Part shown: positions 1 through 64,000 of the stretch, piece after piece
How positions within the stretch are numbered: the stretch's first letter is position 1
How the letters are laid out: every line of letters begins with the position of its first letter
Source of the DNA: Octopus vulgaris
Lineage: Eukaryota
Direction: 5' to 3'
DNA: 64,000 bases
Assembly: GCA_951406725.2 (NCBI GenBank)
Contig: OX597821.1
Span: 33,294,001-33,358,000 of the forward strand
Translations under genes and position numbers: made by a program
Notes under the pieces: generated by a model
The model's input: the letters and a program-made list of their open reading frames with translations, nothing else
The model's database searches: none
What the model was told of the DNA's origin: nothing

Positions 1-904
1 CTATCTATGGTTACAGGACGTCATGTCCCAAACACTTCTCTTTGCCTCACAGTGATTTGAGGCAGACGAACACTATTTTTTATACTATGTTATATGTCGA
101 TATGCAGGTTTTTAGAATAATCCGAATGCAGCACGCAAACATACATATCAGACAACACACACGTCCGTCCGACTATGTTTTGCATGTGTAAGCGCAAGCA
201 TACACAAACATTATAACCAAGATCGAATTTAAGGTAGCTAGCTCCTCGAAAAAGTTGAACTTCGGCGCCCTTCTAAATGTGTTTTTTTTAACTTTCGCAA
301 GGAGTAAAACATAAATGTAGGAATAACGTGTTGATTACAATTTATTAGACACAGCGTTTTATTTTATTCAATATTTTCATCTCCACTAAGTAGTCGAGAT
401 GGCAGAATCGTAAGCACGCCGGGCAAAATGCTTATCGTCTCTCTTTACTTTTTGAGCCCAAATTCTGCCGAAGTCGATTTTGCCTTTCTTCCTTTCGGGG
501 TCGATAAAATAGGTACTATTTGAACACTGGGTCAACGTAATCGATGTATCCCTTCTCCCTGGCCTTTTGCCAAAATTTTAAATAAATATTTTAATCTCTC
601 CTTTTATTTGGAAGATCCAAATACAAGACTATCTACCCCCAGTACGTAACGACCAGTACGCTCTGATTGAGCAAACCTATAATGATATCCAGTCCAGCTG
701 TTACCATGCGTTTGAGTTCAATTAGCGTGTCGAATATGACATTCGACGTGTTCTTCGCTTTTAAGACGGTAGAGCGAAATTTGTGGAAGATTTGGTTGTT
801 GTTTCTAGTGAATATACAGGGGTCTCCACGCTGGCTCGTAGTAGACCATGTACATTAATACATGGTAAAATTAAATAATTGTTGTTAACAAACAACCGCA
901 GAAA

Positions 905-1116
905 TTGTATTCACCTCAGTAGACGTCATTAATTGGTTGAAATAGCCGAAATGCAAGGAATTAAACAACAAATAGCTTACAAACTACAGAATTTTCTCAA
1001 GAAAGCCAAGAGAAAAAGGTGTTTTATGTAACACATTCTACCAGTATACGAAGTTTAAAAGTGTTTAGTTACAAAGAAATTATTTTAAAAATCTGCCTGT
1101 CAAAGTGAAAAGATCC
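905..1116. mobile_element. Diverged half copy of the Merlin-like MITE
   Basis: Homologous to 40765-40954, ending GAAAAGATCC. Confidence 0.65.
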
Positions 1117-1600
1117 CAGTTTATAAAACATTTTTACAGAATAAAAAAGAAAGAACAAATATAAGTATAAAAGATCAAATTATCGTGAGAGAAAAAAAAG
1201 CCCTTAACTACCTCTTCAAGGAAACAAAGAAACAGAAAAAAATGGGTGAAGGAACGACGGGTCGTACACTCTAGAATAAATAGCTCGTTTAGCCGCGCCT
1301 CGTGGATATGATTGCAAAGACGTTACCGTGGACAACGGCAGCAGCTTTCCCATCCCCATCTGGCAGGGCTCGTTTCTCAAACGGGCCGCAGTTAACCCGA
1401 TTTTGTAGAGGAAATCGACAGTGCGGAGTCCAAGAAATGTGTGTGTGTGTGTGTGTGCGCACTCAAGGTCACGACGGCGGCTGGTCAGGCTCCTGTATTT
1501 GTTTATCGTCCTCTTCTCTGCTTCACAGGCGGCGATGCCTGGGTTTGCGACCGATGCAGCAAGGTTTGGAGCCGGAGAACGTATCGTAGATGTTAATAAT

Positions 1601-1970
1601 TTCTTTTACACGTTTCAGGGATTTGACTGCGGCCATGCCGGAGCACCGCCTTAAAGGGTTTTAATCGAAGAAATCGACCCCCAGGACTTATTCTTTGTAA
1701 GCCTAGAACTTATTCTATCGGTCTTTTTGCCGAAACGCTAGGTTACGGGGACATAAACAAACCAACATTGGTTGTCAAACGATGGTGGTGGTGGTGGGGA
1801 GGGGGTCAAACACAGACAGAAAGACACAGAGACAAATATATACGGCGGGCTTCTTTTAGTTCCCGTCTACCAAATCCACTCACAAGGCTTTGGTCGGCTA
1901 AGGTGCCCTGCAGTGGGACTAAACACGGAACCGTGTTTTATTCAAGCTTCTTACCACATAGCCACGTCGC
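1601..1970 (-). mobile_element. SINE family A
   Basis: Reverse-strand homolog of 3329-3708 with an internal deletion. Confidence 0.8.
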
Positions 1971-2025
1971 ATTATTTTTTCTTATTTCGAATATTGATGT
2001 AGTATATTTATTGAAAATTTAGATT

Positions 2026-2446
2026 GGATCTTTTCGGTTTGAACGGCAGTTTTTAACATAATTTCTAGGTAACTAAAAAATTTTAAACTTCGTATACTGG
2101 TAGAATGTGTTTATAAAACATCTTTTTCTCTTGGATTTATTGAGAAAATTCTATGGTTTATAAGATATTTGTTGGGTTTTTTTCTTGAATTTCTGCAATT
2201 TCTAGCAATCACTGACGTCTATTGAGGTAAAAAAAAACATTCTGTGCCGTATGAATATGTCCCTCGTTTAAGAAACAGATTGGGTTTATTTACGTTTGTG
2301 AAGAAAAAAAGATACCCTTCCCCCACCCCTAACCCTAACCCTAAAACAGTTTGAAATGCAATAGATCGATTCTAGAGTTATAATTATGGGTGACAATTTC
2401 ATATGATACCGCTAGAAAAAAACTGCCGTTCAAACCGAAAAGATCC
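2026..2446. mobile_element. MITE, Merlin-like
   Basis: TIR GGATCTTTTCGGTTTGAACGGCAGTTTTT at both ends; perfect 8-bp TSD TTTAGATT; internal CCCTAA repeats. GG termini with an 8-bp TSD fit the Merlin superfamily. Confidence 0.8.
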
Positions 2447-3328
2447 TTTAGATTTTTTAGTAATTGCATATATAACACATATGTATATGATACGTATATA
2501 ATAGAAAACCACGTTAAAATACAGATCCCAAACTGAAGAAAACTGCAACATAGCGAAGAGAGAAGAAAAATAAATGAGAAAAAAAAAGAAGAAAAATGTC
2601 GCATATAAGTTATTTATTTAAGCTAGAAGAATGAGCACACATCGTTCATTGAGGGGTGCTACTTAAACGTCACCAGACATGTCGTGTGACACAATACTCC
2701 TATCTCTAGCGTTAATATTTGTTTTTTAATAAATTCAATAAGTTTTTGATCTTCGACCTGCACTCGTTATCGACTTGAGTGTATGTACGTGCGCGGGTCT
2801 TAGTTTAAGTCTATGTGTATGTACTCACGTATCCATCTAAATGTATGGTTTTCTTTGAGATTTATGCTTTTCGTTTGCGGATTTCAAGCCGGTCACAAAG
2901 TAACAAGACTTGGTCAAGTCAAGTCAGCTCTTGAGGGTTTGTGGTTATCTGAATTGGTGTGTGCATTTGCATATATGTGTGTACTATTTATGTATATGTT
3001 TGTATGTATTCCATATGCATATGCTATTATGTGCATATTGTCCTAACCTAGAGACCTTAAATATGGAATCCGCGAAATGTTTTATAAATTTTTTACTGTA
3101 TCTATAATCGACTGTATTTAGAGAATGCGAATCAGCTAGCTCGATTTTTTTTTAATCCTAGCCTTTCTCGATTTGTTATGTAGTCCAGTGCACCTATGAT
3201 AATAGAAACGAACGAATATTAGAGCTGGAAGATGGCTGGTATATCTACACATTTGAAGTCTGCTGTCATTTCGTTTCCTTATAATTTTCAGAAAAGTGGG
3301 TATTTTACAATGAAATTTTCTACAATTA

Positions 3329-3708
3329 GGCGCAGGAGTGGCTGCGTGGTAAGAAGCTTGCTTCCCAACCACATGGTTTCGAGTTCAGTCCCACTGCGTG
3401 GCACATTGGGCAAGTGTCTTCTACTATAGCCTCGGGCCGACCAAAGCCTTGTGAGTGGATTTGGTAGACGGAAACTGAAAGAAGCTCGTCTTATATTCAT
3501 ATATATATATGTGTGTGTGTGTGTGTCCACCAGCGTTTGACAACCGATGTTGGTGTGTTTACGTCCCCGTAACTTAGCGGTTCGGCAAAACGCCCGATAG
3601 AATAAGTACTAGGCTTACAAAGAATAAGTCCTGGGATCGATTTGTTCGACTAAAGATGGTACTCCAGTATGGCCGCAGTCGAATGACTGAAAGTAAAAGA
3701 AAAAAAGA
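3329..3708 (+). mobile_element. tRNA-derived SINE, family A
   Basis: Head GGCGCAGGAGTGGCTG..GGTTCGAGTTCAGTCCC (A/B-box-like), internal (TA)/(TG) tract, GTAAAAGA tail. Confidence 0.85.
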
Positions 3709-3752
3709 ATAGAATTATCTCTCAGCTGGTGTAGTTACACGTGTGATGTATG

Positions 3753-3887
3753 CACTAGCGTAGCTAGGAGGCGGTAGGGGCGGTCCGCCCCGTCGGCACT
3801 TTTAAGAAGGCAGCACTTTTCGGTCTGCTATAGGTAATGTCTTTTTTGTGGGGTCCAGGGGCGGCAAACTGAAGGGCCACGTTAGTG
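3753..3887. mobile_element. Small GC-rich MITE-like element
   Basis: Imperfect TIR CACTAGCGTAG/CCACGTTAGTG; no TSD seen. Confidence 0.4.
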
Positions 3888-4329
3888 AAAGCATGTCACT
3901 ATGTATGTATCCACGCCTACCATTTTTTTAATCTCAAATTAAATTCCGATATAATGTAATCTACGCCATCTGAAAAGTATTTCTAGAAAGTATTCATTTA
4001 AAACTATCCATTTTTCTGAAAGTTATGAAGAAACAAATTAGTGGGGTGCACACTTGTGTTGGTATGCCGGCAGTGAGTTTAAGTCCTCAATCGATGTACC
4101 CCGCTTTCTCTAATTTTTGACGAGACATCCACGTCTATTGGGCAGCTGATCTTTATAACAGTGCATGACTTTTGCTCCCAGTCGCAGATCACAATATCTG
4201 GCCTGTGCTTACACCGGATTGTTGTTTATACTGAAATGTTGGCATGTTCCACCAGTAATGTTTATTGTTGAAGGTGTGTATATTTTCTAATGTTGGTGTG
4301 CTTTCAGTTTGGTCGTCAGGACAATTCTT

Positions 4330-4728
4330 GAATCTTTTCGGTTTGAACGGCAGTTTTTAACAATTTCTAGGTAACTAAAAAATTTTAAACTTCGTATACT
4401 GGTAGAATGTGTTTATAGAACATCTTTTTCTCTTGGCTTTATTGAGAAAATTCTATAGTTTGTAAGATATTCGTTGTTTTTTTTCTTCAATTTCAACCAA
4501 TCATTGACATCTATTAAGTTAAAACGCATTCTGTGCCGTATGAATATATCCCTCGTTTAAGAAACAGATTGGGTTTATTTACATTTGTGAAGAAAAAAAG
4601 ATACCCTTCTCCCATCCCTAACCCTAAAAGAGATTGAAATGCAATAGATTGATTCTAGGGTCATAATTATGGGTGACAATTTCATATGACACCTCTAGAA
4701 AAAACTGCCGTTCAAACCGAAAAGATCC
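4330..4728. mobile_element. MITE, Merlin-like (same family)
   Basis: Same TIRs and body as 2026-2446; TSD not recognisable. Confidence 0.8.
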
Positions 4729-5766
4729 GAAAGTTTCTCTCAAGCTGGAGGTCTAGAGGCATCCTTATCTCGATGTATGTAGGCATCTATGTGGATGTAT
4801 GTTTTTATGTATATAAAAGTATTATGTATGTATATGTAAGTTGCGCGCATCTGTGTGTGTGTGTGCATTATAAGTTCTTGTGTATCTATGCGCAAAGGAA
4901 AATATTGAAGAGAACAGAAGTGCATTGGTTTGAAAGGAAGTAACAAAAAGCTTTCTTTTTCCGGGATTCATTGAAGTTGTCAGAAAGTGCTAAATCAGCT
5001 TTATATATTGTCGTTGCTCAATTCCAAGTCAGCCCTGAGAGACTAGACCTATGATCAGAAGCATTCCAGCCATGACCACTTCAACAGTCATTATTATTAT
5101 TATTATTATTGTTAAGGCGGCGAAATGCTTAGAGGTATTTCGCTCGTCGCTACGTTCTGAGTTCAATTTACGCCGAGGTTGACTGTACCTTTTATCCCTT
5201 CGGGTTCGATTAAACCAGTTACGTACTGGTCCCCTCCACACAAATTTCAGGCTTTATGCTTTTGTAGAAAGGATTATTATTGTTGTTGCTGCTGCTGTTG
5301 CTGTTATTATTGTTGTTGCTGCTGCTGTTGCTATTATTATTATTCAGAGATAATATCTAGGACTACGTTATCCATTATCTCCTTCAAAGTTTAAGAGGGA
5401 GGGGTTTAATTTAAGTGAGACTTGGTTGAAATTTATAGTATTTTTGACGCCCACATACCGCCTCATTCTTCGTTGACTGTTTTTGCAAACACACACACAC
5501 ATTTCCATGATGGCAGCTAAAATGTTTGAAACAGACAGTCCTTTTTTTGTTTGACAGTTTTACCAAAACACTACAAAAATGAAAGAATACACAAAGAAAA
5601 TTATATATATGTATATATATATGAAAATCATATATATACATATATATATATATAATTTTCTTTGTGTATTCTTTCATTTTTGTAGTGTTTTGGTAAAACT
5701 GTCAAACAAAAAAAGGACTGTCTGTTTCAAACATTTTAGCTGCCATCACGAAATGTTTGTGTGTGT

Positions 5767-5797
<31 letters not shown>

Positions 5798-5806
5798 CAT
5801 ATTTGT

Positions 5807-5837
<31 letters not shown>

Positions 5838-5940
5838 CATATTTGTATATATATGTATACATATTTGTATATATATGTATACATATTTGTATATATATGT
5901 ATACATATATGTATACATATTTATATACATATATATATAC

Positions 5941-5983
<43 letters not shown>

Positions 5984-5998
5984 CATACACACACACAT

Positions 5999-6053
<55 letters not shown>

Positions 6054-8479
6054 CATACACACACATACACACATATATATATATAAACAACGTCTGTGAT
6101 GATGGTAACTGAAATATATGTTATATATAATATACACACACAAATTTTTCATCTAAGACAGAATGGGTGAATGTTGTAAATACACGAACAAAATGAAGGT
6201 CAAACGCTAGTTATATAGGTCGAAAAGGACGTTGTATGTAACGGGATACAATGGCATCGAAATAAATAAAAGAAAAATGGTGGGTACGTAACGCAGACGA
6301 AGTGAGCCTAAAACAAAATACCGAGCATAGACAAATATTATTGACTCCAGCCCATTAGCTTCAACCGCCATCGTCTTGTTAAAACCTCAGTCTTTATTAC
6401 CATTTAGAATAATACTATTACCCGACATCGTAACCATCACCCACGACTGGGTCGACGTTGTCTTCATTATTAACATCGTAATCATCGTCACCATTATTAT
6501 CGTGATCATCCTCATCAACAAATCCAGAATCGTAATCATCGCCATCATCATCATCATCATCCTTGTAATCGTCGGCGTCATTCTCATCAACACCCCGCCA
6601 CCACCATCACCTACAATATGGCTTTTGTTTGTTTGTTCAGCTTTCATTGTAAAATCTCATCCGTCACCATCAGCAGAGCAATACCACCACTTATCATCCT
6701 CCACATACACACACACACCACTATCCCCACTACCACCACCATCTTCAATAGTCATCTCAATTAATTCAGCATGGAATAGAATCAGAAAGAACTGTAATTG
6801 GTTTTTTTTTTCATACAGTTACTCAAAAGCCTAGAGTTTTGTGTCAAGGCACTTATGAATCTTACGCGAATGTTTGTGTGTGTGTGTCATCATCATCATC
6901 ATCGTTTAACGTCCGTTTTCCATGCTAGCATGGGTTGGACGGTTCGACCAGGGTCTGGGAAACCAGGAGGCTGCACCAGGCCCCATCTGATCTGGCAGTG
7001 TTTCTACAGCTGGATGCCCTTCCTAACGCCAACCACTCCGTGAGTGTAGTGGGTGCTTTTTACGTTTCAGGTGAGGCTGGCAACGGCCACGATCGGTTGG
7101 TGCTTTTTACGTGCCATCACAATGAAATCTCAAAGCTATGAGACGATACATGATCAATTCAAAATAACATGAATAAATAAGCACCACATTTAACAGTGTC
7201 ATATGAACACTAAAGGGTCAAACCTTTGTAAGTCAGACGTGAGAAAGATATGAACAGGGAGGAAATCTCAGAGAGATAGCATTGTGAAAGGAGGGACTGG
7301 GTGTAGCGATTGCTATGGAGTCTAGCAGACACAATGAGGGTGATGAGGAGAGATGAATAGCATGGGAATGCTTGAGGGAAGGCAGCATGAATCCAACCAG
7401 CTTCAAGGAGTAGAGACCATTGTAGTAGCAGTAGCAAAGACAGAAAGAGGAGTCAGTGCAGCTGTGGGCCAGAGGCTGGAGTGGGGATGTGAGTAACTTT
7501 ATGCAAATCAGTGCATTTATAAATACTTATATATGTATGTATCTATATGTATATACTCATGCACGTGTGCACGCACACACACACAAGCATTTACTGTAAT
7601 CTGAAATTTTCACTGTTACTCTGAGTTTCACATTTCTGATTGTCAGCCTTTGATTGGAAGCATTAATCTCTTAGTAACCAATAGTGATGTTTCTGGCTAC
7701 AATAAAGAGGTTACACATGGCAGTTGAGTACTCTCAGTGAATACTCAATTGGAGTACTCTTATTTGTCTTTGTTCATGTAATTCATTGTACCATAACACA
7801 CACACACACACTTCTCTTCCACTCTTAAGCATATATGACTTGGTAGTATGTACCTTGCTTTCATTAATTGCTTCAGGTGCCTGTGTAGTCATGAGTAGAC
7901 ATGGACACTCTCTCAGCTCCTTATCCTCAATCATCACTATCATCATCATCATCATCATCATACATCTATTTTCCATGCTGGCATGGACTAGATGGTTTGA
8001 CAGGAGCTGACAAGGCAAAAAACTGCACCAGGCTTCACTGTTTTGGCATGGATTTTTTTTCAGCTGGATGCCCTTCCTAATGCCCACTACCTTACAGAAT
8101 GGACTGAGTGCCTTTTATGCAGCATCAGCGCTGGCGAAGTCTGTTTGGCAGGTTTTTTACAGCTGGATGTCCTTCCTAATGCCAACCATGTGCTTGTGTG
8201 CAACAACATCAATTAATTCAGTAAGGGTCAGAATAGACTTAGACATCAAGGGCTGCCCCAGCAGCTGGTTGGGACCTGTTTTCAGGTTATAGACTTGAAC
8301 AACAGGAAATTATTTACTTTGCTCAAGAACACAATGCCCTACCTGGTCCACAAGTTGAACTCACAGCCTTATGATAATGGGCTTGAGTCTCTAACTGCTT
8401 GGTCACATACCTTTATGTGTGTCTGTGTGCTTGTGACAGATGCAACAACGATATATTGCAGTGTCATAGTTTAATGTTT

Positions 8480-8997
8480 ACTCTTTTACTTGTTTCAGTC
8501 ATGTGACTGTGGCCATGCTGGAGCACCGCCTTTTGTTGAGCAAATTGACCCCAGGACTTATTCTTTGTAAGCCTAGACAAACACAGTTACACAAACATAT
8601 ACACACATATACATATATATATAGGGAGAGTTTACAAAAAAAAAACAAAAGACGAAGACAGGTGGTGTACAAAACAAACAGATGTATTAGTATAACACTC
8701 AGGAATAGAAAAAGTCTTTTATGTTTCGAGCCTAAGCTCTTCTACAGAAAGGGACACAGAAAAAACAAGGAGAGAAAAAAATATGTGTAGTGGCTAACGA
8801 TCTATCATGGCAACTATATATATATATATATACATATATATGACGGGCTTCTTTCAGTTTCCGTCTAACAAATCCACTCGCAAGGCTTTGGTCAGCCCGA
8901 GACTATAGTAGAAGACACTTGCCCAAGGTGCCACGCAGTGAAACTGAACCCGGAACCATGTGGTTGGTAAGCAAGCTACTTACCACACCACCACTCC
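8480..8997 (-). mobile_element. SINE family A with a Penelope-like fragment (8623-8814) in its (TA)n
   Basis: SINE tail and head flank an unrelated insert. Confidence 0.75.
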
Positions 8998-9576
8998 ATA
9001 TTATTCAGTGTATTTGAACATATTGTGAATTATATGAAAGCTGGAGTTGTGTAATATAATACAAACAAATGTAGTACACTAGAAATCAAATGAAGGCTTG
9101 CTCATTAAAGCATAAATATACACACATGTATAAAATATGCCTGGAGTGCTGGCATGGCTGTGTGGTTAAGAAGTTTGCTTCTGAACATGGTTTCAGGTTC
9201 GGTCCCACTGAGGGCATCTTGAGCTACCAAAGTCTTGGAAGTGGATTTAGTAGCCATAAACTGAAAGAAGCCCTTTGTGTGTGTGTGTGTGTGCGTGCAT
9301 GTGTGTGTGCATGTGTGTGTGTGTGTGTGTAATCCCCACCCACGTTCACCACTCACTGCTTCTTCCATCCCTTCTGCCTCCCACTCTCGTTACTCTCTCA
9401 AACTTCCTACCCACTCATTCTGTCCAATCCTCTGTATCAGTTATATTCTCCCTGTACTTTGAGAGTGCACCATGACTCCATCTTTACCACCATCTTCTCT
9501 CTCTCTCTCCCTCTATCTATCTATCTTTCTCTCACTCTCTCTCTCTCTTTAGTTCAACAGAGAAAGCCATGTATCT

Positions 9577-9990
9577 CCTCTCTTTTACTTGTTTCAGTCA
9601 TTTGTCTGTGGCCATGCCGGAGCACCACCTTTAGTCAAGCAAATCGACCCCAGGACTTATTCCTTGTAAGCCTAGTACTTATTCTATCGGTCTTTTTTGC
9701 CGAACCGCTAAGTTACGGGAATGTAAGCACACCAGCATCGGTTGTCAAGCGATGTTGGGGGGACAAACACAGACACACAAACAGACACACAAACAGACAC
9801 ACACACATATATATATACGTATACATATATACGACGGGCTTCTTTCAGTTTCCGTCTACCAAATCCACTCACATGGCTTTGGTCGACCCGAGGCTATAGC
9901 AGAAGACACTTGCCCAAGGTGCCACGCAGTGGGACTGAACCCTGAACCATGTGGTTGGTAAACAAGCTACATACCACACAGCCACTCCTA
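9577..9990 (-). mobile_element. SINE family A
   Basis: Full-length homolog. Confidence 0.85.
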
Positions 9991-10198
9991 AAATACCTGT
10001 TTTTGTCTCTTTGTTTATACTTTGACCCTTCAGCATTTAAACCAGCCATATCTGACCCAAATATTCTACCTGTTTTATGTTTAAACTGGCCAGATCCAGC
10101 CTCCCACACCTAACCCACAATGTCATTCTTAAGAGAAACAATCACATCATTGAAATCTAGAAGTTATGAGATAATGCATAGTGGTAAGTAACTGTATA

Positions 10199-10373
10199 GG
10201 CATAGGAGTGGCTGTGTGGTAAGTAGCTTGCTTACGAACCACATGGTTCCGGGTTCAGTCCCACTGCATGGCACCTTGGGCAGGTATCTTCTACTATAGC
10301 CTCAGGCTGACGAGAGCCTTGTGAATGGATTTGATAGACGGAAACTGAAAGAAGCATGTTGTATATATATATG

Positions 10374-10404
<31 letters not shown>

Positions 10405-10626
10405 AATGTTTGTGTGTCTGTGTTTGTCCCTCCAACATCGCTTGACAACCAATGCTGGTGTTTTTACGCCCCCTAAACCTAGCAGTTTGGCAAAAGAGAC
10501 CAATAGAATAAGTACTAGGCTTACAAAGAATAAGTTCTGGGGTCAATTTGCTCAACTAAATGCGGTGCTGCAGCATGGCCACAGTCAAATGACTGAAACA
10601 AGTAAAAGAGTAAAAGAGAAAAGAGA
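10199..10626 (+). mobile_element. SINE family A
   Basis: Full-length homolog, inverted relative to 9577-9990. Confidence 0.85.
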
Positions 10627-11511
10627 GACAAGCATTACACTTGACAAAGTAATCTGAATGCTAAATCCTTTCATCGCCTGCTTCAATGCTACTCCCTGCT
10701 CACTCGAGGGGGCCTTGTCTTGCAAGTTACTAGGTGATTTCACTGGTATTAGTTCCAAGTAAAAAACACCCAGTATACTCGTGTCAACTATGAGCCCATC
10801 TAACATACAAAGGCAACATCCTTCATCCTGGGTTTGTTGATCTCATGGTGATCTCAATAATACCAGTGACGTGGAAAAGCACCCAGTACACTCTGTAAAG
10901 TTGATGGCATTTAGAAGGGCATCCAGCCATAGAAACCCTGCCAAAGCAGAAAATACAGCTGTCTAACTCATGCCAGCATGGAAAATGGATGGTAAATGGT
11001 AGTGTAGTGTGATGATAAATAATGTGTGTGTCTTTGCATGTGTGTGGTGTGAGAGCATTGTGTGTTATCTGACATCATGCAATGGTTGCAAATGAATATT
11101 GCTTTCAAATTTTGGCACAAGGCCAGCAACTTCAAGAGAGTGGGCAAGTCAATTACATCAACTCCAGTGTTCAATTGGTACTCATTTTATTGACCCCACC
11201 AAAAGAATGAAGTGCAAAGTTGACCCTGGCTGCATTTGAACTCAAAACATAAAAGCCACTTAGCATTTTTTTTCCTGGTGTGGTAACGATTTTGCCAGCT
11301 CACCAACTTTCCAAAATGAATATCACCATGATATAAACAGATGTCCTTTGTTTCAAATCATCCATGGAAACATGCTTGGCCATGGGTCAGTATTACTTTT
11401 ACTTGGGAACAAGTGAAAGTTGGTGACAGGAAAGACATCCAGCTATAGAAAAAAAATCTGCCACAGCAAATTCTATTTGACCCTAGCAAGCTTGGAAAAG
11501 CTAACTTTAAA

Positions 11512-11706
11512 ATGATGATGATGATGATGATGGTGATGGTGGTGGTGATGATGATGATGGTGGTGGAGGTGGTGTTTGTGGTGATGGTGATAATGATGGT
11601 GATGATGATGATGATGACGATGATGATGATGATGATGATGGTGGTGGTGGAGGTGGTGTTTCTGGTGATGGTGATAATGGTGATGATGATGATGATAATG
11701 ATGATT
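11512..11706. repeat. (GAT/GGT)n compound trinucleotide repeat
   Basis: Directly visible; contains an internal block duplication. Confidence 0.9.
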
Positions 11707-12255
11707 GTTAAGTCGATGGGATTTTTTCTTGAATATTTTGTGCACCAATTCAGTATGTGTGAAAGTGGTTGTTTTATTTTTAGTAGTTGTTTGAATGGTT
11801 GGAGTGTGGGGGTGGGGTAGTATTAGAGCATTGTGGGTACCTCTGGGTAGATGATGATGATGATGATGATGATGATGCTTCTTGTTAGAGGTTCACACTA
11901 ATTTTTCAGTGATGATGGTTTTGGCAAATAATTGTGCTTCTGTTTTATGTTCTTTATTTTCATGCCGGTTATAGCAGTGTTGACTTCAAGAGGGCCGATG
12001 GTAATGGCAGTAGTGGTGGTGGAAGTGGTGCTGGTTTTGGTGGTGGTGGGGAAGATAATTGGAAATTTTTATGATGTAATATAATAAGGAGAAATTAAAG
12101 ATGTAAGACTTGAAACTTCCTCCCTCACCACCACCACCACCACCACCACCACCATCATATCTACAGTCAGTTTCATTTGTGGTTTAAATGAAAGAGAAAC
12201 CCAGAATAAGAGATCATTGTAGAACAGGGATACTAGAAGGAAAGAAATATATGAA

Positions 12256-12291
<36 letters not shown>

Positions 12292-12490
12292 GAGTAGGGT
12301 GGGAGAATGTCTTATTTGCGTGAATTGTCAAGAATTTCAGTTGTGGCATTCCTTTGGAATTATTTTGGTCAGGCGTATTAAGAAGGAAAGGGAAATGAAG
12401 TTTACTCGTGTGCACATGTACACCCATCCGAACATATTTACTTTGTGTGCGTATATATATATACACACATATATACATACACACACGCAC

Positions 12491-12522
<32 letters not shown>

Positions 12523-12579
12523 GTATATATATACATATATGTATATATATACATATATGTATATATGTATATATATACA

Positions 12580-12636
<57 letters not shown>

Positions 12637-13350
12637 CGACTTTCCCGCCTCCTCATGTTCTCCTTATGTGGGTGGGTGGATGGATGGTGAAACTGAGTGG
12701 GTGGAGGGTGGGGGGAACAGTAGTACTTACTATAAGTTGAAAATGTACTATAATGTAAATGATAATGGTTTAAGAAAAGGAAACACATTCACATACACAG
12801 TCTTTTTTCCTGAATTTCTGTATTCTTCCTTTTTATTAATATTTTTTTATCATTTTTGTGTTTTTTGTTTTTTTTTTGGTTCCACTTTTTTTTTTTCCTT
12901 TAAGTGGAGAATTTGTAAGCAAATTTGTATTTGGAATTGTTTCTTCTTAGTACACATGCACGCAAACACATATGCACTCACACACGTTCTTACAACAAAA
13001 ACCAGATTGCCTAACACATGTACATAATTTATACATACACATGCAGGCTATAATGCACACATACATGCATACAAATACATGAAAAGTATGATGCACATAC
13101 ACACACACACACACACAAACACAAGCTAATTATACGCACGCACACACACACACATTCTCACAACAAAAACCATATTGCCTTACACACAAATGTAATTTAT
13201 ATATACACACACAAACTATAATGCACACACACATACAAACAAATACATAAAAAGTATAATGCACATACACACAGGTACAAACTATTTATGCACATGTTTA
13301 AACACACACACTATGTGCACAACATTTTATACAGATATTTTATACACAGA

Positions 13351-13737
13351 CACAGGAGTGGTTGTGTGGTAAGTAGCTTGCTTATCAGCCACATGGTTCC
13401 AGGTTCAGTCGCATTGCATAGCACCTTGGGCAAGTGTCTTCTACTATAGCCTCGGGCCAACCAAAGCCTTGTGAGTGGATTTGGTAGATGGAAACTGAAA
13501 GAAGCCTGTTATATATATATGTATGTATGTATGTATATGTTTGTGTGTCTGTGTTTGCCCCCCCTCCCACTGCTTGACAACCGATATTGGTGTGTTTGCA
13601 TCCCCATAACTTAGCAGTTCGGCAAAAGAGACTGATAGAATTAGTACTAGGCTTACAAAGAATAATCGATCTGTTCAAATAAAGGTGGTGCTCTAGCATG
13701 GCCACAATCAAATGACTGAAACAAATAAAAGAATAAA
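13351..13737 (+). mobile_element. SINE family A
   Basis: Homolog with CpG decay. Confidence 0.8.
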
Positions 13738-13819
13738 ATACATGCACACAGCATTATGTATACACTCAGTATTATGTATACATAAACATACACACATAAA
13801 CACATCATCTGGAACTGTA

Positions 13820-14371
13820 CAGGGTTATTCAAAAAGAAAGAGCAGATTTTAAATTTATTTTTAAAACAAACGGTAAGAGACATAAACACATTCTACGTAT
13901 TTCTTGATAGGGGAAGGTTTAAAGTTTATTTTAAGGTAATATACATTCAACATGAGCATTGGTGCTTTTTCCTTTGCAAATGCAACTTTTTCTGTGAAAT
14001 TTTTATGCCATTCATAAATCTGTTTATGGTGAGGTGTATTTTTATTGAATTGGTGGCAAAATTCACGTTGCACTTGCACAATCGATTCGCATTTCTCAAA
14101 CTGCAGCACACAAAAAGACCATTCTTGTGGCGTCACCATTTTCTAAGGGATTACACAAATGAAAATTATACAAGTTTAAATAAAATGAACAAAATGAAGC
14201 ATTAAAACAAAATTAAAATATTATTTTATTTAAGGTTTAATTCAATTGATCATGTTCAGCTATAAACTTTAAACCTTCCCCTATCAAGAAATAGGTGGAA
14301 TGAGTTTGTGTCTCTTACCGTTTGTTGTAGAAATAAATTTGAAATCTCCTCTTTCTTTTTGAATAACCCTG
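13820..14371 (-). mobile_element. Internally deleted Tc1/mariner-superfamily transposon with ~110-bp TIRs
   Basis: TA|CAGGGTTATTCAAAAAGAAAGAG ... CTCTTTCTTTTTGAATAACCCTG|TA. ORF 13861-14139 (MVTPQEWSFCVLQFEKCESIVQVQREF...) resembles the DUF4817-type N-terminal HTH of transposases. Confidence 0.85.
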
Positions 14372-15864
14372 TAAGTGCATAAACCTGATCAGAAAGAAAT
14401 GATTCAAACAATCTTTTCTCATAGTGTTGCATAAGTAACTCTTCAGTATTCTGAAGGTAGTAAAAGAGTGCTCTGATGAACATGATGTAACAGGAATCAG
14501 TTTTAATGATGTATTGAATATTAGAAGGCTTGTATCGCTTCTCAAAAATTAATTGCAACAATTGTTCAAACAGTTTTTGACCAGGAATCTTCACCTGAAT
14601 TCTACCCCACAAAAAATAAAGGGCTTTCTCCGTATTAGGAAGCAGAACTGAAGGTACCACACCCCATCTTTCCTACCTCATATTCTTATAGTTGTACATT
14701 AATCTTTTCTAATATAATCGCAAGGCCTGACATTTGAAGGAGGGGGATAGTTGATTACATTGACCCCAGTACTCAGCTGGTACTTAAATTTATCAACCCC
14801 GAAAGGATGAAAAGTAAAGTCGACCTCAATGGAATTTGAACTCAGAATGTAGCAGTGGATGAAATACCACTAAATATTTTGTCAGTGTGCTAACAATTCT
14901 TATTTCTTTATTGTTCACAAGGGGCTAAACACAGAGGGGACAAACAAGGACAGACAAACGGATTAAGTCGATTATATCGACCCCAGAGTGCAACTGGTAC
15001 TTATTTAATCGACCCCGGAAGGATGAAAGGCAAAGTCAACCTCGGCGGAATTTGAACTCAGAACGTAGCGGCAGATGGAATACTGCTAAGCATTTCACCC
15101 GGCGTGCTAGCATTTCTGCTAACTTGCCACCTTCGATTCTGCTAACAATTCTGCCAGCTTGCCACCTAAGAGTTGTACATTAATGTAAAATATAAGAATC
15201 AATGAATTAGAAATACTAAGTAGAACAAACTTAAATGGTAAAGCCAGGAGACAGTAAATGTTATTTATTTAGAACCATCAAACAAAAAATGTGAGGAATT
15301 CTCATGTTATCAAGATGAGAATAGGATGCAGAATGACTTCACTGAAGAATAATAGCAACACCAAGAGAAGATGCTAACACATTAAGCAGCAGAATGCACA
15401 CTTGTAAATAATCATCATTAGACACAGGTGTGGTTATGTGATTACTTCCCAACCCTGTGGTTTTGGGTTCAATCCTACTGCTAAGCCACTTGGATTAGTG
15501 TTTTCTACAATAGCCCCAATCCAACTTATGTTTTCTGATTGGATTTAGTAGATGGAAACTGGCAGAAACTAGTCGTATGTGTGTGTGTGAATGAGAAAAA
15601 AGAAGAAAATTGAGAAATTGATGTATAGACATCAGTTTATTCAAAGATATTCCAATCAATATAATATGAAATTTTTATCCCTACAGCTGTTTCCATACCC
15701 TATTACTTCAATTTGAAAAATTAAATTAAATTAATTTTAAATTTTGGACTTGAAAGATAGAAATTCTCCCTATTTTTTATGAGATATTTTTGAATCATGG
15801 GTACTTGAATTTTTTTTTTCTTAAAGAGGAAAATTACTATTTTATTTAAACATCACAAGAATCA

Positions 15865-16223
15865 TCTATAATAATAAACACAAAATTCCGTCTGTCCGTC
15901 TATGAGCCCTGTATGTCAGTCTACATTTGCTGATCCCATAATTGAAAATCTCCTCTTCATTTGGTTCTTCCGGCATTGGGAACAGGTCTGGGTGAGGATT
16001 TGTTATATGCTAACATTTGAAAATTCAAATTTTAAAAGAACTCTAAAAATTTATGATTTAAACTGAATTTAAACTAATATCATATTGTTAGGGTAATACC
16101 ATATTAGTAGGGCCCAATAAATTCTTTATTATTATTGCTCTCTTTAATTTTTGGCTGCAAGGCCAATTAGCCCTCTGCAGGAGCTAACTTAAAAGTCTGC
16201 ATGGACTGCAGCTTTTAAACTAG
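15865..16223 (+). mobile_element. Non-autonomous Helitron, third family
   Basis: A|TCTATAATAATAAACAC...TCCGTCTGTCCGTC; 3' hairpin CTGCA-TGGAC-TGCAG followed by CTAG|T. Confidence 0.7.
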
Positions 16224-17131
16224 TCATAAATATGCTTCAATGTGACAGGACACCTACAAAGTCAAAAGAATACTTAGTTAGTGTTCCAAGTTCCACAGAC
16301 AACTCAAAAGCCACAGGTTGGAAAATGTAATTACTAACATTATACTGATTCCATATGCTTCCTTCCTTCCCTTTAAAAAAAATTTTTTATAGATGATAGG
16401 ATGTGATATGAGGAAGATATTGCTGCTAATTCTTACATGTTGAGCTTGAGGTATGTGTATGTAGCTATAGAATTATTTATTTTATATTTTGTCATCTGAT
16501 AACTTGTTTTCCAAATTCTTTTCTAGAGGATTTATCTACAGAAAGAATTTTAAGTTTTATGTAAATGAATGAACCTAAGAACATTTGATTACAACATCTG
16601 TAAATATTTAGGAATATACATAAATTTTTTATAGAAAAATAGGTGGTGTACTTTTCAATTTTACAGTTGCCACATTCTTCTTCTTCTTCTTCTTCTTCTT
16701 CTTCTTCTTCTTCTTCTTCTTCTTCTTCTTCTTCTTCTTCTTCTTCTTCTTCTTCTTCTTCTTCTTCTAATTATTATTATTATTATTACTTACTAAGTTA
16801 TGGAGATGTAAACAAACCAATACCAGTTGTCATGTGGTGGAAAGGTTCAACACAAACACAACGATCATCATCATCATCATCATCATTTAACGTCACTTTA
16901 CCATGCTAGCATTGGCTGGACAGTTTGATAAGAACCAACAAATCAGAAGGCTGTATTGGTGGGCTTCCATACAAGTTTCAGTTTACCAAACCAAATCCAC
17001 TGGAGAAACATTGGTCAACCAGGGGCTATATAGTTAAAAACTCAGTTTATGACACTTTCAAACATCCATAGAAACTAGTTTGCAAATTTGCTGGATAACT
17101 TTTACACCTTGTAGATGGGCTCTTAAGATGG

Positions 17132-17405
17132 TTGTGGTTTGTTCCTTCTTGAGCCATCCCTGGCTCATAGGGCCGGTTTCCTGGTTTCCTTGGCATATAG
17201 GTTCCCCACGTGGACAGGACGGTGGTCCGTCGCAGGTGAGTTGCAATGAAAGAGTCAGCAGAAGTTCGCCATTACCTTCTGGCAGAGCCACGTGGAGCTT
17301 AGGTGTTTTCGCTCATAAACACACACATCGCCCAGTCTGAGATTCAAACCCACGATCCCTCGACCGCGAGTTCGCTGCTCTAACCACTAGGCCATGTGCC
17401 TCCAC
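17132..17405 (-). mobile_element. tRNA-derived SINE family C variant
   Basis: 12-bp TSD CTCTTAAGATGG. Confidence 0.88.
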
Positions 17406-18069
17406 CTCTTAAGATGGAGGATAATTGTAATTTTGTTACATGTCATATCTCTCATGTACATTATGGAATAATGGCCTATGTTTGTCTGGAATCTCCAACC
17501 AAAGCTAAAGTGGATCCTCGTCTTTTTTTTCTTCTTATTACTATGGATATTTTAAAGTGTTGTGTATTGAGTACATTCCATCATTTAATTGCATTTCATA
17601 CCAATGTGATACTGTCATCCATTATATATATATATATATATATGTGTGTATGTGTTTGCATAATAATGTGTGTGTCTGTATCATACTCATAATTGTCATT
17701 TTTATCTGCTTTATCCATTATATGTATGTGTGTGTATGTGAATGATGATCATTATTATTTTTATGCCTGCTTTTACTATTATTTGTATGTGTGTGTGTTT
17801 GTGTGTGTGCATGTGAGTTTATATATGTGTGTGTGTATGTATGTGTGTGTATGTATATGCGTGTGTGCATGTGTGTGTGTATATATATATATATTTGTGT
17901 GTGTGTGTGTGTGTGTAAATGTATATATGTGTGAGTATGTATATGTGTCTATGTGTATATGCATGTGTGCATGTGTGTGTGTATATATATATATTTGTGT
18001 GTGTGTCTAAATGTATGTATATATGTGTGTATATGTATATGTGTCTATGTGTATGTATGTGTGTGTGTA

Positions 18070-18113
<44 letters not shown>

Positions 18114-21100
18114 ATGTATATATATATAATATATATATACATATAATATATATATATATATATTTCTATATATTTGTGAGTATGTATGTATTCATATATT
18201 AGTATTATAAATCTTTGTAGTGTACCTTGCGTACATTATTAAAACCAACAACCTTGGAACGCCCAAGAATGGAATGTTTGCAACAACACATTCATAAACT
18301 TACAAAAAAAAAAATATTATAAACATGAACTTCAAACTAAAGCAATGCCAGAACTGCCATGAGCATAATTGTAGGATATTTGAATATTAACAGGGGAGAC
18401 ATTTATTAGGCTCTTAACTCTTTCTCCATTTGATATTTGTTTATGAACATATCATGACTTATAAATACTAGTGCGTGAGTGTGTCTATGAATATATGTAT
18501 GTACGTATATATACATATACATATATATACACACATATATAATATATATATAATATAATATATATATAATATAGTATATATATAATATAATATATATATA
18601 ATATAATATATATATATAAAATAATATATATATATCATCATCATCATCATCGTTTATGATGATGATGATGATGATGATATATATATATATATATATTATG
18701 TTATATATATATATATTATATTATATAATAATATATATATAAAAAGCACTCACTACACTCACGGAGTGGTTGGCGTTAGGAAGGGCATCCAGCTGTAGAA
18801 ACACTGCCAGATCAGACTGGGCCTGATGCAGCCTACTGGCTCCCCAGACTCCAGTTGAACCGTCCAACCCATGCTAGCATGGAAAACGGGCGTTAAACGA
18901 TGATGATGATGATGATGATTATATAATATATTACATAATATATGTGTTATACATTATATAATATATGTATTATATAATATATTATATAATTATATATATA
19001 TATATATATATATAATATACATATATATATATATATATTATATAATATACATATATATATATATATACATATATTATATAAAATATAACATATATTATAT
19101 AATATATTATATATTATATAATATATATTTATATGGTATATATTATATATTATATAATATATATTATATAATGTATATAATATATATATAATATAAATAT
19201 AGTTACAAATTGAGATAGGGGTTGTAAATGCAACCCTCTATGGGATAACGTATATCCAATATACTGCTAGTGAAGTACCCAACAAAGTTAATACATAAAT
19301 GTTAATGATTGCGATGCAATCAATTCATTTACTGTATTATATGGGCAAAGGTAAAATGATTTACCACAAATTACTAATACAAGATAAGAAAATGGAGAAA
19401 TACATCTAAATCAAATATCAATTACCAGATAATACTCAATCACATACTTTATTAAACCACAACATAAGAGACTGTAGGGTTAAATATAAAAAGCAGAACA
19501 AATCAGTGTACAATACAACATTACTCTTTTATGTACACTTTTTTATGTACATTCCTTTATGCACACTGATTTGTTCTGCTTTTTATATTTAACCCTACAG
19601 TCCCTTATGTGGTGGTTTAATAAAGTATGTGATTGAGTATTATCTGGTAATTGATATTTGATTTAGATGTATTTCTCCATTTTCTTATCTTGTATAATAT
19701 AAATATATATATTTCAACAAAAAGAGTAACAATATTGTTTTATATGATCCCATCACATGCATAAACCACGCTACTAATTGTTTCACACACATGGAAACCT
19801 AAGTACATTCTTGAAGAACATATACTTAGGTCTCCATGTATGTGAAACTATTAGTAGCGTGGCTTATGCATGTGATGGGATCATATAAAACAATATATAT
19901 ATATGTGTATCATCATCATCATTTAGCGTCCGTTCTCCATGCTAGCATGGGTTGGACGGTTCAACTGGGGTCTGTGAAGCTGGGAGGCTTCATCAGGCCC
20001 AGTCAGATCTGGCAGTGTTTCTACGGCTGGATGCCCTTCCTAACGCCAACCACTCCGTGAGTGTAGTGGGTGCTTTTTACGTGCCACTCGCACAGGTGCC
20101 AGACAGAGCTGGCAAACGGCCACGAACGGATGGTGCTTTTACGTGTCACCGGCACGGGGCCAGTATATATATATGTGTATATGTATATATATATGTATAT
20201 ACATGTATATATATATGTATATATATGTATATATATGTATATATATGTATATATATGTATATATATATGTATATATATGTATATATATATGTATATATAT
20301 GTATATATATGTGTATATATATGTATATATATGTGTATATATATGTATATATATATGTATATATATGTATATATATATGTATATATATATGTATATATAT
20401 ATGTATATATATATGTATATATATATGTATATATATATGTATATGTATATATATGTATGTATATGTATATATATGTATATATATGTATATATATGTATAT
20501 ATATGTATATGTATATATAGATGTGTGTGTATATATAACTTAGAATAACTTAGAAAGGTTTTGGCCAGTGTTTGCCCAGGCCATGTCTAACTTAGTAACA
20601 CCACCTGGCGATGTCTTTCAATTCAGGATTTGGGCACCAATATACATATATAGGCACAATTGTAGCTGTGTGGTAAGTAGCTTGCTTCCCAGCGATGTGA
20701 TTCTGGCTTTAGTCTCACTGTGTGGCACCTTTGGCAAGTGTCTCCTTGGGCCAACAAAAGTGTTGTGAGTGGATTTGGTTGAAGGAAACTGAAAGGAGCC
20801 CATCATATATATACATAGATATATATCACCGTGACCGACCAGGCTATCAGATGTTGCTACACATCGCTGGTCACAATGCGCTTCACATTGTTTTAGCCTT
20901 TAAATGACGCCACCCCACTGGCTAAGCAAGCAGGCCAACAGAAGAAAGAGTGAGATAAAGTTGTAGCGTAAGAGTACAGTAGGGATCACCACCATCCCCT
21001 GCTGGAGCCTCGTGGAGCTTTAGGTGTTTTCGCTCAATAAACACTCACAACGCCCGGTCTGGGAATCGAAACTGCGATCCTACGACTGCGAGTCCGCTGC

Positions 21101-21330
21101 CCTAACCACTGGGCTATTGCGCCTCCACACATAGATATGTGTATGTATATATTTATCTCTGTGTGTCTGTATTTGTCCCCTCGCCATTGCTTGACAACAG
21201 ATGTTGGTGTATTTATGTCTCTGTAACTTAGCAGTTCAGCAAAAGAGACTGATAGAATACGTAATAGGCTTACAAAGAATAAGTCCTGCAGACGATTTCT
21301 TGGACTAAATCCATCTACCACATGTGATAT

Positions 21331-21714
21331 GAAGCTTGCTTCCCAACCACATGGTTCCAGGTTTAGCTCCATTGTGTGGCACCTTGGGCCAGCGTCTTCT
21401 ACTATAGCCTCAGGCCAACCAAAGCCTTGTGAGTGGATTTGGTAGACTGCAACTGAAAAAAGCCCATCATTTATATACGTACATATACATATATATATAT
21501 TTGTGTGTGTGTCTGTCTTTGTCCCCCCACCATTGCTTGACAACCGATGTTGACATGTTTTTGTCCCTACTACTTAGTGGTTCAGCAAAAGAGACTGATA
21601 GAATAAGTACTCGGCTTACAAAGAATAAGTCCCGGGGTCAGGTTGTTCGACTAAAGGTGGTGCTCCAGCATGGCCACAGTGAAATGACTGAAACAAATAA
21701 AAGAAAAAAAGAAT
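21331..21714 (+). mobile_element. SINE family A
   Basis: Homolog; another copy at 20652-21310 is interrupted by a family C SINE (20826-21128). Confidence 0.8.
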
Positions 21715-21720
21715 ACATAC

Positions 21721-21857
<137 letters not shown>

Positions 21858-21865
21858 TATGTATG

Positions 21866-21935
<70 letters not shown>

Positions 21936-22383
21936 AGTATGTGTGGAGATAAAGAGGGAGCGAAAATATCTGAACCTAACACATGTGCATTTTTCCTTTG
22001 ACTTTTCTTTTGTCTCTGTTTTTTCCCCTTCTGTTTCCCATTTCTTTTGGTCACTCCTCCCTAGTATCAGAAGGACACTGTCTGAAGCACCATGACTTCT
22101 ACTCTATAACTTTTATTCTTTCCTTGAGCCACACCTTAATAGTATTGATAGTAATAATGAATGTAAAACTGTTAACTTGCTGAATTGGTAACATGCCAGG
22201 CAAAATGCTTAGAAGCAGTTCACCTGTCTTTATATTCTGGGTGCAAATGCCGCCAGGCTTAACTTTTCCTTTCATCCTTTTGGAGTTGATAAAATAAATA
22301 TCAGTTGGGCAGTGGAGTTGATGTAATAAACTTAGCTCCATCCCCGAAAATGCTGGCCTTGTGTCAAAATTTGAAACCAATAT

Positions 22384-22792
22384 GCGTAGGAGTGTCTGTG
22401 TGGTAAGTAGCTTGCTTACCAACAACATGGTTCCGGGTTCAGTCCCACTGTGTGGCACTTTGGGCCAGCGACTTCTACTATAGCCTCGGGCCGACCAAAT
22501 CCTTGTGAGTGGATTTGGTAGATGGAAACTGAAAGAAGCCCGTCGTATATATGTATATATATATATATATGTGTGTGTGTATGTTTGTGTCTGTGTTTGT
22601 CCCCCCAACATCGCTTGACAACCGATGCTGGTGTATTTACGTCTCCGTAACTTAGAGGTTCGGTAAAAGTAACCGATAGAATAAGTACTAGGCTTACAAA
22701 GAATAAGTCCTGGGGTCGATTTGCTCGACTAAAGGCAGTGCTCCAGCATGGCCGCAGTCAAATGACTGAAACAAGTAAAAGAGTAAAAGAGA
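22384..22792 (+). mobile_element. SINE family A
   Basis: Full-length homolog. Confidence 0.85.
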
Positions 22793-23082
22793 AACAGAGT
22801 AATATGTGTGTGTGTTTTACTTCTTTTGATTTCAGATTGGATATGTACTCAGCTAAGGATATAGAGAGCTAGAGTTTGATGTTACTAAAGGAATGTGGAT
22901 GTGCAGAAACCCTCCACTTAATGAGGCCAACTTTGGTCCCAATAGAGTAACTAGTAGCATTTGTTTTGATTTATGTGTGTTTTACATCACATTCAAACCC
23001 AGAATGTGAACATTCTGAACAGAAATACACATGCAGTTCTAAATACTAGTTATTTGTCATGTAGTTTAAGGCTTAGACTGCA

Positions 23083-23446
23083 CTAGCACTATGACCCGAC
23101 AACACTGGGTCATAGTGCTAGTGCTTGCATATACAGCTGCGTGCGTGCACACATACACGCGAGTACTGTCCAAATCTCCGACCAATCACTTACAGCTAGC
23201 TGGCATTCAATTGGCGTATCAAGTTTCGGGCATTTTGATTGGGTTTTGGATAGTAAATTCACAAAAAAGTCACTTCTATTGATTTTTTAATGGCTTTACG
23301 GGGTGACTGGGGAAATGAAAAGATGTGCACGACCACCCTTGGACGGTTTGGAATGACCATAGAAAGTGTGAGCCCTCTAACTGAAAAATTGTGGATTTGT
23401 ATAAAGGACACGCACGCAGACATTTTGCCGTTTATATATATAGAGA
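23083..23446 (-). mobile_element. Non-autonomous Helitron, family B
   Basis: On the minus strand: A|TCTCTATATATATAAACGGCA ... GACCCAGTGTTGTCGGGTCATAGTGCTAG|T. Confidence 0.75.
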
Positions 23447-23851
23447 TTACACACACACACACACATGTGTGCATGCACACACACATACACACACATGTGC
23501 GCACGCACGCACTCATACCTATATAGTTGTATAAATTCCCAAGTCAGAAATAATAGGCTTTCATATATTTGTCAACAGAGTGGGTATATTAACCAAAGTA
23601 TACAATAATTATAGATCAGTCTCAGCTGATTTCATACTGGATATTAAATAACAGGGTATTTATCTAAATGCATGAATAGACATGCTCTTTGGAGATGATA
23701 GATATAAAAAAAAATATGGCAACTAGCACATGTATTTTGATAATCACCCTGTTATCTAATATCTAGTTACCTAATACCTAGTATGATACTAATTGGCAAG
23801 CTCAGCTTAAATGGATCTCTAATTCTGTACACTTGAATATATATATATATA

Positions 23852-24487
23852 CTAGCAGTATCGCCCGGCGTTGCTCGGGTTTGTAAGGGAAATAACTATA
23901 TAAGCATTTTTAGAGAGTTATAGCCAAAAAATAGCAAAAAATGCATTAAAAATGGAAAAAATATGATGGTAAATTTTTTTTAAAATCGTTGACTCATCGT
24001 AGACATTTTTAGAGAGTTACTTCCCTTATATAATAGCGAAAAAATGCATTAAAATGTAAAAAAACGATGGTAAATTTTTTTTTAAATCGTAGACTCATGT
24101 AGACGCTTTCTTAGCCATTTCTGTTTTGGTGTCTTCAAGCCATGAAGTCGTTGTTCTAAAAGAACGCTGGTCTCCTTGACAACGCATTACGACGTTGATT
24201 TCCTTACACTCCCTTCCCCACAGGTGCAGGTGTGAGCATGGACGCCAACTCCGCCGCCATCGACACACGAAAAATTATGCATTAAAATGGAATAAAAAAT
24301 GATGTTAAATTATTTTTAAAATCGTAGACTCATCGTAGACGCGCGCTAATACTCAGACGGGCTCGATATGAATCACGACTATAAGCTACCCAAATTTGGT
24401 TAAACTGCACCGCAAAATGTGGGAGTAGTTAGGAATCTAAATCGAAGGGGACAGACACTCACACAACTACAGTTTTATATATATAGA
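23852..24487 (-). mobile_element. Non-autonomous Helitron, family A
   Basis: On the minus strand: A|TCTATATATATAAAACTG ... CCCGAGCAACGCCGGGCGATACTGCTAG|T; inserted in (TA)n. Confidence 0.88.
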
Positions 24488-24499
24488 TATACATAGCGC

Positions 24500-25098
24500 A
24501 GTAGTGGTGAGATGTGACAGCAAAGAAAAGCATACATTCACTCTCTGCATGCAATTAGACTCGGAAAGTTCGTGAGGAACCCATTGACCCAATTTGCTGA
24601 CTTTTCCGATAGCACACAGGTCTCAATGAATGGTTGAATGACCAAATCCAAGCTTCTCTGCTAGTTCCTCAACAGTTACGATGAGATTTTGTTCCACCAG
24701 GGTTTTCAGGATGTCCTTGTCGAGTTCTACAGATCTTTCAGGATGAGGCTCGTCTTCTAGGCTGTAGTTTATGGCTCGGAATTTCTGGAACCACCATTGA
24801 CACTGCCTTACGCTTATTGTCCAATCCCCATATACTGCATTAATATTTCTTGTACTTTCCGTTGCGTTGTTGTCTTTATTGAACTCATAAAGCAAAATAT
24901 GCCAAATATGCTCCTTTGTTACTTCCAATATAGCTTTGAAAAAAATAGCTGTTAAAATCGAAATGCGCTCTTCAAAACCTGCACTATGAATAAGGACAAG
25001 ATAAAATTACTACCTGCTTTTATAGCAAGTTAATATAAGTAGTTTATCCCATTCCCCTCTGACTTTTAGTTCAAGCTGTTGAAAAAACCGCATTATTA
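24500..25098 (-). pseudogene. Mariner transposase 5' fragment
   Basis: ORF 24623-24928 (EHIWHILLYEF...NINAVYGD...WFQKFR...LEDEPHPER...EELAEKLG) matches the mariner HTH. After a stop it continues with the WVPHEL motif. TIR-like TAATGCGGTTTTT near 25090. Confidence 0.88.
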
Positions 25099-25368
25099 TA
25101 TATATATACATACATACATACATACATATACACACACACTCTCTCTCTCACACACATGCACACATTTATATTCTGTTATTCTTTTATATGTTTCAGCCTT
25201 GAGGTTGTGGCCATGCTGGATCATGTGTGTGTGTGTGTGTGTGTGTCTATCTGTCTGTCTGTCTGTATGTATATATGTATATGTATGTGTGTGAACAATA
25301 ATATTTTCAACAGATGTGTTGCAAATGTATCTGATTGTTCTCAAGCTTCAGTACTGTGTGTGTGTGTA

Positions 25369-25399
<31 letters not shown>

Positions 25400-25470
25400 A
25401 TGTATGTATGTATGTATATGTATGTATGTATGTATGTGTGTATGTATGTATGTGTGTGTGTATGTATGTA

Positions 25471-25503
<33 letters not shown>

Positions 25504-25706
25504 ATGTATGTATGTATGAGTGTATGTTTACTTTATTACTAACACAAGCCACTACGGTTATTTAATGTAAAGTCTTCCTCAAATCACTCTCTCTGGCTAT
25601 TTACTCTCTTCCAAGAACATTTTCACTCACTCTTATGTGTTAGCTTCCCATACATTTTACTCATGTATCTATCAGCGTGATAGACAGAAACAAATATTAC
25701 ATCTAG

Positions 25707-25973
25707 TTTCATTTTATTCGTTGCACACTGTGTGTGTGCGTTTGCGTGTGGTGTAAACCAGACTAAGAAAAGCATTTGACACACACACCAGAATGTGAGT
25801 TTTCTGTAAATTTTGCTTAATTGGAGTTTAAATTTTAAAAACTGGACCTGGCATGACGCGATGCATTCTACTCTTAAAAATGCTAGGTAAATTGTAATTG
25901 AAGAAATCCTATATTGTAGATTTGTATAACTCCCAAAGGGAGGCAGATAAAATCTGCCTTTTATAATAAGAGA
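25707..25973 (-). mobile_element. Fourth copy of the composite-Helitron 5' module
   Basis: ~267 bp nearly identical to 28485-28751, with the TC end abutting (TA)n. Confidence 0.8.
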
Positions 25974-26250
25974 TATATATATATATATCATCATCATCAT
26001 CATCATCATTTAGTGTCCGCTTTCCATGCTAGCATGGGTTGGACGGTTCAACTGGGGTCTGTGAAGCCAGAAAGCTGCATCAGGCCCAGTCTGATCTGGC
26101 AGTGTTTCTACGGCTAGATGCCCTTCCTAACGCCAACCACTCCGTGAGTTGGTGGGTGCTTTTTACGTGCCACCCGCACAGGTGCCAGACGGAGCTGGCA
26201 AACGGCCACGGACGGATGGTGCTTTTTACGTGCCATATATATATATATAT

Positions 26251-26538
26251 GGAGGCGCAATGGCCCAGTGGTTAGGGCAGCGGACTCGCGGTTTCGATTC
26301 CCAGACCGGGCGTTGTGAGTGTTTATTGATCGAAAACACTTAAAAGCTCCATGAGGCTCCAGCATGGGGTGGTGGTGATCCCTGCTGCACTCTTACGCCA
26401 CAACCTTCTCTCACTCTTTCTTCTGTTGGCCTGCTCGCTTCGACAGCAGGATGGCGTCATTTGAAGGCTAAAACAATGCGAATCGCATTGTGAACAGCGA
26501 TGTGTAGCAACATCTGAGAGCCTGGTCGGTTATGGTGA
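26251..26538 (+). mobile_element. tRNA-derived SINE family C
   Basis: GGAGGCGCAATGGCCCAGTGG head; inverse homolog of 20826-21128. Confidence 0.8.
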
Positions 26539-26562
26539 TATATATATATATATATATATATA

Positions 26563-26953
26563 CTAGCAGTATCGCCCGGCATTGCTCGGGTTTGTAAGGG
26601 AAATAATTATATAAGCATTTTTAGAGATGTAAAGTATAATAGCCATCTCAATATGGCTAACCACAAAGGGGGAGCGGTGTTACTGTAGCTTTTTACGTTC
26701 TGAGATTTAATAATAAATTTTAGAGAGTTACTTCCCTTATATATGTCAAAAATGGATTAAAAATGGGAAAAATGGTAAATTTTTTTTTAAATCGTAGACT
26801 CATCGTAGACGCGCGCTAATACCCAGACGGTCTCGATATGAATCACGACTATAAGATACCCGGTTTTGGTTAAACTGCACCGCAAAATGTGGGAGTAGTT
26901 AGGAATCTAAATCGTAGGAGACAGACACACAACCTCACTTTTATATATAAAGA
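26563..26953 (-). mobile_element. Non-autonomous Helitron, family A (3' module of composite)
   Basis: Has its own TC 5' end (TCTTTATATATAAAAGTG) and the hairpin+CTAG 3' end; homologous to 23852-24487. Confidence 0.85.
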
Positions 26954-27020
26954 TTTCCTCTATTTACATAATATTGAGGTCTCTTTCTTTCTTTTGTTAT
27001 CTTACTGTTTTTACCAATAT

Positions 27021-27073
<53 letters not shown>

Positions 27074-27263
27074 CAGAGATGTACTTGCATAGCAAGTGAC
27101 TTGATCTGAGATCGTGTGCTGGAACGAAAACAGTTGCAGCGTTGAAGGTGTTTATAAGCCATTTAAGAAACACACAAAAACCGTTAGATTCACTTCAACA
27201 TTTAAATTTAATTTGTCAAAATATTTTCGTCGCTTTGAGACCGCGACCTGTTAGCACGATATT

Positions 27264-27314
27264 TTTGTCAGTGAACAGGTCGCGGTCTGAAAGCGACGAA
27301 AATATTTTGGCAAA
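27264..27314 (+). ncRNA. Type I hammerhead-ribozyme-like motif with G3-C8 core variant
   Basis: Stem I TTTGTCA/TGGCAAA, core GTGAACA plus an extra G, stem II GTCGC/GCGAC, GAAA, palindromic stem III AATATT, NUH=UUU. Confidence 0.6.
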
Positions 27315-27759
27315 TTAAATTTAAATGTTGAAGTGAATGTAACGGTTTTTGTGTGTTTCTTAAATGGCTTACAAACACCTTCCAGGCTGCAATATATATA
27401 TACACACATATATATATATGTATGTATGTATGTATGTGTGTATATGTGTATGCATGTATGTGTGTGTGTGTGCATGTCTGTGCTTGTGATTGTCCTCCAC
27501 CACTGCTTGACAACGAATGTTGGTTTGTTTACATCCCTGTCAACTAGTGGTTTGACAAAGGAAACAGATAGAATAAGTACAATGCTTACAAAAATAAAAC
27601 TGGAGTTGATTCATTAAACTACAATTCTTCAAGGCATTGCCCCAGCATGGCCACAGACCAATGGCTGGAAAAAGCAGAAGAATAAAAGAATACATTCTCT
27701 GCTTTGGTCATATGTTGAAGGCATGAGAAAGCTTGAGTTTACATGAGAAGGCCTAACAG

Positions 27760-28238
27760 ACCTGGTAGAAACAGCAGCCAAATCTCCCTCAAATCACACC
27801 TTACTGTCTTATGTATGTATATATATATGAGCCAATGAGGGGGACCTCTACATGGTAGCTAGACCTGGTAGAAATAGCAGCCAAATTTCCCCCAAATCAC
27901 ACCTTACTGTCTTATCTATGTATATATGTATGTATGAGCCTATGAGGGAGACCCCTACATGGCAGCTAGACCTGGTAGAAATAGCAGCCAAATTTCCCCC
28001 AAATCACACCTTACTGTCTTATCTATGTATATATGTATGTATGAGCCTATGAGGGAGACCCCTACATGGCAGCTAGACCTGGTAGAAATAGCAGCCAAAT
28101 TTCCCCCAAATCACACCTTACTGTCTTATCTATGTATATATGTATGTATGAGCCTATGAGGGAGACCCCTACATGGCAGCTAGACATGGTAGAAATAGCA
28201 GCCAAATCTCCCTCAAATCACACCTTACTGTCTTATCT
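27760..28238. repeat. 107-bp tandem array (~4.5 units) inside composite Helitron
   Basis: Unit contains GACCTGGTAGAAATAGCAGCCAAATTTCCCCCAAATCACACC; ORF starts recur at 27852, 27959, 28066 and 28173. Repeated at 29122-29519 and inverted at 30572-31053. Confidence 0.95.
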
Positions 28239-28763
28239 TTCTGCTACTTGGATATAGGTGTTATATTCGTCGTAAAAAACTTTCCTGTCACACACTCACG
28301 CACACGCGCACACACACACACACACACACACACGCACCCTCACACACACACACACACACCCACACACACCCACTCACACACACGCACGTTAGCTTACAAT
28401 TTTATTTATATATTTGCGTGTCTGTGTGGAAAGAGGAAGTGGGAGGCAGAGTGAAAGAATCACTCACTACAGTAAGTGAATTACTTTCATTTTATTCGTT
28501 GCCCACTGTGTGTGTGCGTTTGCGTGTGCTGTAAACCAGACTAAGAAAAGCATTTGACACACACACCAGAATGTGAGTTTTCTGTAAATTTTGCTTAACT
28601 GGAGTTTAAATTTTAAAAACTGGACCTGGCATGACGCGATGCATTGTACTCTTAAAAATGCAAGGTAAATTGTAATTGAAGAAATCCTATATTGTAGATT
28701 TGTATAACTCCCAAAGGGAGGCAGATAAAATCTGCCTTTTATAATAAGAGATATATATATATA

Positions 28764-29121
28764 CTAGCAGTATCGCCCGGCGTTTCTCGGGTTTGTAAGG
28801 GAAATAACTATAAAGCATTTTTAGAGAGTTATAGCCAAAAAAATGGAAAAAAAATGATGGTAAATTTTTTTTAGTTAAAAAGGTCGAGTTGCGTCCCCTA
28901 GACAGTCTGTGGTTTGTGTTTCTGATTCTCGACTCCATGTCGAATTTATCGATTTTTTCAGAACTGGGGGAACTTTTCAAAATTTTCGCTGCGTTAGTTT
29001 TGAATTATGACATTGGGCTATGTGTGTGTCAAGTTTCATCAGAATCGGTTGAAAGACGTGGTCAGGGTGAGGGTACAACCTGACAGACACACAGACAAAC
29101 TGCCGTTTATATATAGAGAGA
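28764..29121 (-). mobile_element. Non-autonomous Helitron, chimeric (family B-like 5' end, family A 3' end)
   Basis: 5' TCTCTCTATATATAAACGGCA resembles the end at 23446; the 3' ~110 bp match family A. Confidence 0.8.
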
Positions 29122-30037
29122 TGAGGGGGACCTCTACATGGTAGCTAGACCTGGTAGAAATAGCAGCCAAATTTCCCCCAAATCACACCTTACTGTCTTA
29201 TCTATGTATGTATGTATGAGCCTATGAGGGAGACCCTACATGGCAGCTAGACCTGGTAGAAATAGCAGCCAAATTTCCCCCAAATCACACCTTACTGTCT
29301 TATCTATGTATATATGTATGTATGAGCCTATGAGGGAGACCCCTACATGGCAGCTAGACCTGGTAGAAATAGCAGCCAAATCTCCCTCAAATCACACCTT
29401 ACTGTCTTATCTATGTATATATGTATGTATGAGCCTATGAGGGAGACCCCTACATGGCAGCTAGACATGGTAGAAATAGCAGCCAAATCTCCCTCAAATC
29501 ACACCTTACTGTCTTATCTTTCTGCTACTTGGATATAGGTGTTATATTCGTCGTAAAAAAACTTTCCTGTCACACACTCACGCACACGCACACACACACA
29601 CACACACACACACCCTCACACACACACACACACACACGCGCACACCCACACACACCCACTCACACACACGCACGTTAGCTTACAATTTTATTTATATATT
29701 TGCGTGTCTGTGTGGAAAGAGGAAGTGGGAGGCAAAGTGAAAGAATCACTCACTACAGTAAGTGAATTACTTTCATTTTATTCGTTGCCTACTGTGTGTG
29801 TGCGTTTGCGTGTGGTGTAAACCAGACTAAGAAAAGCATTTGACACACACACCAGAATGTGAGTTTTCTGTAAATTTTGCTTAACTGGAGTTTAAATTTT
29901 AAAAACTGGACCTGGCATGACGCGATGCATTGTACTCTTAAAAATGCAAGGTAAATTGTAATTGAAGAAATGCTATATTGTAGATTTGTATAACTCCCAA
30001 AGGGAGGCAGATAAAATCTGCCTTTTATAATAAGATA
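28764..30037 (-). mobile_element. Shortened composite Helitron, ~1.27 kb
   Basis: 29122-30037 duplicates 27836-28751. It is joined at an A|T site to an inner Helitron (28764-29121) that supplies the hairpin+CTAG end. Confidence 0.75.
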
Positions 30038-30419
30038 TATCTCTTATTATAAAAGGCAGATTTTATCTGCCTCCCTTTGGGAGTTATACAAATCTACAAT
30101 ATAGCATTTCTTCAATTACAATTTACCTTGCATTTTTAAGAGTACAATGCATCGCGTCATGCCAGGTCCAGTTTTTAAAATTTAAACTCCAGTTAAGCAA
30201 AATTTACAGAAAACTCACATTCTGGTGTGTGTGTCAAATGCTTTTCTTAGTCTGGTTTACACCACACGCAAACGCACACACACAGTGGGCAAGGAATAAA
30301 ATGAAACTAATTCACTTACTGTAGTGAGTGATTCTTTCACTCTGCCTCCCACTTCTTCTTTCCACACAGACACGCAAATATATAAATAAAATTGTAAGCT
30401 AACGTGCGTGCGTGCGTGC

Positions 30420-30466
<47 letters not shown>

Positions 30467-31490
30467 TGTGTGTGTGTGTGACGGTGCGTGTGTGTGTGTG
30501 CGTGTGCGTGAGTGTGTGACAGGAAAGTTTTTTTTACGACGAATATAACACCTATATCCAAGTAGCAGAAAGATAAGACAGTAAGGTGTGATTTGAGGGA
30601 GATTTGGCTGCTATTTCTACCATGTCTAGCTGCCATGTAGGGGTCTCCCTCATAGGCTCATACATACATATATACATAGATAAGACAGTAAGGTGTGATT
30701 TGGGGGAAATTTGGCTGCTATTTCTACCAGGTCTAGCTGCCATGTAGGGGTCTCCCTCATAGGCTCATACATACATATATACATAGATAAGACAGTAAGG
30801 TGTGATTTGGGGGAAATTTGGCTGCTATTTCTACCAGGTCTAGCTGCCATGTAGGGGTCTCCCTCATAGGCTCATACATACATATATACATAGATGAGAC
30901 AGTAAGGTGTGATTTGGGGGAAATTTGGCTGCTATTTCTACCAGGTCTAGCTACCATGTAGAGGTCCCCCTCATTGGCTCATATATATATATACATACAT
31001 AAGACAGTAAGGTGTGATTTGAGGGAGATTTGGCTGCTGTTTCTACCAGGTCTGTTAGGCCTTCTCATGTAAACTCAAGCTTTCTCATGCCTTCAACATA
31101 TGACCAAAGCAGAGAATGTATTCTTTTATTCTTCTGCTTTTTCCAGCCATTGGTCTGTGGCCATGCTGGGGCAATGCCTTGAAGAATTGTAGTTTAATGA
31201 ATCAACTCCAGTTTTATTTTTGTAAGCATTGTACTTATTCTATCTGTTTCCTTTGTCAAACCACTAGGTGACAGGGATGTAAACAAACCAACATTCGTTG
31301 TCAAGCAGTGGTGGAGGACAAGCACAGACACGCACACACACACACATACATGCATACACATATACACACATACATACATACATACATATATATATGTGTG
31401 TGTATATATATATTGCAGTGTGGAAGGTGTTTATAAGCCATTTAAGAAACACACAAAAACCGTTACATTCACTTCAACATTTAAATTTAA

Positions 31491-31541
31491 TTTGCCAAAA
31501 TATTTTCGTCGCTTTCAGACCGCGACCTGTTCACTGACAAA
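31491..31541 (-). ncRNA. Second copy of the G3-C8 hammerhead-like motif
   Basis: Reverse complement of 27264-27314 within the inverted composite. Confidence 0.6.
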
Positions 31542-31747
31542 AATATCGTGCTAACAGGTCGCGGTCTCAAAGCGACGAAAATATTTTGACAAATTAAATT
31601 TAAATGTTGAAGTGAATCTAACGGTTTTTGTGTGTTTCTTAAATGGCTTATAAACACCTTCAACGCTGCAACTGTTTTCGTTCCAGCACACGATCTCAGA
31701 TCAAGTCACTTGCTATGCAAGTACATCTCTGTAACTATATATATATT

Positions 31748-31778
<31 letters not shown>

Positions 31779-31841
31779 TGGTAAAAACAGTAAGATAACA
31801 AAAGAAAGAAAGAGACCTCAATATTATGTAAATAGAGGAAA

Positions 31842-32235
31842 TCTTTATATATAAAAGTGAGGTTGTGTGTCTGTCTCCTACGATTTAGATTCCTAACTAC
31901 TCCCACATTTTGCGGTGCAGTTTTACCAAAACCGGGTATCTTATAGTCGTGATTCATATCGAGACCGTCTGGGTATTAGCGCGCGTCTACGATGAGTCTA
32001 CGATTTAAAAAAAATTTACCATCAATTTTTCCCATTTTTAATCCATTTTTGACATATATAAGGGAAGTAACTCTCTAAAATTTATTATTAAATCTCAGAA
32101 CGTAAAAAGCTACAGTAACACCCCTCCCCCTTTGTGGTTAGCCATATTGAGATGGCTATTATACTTTACATCTCTAAAAATGCTTATATAATTATTTTCC
32201 TTACAAACCCGAGCAACGCCGGGCGATACTGCTAG
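31842..32235 (+). mobile_element. Non-autonomous Helitron, family A (3' module of composite)
   Basis: A|TCTTTATATATAAAAGTG ... hairpin ... CTAG|T. Confidence 0.85.
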
Positions 32236-33078
32236 TATATATATATATAATAATGTTCTGAATTCAAATGCTACTGTGTTACACTTTGCCTTACATTCTT
32301 TCTATTGTGGATAAAATACTCTTCAAGTTCTCAGGCTGTGCCTTAATTAGAAATAGTATAAGTGTATAATAGTATAAGAATCTTGAAGCAGACAAAGCTA
32401 CAATCAATAGAATCTAAATGTTGGGTTTAAAAAACCCTTTCTCTGCTTTGAGTTTCACCTTTTCAAAATCAAAAATAAAAAATTATTTTCCTTACAAAAT
32501 GAACATTTTTCAAGAATTTAGGTGCCAAATAATATCTTTTTATTTATTTATTTATTTATTTATTTGCTTAGTCCTTCTACTATAGCCTCAGGCCAACCAA
32601 AGACTTGTGAATGTATTTAGTTGAGAGAAACTGGAAGCCTCTCGTAGATATGTGTGTGTCTTCGTGTCTGTGTTTGCCAACCCCCCTCCACTGCTTGACA
32701 ACCAGTGTTGGTGTGTTTGCGTCCCTGTAACTTTGTGGTTTGGCAAAAAGGACCGATAGAATAAAAAGGAAATAAATACTGAGGTCAATTAGTTCAACTA
32801 AGATTCAAGGCGGTGCTCCAGCATGGCCGTAGGTTAATTACTGAAATAAGTAAAAGATAAAAGATATATTTTTATATGCAGCATCTCAAGACTTTCAATG
32901 ATCAACAGTTTCTCTTTCTTTAAACTCAAGCTAAGAGCCAACAAGGTGGACTCTAGCTGGTCGCTTGACATATTTTAGAAAATAGCAGCCCTGTTCCTCA
33001 CAGATGCTGTCCTACGCTTAAATTCAGAAAAGAAGGACACATTAGACAATGAAGTCCTTGATACACACTGACATGGGG

Positions 33079-33387
33079 GTGGAAGCACATGGCCTAGTGG
33101 TTAGAGCAGCAGACTCGCGGTCGAGGGATCGCGGGTTCGAATTGCAGACCGGGCGATGTGTGTGTTTATGAGCAAAAACACCTAAGCTCCACGCAGCTCC
33201 GGCAGAAGGTAGTGGCGAACTTCTGCTGACTCTTTCGCCACAACTTTCTCTGACTCATTCCTCCTGCATCTTGCAGCTCACCTGCGACGGACCGGCGTCC
33301 CGTCCAGGTGGGGAACCTATACGCCAAGAAACCGGGAAACTGGCCCTTATGAGCCAGGCATGGCTCGAGAAGGAACAAACAACAACA
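33079..33387 (+). mobile_element. tRNA-derived SINE family C variant
   Basis: 12-bp TSD ACTGACATGGGG; (CAA)n tail. Confidence 0.88.
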
Positions 33388-34299
33388 ACTGACATGGGGC
33401 TAAATAATTATGGCTATTACAATTTGGGGAACATAGCAATAATATCTTTTTAAGGAATGTGGGGCAGTTCTGATTATGTAATATTACATCTAGAAACTTA
33501 TCTTTTTTACTTGCTTTGGTCATTGGACTGTCGCCATTCTGGGGCACCACCTTAAAGAGTTTAGTTGAGTAAATTGAACCTAGTACTATTTTTTAAAGCC
33601 TGGTACTTATTCTATTGGTCTCTTTTGCTGAACCACTAAGTTTTTGGGGACATAAGCCAACACCAGTTGTGAAGTAGTGATGGTGGGGACAAACGTAAAA
33701 AACAAAGACACACATAGATACACATGTGTGCACACACATGCATACACACATACAAACAGACACTCACACACACACATACACACACACACATACTCAGATA
33801 CACATATGCTCTCACACAGACACACACACTCTCACACAGACATATATACTCACACATACACACATTCACACACACAAACCCATGATGTGCTTCTTTCAGT
33901 TTCTGTCTACCAAATCCACTCACAAGGCTTTGTCTGACTCAGGCCTATAGTAGAAGCCCCAAGATGCCATGCGGTGGGACTGAACCCAAAACCATGTGAC
34001 TGGGAAATGATTAAACCAACAATTAAAACAAAACATACAGAAAGAAAGAACAGATACAGACTGTATCTGGTGGCACGCTGGCAGAAATGTTAGCACGCCG
34101 GGCGAAATGCTTTGTGGTAATTCATCCACCACTGCGTTCTGAGTTCAAATTCCGCTGAGGTCGACTTTGCCTTTCATCCTTTCAGGGGTCGATAAATTAA
34201 GCACCAGTTACGCATTGGGGTCGATGTGATCGACTTAATCCGTTCGTCTGTCCTTGTTTGTCCCTTCTGTGTTTAGCACCTTGTGGGTAGTAAAGAAAT

Positions 34300-34692
34300 G
34301 GATGGAATGGAAGCACTCCGTCGGTTACGACGACGAGGGTTCCGGTTGATCCGAATCAACGGACCAGCCTGCTCGTGAAATTAACGTGTAAGTGGCTGAG
34401 CACTCCACAGACACGTGTACCCTTAATGTAGTTCTCGGGGATATTCAGCGTGACACAGAGAGTGACAAGGCCGGCCCTTTGAAATACAGGTACAACAGAA
34501 ACAGGAAGTAAGAGTGAGAGAAAGTTGTGGTGAAAGAGTACAGCAGGGATCACCACCATCCCCTGCCGGAGACTCGTGGAGCTTTAGATGTTTTCGCTCA
34601 ATAAACACTCACAACGCCCGGTCTGGGAATCGAAACCGCGATCCTATGACCGCGAGTCTGCTGCCCTAACCACTGGGCCATTGCGCCTCCAC
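34300..34692 (-). mobile_element. tRNA-derived SINE family C, full length
   Basis: Head GTGGAGGCGCAATGGCCCAGTGGTTAGGGCAG; 11-bp TSD AGTAAAGAAAT; inserted in the tail of a family B SINE. Confidence 0.88.
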
Positions 34693-35148
34693 AGTAAAGA
34701 AATATGTATTATATGGAAGTGTGACTCTTGATTAAAACTTGTTGAACTAAGATGACAGCATATATCTGAATATCTGAAACCAGAGATGCTTCACCAAATA
34801 TTCCCCTCTCATTTGAATAACTAATTAAAATTATTACACCACTTTGCCTGCCTGTCTGTTTTTTTTTGCCTCTCTATTTGCATCAACCCCGTCCCCCACT
34901 ACCCCCATTCTGTAATCTCTGTATGTAGTTTTATATTAATCTATGTCTCTTATTCTGTTTCCTTCTATCTTTGACATTTTCAAATCTTGCTCCAGAAATA
35001 GTCATAAATTCTCCTCCCAAATAACTTGTAAATGAAGCATGTTTTATATATGTATGTATGTGTGTGTGTATATATATATATATAATCATATATATATATA
35101 TAATCATATATATATATATATAATCATATATATATATATATATATATC

Positions 35149-35197
<49 letters not shown>

Positions 35198-35199
<2 letters not shown>

Positions 35200-35455
35200 C
35201 GTAGGAGTGTCTGTGTGGTAGGTAGCTTGCTTACCAACCACATGGTTCCAGGTTCAGTCCCACTGCATGGCACCTTGGGCAAGTGTCTTCTACTATAGCC
35301 TCGGGCCGACCAAAGCCTTGTGAGTGGATTTGGTAAGTGGATAAGAGTAAGTACTAGGCTTACAAAGAATAAGTCCTGGGGTTGATTTGCTCGACTAAAA
35401 GCAGTGCTCCAGTATGGCCACAGTCAAATGACTGAAACAAGTAAAAGTGTAAAAG
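35198..35455 (+). mobile_element. SINE family A, internally deleted
   Basis: Head joined directly to tail. Confidence 0.8.
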
Positions 35456-37167
35456 ATATATATATGTTTATCTATGTATGTTATATTCTGTTAAGAACTT
35501 AGTAGAATACAATATAAAGCTTGTCCACCTTCAGATTTCCCCCAGTATTATCCAGTTGTATTATATGTACTGCTAGATTTGTGCTGGGGCTTCTGTAGTG
35601 TGTGAATGGATAACTGAATTAGTTGGAGTCAACAAGAAACACATACAGTTGGACATTTATTTGTAATCACTACAATTGTTTCCACACAACATAGTTCTCC
35701 AGGCTTGCAGATATTTGGTTATGTAACCTTTTCTCTGCATTATGGGATGGCAAAGTATAGATATTGTCTCTGTAAATTCAAATTCTGGGCTTCAAGTACA
35801 TCCTTTCTGTCTGTCATGGCCTGCAAGTTAGTAGTAGCCCCTGAGTGTATCAAGAAATGTGCTGTGGCTGAAACTCTGTTGATAAACTGCTTTGAATGTA
35901 TGTATGGAGTGTGAGTGGTGGTTATGCTATTGAGGTTTTTGTTAAAGGGAGTGGCATTTGATTTCTTTGTACTGTTGATTTATAATATCATAACAACCAC
36001 TTAGATATCATAATGTGTGCATGCGTGCATGCAGGTGGAAGTATGTGTATGCATGCATTATTATGTGTATATATACATATATATATATATATTTGTTTGG
36101 ATGCATAAGCAGGTGCATGTGCAGGTTTCTGTAAAGTGTTTTTGTCAGCCAAATTGTGCTCATATCATAGAGATCAACTCAGAGCTATGGCAGAAGACAC
36201 TTTCCCAGTCTACCATAGAGTGGATTTGGTAGACCAGCTAATCGTCTGGCCCTCTCCCCAAAACTTTTGGGCCTTATACCTAGAGTAAAAAAAAAATATC
36301 TCTACAGTTTCTAAGACAGTGAGCTGACAAAGTTGTTAGCACATCAGGCAAAATACTTAGCAACATTTTATCTGTCTTTAAGTTCCGAGTTCAAATTCCA
36401 CTAATATTGACTTTGCCTTTCATCCTTTTGGGGTTAATAAAATGTTTTGCATTTTGGTAGGGGAGCTCCAAAAGGGGTCTCAGGGAGTAGTGTTCCTGCC
36501 TTCCTGAGCTAGTTTTCCTCCACATTTCTTAAAAATCATGGTAGAAGCCTTGGTCTTGGGACTACTCATGTCTAGAAAACAAGGTTGGGGATAAGCAAAG
36601 GCATACTCCCCATAGAAAATCCAGCTCCAAAAATGTTTTATGATAGCAAAGGAGAATGGGCAGCAGCCAGCCAGAACAATGGTTGGGGTGGGCTGCACCT
36701 GCCTACCTTGGCTGCTATGGCATTGAGGTAGATCCGACCACCCCCGTTAACGGCGACAAAAACCCAGATTTAAAACACTGGATGATCATGATGATGATGG
36801 TGATGATGATGATGATGAAAATGTTTTGCATTGCATATTATTAAATTCTATATCTTATAGATTTGTCTTTTATTTCTTTACTGGAGTGTGGACATGCTGG
36901 GGCAGTACCTTGTGCCACAATTCATTATTATTATTATTATCATTATTAAGATAATGAGCTGACAGAATCGATAAAAAAAACAGACAAAATGCTTAGTAGC
37001 ATTTTCTTTGCCTTTACATTCTGCGCTTAGATTCCACTGAGGTCAAATTTGCCTTTCATCCTTTCGTGGTTGATAAATTAAGTAGCAGTCAAGTACTAGG
37101 GTCGATGTGATCAACTATCCACCTCCACACGAATTTCAGGCCTTGTGCCTATAATAGAAAGGATTAC

Positions 37168-37203
<36 letters not shown>

Positions 37204-38680
37204 CATCTGTGTGTGAGTTAATTGAAAGTAATGCCATTTGGGTTTTGCTATAAACACTTAATAGTACCACATTGCATCATTTTAAAGTTTACTTAATATA
37301 GTGTTTCAGATAGTTTTGAGAGTAATAAGGAAGTGGTTATGATAATGATGGTTGCTTGGTTCTACATTAAATGATTTTTCAAACTAGTCAAAAGGGTATT
37401 TTTTGTTTGGTTTTTCTTTTTCTGTTACTTCAGGAAACTAACTCTTGACACAGAATCATTTTAATTGTTTCATGTTTCTACTTTAGTACATATATATATA
37501 TAAAAAAATGTCCAGTTCCTTGGGTTTGTGTCTATGTTTTCGTTTCTCATTGTGTTCGACGTCTTTTTGGTGTCCTGTACTCATATATGCGTGTATATGT
37601 ACATGTAGAGGTAGGCACGTACATATATGTTTATATATATGCATATGTTTTATTTATTAATATATATATATATATATATATGCTCTGGGATCTCTTACTG
37701 TCTTAGTATTTCTTCCAATGAATAATAGCTTTTAATAATAGTGGTGATACATTTACACAAAGTGCTCTCACCTTTTGGAGTGAGCCCTCACTACAATGTT
37801 ATATTGTTCGACCATGGATTAGCCATTTAATTGAACAGATATTGCATCCTTGCCCATTCCAATGGTATTTCCATAAAGTGTATCTATAGGATTACATTAT
37901 TTCAATGTGTACTACCCTGGCACGTCTTCACCATCTTCTCCTCCTAACTCTGTCTCTCTGTCTCTCTCTCTCTCTGTCTCTGTCTCTCTCTCTCTCTCTC
38001 TCCGACAGGATAGCCATGTTTCTCTTCGCCTGCAAGACACCTGTTTCTGTCCCTATATGATACCCGTAACCTCTCATCACCTGGCACAAAGCCACCTCCC
38101 TCAATACTACTACCCACTCGGTAGAGGGTTTGCTTTTTTTTCTGGCAAAGTATTTGTTGACCTCGACGGCACTGGTTCTATGTAAAAAATCACCCAGTAC
38201 ACCCTGTAAAATGGTTCATATTAGGAAAAGTGTCCAACCATAAAAACCATGCCACTGCAAATTGTAGAACTTGGCACACAGTCTTCTTGTTTGACAGCTC
38301 CTATCAAACTGTCCAACCCATGCCAGCATGGAAAGTCAATGTTAACAGATAATGAAAACTGTAATTTTAGGGACGTCTTGGCTGCTGTTTCATGCATAGA
38401 GACTGGTATATATTACAATATAACAAAAAGTTGTTAATAACACATATAAACAAGGTGGTGAGCTAGCAGAATCCTTTGCATTCCAGGTAGAATGCTTGGC
38501 AGCATTTCATCCATCTTTACACTCTGAGTTCAAATTCAGCTTTGGGTCAACTTTGTCTTCATCCTTTCAGGATTGACAAAATAAGTACCAGCTGAGCACT
38601 GTGATCGTTTTAAGTGACTAGCCACTTCCCACCAAATTGCTTGCCTTGTGCCAAAATTTGAAGCCAATAAAACATAAACA

Positions 38681-39087
38681 CATCATCATCATCATTGTTC
38701 GACCGTGGTCGAGACAATGGAATTTACCATGCTACGCCAGACTTCACGGTCCATCATAGCATTACGGAGGTCCTGTTGCTGGATGCCTGTATCCCTGGAG
38801 ATTACATCAGGGTAGGAGAGTGTGCGCCCTCTGGTATCACGAGTAGATGGCTTCCAGAGGAGAAGAGTAGAAATTGCCTCGTTTTCAGCTCTACAACAAT
38901 GTCCAGCAAACTGGACTCTCCTACCTTTCACAAGAGATGACACAGGTGGTAGTTTCCCATATCTTTGCATTTTGGTTGGATGACGCTTCCACGAGAGATT
39001 TTGAGCTCTCATAAGGAGGCGAGTGTAGGTTCCATCCAACTGCCTCTCAAGCTTCTTTGATAATGTCCAGGTTTCTGAGCCATACAT
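38681..39087 (-). mobile_element. 5'-truncated RTE-clade LINE (ORF2 C-terminus)
   Basis: YGSETWTL...RRVQFAGHCCR...DREVWRSMV followed directly by a (GAT)n tail. Confidence 0.88.
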
Positions 39088-39209
39088 CCTACCCTATTAC
39101 GCAAGTAATAACTATTTTGCAACAGACAGTTCATTATTATTATTTTTATCCTTCACGTCTTATTCTACTATCATCATCATCGTCATCATCATCATCATCA
39201 TTTAACGTC

Positions 39210-39580
39210 CTATATTCTTCTATATTCTTATATTCTATATTCTATTCTTTATTCTATATTTTTATTCTATATTCTTATATTCCTATATTCTTCTATATTC
39301 TTATATTCTATATTCTATATTATATTCTATATTCTATATTTTAATTCTATATTCTTATATTCCTATATTCTTCTATATTCTTATATTCTATATTATATTC
39401 TATATTCTAATTCTATATTCTTATATTCCTATATTCTTCTATATTCTATATTATATTCTATATTCTATATTCTTATATTCCTATATTCTTCTATATTCTT
39501 ATATTCTATTTTCTATATTATATTCTATATTCTATATTCTTATATTCCTATATTCTTCTATATTCTATTATATTCTTCTA
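39210..39580. repeat. (TATTC/TATATTC)n degenerate minisatellite
   Basis: G-free low-complexity tandem run. Confidence 0.9.
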
Positions 39581-40077
39581 TAAATTTCTAAAATCTGACT
39601 TCCTGTATTTGATCAACATAATGAGCAATATGGAGGAAGTTGCCTCTATGCAGTCAGCTGACCCATGAGCATTTGGCAAGCCTTAATATGCTGATATCTT
39701 AAGACTCTGAATTATTCAAACTTGATATAAGTTGTATGTCAGGATGTGGTCACTCATCTTGCCAAAAGTACCGAGAGAATTAGAAAACTAGTAGTAGGTA
39801 TAAGAAACCTGTTTGCTGTGGCAGATACTTCTCATGGCATTATAATTTAGCCAGTGAATACCAGCAAGCATATACTTCTACTTATGAACATTCAAAGGTC
39901 AGCATCTGGCTGTGTAGTCAGAAGCTTGCTTCCCAAACATGTGGTCTTGGTTTCAATCTCATTGCTTGGCACCTTAGACTAGAGTCTTTTACTATGTCCC
40001 TGGGTCAACCAAAGCCTTTTGAGTGGATTTGGTAGGTAGAAAGAAACTGAAAGATTCTTGTGTGCGTGTGTGTGTGT

Positions 40078-40451
40078 GTTAAGTTAAGTTAATTTTTTGG
40101 CTCAAAAAGCAAAAAGCAAGGCCATGTAGGGGGACATGGAGTTATGTACAGGGTGGTGTTCATGCAAAGAATTCAGGCCATTTCAGGTCAAGAGAGACTT
40201 TGAACCGAGCGGTCATCGGCATCTTCAATATCTTGTCCGGCAGCTTATTCCACGGATCCACAACCCGGACGGAGAAAGCCCCTCTCCTTCGATTGAGATG
40301 AAATCGTCGCAGATAGAGCTTTTCGGAGTGACACCGCAGCCGACTCTCTGGAGCAGGAGTGAAGAACAGCTCTTTCGAGAGGTTACACTTTCTGCTTATG
40401 ATGTTGTGAGCAAGAATGAGATCACCACGGCGGCGGCGTTTTTCTAGAGAA
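40078..40451 (-). mobile_element. 5'-truncated CR1-clade LINE
   Basis: Minus frame SLEKRRRRGDLILAHNII...AFSVRVVDPWNKLP...FKVSLD* (stop at 40160-40162), short 3' UTR and (TTAAC)n tail; inserted in the (TG)n of a SINE. Confidence 0.88.
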
Positions 40452-40540
40452 TGTGTGTGTGTGTGTGTGTGTGAGTGCCCTTATCTAGGCATCATCTGAT
40501 AGTTGTCAGTGAGCATCATCATCACACTAATAAGGTTGTA

Positions 40541-40954
40541 GGATCTTTTCAGTTTGAACGGCAGTTTTTTCTAGCGGTGTCATATGAAATTGTCACCCAT
40601 TATTATGACCCTAGTATCGATCTATTGCATTTCAATCTGTTTTAGGGTTAGGGTTAGTTAGGGTTAGGAGTTGGGGGAAGGGTATCTTTTTTTCTTCACA
40701 AATGTAAATAAACCCAATCTGTTTCTTAAACAAGGGACATATTCATATGGTACTGAATGATTTTTACCTCAATAGACGTCAGTGATTGGTTGAAATTGCA
40801 GAAATTGAAGAAAAAAGACACCAAATATCTTACAAACTATAGAATTTTCTCTATAAAAGATGTTTTATAAACACATTCTACCAGTATATGAAGTTTAAAA
40901 TTTTTAGTTACCTAGAAATTATGTTAAAAACTGCCATTCAAACCGAAAAGATCC
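40541..40954. mobile_element. MITE, Merlin-like (same family, opposite orientation)
   Basis: Same TIRs; TSD AGGTTGTA/AGGTTGTT; internal TTAGGG repeats. Confidence 0.8.
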
Positions 40955-43254
40955 AGGTTGTTCATTTCCAGTCATCTGTAAAAGTCTGGCCATTGGGAAA
41001 TGTTACCCTGCTTGGAAACATGTTAGTGTTGGTGACAGGATGGGCATCCAGTCATAGAATATCCACCTCAACAAATTCCATTTGATCCATTCAAGCATAG
41101 AAAAGAAGGTGTTAAATTGAAGATCATCATCGTTGTGGTGATGTATCATGACTATAGAGAATTAAATTTGAGAGATGAAAAAGGGCCTGTGTATTTTCTT
41201 GACTCCAGGTTACATAAATGAAGTGAAAGGGCTTCGACCAGTTAACAGTATCTGTTGTATCCTCCATCTCCAAATGCCATGGTACTGCTACTATTGTGAT
41301 GGATGGTTTAGATACACTGTACCGGTGTTGTAACAGTAAACAAGATAACAATGCAGCCATAATAATGTAATAATCCAACAACCTCTTCATGAATCCACTG
41401 CGAACTCAACTCGAACTAGCACACAAACTTCACTTCAACTGCTACTATTTATAATCACTTGGTCCAGTCTATTTTTCACAAAGGGCTGTCATGACTCTCA
41501 TCACATCATCTCCCATAAGAAGTGAAATTGATTTTTTTTCTTTATCCACCCCCCTCTCTTTTTTTGGATTTAATATCTTTTTTGCTTTGGCATTAGTTTT
41601 AAGTGTACAGTCTATTTCCTTTTTCCGCTGCTGTTTCTATGAGGCTCAATCTCTTTTGGTGCTTGCACCTCAAAGATGTCATAGCAGACTTCTGTTGGTC
41701 TTTCCTTTCATTTTTCAGTATGTCTCGTCTTTGTTTTAGGCATTTCTTATGTTCCCAACATTGTCCTTTAATTACATACATCATGTTTCCTGACAAAAGA
41801 CTGATAATTAGTGTTCTACTGTTTCTGAAAAATCATCTCATTACTTTTCTTAATTTTTCTCCTCTTAAAGGTACAAAATGAGGAGAAACCATAATAAAAC
41901 AGAATATGAATTTTAATTATAAAAGCATGTGGAGGGGGTGTATGCCACACAGCTTTGAAGGCAAGAGTTGCCCTAATGGTTTGTTGACAAGAGAAACTGA
42001 CAACAACACAGCCCACTGCTCTTCCATCCAAATGATTGCAGGTATAAATACAAATACACACTTATGTACATACATATATATGTGTCTATATATAATGGTC
42101 TTCTTTTAGTTTCTGTCCACCAAACTATTTCACAAGGCTTTGAACAACCTGGAGCAATAGCAGATGACACTTGCCTAAGGTGCCACACAGCAGATCTGAA
42201 CCCTAAACCACATGTTTGAGAGGCAAACTTCTTAACCACACATACACACACACACGCGCGCAAGTACATGTGTGTGTGTGACATTGGTTTCAAATGCAGG
42301 CACAAAGCCAGCAATTTTGGAGAAGGGGGATAGTCAATTATATTGACCCCGATATTCAACTTATTTTATCAACTGCGAATGTAAGGCAGAATTTGAAACT
42401 CAGAACATAAAGACAGATGAAATGCCACTAAGCATTTTTCCTGGAGTGCTAATGATTCCATCAGCTTATGTGTGTATGTAGTATTAGTTTCAAATGTTGG
42501 TATAAGGCCAGCAATTTTTGAAGGAGGGTGATGGTTGATTATATCAACTTTACTGTTCAACTGGTACTTACTATATCAACTCCAAAAGCAAAGTTGGCCT
42601 CAGCAGTATTTGAACTCAAAACTTAAAGATGGGTGAAATGTTGCTGAGCATTTTACCTGACATACTAAGGATTCTGCCAGCTTGCCACCTTATGAATATA
42701 TATATATATATATAAAATTAATATATATAAAAAATAGAAAAAAACCACCTTTTATCAATTCAAAATGAACAATTAAATTACACCATCCAGAAAATTACAT
42801 ATAATAGAAATATTAACATTAAAATAACAATAAAATGTCAAAGTTTATTTGAATAGCAAAAAAAAATAATAATAACTTAAATAAATTGTATATAATTTAT
42901 ATAAGTTATTATTATTTTTTTTTTTGCAATTTACTTAATCTTTGACATTTTATTGATATTTTAATATTAATATTTCTATTATATGTAATTTTCTAGATGG
43001 TGTAATTTAATTGTTCATTTTGAATTGATAAAAGGTAGGTTTTTTTCTAATTTTTTATATATATATTATATTGTGTGAAATTTGATTTAGTACTCCTAAA
43101 TTGAGTTTTTTTTTCCTTGTAAGTTTTGGATTTTATTCCCTCAAATAATAATTATAAATTTAATATATTTATAAATAGGCAGTGCTCCAGCATGGCCCCA
43201 GTCAAATGACTGGAACAAATGAAACAATAAAAGAATATTGCAAAGCCACTAACT

Positions 43255-43952
43255 CAGGCCTGGCCAATTTTAATTGCATTGCGGGCCACTTTAATCACTG
43301 AAAGTTTTTTAGAGGGCCACTTGTATACTGGCAAAATTGAAAGCATTTTGCTTTCTCCTGCTATTATTACAATAATGAATGAATGATCATTGCTATTATT
43401 ACAATAATAAATGAATGATCATTGCTATTATTACAATAATGAATGAATGATCATTGCTATTATTACAATAATGAATGAATGATCATTGCTATTATTACAA
43501 TAATGAATGAAGGATCATTGCTATTATTACAATAATGAATGAATGATCGTTGCTATTATTACAATAATAAATGAATGATCATTGCTATTATTACAATAAT
43601 AAATGAATGATCATTGCTATTATTACAATAATGAATGAATGATCATTGCTATTATTACAATAATGAATGAAGGATCTTGCTATTACAATAATGAATGAAT
43701 GATCGTTGCTATTATTACAATAATGAATGAATGATCATTGATTCAGCATGAAATATTATTGTTGTAAAAACAGCAGTACCTTTAATTTTGGATAAAATTT
43801 GAAAAATTTTTGTTTAAATAAACCCATTTCAAGAAAGTATCAAGTGGGCTGCATGATAACTGTCTGTGGGCTGCATGATAACTGTCTGTGGGCTGCATGA
43901 TAACTGTCTGTGGGCTGCATGCAGCCCACGGGCCTCAGGCCGGCCAGCTCTG
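43255..43952. mobile_element. hAT-type MITE (Charlie/Buster-like) carrying two tandem arrays
   Basis: Termini CAGGCCTGGCC ... GGCCAGCTCTG; perfect 8-bp TSD CACTAACT with central TA. Confidence 0.82.
43359..43740. repeat. 32-bp minisatellite, ~12 copies
   Basis: Unit TTGCTATTATTACAATAATGAATGAATGATCA, head-to-tail with no spacers. Confidence 0.95.
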
Positions 43953-44672
43953 CACTAACTCAAACACTTATTATATGATATGCAGTTCTGACAGCTATCT
44001 ACTTGACATTTTTGACATCAGCAGTATCTCTCAATCATGATTGGCTCTCTTGATGAATATGTAACGTTGTTAAAGAAAGATTACTTTATATAGGGAGACT
44101 TAAGGAAGGTCTACCATCATCACCTCGGTAACTGTCACTTTCCAACATACATGTTAACATAATAGTATATAGTGTAAACATGTAGTGCATATATTCAAAC
44201 ATCAGCACTATCTTTCCAATTCCTGCTGCATTTCAAATGGAATTCTTGATCCTCTAAAGTCATTTTTTATCTGAAAATTTTTGTCTGAAAATTTCAACTT
44301 GTATGCTGGAAAACACAGTATATTCTCTTCTAGAGAAACCAACAAGAAAAGCTTTGTATGGTTACTCAAGTTGCTAGAAATAGCAACCAATCTTCCTTCA
44401 ACTTCTTACCATTTTAGAAAAGAAGTAATTCATTGGAGAATGTGGTTCCAGATACACTGTGCGTTGGAAAATGGTGGGATGGTTATGACTGGAATATATT
44501 TGATCATAGGTCTGCTTGATCAAGACTAACCTATGTTAAAATATGCACTTAAACAACCAAATTCACCCAAGGGCAAGACAGACTTCCTTTTCTCAGGGTT
44601 TCATCACTCTTGAAGGAGGAATCCCTCCTTGGACTTCTTTCACTGTCATTTGTCTCTGACCAGTTGTGGCCA

Positions 44673-45213
44673 CAGGGCTATCGCTAAGCCCCTGCAACCC
44701 CTGCGATCACAGGGGCCGCATGTTAAGATCATGAACAAGAATTAAACTATGTTAACTGAAAATTTCAAGAAATAAAATAGTAATACATTGTACTTTCAAA
44801 AGTTCTTGTAAAAATATTACGTTGTACCATGAACGTGTACCAGACTTTGTGGATAGTTTATAATATCTATTGAACATGAACTTATCTCTCAGCTTGATAA
44901 TTCTGAACTGATCGATGATCTCACGAAGCCAAAAGTGTGCTATGTTTGTCATTGAAAGTTGCCTGGATTATAAAAGTGCTCTTATATTCATATCTAAAAG
45001 TTTTACTTATTGAAATTTGTAATAGACCTAAATAGATTTAACTTGTACTTTTAAAGATGTTCTTTAAGATAACAAGAAATATTGAACTTCAGATAGAATA
45101 AAGTAAAATATAATTATGAATAAAACGTGCTTAGATTACGAATTTTGATTGAAGGGATGAGACCTCGAAACAAAAAGTTGCAGAGGGCCTCTAAAAGTCA
45201 TGTGACGGAGCTG
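44673..45213. mobile_element. hAT-type MITE
   Basis: CAGGGCTATCGC ... GTGACGGAGCTG imperfect TIRs; TSD TGTGGCCA/TGTGGCTA. Confidence 0.65.
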
Positions 45214-46585
45214 TGTGGCTATATAGGCCCCAGGTAGCAGGTGAGATCATCTCACCATCTTGGCTTTGGTCAGCCTCTTGTTCTTGTCCATTGTTTAAGT
45301 GTCCTTTCTATCATCCTGACTGTCCATCTGTTGTCCTTCACTCATGTGATGTGGCCGACTCATCTATATTTGTTCTTCTTCATGTTCTTATGGTATTATT
45401 GACTCTCGTATTCTGTCCTTTAGTGAATTTCCATTTAGAGAAAGAAAAACAAACCTTGCACAGTTCACCATATTCTGTTTCCTTTTATCAGCAGACAAAG
45501 AAAGACTGGTTGGTACTGAGGTACTTAGAGAATGTGTTAGGTTTGTGAGGCAGACCATATTTCTTTTTGACTATCTTTCAAAGGAATCTAGACCAGTGGT
45601 TTAGAATTTCACTGAAATATTTTTTTTCTTCTGTTGTAACAAATAAAGGAAAATGTCTTTTAGAGGGAGAGAAAAAAATTCTATGACCCCCCACCCATCT
45701 TCAAATCCTCCACTGTTTGTTTCATGTTTTTTTTTTACTTCTCTGAGTGTTTAGTTTGGTTCCTTAGAATAACATGAAAAAATGGGAATGCTTACATGTT
45801 CTGTCTCCCATAGCTGACAGAAACAATTGCTATTGTCTAATGATAACGAAGCGAATAATGCTCCCTGTTCTTTTATTATTATTGTTTTTAGAAAATTACA
45901 TTTTGTACAGAATGTAATTATAGAATTATTATTTGTATGTAGAATTATAATTTTACAAGTTTTTTTTTTTGTTTGTTTACTGTCTTCAATATATTTTTTC
46001 TATGCTAGATAAGTGGAATAGTATTTTGTTTTATTATATTTATTTTTTTATCTTTTTTTTTGCAAATTTTGTGTTATTTTTGTATCAGCTTGTCATATAG
46101 GCTTCAAATTTTGGCAAAAGGCCAGCAATTTGTGGGGAGGGATAAGTCAATTACATCAACCCCAGTGTTCAACTGGTACTTATTTTATCAACCCTGAAAG
46201 GTTAAGCCAACCTCAGCAAAATTTGAACTCAGAATGTAAAGATGGACGAAATGCTGCTAAGCATTTTGCCCGGCATGCTAACAATTCTGCCAATCTGCCA
46301 CCTTCATATTTGCTAGTCATATGAGAAAGCAGTACTCATGATCCCTTGCAGGGCCACTGAGATTGATGTGAGAGATGTATCCTCAAACTGGAGACTTGGT
46401 TCCTATGCTTTGCAGCAGAGCTGATGCCATGAAGGGTATCCGAAGTACCAGGTAGTAGTGTTAAACCAAACGATGAATGAAGTCCACTATAGTGGGATTT
46501 GAGCTCAGAATGCAAAGAGCCATAAAATATACTACAAAGCACTCAATCTGACATTTTTCCAGTTCCGCCAATCTATTGCCCAGGA

Positions 46586-46997
46586 TTCTCTCTTTTACTC
46601 TCTCTTTTACTTGTTTCAGTCATTTGACTGCGGCCATGCTGGAGCACCGCCTTTAGTTGAGCAAATCGACCCCAGGACTTATTCTTTGTAAGCCCAGTAC
46701 TTATTCTAAAAGTCTCTTTTGCCGAACCGCTAAATGATGGGGACGTAAACACACCAGCATCAGTTGTCAAGTGATGTTGGGGGGGACAAACACAGACACA
46801 CAAACACACACATACATATATATACATATATACGACAGGCTTCTTTCAGTTTCCGTCTACCAAATCCACTCACAAGGCATTGGTCGACCTGGGGCTATAG
46901 CAGAAGACACTTGCCCAAGATGCCACGCAGTGGGACTGAACCCGGAACCATGTGGTTGGTTAGCAAGCTACTTACCACACAGCCACTCCTGTGCCTA
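46586..46997 (-). mobile_element. SINE family A
   Basis: Full-length homolog. Confidence 0.85.
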
Positions 46998-47902
46998 GGA
47001 TTGGTTACATTTTTTTTATTTTAAAGACCCTGAAGAAAATAAAAAGTAGAAGTGATTTTGGTGTGATTTGAACTCAGAGCATGATAAGACAGAGCGAATA
47101 TTGCAAGGCATTCTGTCAAATGTTCTAGCAATGTTGCCAATCACCACCTGTTGGCATAATCGTTTTATAAATGGCTAGTCTTCTTAATAGAGATATATCA
47201 TACCACTACTACTTCTACCAATAATAATAATAATCCTTTCTACTACAGGTACAAGGCCTGAAATTTGGGCAGTGGGATTAATTCGGTTAATTTGACCCAA
47301 GTACTCCATCATCATCTTCATTTAACGTCCATGTTCCATGCTAGCATAGGTGGGACGGTACCACGAGCCAGCTTGGCCAAAGCCTGCACCAGACTTCTGT
47401 GACTGTTTTGGCAGAATTTTTACAGCTGGATGCCCTTCCTAACACCAACCATTCAGCAGAGTGAACTTAGTGCTTCTTATGTGGCACAAGCACTGGCGTG
47501 ACTCTGAATTTTGAAAGGTAAAGTCAACTTCAGTGGAATTTGAACTCAGAAGACAAGGATGGATGAAATGCCACTGAGCATTTTGCCAGGTGTGCTAACG
47601 ATTCTACCAGCTCACCACCTTACTACTACTACTACTACTACTAATGATAATAATACTTATCTTTTAGATTTAAATGTAAGGTCAGCAACATTGATGTGTG
47701 GGAATTAATTAATACCATTGATTCTAGTACTTAACTGGCACTGTATTTTATCAAACCCAGAGGGCTGAGAGACAAAGTTGGCAAAGTTCACCTTGGTAGG
47801 ATTTGAAATCTGGATGTAAACAACACAAAACAAATAGGGCACTGCTTTTTTCCACTGTGCTAATGAATATGTTAAGCCACCATAATAATAATAATAATAA
47901 TG

Positions 47903-47931
<29 letters not shown>

Positions 47932-47933
<2 letters not shown>

Positions 47934-48283
47934 GACTAAAACAATACCTGTTGTCATAGGTGCCCTGGGAATGATAGCAAAAGGGGCTGATTGCTACCTA
48001 ACTCAGATACCAGGAAACCCAAAAATGGCAGAAATTCAAAAGATAGTGCTCATGGGAAATGCTCATATCCTACGCAAAATACTTTCTATGTATCTCAAGG
48101 TTTAAAACAAATGTAATTTTCGTTTTTTTTTTTTTTAGACATTCACTAGTACAACACTAAATACAAAACCAAATATATGGCACACTAGGCATAACAACAA
48201 CATGAACTTCCAACCTGTTGTCTCTTGAGGTCTCTGGGTGAAACTTGGAGCCAGCTTGTACAAATGTAAAGCAAAAGTCAAAC

Positions 48284-48313
<30 letters not shown>
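47932..48313 (+). mobile_element. 5'-truncated R4/Dong-like LINE
   Basis: TIPVVIGALGMI...IQKIVLMGNAHILRKIL is the typical C-terminus; (TAA)n tail; inserted in a (TAA)n tract. Confidence 0.8.
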
Positions 48314-48314
<1 letters not shown>

Positions 48315-48744
48315 TTCAAATTTTTGCCACAAGGGCAGCTTGGGGGAGGTGGTGATGAGTCAATTACATTGACCCCAGTGTTCAACTGGTACTTATTTTA
48401 TCATCTCTGAAAGGATGAAAGATAAAGTCAACCTTGGCGGAATTTGAACCCAGAGCATAGCAACAGGTGAAATAGCGCTAAGCATTTCATCCAGCGTGCT
48501 AACGATTTTGCCAGCTCACCACCTTCTGATAATAATAATAATAATAAACCTTTCTATTATAGGCACAAGTCCTGAAATTTTGGGGGAGAGGGCTAGTAGA
48601 TTACATCCATCCCAGTGTTCAACTGGTACTTATTTTATTGACCCCAGAAAGATGAAAAGGCAAAAATGAACACAGAATGTAAAATTAGAAGATATCTATA
48701 AAGCATTTTGTTTGGCACATAAGCGACCCTGCCAGCTCGCTGCC

Positions 48745-48764
48745 TTAATAATAACAACAACAAC

Positions 48765-48807
<43 letters not shown>

Positions 48808-49047
48808 GTGATGATGATGATTTTGAATTTTGGCTGGATGTTTCTTCTTCTTCTTCTTCTTCTTCTTCTTCTTCTTCTTCTTCTTCTAATTCTTCTTCTT
48901 TTCTTCTTCTTCTAATTCTCCTTCTTCTTCTTCTTCTTCTTCTAATTCTCCTTCTTCTTCTTCTTCTTCTTCTAATTCTCCTTCTTCTTCTTCTTCTTCT
49001 TCTTCTAATTCTCCTTCTTCTTCTTCTTCTTCTTATTATTATTATTA

Positions 49048-49083
<36 letters not shown>

Positions 49084-49121
49084 TGATTCTTCTTCTTCTT
49101 CTGATTCTGATTCTGATTCTG
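48745..49121. repeat. Compound (AAT)n/(CTT)n/(ATT)n repeat
   Basis: Directly visible; explains the poly-R/E/I/L ORFs. Confidence 0.92.
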
Positions 49122-49517
49122 ACAAGTAAATGACACCCAATGCACTCTTTAAAGTAGTAGTCATATGGAAATGCATAGAAACCAGGCCCCAACAGGTAAC
49201 TGGAGCCTGGTAGCTCTCCAGCTTACCAGCTCTTCTGGTCAGACCATCTAACCCATGCCAGCTTGGAAAATGGACATTAAATGATGATGTAAGGATTTGG
49301 AGAACCATTTCTTCACTTTAGCTTCTGTTAATTTTGTGCATGAAAGCCGAGTCTTTCTTTAATTAAGATCATGACATGTAATGAATTTGTTACTTGGCCT
49401 TCTCTTCCTTCTCCACATCCTTAATCTCAAACTTGGCCATTTTGTCTTTTTGATGGGGAAGGGGAAGAGTATATAAAGGACTACATTATTTCATATATCC
49501 TCCTTTTTTAAGATGGT

Positions 49518-49926
49518 TACTCTTTTACTCTTTTACTCTTTTACTTGTTTCAGTCATTTGACTGCGGCCATGCTGGAGCACCGCCTTTAATCGAGCAACT
49601 CGACCCCGGTACTTGTTCTTTTGTAAGCCCAGTACTTATTCTATCGGTCTCTTTTGCCAAACCGCTAAGTAACGGGGACATAAACACACCAGCATCGGTT
49701 GTCAAGCAATGCTAGGGGGACAAACACAGACACACAAACACACACACGCATATATATATATATACATATATACGACGGGCTTCTTTCAGTTTCCGTCTAC
49801 CAAATCCACTCACAAGGCATTGGTTGGCCCGAGGCTATAGTAGAAGACACTTGCTCAAGGTGCCACACAGTGGGACTGAACCCGGAACCATGTGGTTGGT
49901 AAACAAGTTACTTACCACACAGCCAC
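49518..49926 (-). mobile_element. SINE family A
   Basis: Full-length homolog with (CTCTTTTA)n tail. Confidence 0.85.
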
Positions 49927-50288
49927 GGATATAATTTCAGAGAAATTTACCTGCTATTTCTTGTAAGTTAAACTACCATGTAGAGGTTCCTCCTTTGTTG
50001 GATGAAAGTTCTGGGTTTTTTTAAAAATTTTTATTCTTTCTTTTTTGTGTACAGTACCTGTAGTAGGATATAAATTCACCAAATTAATACTTTATCCAAT
50101 GAGCCATTATTGACTCATATATGAGAATTAGAATGGGCCCTCTTAAATCCTTGTTGCTGTTGATAATTAAGTGGTTAAAATGTTGAACTTGCAAATAATA
50201 CCATCAAACTCCCTCCTTCATCTCAGTAGGGAATTCTATATTAAAAGCTATCATTGCATACATACATACATGCACACATACATACATG

Positions 50289-50320
<32 letters not shown>

Positions 50321-50395
50321 CATGCAAGCATGTATATAAATATACATACATACATGCATACATACACCCATGCACACATACATACATACACACAC

Positions 50396-50426
<31 letters not shown>

Positions 50427-51305
50427 TGCATACATACATACACACATACACACACACACATACATACACACATACATACACACACACACATACATACATA
50501 CATATATTAGCCTAATACAGCTTCAGCTAAGTATAAATGCAGACACTCGATTCCATTTCACTGTAAAATGGGGTTTACTAAAAGAAATATTGAAAGAATT
50601 AACTGTAAGGGTTTTCAATGTAAAGTGATACCAAGCATTGGAAGAACAAATCTGAGACAGAAAAGAGAAAAGAGGCCAACATCTGTGAGCCTGTGTCTCT
50701 TTTCTGGTTTTAACTGGTGCATATATAAAAGGAATGGTATTCAGTATACAGTTCTAAAATAAAGAACTTACTTAAACATTCTCTGCAAGATATTAAAGTT
50801 TTTTCAAACTCCCAGACATATTGCAGCATTGATAAATTTTCATAAAATAAACACGAGAAAAAAAAAAAATTTGAATACAGCCCTTTGTACAGGTGTTTAA
50901 TGGGGCTGCAGGGTACTCGTATTTTCACTTCACTTCCTTGCTCTGCCTATAAACAATTTCACTGTAAGCAAATTGGGCTTTTTTTTTTGTTTTTGTTTTT
51001 GTTTTATTTCTGTAATCTGTGAAGGAATGTCAGATCAAAACCTAAATTTGAATAAAAAAGAAAAAAAAGTGATTTGAGGGAACATGTTAACACATGTTTT
51101 CTTTTAAGTTTGGGCTCTAAGAACCTAACCTAACATTATTTTACAGAAGAAACTAAATTATTGTTGTTCGATATTGAATTTATGAATTCATTTGGGTATA
51201 AACTTTCAGTAGCACATAATGACTACTGTGATTTAGGCGGATATCATGTATTTTATAGAATAATATTCAAGTGTAAAATGATACCGTTCAGCACATAATA
51301 ACTAG

Positions 51306-51336
<31 letters not shown>

Positions 51337-52135
51337 CCATTGATTATATTGCCATTATCCTCAGTGGCATATATATATATATATATATTTAAGTAGGTGA
51401 ATGAATTATTCTATGCTTATCGTCAGCATGGAAAATTCGTTTAACCGAAACCTGGGTAGCAAATTCACGTCAGAAAACACGGTTGAAGCGACCTGTCAAG
51501 GGTAGAAACTCCGGGTTCATGTGTAGAAATTTGTGTGTTGTATATGAATAAATGAAATGTGTCGAGAGTAAAGGAATTTTGTTAACATCTTCGTTCGACT
51601 CCATTCTTTCATTTATTTATATATATATATATATACACATACACATATATGTATGTACACACGCACACAAACACACACACATCCATACATACAGGGCACT
51701 TTACTAATGTGTTTGTGTATTATTTGACTATAGTCTGTAATATATCATACCAAGTACATTCTATATCCCTACCCAGAGCAGTCTTCTAATATATTGCATT
51801 AATTCCTTACTGCTTTAGCTAAGAAAGAAGCTAACACGAGCTGGTGTGAATATAAACATAGATATCAATTACATTTCACTCTAAAGGAGTTTATCAAAAG
51901 GGATATTTTGAATGAATTAACTGTTAAGATTTTCAGTGTAAAGCGATATGCTTTTAAAGCATATCACCCATTTGAGATTGAAAAGGGGAACATGTCAGAG
52001 AAGTGTTTCTCCCTTCTGTCTCATATTGATGATTTGAACCAAATACTCTCTTTTACTTGTTTCAGTCATTTGACTGTGGCCATGCTGGAGCATCGCCTTT
52101 TAGTCGAGCAAATTGACCCTACATACATATATATA

Positions 52136-52171
<36 letters not shown>

Positions 52172-52486
52172 TGTATGTATGTATGTATATATGTGTTTGT
52201 TCCTTCCCTTTGTCATAATGTGTTGTCCCTGAACATCACTTGACAACAGATGCTGGTGTGTTTACATCCTTGTAACTTAGCAGTTCGGCAAAAGAGACTG
52301 ATAGAATAAGTACTAGGCTTACAAAGAATAAGTCCTAGGGTCAATTTGCTTGACTAAAAGGCGATGCTCCAGCATGGCCACAGTCAAATGACTGAAACAA
52401 GTAAAAGAGAGTATTTGGTTCAAATCATCAATATGAGACAGAAGGGAGAAACACTTCTCTGACATGTTCCCCTTTTCAATCTCAAA

Positions 52487-52657
52487 TGCAGAAATTGAAG
52501 AAAAAAAACAACAAATATCTTACAAACAATAGAATTTTCTCAGTAAAGCCAAGAGAAAAAGCTGTTTTATAAACACATTCTACCAGTATATGAAGTTTAA
52601 AATTTTTTAGTTGCCTAGAAGTTATGTTAAAAACTGCCGTTCAAACCGAAAAGATCC
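52487..52657. mobile_element. Truncated half copy of the Merlin-like MITE
   Basis: One TIR (AAACTGCCGTTCAAACCGAAAAGATCC) plus ~140 bp of body. Confidence 0.75.
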
Positions 52658-53869
52658 GTCCAATTTTCCTCCTATCACACACTACTTTCTTTAAAGAAAG
52701 AAGAATGAATATGAAATTTTAAAAAAATCAATGATATGATCATAACTGTAAATGAGCATCACTGTCATACTAGTGGTGTTGTTCATTTTTTGTCTTCCAT
52801 TCTGAAATATCACCTTGCTTGGAAAGAAGTGAGGGTTGGTGACAGCAAGAGCATCCAGTTGTAGGGAATCAGCCTCAATAAATTTTACCTGGGCCATGCA
52901 AAGTGGACATTAAATTGATAATGGTAATGATGATGATGTTGACCATGATGATGATGACATTGATGATGGGAATGATTATGGTGATGATGATGTGACACTA
53001 GGGTGAAATATATGCCGGAATCAATGACAGAAAAAAAATGTAAGATTAGTTCTCCACAAAGTCTTTTTTATTGTCATAATAGAGTATTTTCAGTTCATTT
53101 AATGTATGCTTTTCCATGCTATCATTGGTGGATGAGGATTTATTTGAGGGGATATTTTATGCTTAAGATGCTCTTCCTGTTTCCAACTCTTAAATGCTTT
53201 TCATCATCATCATCATCGTTTAACGTCCGCTGTCCATGCTAGCATGGGTTGGACGGTTCAACTGGGGTCTGGGAAGCCCGAAGGCTGCACCAGGCTCCAG
53301 TCAGATCTGGCAGTGTTTCTTCAGCTGGATGCCCTTCCTAACGCCAACCACTCTGTGAGTGTAGTGGGTGCATTTTACGTGCCACCGACACAGGTGCCAG
53401 ACAAGGCTGGCGAACAGCCATGCTCAGATGGTGCGTTTTACATGCCACCGGCACAAGGGCTAATTTTTAAAGATGCATCAAGCTCAGTATAATCACTGTC
53501 ATCCATACACACAGGCTTGACCTTCTCAGGTGCCACTGTCACATAAAATGCACTTGTGCCAGTGGAACATAAAAAGCACCCAGTGCACTCTGTAGAGTGG
53601 TTGGCATTAAGAAGGGCATCCAGCCATAGAAACCATGTGACGTTAAACAATTAGAGTCTAGACAGCTTCCCAGCTGGCCAGCTCCATATCAAACTATCCA
53701 ACCTATGCCAGCATGGAATACGGATGTTAAACGATGATGATGAGGAAGCCTTTGAAAGTACAAAGTAACTGGTTGTAATATCAGCAAGGAATGTCAACAT
53801 CATGTCACCGTTTCACTCAGTCAATGACAAGCAAAGCTATGAGATATAATTTGTGCATATTTGCACATG

Positions 53870-54170
53870 CACACACATACACACATACATGCACACACAC
53901 ATTCATACATGCACTCACACACACATACATACACACACACATTCATACATGCACTCACACACACATACATACACACACACATTCATACATGCACTCACAC
54001 ACACATACATGCACACACACATTCATACATGCACTCACACACACATACATGCACACACACATTCATACATGCACTCACACACACACATACATGCACACAC
54101 ACATTCATACATGCACTCACACACACATACATGCACACACACATTCATACCTGTGCTCACACACATTCAT
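53870..54170. repeat. ~40-bp CA-rich minisatellite
   Basis: Unit ACACATACATGCACACACACATTCATACATGCACTCACAC, ~7 copies. Confidence 0.9.
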
Positions 54171-54312
54171 ACACACGTGCATGCACATACACACATGCAT
54201 GCACATACACACACACACACACATATACATACATACATACATACATACATACATACATACATACATACACACATGCATGCTGATCAAAACAAACATGTAA
54301 TTATGCCATCAG

Positions 54313-54372
<60 letters not shown>

Positions 54373-54489
54373 AGTCTGTGCCTATGTGAATGTATTTGTG
54401 TGTGTGTACATAACTATTAGTCTGATGAACAAAGTTTCTTATAGTTTGTTGTTATGGAAACGTTTTTCTGAATACTTTTTTCACACTCA

Positions 54490-54532
<43 letters not shown>

Positions 54533-54876
54533 GATCAAAACAAGCATACAATCACACACACATACACACCCAATTTCTGTACATCCGCTTCTGTTTAAGA
54601 ATGAACTTTCCAGATTTAGTATCGACATTGTTACTCATAGTTCACTTTCAAGAGAAAGGCAGCTTTCAAAAACATGGCACTAGTCACACCCTATACACAA
54701 GAATATTTACAAATCCATCATCATCATAACCTATTTCTTTACTACCCACAAGGGGCTAAACACAGAGGGGACGAACAAGGACAGACAAACGGATTAAGTC
54801 GATTACATCAACTATCATTATGGGTAACACTAAACGTACCTTTTGGATTTTTATGTTCTTTGGTATAATAATTGCA

Positions 54877-54969
54877 TGCGGCTGAAGAGTGCTTTAAACC
54901 ATCCTTTATGTCGATTATACACTGATGTAAGAATAGGTCGTTTATAAAGCTTGAAACACGTGTACCGCG
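54877..54969 (+). ncRNA. Type I hammerhead ribozyme motif (Penelope-type) with long stem II
   Basis: Stem I TGCGG/CCGCG, core CTGAAGA (54882-54888), stem II GCTTTA...TAAAGC, GAAA (54953-54956), palindromic stem III CACGTG, GUA cleavage triplet. Confidence 0.7.
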
Positions 54970-55091
54970 ACATCCTTTGTGTTCTGTTTTTGATTTCATT
55001 TGATACATATACCCTCTCACCTCTGCTACTAGCTGGCGTATACAGGTGCTTACACTTATCAAGTATTCACCCTAATTTTATTGTATATATA

Positions 55092-55293
55092 TTCTTTTAC
55101 TCTTTTACTTGTTTCAGTCATTTGACTGCGGCCATGCTGGAGCACCGCCTTTAGTCGAGCAAATCGACCCCGGGAACTTATTCTTTGTAAGCCCAGTACT
55201 TATTCTATCGGTCTCTTTTGCCGAACCGCTAAGTGATGGGGACGTAAACACACCAGCATCGGTTATCAAGCAATGCTAGGGGTACAAACACAG

Positions 55294-55326
<33 letters not shown>

Positions 55327-55499
55327 CACACACATATATACGACAGGCTTCTATCAGTTTCCGTCTACCAAATCCACTCACAAGACATTGGTCGGCCCAG
55401 GGCTATAGCAGAAGACACTTGCCCAAGATGCCACGCAGTGGGACTGAACCCGGAACCATGTAGTTGGTTACTAAGCTACTTACCACACAGCCACTCCTG
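55092..55499 (-). mobile_element. SINE family A
   Basis: Full-length homolog. Confidence 0.85.
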
Positions 55500-55514
55500 A
55501 TATATATTGGTGCT

Positions 55515-55862
55515 TGATGATGACAAAATCTGTGTTCTCAATGATGAGAGTGCATGTGACTCTGTAGCCCAGAGCTGGAAGCACACAGGCACCCACAGGT
55601 GTCGCAACGATACTCTGTTTTTGAAACAGATGCTTCCCTGTTCTCTTTGAAGGCAGCTACTGCTTCCCATGAGGTGAGAGATCTCCATTGTGATCTGTCT
55701 GCAGCAGAGTCTTCATGTTCACATGGACAAATGCCACTCCATTTGAGATCGTTTTCCCAAGCGTCCTTGTACCTCAGCTTAGGCCTTCCTTGACTGCATG
55801 AGCCTTGCATGATTTTGCCATACAACAGCTATCTGGTCATTCTGATGACATGGCCAGTGCAG
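55515..55862 (-). mobile_element. Degenerate RTE-clade LINE 3' end with terminal zinc finger
   Basis: GRPKLRYKD...AADRSQWR...CDTCGCLCASSSGLQSHMHSH. Confidence 0.8.
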
Positions 55863-56114
55863 ACAACAGTTTTCTTTTCAGTTTCAGCCAAACTAAATCC
55901 ATTTTAGAAGGCTTTGATCAACCAAGAACTATAGCAGAATATACTTGCTGAAAGTGCATGCAGTGGGACTGAACTTGAAACCTGCATCCCTTGTACAAAA
56001 CTCAAAGTCACTGCCAAATAACCTTTATTTACAATAATATGGAATATGGAAGCTAAATGATGTTGATGCTGATAATTATGTGGAACATGAAAACATTAAA
56101 ATTTGTAAAAATTA

Positions 56115-56415
56115 TCTATATATATAAAAGAAAAGTTGTGTGGTGTCTGTCTCCTATGATTTAGATTCCTAACTACTCCCACATTTTGCGGTGTAGTTTA
56201 ACCAAAAGTGGGTATCTTATAATCGTGATTCATAATGAGCCCTTCTGGGTAATAGCGCGCATCTACGATGAGTCTACGATTTAAAAAAAAATTTACCATC
56301 ATTTTTTTCCATTTTTAATGCATTTTTTGCTATTATATAAGGGAAGTAACTCTCTAAAAATGCTTATATAGTTATTTCCCTTACAAACCCGAGCAACGCC
56401 AGGTGATACCGCTAG
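56115..56415 (+). mobile_element. Non-autonomous Helitron, family A, stand-alone copy
   Basis: A|TCTATATATATAAAAG ... CCCGAGCAACGCCAGGTGATACCGCTAG|T; homologous to 31842-32235. Confidence 0.85.
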
Positions 56416-57150
56416 TTGAATATAAAACTTTAACCCTTTAGCATTCAGATTACTCTCACAAATATAATGTTATTTTATTCATATTGTAGTTTAAATTAAT
56501 GATGCATTATCTTGTAGCTTTGATAATTCAATTTTGGGATTGCTTATTTTTAGGGTGACATTTTTGGCCAGGTGGGAAAGGTCTGATCAAGCTGGTTTCA
56601 ACATAAAATCAAGTAGCATATTTGGGGCCAGATATGACTGGGTTAAATGATACAGGGTGAAATAATTACATCATAAATTATCTAGAATCATGTTGACCTG
56701 AAATGTCTTTTTCTACTGCAGTGTGATGTTATTTGAGGGAATTTAGCTGCTCTCTTTAGCATGCCAAAAGTTGAATAAAGTGGTTTTAAAGATGGGGATC
56801 AAGGGATAATAGATATTAACTTACAGGCAACTCTGTTACTGCCATTATGCTTCCTTATCAGTTGGAAACTTCATATTGTTAGTGTTGTCTTTTACCTACA
56901 GGCCACACACAATTACCTTTCAAGTTGTCTGAGCACAAATGGTGTTATAATTCTGTCAGTTTTATAATTGCTTTATTACCTTTATAACTTCAACTAGTAT
57001 GATTTCCTCCATTTCAATCTCCACTGCCCACTCAATTAAGTGAATATTTTCTCTGTTTTGTGGAATCAGACTTATTATTATGATTATCATTTTTTGGCTA
57101 TAAAAAAAAAATCTGTCAATTTATTATTTATTCAAAATTTTTCCTTGCAG

Positions 57151-57264
57151 AGCTAGTGCTACAGTCCAAATGGCTCCAAGTATGCGTTCAGAGTCATGGA
57201 AAATTGGATGGATCCAGGCTTGTACCAAAATGATATTTCGGAATACCTACAGTAATGAAGGATT
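57151..57264 (+). CDS. FAM78: Internal coding exon of a FAM78-family (FAM78A/B-like) gene, phase 2-2
   Basis: Acceptor ttttccttgcag| at 57150 and donor |gtaagt at 57265; 114 nt. Translates as (x)ASATVQMAPSMRSESWKIGWIQACTKMIFRNTYSNEG(F/L), matching the recalled FAM78A segment RASAQVVMPPIPKKETWVVGWIQACSHMEFYNQYGEQG. No flanking exons recognised in the window. Confidence 0.88.
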
Positions 57265-57797
57265 GTAAGTATGTCTACATTATCATCATTATAAGAAAGA
57301 ATTTGTTTTAAAATTATACATCACAATATTAATTGTTTTATAACAATTAATATCTAAAACGAGTCTGATTTATAGAAATCTGTGTCTTGATTTAATAAAG
57401 CTCTTAATAATACTTGGTATAAATATAATCCTTTCTAGTATCGGCCTGAAATTTTAAGGGAAGGGGCTAGTCAGTTACATCAACCCCCAGTACGTGACTG
57501 ATTCTTATTTTTTCAGCCCCAAAAGGATGAAAGGCAAAGTTGACCCTTGGTGGAGTTTGAACTCAGAACATTAAGACAAACAAAATGTTGCTAAGCATTT
57601 TACCTGACATGCTAGTGATTCTGCTGGCTCAGTGCTTTACTGGGTATAAATATAATCTTATTATGGCTTGTTAGAGAAGGGTAGTCAGTTGTTAATACAG
57701 TTGATTCCTTTTTGCTCACAATAAAATTGTATAAAATGAAAAAAAGACAGTCATTTATGATGCCCTCTGTGTTTAATTAAGCTTAATTAATTTATAC

Positions 57798-58115
57798 ATT
57801 TTTTTATATCTATGCACCCTTTCAAGCCTAGCCAGGCTCATGGGCTCGGTTTCCCAGTTTCTGTGGCATATGTGTTCCCCCCAGCTAGATGAGACGTCAA
57901 TCCATCACAGCATTACCCAAGAAACAGGAAGAAAGAGTGAGAGAAAGTCAGGGCGAAAGAGTACAACAGGGGTCGCCACCACCATCTGCCGGAGCCTCAT
58001 GGACCTTTAGGTGTTTGCGCTCAATAAACACACACAACGCCCGGCCTGGGAATCGAAACCACGATCCTCCGACCGCGAGTCCGCTGTCCTAACCACTGGG
58101 CCATTGCGCCTCCAC
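57798..58115 (-). mobile_element. tRNA-derived SINE family C variant
   Basis: Same head; TSD AATTTATAC. Confidence 0.8.
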
Positions 58116-58354
58116 AATTTATACTTAGTAATGGCTAAAACGGTTTACTCTTTAAGTACATCATAGCATTAAAAACAAACATTGCTAACAGTAATTCATT
58201 AAACAAAATAGTTGCTAAAAATGTCTCATTTATGTAAATTGATGTACCTCATGCAATAAAGCCTTTAACAATAGTGGCTTTAAATATTGTATGACTATGG
58301 ACTTAGAAATGATTAAAAAATAAGGAAAATAATTAAAATAAGTAAATAGCAAAA

Positions 58355-58677
58355 ATTGACCAAAAATCTTGTGAGTGAATTTGGTAGATGAAAAATGAAA
58401 GAAGCCCGTCACATATGTGTATATAAATATATAGATATATATATATATCTGTGTGAATATGTTTGTTCCCCCACCCAACATCGCTTGACAACCGATGCTG
58501 GTGTGTTTATGTCACTGTAACTTAGCAGTTCGGCAAAAGAGACCGAAAGAATAAGTACTAGGCTTACAAAGAATAAGTCCTGGGGTCGATTTGCTCGACT
58601 AAAGGCGGTGCTCCAGCATGGCCACAGTCAAATGACTGAAACAAGTAAAAGAGTAAAAGAGTAAAAGAGTAAAAGAG
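58355..58677 (+). mobile_element. SINE family A, 5'-truncated
   Basis: Body and (GTAAAAGA)n tail. Confidence 0.8.
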
Positions 58678-59365
58678 CAAATACAGTGCGGGAAAATTGT
58701 GGAAAAGAAGAAGGGTGTGAAAATATGTGAAAGTTGGATAAAGAGAGAATTTCATGGGACCTTTAATGTATCAACTAAATGTTAAACGCCTAAATTTGAT
58801 GCGCAACTTATAATTGTATTATCCTAGCAACTTTCTCTTTAATTGCAATTGTTGGTCAAGAAAATAGATTACAGATCGAAAGTATAAAATGTACAAAACC
58901 TGTACAAGATTAATAGCAGGCCATTTTTTTTAAAACAAGGTTCTGCTTACCCAAGAATTCTTTCAAATGTCTGCACTGGAAGAAAAAATGATTAGCGGCA
59001 TTTCTTCTGACTTTATGTTCTGAGTTTCAATGTTACTGGGGTTGATAAAATAAGTATCAGTCAAATACTGGGGTTGACATAATCAACTTACTCCCTTCCC
59101 TGAAATTGCTGGCCTAGTGCCAAAATTGAAACCATTGTTATTATTATTATTATTATTAAGACAGCAAACTAGAAGAATTATTACTGCATCAGAGAAAATG
59201 CTAAGCAGAATTTCGTCCTTCTTTACATTCTGAGTTCAAATACCACCAAGGGTGATTTTTGCCCTTCCTTTCAGGGTTGATAAAATAAGTACCAGTTGCA
59301 TACTGGGGTTAATATAATCGACTAGTCCCCTCATCCCAAATTTCAGGCCTTGTGCCTATAGTAAA

Positions 59366-59401
<36 letters not shown>

Positions 59402-59861
59402 AAAGGCGGTGAACTTGCAGAATTTACGTTCTGAATTCAAATTCCACCATCGTTGGCTTTGCACTTCATCTTTTGGGGAGTGATGAATTAAATACCAGTA
59501 AAACACAAAGGAGTTGATGTAAGTACCAGTGAAACACTGGGGTCGATGTACGTTCTGAATTTGCTTTTCATCCTTCTGGGATCAATAAAATAAGTACCAA
59601 TCAAGTACTGGGATCAATGATATCGACTTGGTCCCTTCCCCATAATTTCAGGCCTTGTGTCGAAATTTGAAACCATTATTGTTGTTGTTATTATTATCAT
59701 TATGGCTGTCAGCCTGTGAAGTCATACAAGTTGGAATTCTATAACTTGTAAGTGTTTAATCAAGCATTTTAGCTGGTTGCAGCCCGGTCATTCAAAATTC
59801 TATTTTACGAGTATTTTGCTTGATTGTGGTGGTAACATTTTGTGTGGTAACTTTTGCAAAA

Positions 59862-60093
59862 GGCGGCGAGCTGGCAGAAACGTTAGCATGCCGGGCGAAA
59901 TGCGTAGCCGTATTTCGTCTGCGTTACGTTGTGAGTTCAAATTGCGCCGAGGTCGACTTTGCCTTTCATCCTTTCGGGGTCGATAAATTAAGTACCAGTT
60001 ACACACTGGGGTCGATCTGATCGACTTAATACCTATGTCTGTCCTTGTTTGTCCCCTCTGTGTTTAGCCCCTTGTGGGTAATAAAGAAATAGG
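59862..60093 (+). mobile_element. SINE family B with Meta/MESC-like core
   Basis: GGCGGCGAGCTGGCAGAAACG head and core GCCTTTCATCCTTTCGGGGTCGATAAATTAAGTACCAG. Further copies near 395, 5113, 11100, 14720-15168, 22180, 34069, 36950, 38455, 46100, 48315, 57430, 58990-59680 and 62225-62680. Confidence 0.8.
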
Positions 60094-60609
60094 TAACATT
60101 TTGTGTAATTGCACCCCACTTTTTGAAGGTGTAATAATTGTTTTGCATTTTTTGTGAAGACAAGATTTTATTCATTTTTCCAATTTTGAAAAATGTTGGA
60201 TGACAGAAAAATAGTAATAATAGTTGACCAAGAGCAGCAATCTGCTGACTCAGTTGAAACTCTGAAAGCAAATGCAGCTGAAGGTGAGATTAGTTTCTTG
60301 CCAAAGAGAAATATAATTTCCTCTTGTTGCTACAACGAGAGTAAGAAGTGCAAAAGTACCAGCAGCAACAATGTAAACAATACCAGCAGCAGCACCACCA
60401 CCACTACAAACAGCAGAAACAAAAACAATAATAGCAACTGTATCAATGACAACATTAACAACAAGATCAAAAGCGAGAAAAGTAACATGAACAAGATTGA
60501 AAACAACAACAACAACAACAACAATAGCAGCAATAATAACACAATGAACCTCAACAAAGTTAATTCCTTTTCTAAAACCATTAGCAATTGGACTATTTTT
60601 TTCTAAAAA

Positions 60610-61007
60610 TCAAAATCGATCAACATCAATGGAATTTGTAGTTGTGATACCAGTGCCGGTAGCACGTAAGAGAACCATCCAAGCGTGGCCTTAGCCAGCG
60701 CCGCATCACCTGGCCTCCGTGCCGGTGGCACGTAACAAACACCATCCGATCATGGCCGTTTGCCAGCCTTGCCTGGCCTCTGTGCTGGTGGCACGTAAAA
60801 AGCACCATCCGAGTGTGGCCTCGTCTGGCACCTGTGTCGATGGCACGTAAAAAGCATCCACTACACTCACGGAGTGGTTGGCATTAGGAAGGGCATCCAG
60901 CTGTAGAAACACTGCCAGATCTGACTGGGGCCTGGTGCAGCCTTCGGGCTTCCCAGACCCCAGTTGAACCGTCCAACTCATGCTTGCATTGAAAGCGGAC
61001 GTTAAAC

Positions 61008-61042
<35 letters not shown>
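60610..61042 (+). mobile_element. (GAT)n-tailed retroposon, family D (RTE-associated SINE-like)
   Basis: GGC(G/A)TTAGGAAGGGCATCCAGCTGTAGAAAC motif, internal TGGCACGTAA repeats, (GAT)n tail. Other copies at 6888-7118, 18744-18918, 19910-20162, 25988-26234, 47308-47500 and 53202-53743. Confidence 0.75.
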
Positions 61043-61700
61043 CTTTAAAATAAGGCACCGAAATACAAGAATGACATTATGAAACCAGGTGTTATGTGCC
61101 TTAGTGAGGAGGAGATAAAAACCTCCGAAAGACAAACAATTGTTTATAAATGTGTTTCTCGCACGGAGAAGAAGCTTAAATTTCTTTCTCCAGCAGAGAC
61201 TGAAAATTGCCTCGAAGATGTGTGGCACTCAGTGCTACACATACTGAAAGGTAAACAATGTGGGATGGTTGCTGCTGTATGCAGCAGTGAGCAAGAAGCC
61301 AAGAGAATGGTTACTATAACTTGTAATGGCTACTATAACCAGGCTTTTTTAATGATTCCCTATTACATGGATAAAAGGTTAATTTGAATTCAAGTCAAGA
61401 ACATGCTGGATTACCGTGATCTGGCGAAGGTTTTAGCCATTCTGGAAGAACATGGGGAGATTGTGGAGGTGAAGTCCACTCCACAACTCAACAGGACTGG
61501 AATTCTTATGGAATTCCAGATTCCAGTTTCTCCAGAGGAACTAAATTACATTCCTAATTTTATCTGTTTCGGGGAATGTGAACAGATGCCAGTTTCTATG
61601 GAGGGGTAAAAACAGAAGTGTTTAGTGTGCATGGGAATACAAATCACCTCAAAGTCTTTTGCTCCACAGTGGAGAAGCATGAAGCTCTCCACCATTGCTA
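61043..61700 (+). pseudogene. Degenerate non-LTR ORF1 (L1/Tx1-like, gag knuckle)
   Basis: Near-contiguous ORFs 61079-61387 and 61403-61609, then EG*KQKCLVC[at]GNTNHLKVFC: a CX2CX4HX4C knuckle with a 2-nt insertion. Confidence 0.55.
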
Positions 61701-62169
61701 ACAACTCTTCAAGGTGGGGACAAATCTATTACCTCGAGTCTACCTCCTTCTCCCAACTCAGGCCTCACAAAAGTAAAGTCCTCATTGATATCACACCAAA
61801 AGGCCTTTGTTGGAGATAAGAGAAAAACTGATTATGAAACAGAGACCAGCCCAAATCGAAAGCCCTAAGATATGACAGTAAAAGCAAAATCTATCACCAC
61901 TCCAATTTAAAAACAAAACACAAACATCAGCATCTTCATCACAAGACAACCAATTTTTACAAACATATTCACAACCACAAAATTCATGAAAACAAAAAGA
62001 ACACCTGAGAAACAAAATGACCAACAGGGTGTTTTTTTTGGTGGGGAACGGGTGAAAGTCTTGCCATTTTTTTCATATATTCTCATTTTAATAATCATCT
62101 CTGGTTAATTATTGAGAGGGGTGTTGCGTTGGCAGAAGTTTGTACTCTCTGAGTACTCTTGTTGTTGTT

Positions 62170-62200
<31 letters not shown>

Positions 62201-63872
62201 TTATTATTATTGTTATTATTAAAAAAGCAGTGAGCCAACAGAATTGCCACCACGCTGGACAAAATGCTTAACGGCATTTCATCAGTTTTCATGTTTTGAG
62301 TTCAAATTCCACCAAGGCTGACGTTGACTTTCATCCTTTCGGGGTTGATAGATTAAGTGACAGCAAAATCCTGGAGTCGATGTAATTGACTTAACCCCTT
62401 CTGAAAAGAATCAGGCATTGTGCCTTTAGTTGAAAGGCTTATTATTATTGTTGTTAAAAAGGCGGTGAGCCAGCAGAATTGTTAACACATCGAACAGAAT
62501 GCTTAGCAGTTTTTCATCCGTTGCTACGTTCTGAGTTCAAATTCCGCTGAGGTCAGCTTTGCCTTTCATTCTTTCCGGGTCGATAAATTAAGTACCAGTG
62601 AAACACTGGAGTCGATGTAATTGACTATTCCTCTCTCCAAAAATTTCAGATCTTGCGTCTATAGTAGAAAGGATTATTATTATTATTATTATTTTTAGAT
62701 GAGTACCAGATGAATTTGGGTTGAGAGACTAGAGGACATTTACACATTCTCTTTATCATCTACCTTACTAATCTCATTTCTTCTGCTTCTTAATTCTTTT
62801 CCTCCCCCCCTCCTCCTCCTCACTTTCTCCTCTTTCCAAACATGTGGCTGTAATTATGTAAATTTATATCATACTCTCATATTTCCACAGGATTTTTCTA
62901 AAGATGGTGGTGATTAAGTTATTTTGTTTTCGTTTTCTGCGTTCTAAACATATGAACTACATTGAGCTCTATAATCAAAGCCAGATATGAAAATTATACT
63001 TTGGAAATTGGAGTCTTGAGAAAGTCTGTTCATGGTTGCTCAACATGCTAGAAGCAGCAGCCAAATCTCTATCATATCACACCCTGTCACATTCAGAATG
63101 AAAGAGCATGTTGAAAAAGGTAATCTTCCATAAACTGTGACTGAGAAAAAGGCCAAATAAGCAAATAACAAAGCCTCCACATGCTAGAAATAGCAGCCAA
63201 ATCAACAGCATATCACGCTCTAGCTTTTTTTTAAAAAAAGGAATGAAACATTGACAAATGTAGTCCTAGTTACACTAAATCTCCCACATGTTATATCTTT
63301 ATCCTTTATCTTTTACATGTTTCAGTATTAGACTGTGGCCATACTGGAACACGATCTTGGAGGGTTTGGGCAAACAGATTAGACCCAGTACTTAATTTCA
63401 AGTATGGTGCTTATTATATTGACCTGTTTTGCTGAACTATCAAGATACAGGGACATAGACAAAGCAACACTGATTGTCAAATAGCTGGGGAGACAAACAC
63501 ACACACATACACTTACATACATACATACATACACACATACATACATACATACGCATGCATACATACATACATACATACATATATACATACATACATACAA
63601 ACATGCATACATACATACATACAAATATGCATACATACATACATACATACACACATACATACGCATGCATACATACATACACACATACATACATACATAC
63701 ATACATACATACAAACGTACGTACGTACATGCATGCATACATACATACATACATACATACATACAAACATGCATACATACATACATACATACAAACATAC
63801 ATACATGCATACATGCACATACATACATACATACATACATACATACATACATACATACATACATACATACAA

Positions 63873-63917
<45 letters not shown>

Positions 63918-63920
<3 letters not shown>

Positions 63921-64000
63921 GGGGTGCTGAAAAGTTCCTGGCTTTGGGTAAAAGAAAATACAGGAGGATTGGGTATGATTTTATTCAACATATTCCCCTC
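63918..64000. mobile_element. Mariner-like TIR, cut by window end
   Basis: CAAGGGGTGCTGAAAAGTTCCTGGCTT...TTATTCAACATATTCCCCTC resembles mariner-family termini. Confidence 0.55.

What the first reader, a model, noticed from the sequence alone, without database searches (positions are those of the whole stretch)
23852..32235. Stack of composite Helitrons with shared termini and different cargo
Seen: one ~270-bp 5' module (TCTCTTATTATAAAAGGCAGATTTTATCTGCCT, containing an 8-bp hairpin) occurs four times, with 5' ends at 25973, 28751, ~30037 and 30040. Each is followed 1.3-2.2 kb downstream by the same CCCGAGCAACGCCGGG..CTAG terminus, which belongs to a smaller Helitron with its own TC start. All outer junctions lie in (TA)n, and three units sit consecutively in one tract (26538-26562, 28752-28763, 30036-30039, 32236-32249). 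Known: Helitrons have TC/CTRR ends, insert at A|T without a TSD, and transduce DNA by using a downstream terminator. Inference: a terminator-less 5' module repeatedly borrows the 3' end of downstream Helitrons and mobilises what lies between (SINE pieces, a 107-bp array, a ribozyme-like palindrome).
Basis: partly seen in the sequence, partly recalled or inferred. Interest (0 to 1): 0.85.

Follow-up and report, generated by a model that had tools for sequence, protein, structure and literature searches.

The report
Helitrons that target their own ends
Four copies of a young rolling-circle jumping gene are piled up here, and across the genome its insertion sites resemble the element's own front end at a fixed spacing, which likely explains why such elements stack head to tail and swap their back ends.

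Summary
The four units are real, but U2 and U4 share one cargo and U3 is a cut-down form of it. The 5' module has 3,517 exact tips genome-wide. It is not a free terminator-less unit: it is the left end of a RepHel-coding 6.8-kb Helitron with its own terminator. Composites are fixed, dispersed subfamilies with A|TC...CTAG|T ends. U3 shows one route: a small Helitron sits inside the U4 type and three dispersed copies end at its terminator. Such chimeras are known from bats, maize and Fusarium.

The new point is the target. Behind the A|T cut, TATAAA sits at +7 in 10 of 39 unbiased sites (0.4 expected; mirror control 0), and the motif recurs in 23 of 39 further sites. This matches the element's own 5' end and likely drives stacking: 253 direct tail-to-head junctions, 17 of 25 neighbour pairs of unlike type. 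Nine paper searches did not find this rule; key closed papers were not seen. No earlier scan note covers it. The palindrome is no ribozyme.

The parts
23852..25973 (-). U1: non-autonomous composite Helitron, 2122 bp, second cargo type (10 members in the sample)
   Evidence: group 3
25692..25973 (-). 5' module of U1 = first 282 bp of RepHel family B (97.2%)
23852..24487 (-). small Helitron h1 (636 bp) supplying U1's 3' hairpin and CTAG
26563..28751 (-). U2: composite, 2189 bp, main subfamily (55 members in the sample)
   Evidence: group 0
26563..26953 (-). small Helitron h4 supplying U2's 3' end; also free-standing, 2,527 exact tips genome-wide
27134..27392 (.). 259-bp palindrome in U2; dispersed fold-back repeat, no Rfam ribozyme match
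27758..28238 (-). 107-bp tandem array in U2 (4.5 copies; about 0-7 copies among relatives)
28752..28763 (.). 12-nt TA spacer between U3's 3' end and U2's 5' end, the commonest non-zero spacer once one tandem array is counted once
28764..30035 (-). U3: U2/U4-type element cut at the array and ended by inserted h3; short start TCTT; 3 dispersed copies with this junction
28764..29121 (-). small Helitron h3; its first ~235 bp are 89% like the 5' end of RepHel family A
29121..29519 (-). 107-bp array in U3 (3.8 copies)
30040..32235 (+). U4: composite, 2196 bp, head to head with U3 across a 4-nt TA spacer
30040..30309 (+). 5' module of U4 (96.3% to family B bases 1-270), with 8-bp hairpin
30571..31053 (+). 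107-bp array in U4 (4.5 copies)
31115..31339 (.). piece of a dispersed repeat, 70-75% like about a dozen other places in the window (the label SINE is recalled, not tested)
31413..31671 (.). 259-bp palindrome in U4, one long hairpin
31842..32235 (+). small Helitron h4 supplying U4's 3' hairpin and CTAG
26538..26562 (.). left part of the TA target tract
32236..32249 (.). right part of the TA target tract (14 nt behind U4's CTAG)

Best explanation
The four units are dispersed non-coding Helitron composites that begin with the left end of a RepHel-coding Helitron and end with a small Helitron, and they likely arrived one by one because the transposase likely picks targets that look like a Helitron's own left end. 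SHOWN: origin of the 5' module, free-standing small Helitrons, dispersed subfamilies, A|T insertion without duplication, a strand-specific (T)ATAA(A) motif at +6 to +8 behind the cut or else a TA run of at least 10 nt, strong clustering, and mostly unlike neighbours. INFERRED: RepHel uses one recognition mode (cut before a T, read an ATAA core 7-8 nt downstream) for the donor's left end, the circle junction and the target. Helitron left ends and TA tracts are therefore preferred targets, and a new copy lands flush in front of a resident (CTAG|TC) or 12-14 nt ahead of it in a TA tract. INFERRED: the same preference puts small Helitrons inside larger ones; replication from the outer left end then stops at the first terminator, which makes a new subfamily (traced for U3). 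INFERRED, weaker: loss of the first TC next to long TA tracts brings TATAAA into the +7 register, so such copies are hit about 15 times more often and chains keep growing.
For: Module = 5' end of family B, a 6,841-bp element with PF14214 and PIF1 domains and its own terminator; of 20 more copies, 14 show the module tip and 17 the native 3' end. In 56 unbiased loci, 66 of 68 tips reach a 3' end: 55 borrowed, 11 native, none within 400 nt. Of 122 distinct flank pairs, 120 have T behind, 105 have A before and 15 follow another element's G directly. Clean empty paralogs exist for L042 (70 of 70), L137 and L129 (98.6%). TATAAA at +7: 10 of 39 unbiased non-TA sites, 0.43 expected after matching AT content, 0 of 39 on the mirror side. 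Further sites: ATAA at +7/+8 in 23 of 39, 1.8 expected; family B itself 7 of 12. In TA tracts 50 of 54 copies keep at least 10 nt of TA behind them, while the run before has median 4. Direct junctions: 193 with the short start and 60 with the long start, about 0.1 expected at random. 17 of 25 adjacent pairs are unlike types; 7 of 10 like-type neighbours are not each other's closest relative, and U2/U4 rank 19 and 17 of 54. The U3 junction occurs at three unlinked loci, each ending at h3's CTAG.
Against: Only about 40-60% of non-TA sites carry the motif, so it is a preference, not a requirement. The common long start has TATAAA at +9, not +7, so donor and target registers are not identical for most copies. 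The predicted age order in stacks (upstream younger) was not resolved: 9 for, 5 against, 2 ties. The +7/+8 window for the second set was chosen after seeing those flanks, so it is not a blind test. Family A gave 1 of 3. No family B copy with an unbroken frame was found in 21, so the working transposase is not identified. Three like-type pairs (L049, L183, L185) are each other's closest relatives and fit local copying instead. Sites are survivors in one assembly, not new insertions.
Confidence: 0.75

Rival explanations
1. End bypass: a family B left end that lost its terminator read through flanking genomic DNA to the next small Helitron and carried that DNA off. This may be how the U1 and U2/U4 cargo first arose; it does not exclude the best explanation but does not account for stacking.
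For: The cargo looks like ordinary intergenic DNA (dispersed-repeat pieces, microsatellites, a free-standing palindrome). The match to family B ends at varied points (about 245, 270-282, 490, 660). Bypass is shown for Helraiser (PMC4778049, passages and section 10 read).
Against: No source locus was found. The one traceable case, U3, is nested insertion. 11 of 66 elements keep family B's own 3' end.
Confidence: 0.35
2. Stacks are rolling-circle concatemers or local tandem duplications of one element.
For: CTAG|TC is the circle junction (PMC5876387, passages). A homogeneous array of at least 10 units lies at C2:206.16-206.18 Mb. Three like-type pairs are closest relatives.
Against: 17 of 25 adjacent pairs are unlike types, and only one ordered pair of unlike types recurs. 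7 of 10 like-type pairs are not closest relatives. The window's stack has a head-to-head junction and a TA spacer.
Confidence: 0.1
3. Circular intermediates recombine into a resident copy through the shared 270-bp module, which would give flush tail-to-head junctions without target choice by the transposase.
For: It gives exactly CTAG|TC junctions between unlike types; modules are about 96-99% alike.
Against: It cannot give the 12-14-nt TA spacers, flush junctions with unrelated small-Helitron starts (L042, L050), or the motif at sites in non-Helitron DNA.
Confidence: 0.1
4. A plain liking for AT-rich DNA and TA microsatellites is enough, with no positional motif.
For: 22 of 64 unbiased sites are TA tracts against 8% of all A|T sites. 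Helraiser prefers AT-rich DNA on the 3' side (PMC4778049, section 10).
Against: The motif exceeds an AT-matched expectation about 8- to 20-fold, peaks at one or two positions and is absent on the mirror side. 32% of short starts but 2% of long starts carry a flush neighbour.
Confidence: 0.1
5. The stack, or the short starts, are assembly errors.
For: No read or contig was shown to span the stack. Short starts cluster behind long TA tracts (11 of 26 against 3 of 101), where base errors are likely.
Against: U2 and U4 differ and have other closest relatives; all junctions are precise; hundreds of like junctions exist on many contigs; 193 short starts follow CTAG with no TA tract.
Confidence: 0.04

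Closest known systems
Canonical Helitrons (HLE1), e.g. Helibat/Helraiser of Myotis bats (PMC4778049: passages and section 10 read; PMC5876387: passages; PMC11417382: passages)
   Same: 5' TC, 3' hairpin and CTAG, A|T insertion, RepHel partner. [quoted passage not shown] Helraiser targets are AT-rich mainly on the 3' side.
   Different: The passages read report only AT richness, no motif at a fixed distance and no likeness to the left end. Abutting insertions there are a part of 39 of 395 copies; here at least 253 flush junctions exist for one module.
Composite FoHeli elements of Fusarium oxysporum (PMC5148889, passages read)
   Same: Proposes self-insertion followed by stopping at the first 3' terminus, giving chimeras with two 5' ends; this is the route traced here for U3.
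   Different: Non-canonical (Helitron2-like) ends; a model with few examples; no downstream target motif in the passages read.
Maize Helitrons with multiple termini (PMC3288121, passages) and silkworm Helitrons made by combination (PMC3789558, passages)
   Same: Preference to insert near or inside other Helitrons; multiple termini from nesting; stepwise capture.
   Different: No sequence cause for the preference in the passages read; maize cargo is gene fragments, here non-coding repeats.
Helentron-borne satellite-like arrays of oyster (PMC7492417, search listing and start of abstract only)
   Same: Non-autonomous rolling-circle elements carry short internal tandem arrays, as the 107-bp array here.
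   Different: Helentrons insert at TT; the elements here insert at A|T.
IS91 family (site-specific insertion stated in PMC8788227, passages; further detail recalled)
   Same: A rolling-circle HUH transposase with target sequence preference.
   Different: Prokaryotic. The same review says Helitrons have no preference for unique sequences beyond the dinucleotide, which the data here qualify.

Membership tests
Helitron HLE1 (non-autonomous) | 5' TC | tested here: met
   All four units start TC; 147 of 148 distinct starts in the sample
Helitron HLE1 (non-autonomous) | 3' CTRR | tested here: met
   CTAG in 117 and CTAA in 2 of 122
Helitron HLE1 (non-autonomous) | Short hairpin 10-15 nt before the 3' end | tested here: met
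   6-pair GC stem ending 12 nt before the end; weak (-4.5 kcal/mol, z -0.8)
Helitron HLE1 (non-autonomous) | Insertion between A and T, no target duplication | tested here: met
   A before in 105 of the 107 sites not preceded by another element, T behind in 120 of 122; clean empty paralogs for L042, L129, L137
Helitron HLE1 (non-autonomous) | RepHel-coding relative sharing the termini | tested here: met
   Family B shares the 5' 270-282 bp at 96-97% and a near-identical last 28 nt; PF14214, PF05970, PF21530. No unbroken frame in 21 copies
Helitron HLE1 (non-autonomous) | Dispersed copies with precise ends and unrelated flanks | tested here: met
Helitron HLE1 (non-autonomous) | Rolling-circle transposition via circles | not testable with these tools
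   Needs circle PCR or a transposition assay
HLE2 / Helentron | Insertion between T and T | tested here: not met
   T before the element in 2 of 122
HLE2 / Helentron | Short (sub)terminal inverted repeats | tested here: inconclusive
   A 5' hairpin is present; no targeted test for short inverted repeats between the two ends was run
Self-cleaving ribozyme (for the palindrome) | Match to an Rfam ribozyme model; multi-stem core | tested here: not met
   None among 56 matches at E<=1, all below gathering score; folds as one long hairpin
MITE / fold-back element (for the palindrome) | Free-standing copies with terminal inverted arms and a target duplication | tested here: inconclusive
   Full-length copies at 85-88% outside the composites in L100 and L103; target duplication not examined

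The most novel reading that the evidence does not exclude
Helitron transposases are not 'AT-only' inserters: they read the target as a copy of their own left end (cut before T, ATAA core at +7/+8). That one rule would explain their known liking for other Helitrons in the same orientation, flush tail-to-head junctions without concatemer replication, TA-tract targeting and perhaps TATA-box proximity, and the steady birth of chimeric families. Erosion of the first TC beside unstable TA tracts would act as a ratchet that keeps stacks growing at their front end.
Probability: 0.45. Interest if true: 0.72.

Novelty: new variant of a known kind. Interest (0 to 1): 0.55.

Why it matters
Helitrons are described as having no target preference beyond a dinucleotide (PMC8788227, passages), yet their habit of landing next to each other is reported without a cause (PMC3288121, passages). 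A motif at a fixed distance that mimics the left end gives a concrete, testable cause. It can be checked at once on the 1,751 published Helraiser insertions and on de novo wheat insertions, and it bears on how tail-to-head junctions in genomes are read (not all need be concatemers). For annotation, one left end heads at least 20 architectures, so consensus libraries will split or merge these elements wrongly. The composite structure by itself is a new example of known behaviour.

Tried and rejected
The module as a complete 273-bp mini-Helitron (some copies have CTAG and a weak hairpin there): rejected, 0 of 66 sampled elements end within 400 nt and the sequence runs on in family B. Short start as a subfamily: rejected, it occurs in all eight groups examined. 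Insertion of a long-start copy two bases into a resident (would give TCTCTCTT heads): not seen in the starts printed. Age order within stacks: inconclusive. Source locus of the cargo: the comparison is uninformative because short loci clip other composites. Empty-site search: 21 of 40 queries hit, but many hits were low-complexity or self-hits, so only the clean cases are used. The line 'autonomous B-type ends' mixed families and is not used; one search replaces it. Other individuals: no record spans the stack. This fits an allele without U4's end there, but the letters were not shown, so it is only a hint. No RNA holder was listed. No related genome is held. Paper searches that found no description of the target rule. 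The Helraiser structure paper (Kosek 2021) and the Thomas and Pritham review were not seen, nor the sequence logos or supplements of PMC4778049 and PMC13286980; any of these may already hold the motif.
Full report
Setting. The window lies at G000:C8:33,294,001-33,358,000 in a 2.8-Gb genome with no relatives held. The repeat style suggests an octopus (my inference; nothing below depends on it).

Observation. Self-comparison confirms four units: U1 25973-23852 (-, 2122 bp), U2 28751-26563 (-, 2189 bp), U3 30035-28764 (-, 1272 bp, start two bases short) and U4 30040-32235 (+, 2196 bp). The 270-bp modules are 97.8-98.9% alike. U2 and U4 align end to end at 97.0%, U3 matches U4 bases 3-955, and U1 shares only the module and the small-Helitron end. 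So there are two cargo types and one truncation.

They are dispersed families. The module tip has 3,517 exact copies, the shared 28-nt terminus 17,420, the tip of small Helitron h4 2,527. I fetched 38 loci around the best matches and 60 stretches of contig C1, 56 of them taken in order from the tip list. The 134 units with both ends and 0.9-3 kb length fall into 20 architectures, 11 with two or more members; 55 are of the U2/U4 type and 10 of the U1 type (the first 38 loci are biased to U4). Mean pairwise distances within the eight largest groups are 0.6-3.2%, so the families are young. In the 56 unbiased loci 66 of 68 tips reach a 3' end, 55 the borrowed one and 11 another, none within 400 nt. 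Of 122 distinct flank pairs, 117 end CTAG, 120 have T behind, 105 have A before and 15 follow another element's G directly. Clean empty paralogs show no duplication. Of 30 h4 tips, 23 lack the composite's upstream DNA, and 21 of these close after 379-401 bp between A and T: h4 is an element in its own right.

Where the module comes from. A search for the Helitron Rep domain scored 150 of 1,172 candidates. One of ten loci examined, L105/L106, begins with the module. It is a 6,841-bp element with a 1,351-codon frame plus two further pieces, Pfam PF14214, PF05970 and PF21530, and its own hairpin-CTAG end. It matches U4 bases 1-270 at 96.3% and U1 bases 1-282 at 97.2%; other subfamilies follow it, more loosely, to about base 490 or 660. 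Among 20 more copies 14 show the tip and 17 the native end; none has an unbroken frame. The 11 'other' ends above are this native end. The module is thus the left end of family B, not a free unit. A second family, A (seven copies 98.4-99.8% alike, frames up to 1,744 codons), shares its first ~235 bp with h3 of U3 at 89%.

How a subfamily is born. The junction between the 107-bp array and h3 occurs at three loci on C3, C7 and C8. Each starts with the module, stops at h3's CTAG and has unrelated flanks. In U2/U4 the same point is an A|T step with the rest of the element behind it. The simplest reading is that h3 inserted into a U4-type copy and the product moved from the outer left end to the first terminator. 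This route was proposed for Fusarium (PMC5148889, passages) and maize (PMC3288121, passages). For the U1 and U2/U4 cargo, read-through as shown for Helraiser (PMC4778049) stays open.

Stacking. 24 of the first 100 tips on C1 have another within 5 kb (uniform: 1.4). Flush tail-to-head junctions number 193 with the short start and 60 with the long start, against roughly 0.1 at random. Of the first 100 of 147 matches that allow a spacer, 38 are flush, 16 have 12 nt and 17 have 14 nt, ten of the latter from one array. Of 25 adjacent pairs 17 are of unlike type; 7 of 10 like-type pairs are not closest relatives, and U2 and U4 rank 19 and 17 of 54 for each other. Most stacks were therefore built by separate insertions; a minority (L049, perhaps L183 and L185) by local copying.

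The target rule. DNA behind the insertion point is not just AT-rich. In sites that are neither TA tracts nor module starts, TATAAA begins at +7 in 14 of 56, and in 10 of 39 of the unbiased set, against 0.29% of all A|T sites, 0.43 expected after matching AT content and 0 of 39 on the mirror side. In sites fetched later, ATAA begins at +7 or +8 in 23 of 39 (1.8 expected; window chosen after seeing them) and in 7 of 12 family B ends; family A gave 1 of 3. In TA tracts 50 of 54 copies keep at least 10 nt of TA behind them but a median of 4 before, which fits the 12-nt spacer between U3 and U2 and the 14 nt behind U4. The short start of the module has TATAAA at exactly +7, the long start at +9; 32% of short starts but 2% of long starts carry a flush neighbour (the patterns differ slightly in length, so the ratio is approximate). 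I infer that RepHel reads the target as it reads a left end. Short starts occur in all eight groups and mostly behind long TA tracts (11 of 26 against 3 of 101); family A starts are eroded in the same setting, and 15 of 35 chains of short junctions have a short head. Slippage next to the tract could thus retune a resident into a better target again and again; base errors in the assembly are not excluded for these heads. The predicted age order was not resolved (9, 5, 2).

Cargo. The 107-bp array varies from about 0 to 7 copies among relatives. The 259-bp palindrome folds as one hairpin, has no Rfam ribozyme match and occurs free at 85-88%.

Other samples. One laying of contigs on the U4 3' junction gave only a hint of alleles without U4's end. 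Whether the stack is polymorphic, and whether long reads span it, is open.

Comparison. Every HLE1 feature that could be tested is met. Chimeric ends, nesting and abutting insertions are in print. Helraiser targets are described as AT-rich mainly on the 3' side, wheat de novo sites as AT dinucleotides (PMC13286980, passages), and a review states no preference for unique sequences (PMC8788227, passages). An Octopus vulgaris repeat annotation lists 8 recently active Helitron families and, in the passages read, says nothing on structure or targets (PMC13282606). Nine searches found no fixed-distance target motif; closed papers, logos and supplements were not seen. Verdict: real, a new variant of a known kind. 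The composites are ordinary; the target rule is the part worth following.

Noticed in passing
G000:C2:206,160,149-206,182,000 (L049): Homogeneous tandem array of at least 10 U4-type units, period about 2,182 bp, all with 14-nt TA spacers: a Helitron turning into a satellite-like array.
   Followed up: partly
L136 (C1) and L188 (C7): Two different composite subtypes sit at what appears to be the same base of the same repeated flank: a reused target site.
   Followed up: no
L087-L100: RepHel family A: about 6.1 kb, seven copies 98.4-99.8% alike, frames of 1,549-1,744 codons in six of seven; one copy lies about 180 kb from the window. Candidate active Helitron.
   Followed up: partly
L140, L145, L150, L162, L169, L170, L176, L178, L180: Reverse chimeras: module, then the 5' half of a small Helitron, then family B's own 3' part.
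   Followed up: partly
window 56115-56415 (+): Free-standing small Helitron, 88% like h4 in its 5' part, with the shared terminus.
   Followed up: no
window, minus strand, starting at 23446: Another Helitron-like start just left of U1; the same start turns up behind insertions at L116, L151 and L153.
   Followed up: no
L031, L046, L111, L129, L184, L185: Further inverted arrangements of module-bearing units (head-to-head pairs in L031 and L111, like U3/U4), which form long inverted repeats.
   Followed up: no
L039 (C20) and L047 (C5); L135 and L139; L205 and L206: Pairs of loci with identical flanks and insertion: segmental duplications or redundant assembly; counted once in flank statistics.
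   Followed up: partly
window 43359-43740: 12 copies of a 32-bp tandem repeat, 94% alike; unrelated to the finding.
   Followed up: no

Follow-up and report, generated by a model that had tools for sequence, protein, structure and literature searches.

For the Helitron Helraiser, the excerpted text of PMC4778049 describes the hairpin as the terminator and only the 5′ end as essential. Read-through was reported for about 11.7% of the events with an intact end and for at least 36% of those without the hairpin, AT was the preferred target, and 701 re-transpositions occurred without local hopping. Helitron transposition passes through double-stranded circles according to the excerpt of PMC5876387, and AT targets have been confirmed for wheat Helitrons in the excerpt of PMC13286980, which yielded no further information about clustering. 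New Helitron ends that arise from neighbours or by nesting are described, in the parts of the papers that were available, for bats (PMC4778049; PMC4224331), maize (PMC3288121), and silkworm (PMC3789558), and a preferential insertion of maize Helitrons near other Helitrons is cited in the excerpt of PMC3288121. For Octopus vulgaris, the excerpt of PMC13282606 lists 84 Helitron families without sequences. The definitions of the two classes HLE1 and HLE2 follow the excerpt of PMC11417382. In the literature, which was covered in part, no account was found of the families described below or of a TA tract occupied by several copies.

The Analyzed Window

The window comprises 64 kb of Octopus vulgaris contig OX597821.1 (33,294,001-33,358,000), and all sequence evidence presented here stems from these 64 kb. 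It is AT-rich, with a GC content of about 0.25-0.45 per kb, and it is crowded with microsatellites and dispersed repeats of 200-400 bp, as in animal non-coding DNA; the repeats presumably resemble SINE-like families of octopus. Runs of at least six TA units were matched 59 times in the window, and many of these matches are pieces of the same compound tracts. No tRNA genes were found in it with ARAGORN. In a Pfam scan of 10 of the 260 open reading frames no RepHel domain was detected, and the two reading frames overlapping the element under study (copy B, see below) had no Pfam match. The sole match among the reading frames scanned was a helix-turn-helix fragment of a Mos1-type mariner transposase (24623-25003, minus strand; HTH_48, E value 5e-20). 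At another site, 51969-52121 and 52336-52488 form an inverted repeat of 153 bp with 99.3% identity, which spans the ends of a SINE-like repeat and the adjoining element and looks like a recent local inverted duplication.

Copy B Is a Chimeric Helitron

Copy B (28764-30037, minus strand, 1274 bp) is a non-autonomous element that begins with 916 bp from the 5′ end of a non-autonomous composite of 2.2 kb and continues with a different Helitron of 358 bp, termed H3, which supplies the hairpin and the CTAG end. The composite part consists of the 271-bp 5′ module H1 (29767-30037, minus strand), which has an 8-bp hairpin near its 5′ end and a broken old terminator hairpin, and of the retained cargo (29122-29766, minus strand), in which a GT/CA tract is accompanied by a tandem array with 3.8 units of 107 bp. 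An earlier note on this DNA had proposed that 29122-30037 matches the composite up to exactly the A/T at 27835/27836 (the slash marks the joint), that a different 358-bp Helitron begins there, and that the rest of the cargo is absent. All of this was borne out. The 916 bp of B align with 27836-28751 of the full composite copy A (916 bp) and with 30040-30973 of the full composite copy C up to the junction, with a BLAST identity of 97.1% over 942 columns; the segment 28764-29121 begins with TC, carries the family hairpin, and ends with CTAG/T; and B lacks the last 1273 bp of A, at positions 26563-27835.

At the junction (29121/29122, minus strand; equivalent to 27835/27836 in A and 30973/30974 in C) an A of the cargo meets the first T of H3. 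On the strand of the element the parental sequence reads CCTCA/TTGG and that of B reads CCTCA/TCTC, and thus the join is ambiguous by 1 bp, the T being common to parent and H3. The junction falls into the fourth 107-bp array unit, which is the single one with diagnostic variants, and because of this position it can be stated that the junction is in register and that no unit was skipped. The 5′ junction of H3 coincides with an A/T of the parent. AT occupies 216 of the 2188 dinucleotide positions in A (0.10), so that this agreement would be expected by chance about one time in ten; more telling is the position of the break, exactly at the first base of H3. The intact Helitron end at an A/T points to a junction made by a transposase, and its interpretation as a nested insertion is well supported and probable. 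The outer end of B reads TATC instead of TCTC, so that the TC start lies at 30035 or, with 30037 as the end, the second position carries a mutation. The outer flanks are canonical, A/TC (from 30035) and CTAG/T, and lie in a TA tract, like those of A and C.

The Composite Family and Its Shared TA Tract

The composite itself is chimeric and is built from the H1 5′ module, DNA that looks captured, and a 391-bp Helitron, H2. The earlier note mentions one full copy of it; there are two. Copy A (26563-28751, minus strand, 2189 bp) is composed of H1 (28481-28751), cargo (26954-28480), and H2 (26563-26953), and it is bounded by A/TC and CTAG/T. H2 forms the 3′ end of A on the minus strand, has its own A/TC start inside the composite, and is related to two free Helitrons in the window, E and F. 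Copy C (30040-32235, plus strand, 2196 bp; H2 part 31842-32235) lies head-to-head with B, from which it is separated by a TA spacer of 2-4 bp. The two full copies are 97.0% identical over 2232 columns, and their global alignment has 36 substituted columns and six indels, many of them within microsatellites.

Copy A is flanked on the left by (TA)12 (26539-26562), a (TA)6 spacer separates A from B (28752-28763), and (TA)7 follows C on the right (32236-32249); taking out A, B, and C leaves a single continuous TA tract. The region 26539-32249 thus contains three young composite copies in both orientations in one (TA)n tract, and three copies per tract is unlike the outcome of independent random insertion. 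Copies B and C together form an inverted repeat of 915 bp with 95.7% identity around a centre of 2-4 bp, and this palindrome, created by the stacking, may be unstable. A rolling-circle head-to-tail concatemer of A and B was considered and rejected, as (TA)6 separates the two copies, C is inverted, and a precise join of CTAG to TC is lacking. It was also rejected that B is a mirror image of C, because B has private changes and a GT tract like that of A.

The cargo between H1 and H2 has the appearance of captured DNA and contains a CA tract, the 107-bp array, a SINE-like fragment with 69-73% identity to dispersed copies, and a palindrome. The latter is MITE-like, 260 bp long, and 90% self-complementary (27134-27392 in A and 31413-31671 in C); its arms differ between A and C, which suggests arm-to-arm conversion. 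About 50 bp of the 107-bp array unit are shared, at 81% identity, with a dispersed repeat at 63031-63083, and therefore the array probably originated from a repeat fragment inside the cargo.

The H1 module also occurs alone, as copy D (25703-25973, minus strand, 271 bp), which ends with a perfect 6-bp hairpin and CTAG. The identity of D with A, B, and C stops exactly at this CTAG. The combination of hairpin and CTAG is found at 20 of the 127,872 positions of the window, and the terminal fold of D has a z-score of -2.45 (4 of 200 shuffles). At the corresponding site of A, B, and C the hairpin is broken and the CTAG is replaced by GTAA, GTAA, and CTAA, respectively. The base on the 5′ side of D is an A, and the base that follows D is also an A and not the expected T. 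Copy D may represent the ancestral core; alternatively, a longer unit that ends at E (23852) may begin with it. The stretch of D, 1.2 kb, and E was considered as one longer composite (23852-25973); both of its outer flanks are TA tracts, and it is present as a single copy. Another feature of H1 is a perfect 8-bp hairpin 14 nt inside its 5′ end (30040-30080, plus strand, with equivalents in A, B, and D), which has a z-score of -4.04 and is kept in all four copies.

The Inner Helitron H3, Its Relatives, and Class Assignment

H3 (28764-29121, minus strand, 358 bp) has an intact TC start and a CTAG/T end, with the family hairpin 12 nt upstream of the end. Its last 110 nt or so are 82% identical to the end of E, and its first 40 nt are 82% identical to the start of a further Helitron, G. 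The hairpin carries one private change 22 nt from the end and is weak, with a predicted energy of -3.3 kcal/mol and a z-score of -0.33, and 67 of 200 shuffled sequences were equally stable. A, C, and E each have a predicted hairpin at the same distance of 12 nt, which is likewise non-significant (z-scores of -0.76 to -1.25), so that in A, B, C, and E this structure is no more stable than in shuffles; for HLE1 a short hairpin is expected 10-20 nt upstream of the 3′ end. The 3′ tip sequence is conserved in all five tips compared. The tips of H3 and H2 are 93.8% identical over 65 nt, and their last 44 nt are nearly identical and have no diagnostic site; within these 44 nt, A, C, H3, and E differ from one another by private single changes. 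Position -45 from the 3′ end is a G in H3 (and thus in B), E, and F, whereas it is an A in both composites. Due to this state, the tip of B is H3's own at least up to this position.

The window contains one copy each of B and H3; a sensitive BLAST search (word size 7) of the 64 kb found no second H3, no second B, and no intermediate bearing H3. A search for the shared 3′ tip in a prokaryotic genome collection gave 0 matches, which is uninformative. The related Helitron E (23852-24487, minus strand, 636 bp) has intact ends and a 3′ flank that is a TA tract; a subterminal block of it is duplicated internally, and it carries a 170-bp insert that is missing from F and H2. F (56115-56415, plus strand, 301 bp) is a free-standing relative of H2, which is older and has a decayed hairpin. 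G (23083-23446, minus strand, 364 bp) combines an H3-like 5′ end with an unrelated perfect terminal hairpin of 14 bp, which includes the CTAG and has a z-score of -5.46.

A TC start is present in A, C, D, H2, H3, E, F, and G, and in B at 30035 (TA if 30037 is taken). The 3′ motif CTRR was found as CTAG at the ends of B, A, C, D, E, F, and G. Insertion between A and T is seen for A, B, C, E, F, and G, a state that within a TA tract is also compatible with a duplication of TA. Judged by its TC, its CTAG, and its A/T site, B would be classified as a non-autonomous canonical Helitron (HLE1). An assignment to HLE2 (Helentron or DINE-1 type) was rejected, because the ends are TC and CTAG at A/T and not short terminal inverted repeats at T/T.

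Relationship of the Copies

The copies were compared over 827 aligned columns, with the GT tract left out, and the numbers of private substitutions were two in A, five in B, and four in C; in the same columns B also has private deletions of 1 and 4 bp. Two of the changes in B are probably due to a single conversion between array units. The poly-T run differs in A, B, and C, and the GT tract of B resembles that of A. When D is included, B agrees with C at site 66 and with A at site 268, and each of the four possible combinations of alleles at these two sites occurs in the four copies. This pattern suggests recombination, conversion, or recurrent mutation among the copies.

As the numbers of private changes are comparable, A, B, and C look like sisters of about the same age. 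H3 is absent from A as well as from C, and therefore neither of them can be the template of B; A as the direct template was rejected for this reason. The idea of the earlier note that a Helitron inserted at its A/T target within a composite agrees with the intact 5′ end joined to the cargo A/T. The accompanying view that parent and daughter lie side by side had to be abandoned: the true parent must hold H3, which A and C do not, and B has as many private changes as they have.

Discussion

Origin of Copy B

The best explanation for B is a canonical Helitron of which the 3′ end was replaced, H3 having been nested in a composite and a later round of transposition having stopped at the terminator of H3; its probability is put at about 0.5. 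In a first step, suggested by the comparison of D with A and C, the 271-bp H1 would have lost its terminator, and the transposase would have continued past it for about 1.5 kb of host DNA, as far as the neighbouring H2, yielding the 2.2-kb composite that was then copied. In a second step, of which the junction is observed, H3 would have inserted in the same orientation at an A/T 916 bp from the 5′ end of a composite. In a third step, a later round would have begun at the 5′ TC of H1, reached the hairpin and CTAG of H3 first, and ended there, and the 1.27-kb product would have integrated at an A/T of the TA tract in which A and C also lie. These two copies would then be sisters or aunts of B and not its template, and the H3-bearing intermediate would be located outside the window.

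Several observations favour this course of events. The break is at the first base of H3 and at an A/T of the parent, the flanks of B are canonical, and the state of position -45 is not that of the composite. Furthermore, A and C already represent one 5′ end that uses the next terminator, as indicated by the own A/TC start of H2 and by the hairpin and CTAG of D. Against it stand the lack of an intermediate, a second B, or a second H3 in the window, the weak H3 hairpin with its private mismatch, the 44-nt tip devoid of a diagnostic site, and the four allele combinations at sites 66 and 268. The first step is weakened by the A, rather than T, that follows D. In addition, an intermediate elsewhere would require B to have returned to exactly the tract of A and C, while local hopping was not observed for Helraiser according to the excerpted text (PMC4778049).

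Because the last 44 nt are nearly identical, termination at H3 and a tip-to-tip deletion in place give the same sequence. It is thus possible, though doubtful, that H3 inserted into a composite at this site and that the distal 1.27 kb were subsequently lost in place, by recombination or single-strand annealing between the tips of H3 and H2 acting as direct repeats, with no further transposition. All events would be local, which explains the place of B between A and C; the tips offer 93.8% identity over 65 nt, and nothing in the last 44 nt tells them apart; and the four-gamete pattern and the altered array units of B show exchange among the repeats. The crossover would, however, be limited to 44 nt, since position -45 is like that of H3, E, and F, and 44 nt is short for homologous recombination, whereas termination at the end of a neighbour has already been seen once in the window, in A and C.

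A more general and rather unlikely proposal is that the composite family amplifies locally, with copies that re-enter one (TA)n tract in both orientations, or are duplicated there, and trade sequence with one another, so that the TA microsatellite would serve as a nursery for the gain and swap of Helitron ends. If this were true, 6.5 kb would contain the whole series of D, A and C, and B, and would be a natural exception to the lack of local hopping of Helraiser.

It is clearly unlikely that H3 was first in the TA tract and that the 916-bp piece came to lie beside it, either as a 3′-truncated copy at the 5′ A/T of H3 or by a one-ended strand transfer of the 5′ end of H3 to an A/T in an adjacent full copy, with deletion of the sequence in between. 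The 3′ flank of H3 is (TA)6, H3 without the 916 bp sits at a normal A/TC in the tract, and the shared T of the junction recalls non-canonical Helraiser ends that overlap the target (excerpt of PMC4778049). Yet the piece ends with CTCA and lacks a CTRR, although a truncation should make use of one of its four CTAG sites, of which the last occupies positions 890-893 of the 916, and a zero spacer to H3 and a chance A/T in the parent (0.10) would both be required.

A junction that arose without a transposase, by ordinary deletion, by tandem or fold-back duplication, or as an assembly artefact at the B-C palindrome, is very improbable: an inverted repeat of 915 bp with 95.7% identity and a centre of 2-4 bp is prone to rearrangement and mis-assembly, but the break is at the first base of H3 with 1 bp shared, B is no mirror of C (five private substitutions, two deletions, and an A-like GT tract), and the symmetry ends at the junction, with different outer flanks.

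The class of mechanism is already known, and B is a chimeric Helitron whose structure can be read clearly. What is unusual is that the copies are stacked locally, and the series from D via A and C to B also stands out. If the third step of the preferred course, termination at H3, is true, B is a base-exact case of Helitron shortening via an internal terminator, the mirror of read-through capture; it would be useful for teaching and for the curation of repeat libraries, and the accepted model would be unchanged. If it proved general that young copies pile up in one TA tract, as three of them do here, this would matter more, because it bears on target choice, either by local hopping or by the targeting of microsatellites.

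Comparison With Known Systems

The elements share with HLE1 the 5′ TC, the 3′ CTAG downstream of a predicted hairpin, insertion at A/T, and the lack of terminal inverted repeats, of an evident target duplication, and of an encoded transposase. They differ in that no RepHel partner was identified among the 10 of 260 reading frames scanned. As far as the excerpt of PMC3288121 describes it, the maize element helitron_mc2 is similar in being a Helitron inside a Helitron, with a later round that mixes one 5′ end with another 3′ end. In contrast to B, the maize element starts at the inner 5′ end and keeps several 3′ ends, whereas B keeps the outer 5′ end and is shortened by the inner 3′ end. In the end-bypass and composite cases, which are HelibatN539 (excerpt of PMC4224331), the de novo 3′ ends of Myotis (excerpt of PMC4778049), and the merged BmHel families (excerpt of PMC3789558), one 5′ end is combined with the 3′ end of another element, with host DNA in between. 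A and C fit this arrangement as they stand, and B fits it in an extended sense. What differs from these cases is that the core D, the read-through copies A and C, and the re-terminated copy B all lie within 6.5 kb, and that three of the copies share one (TA)n tract.
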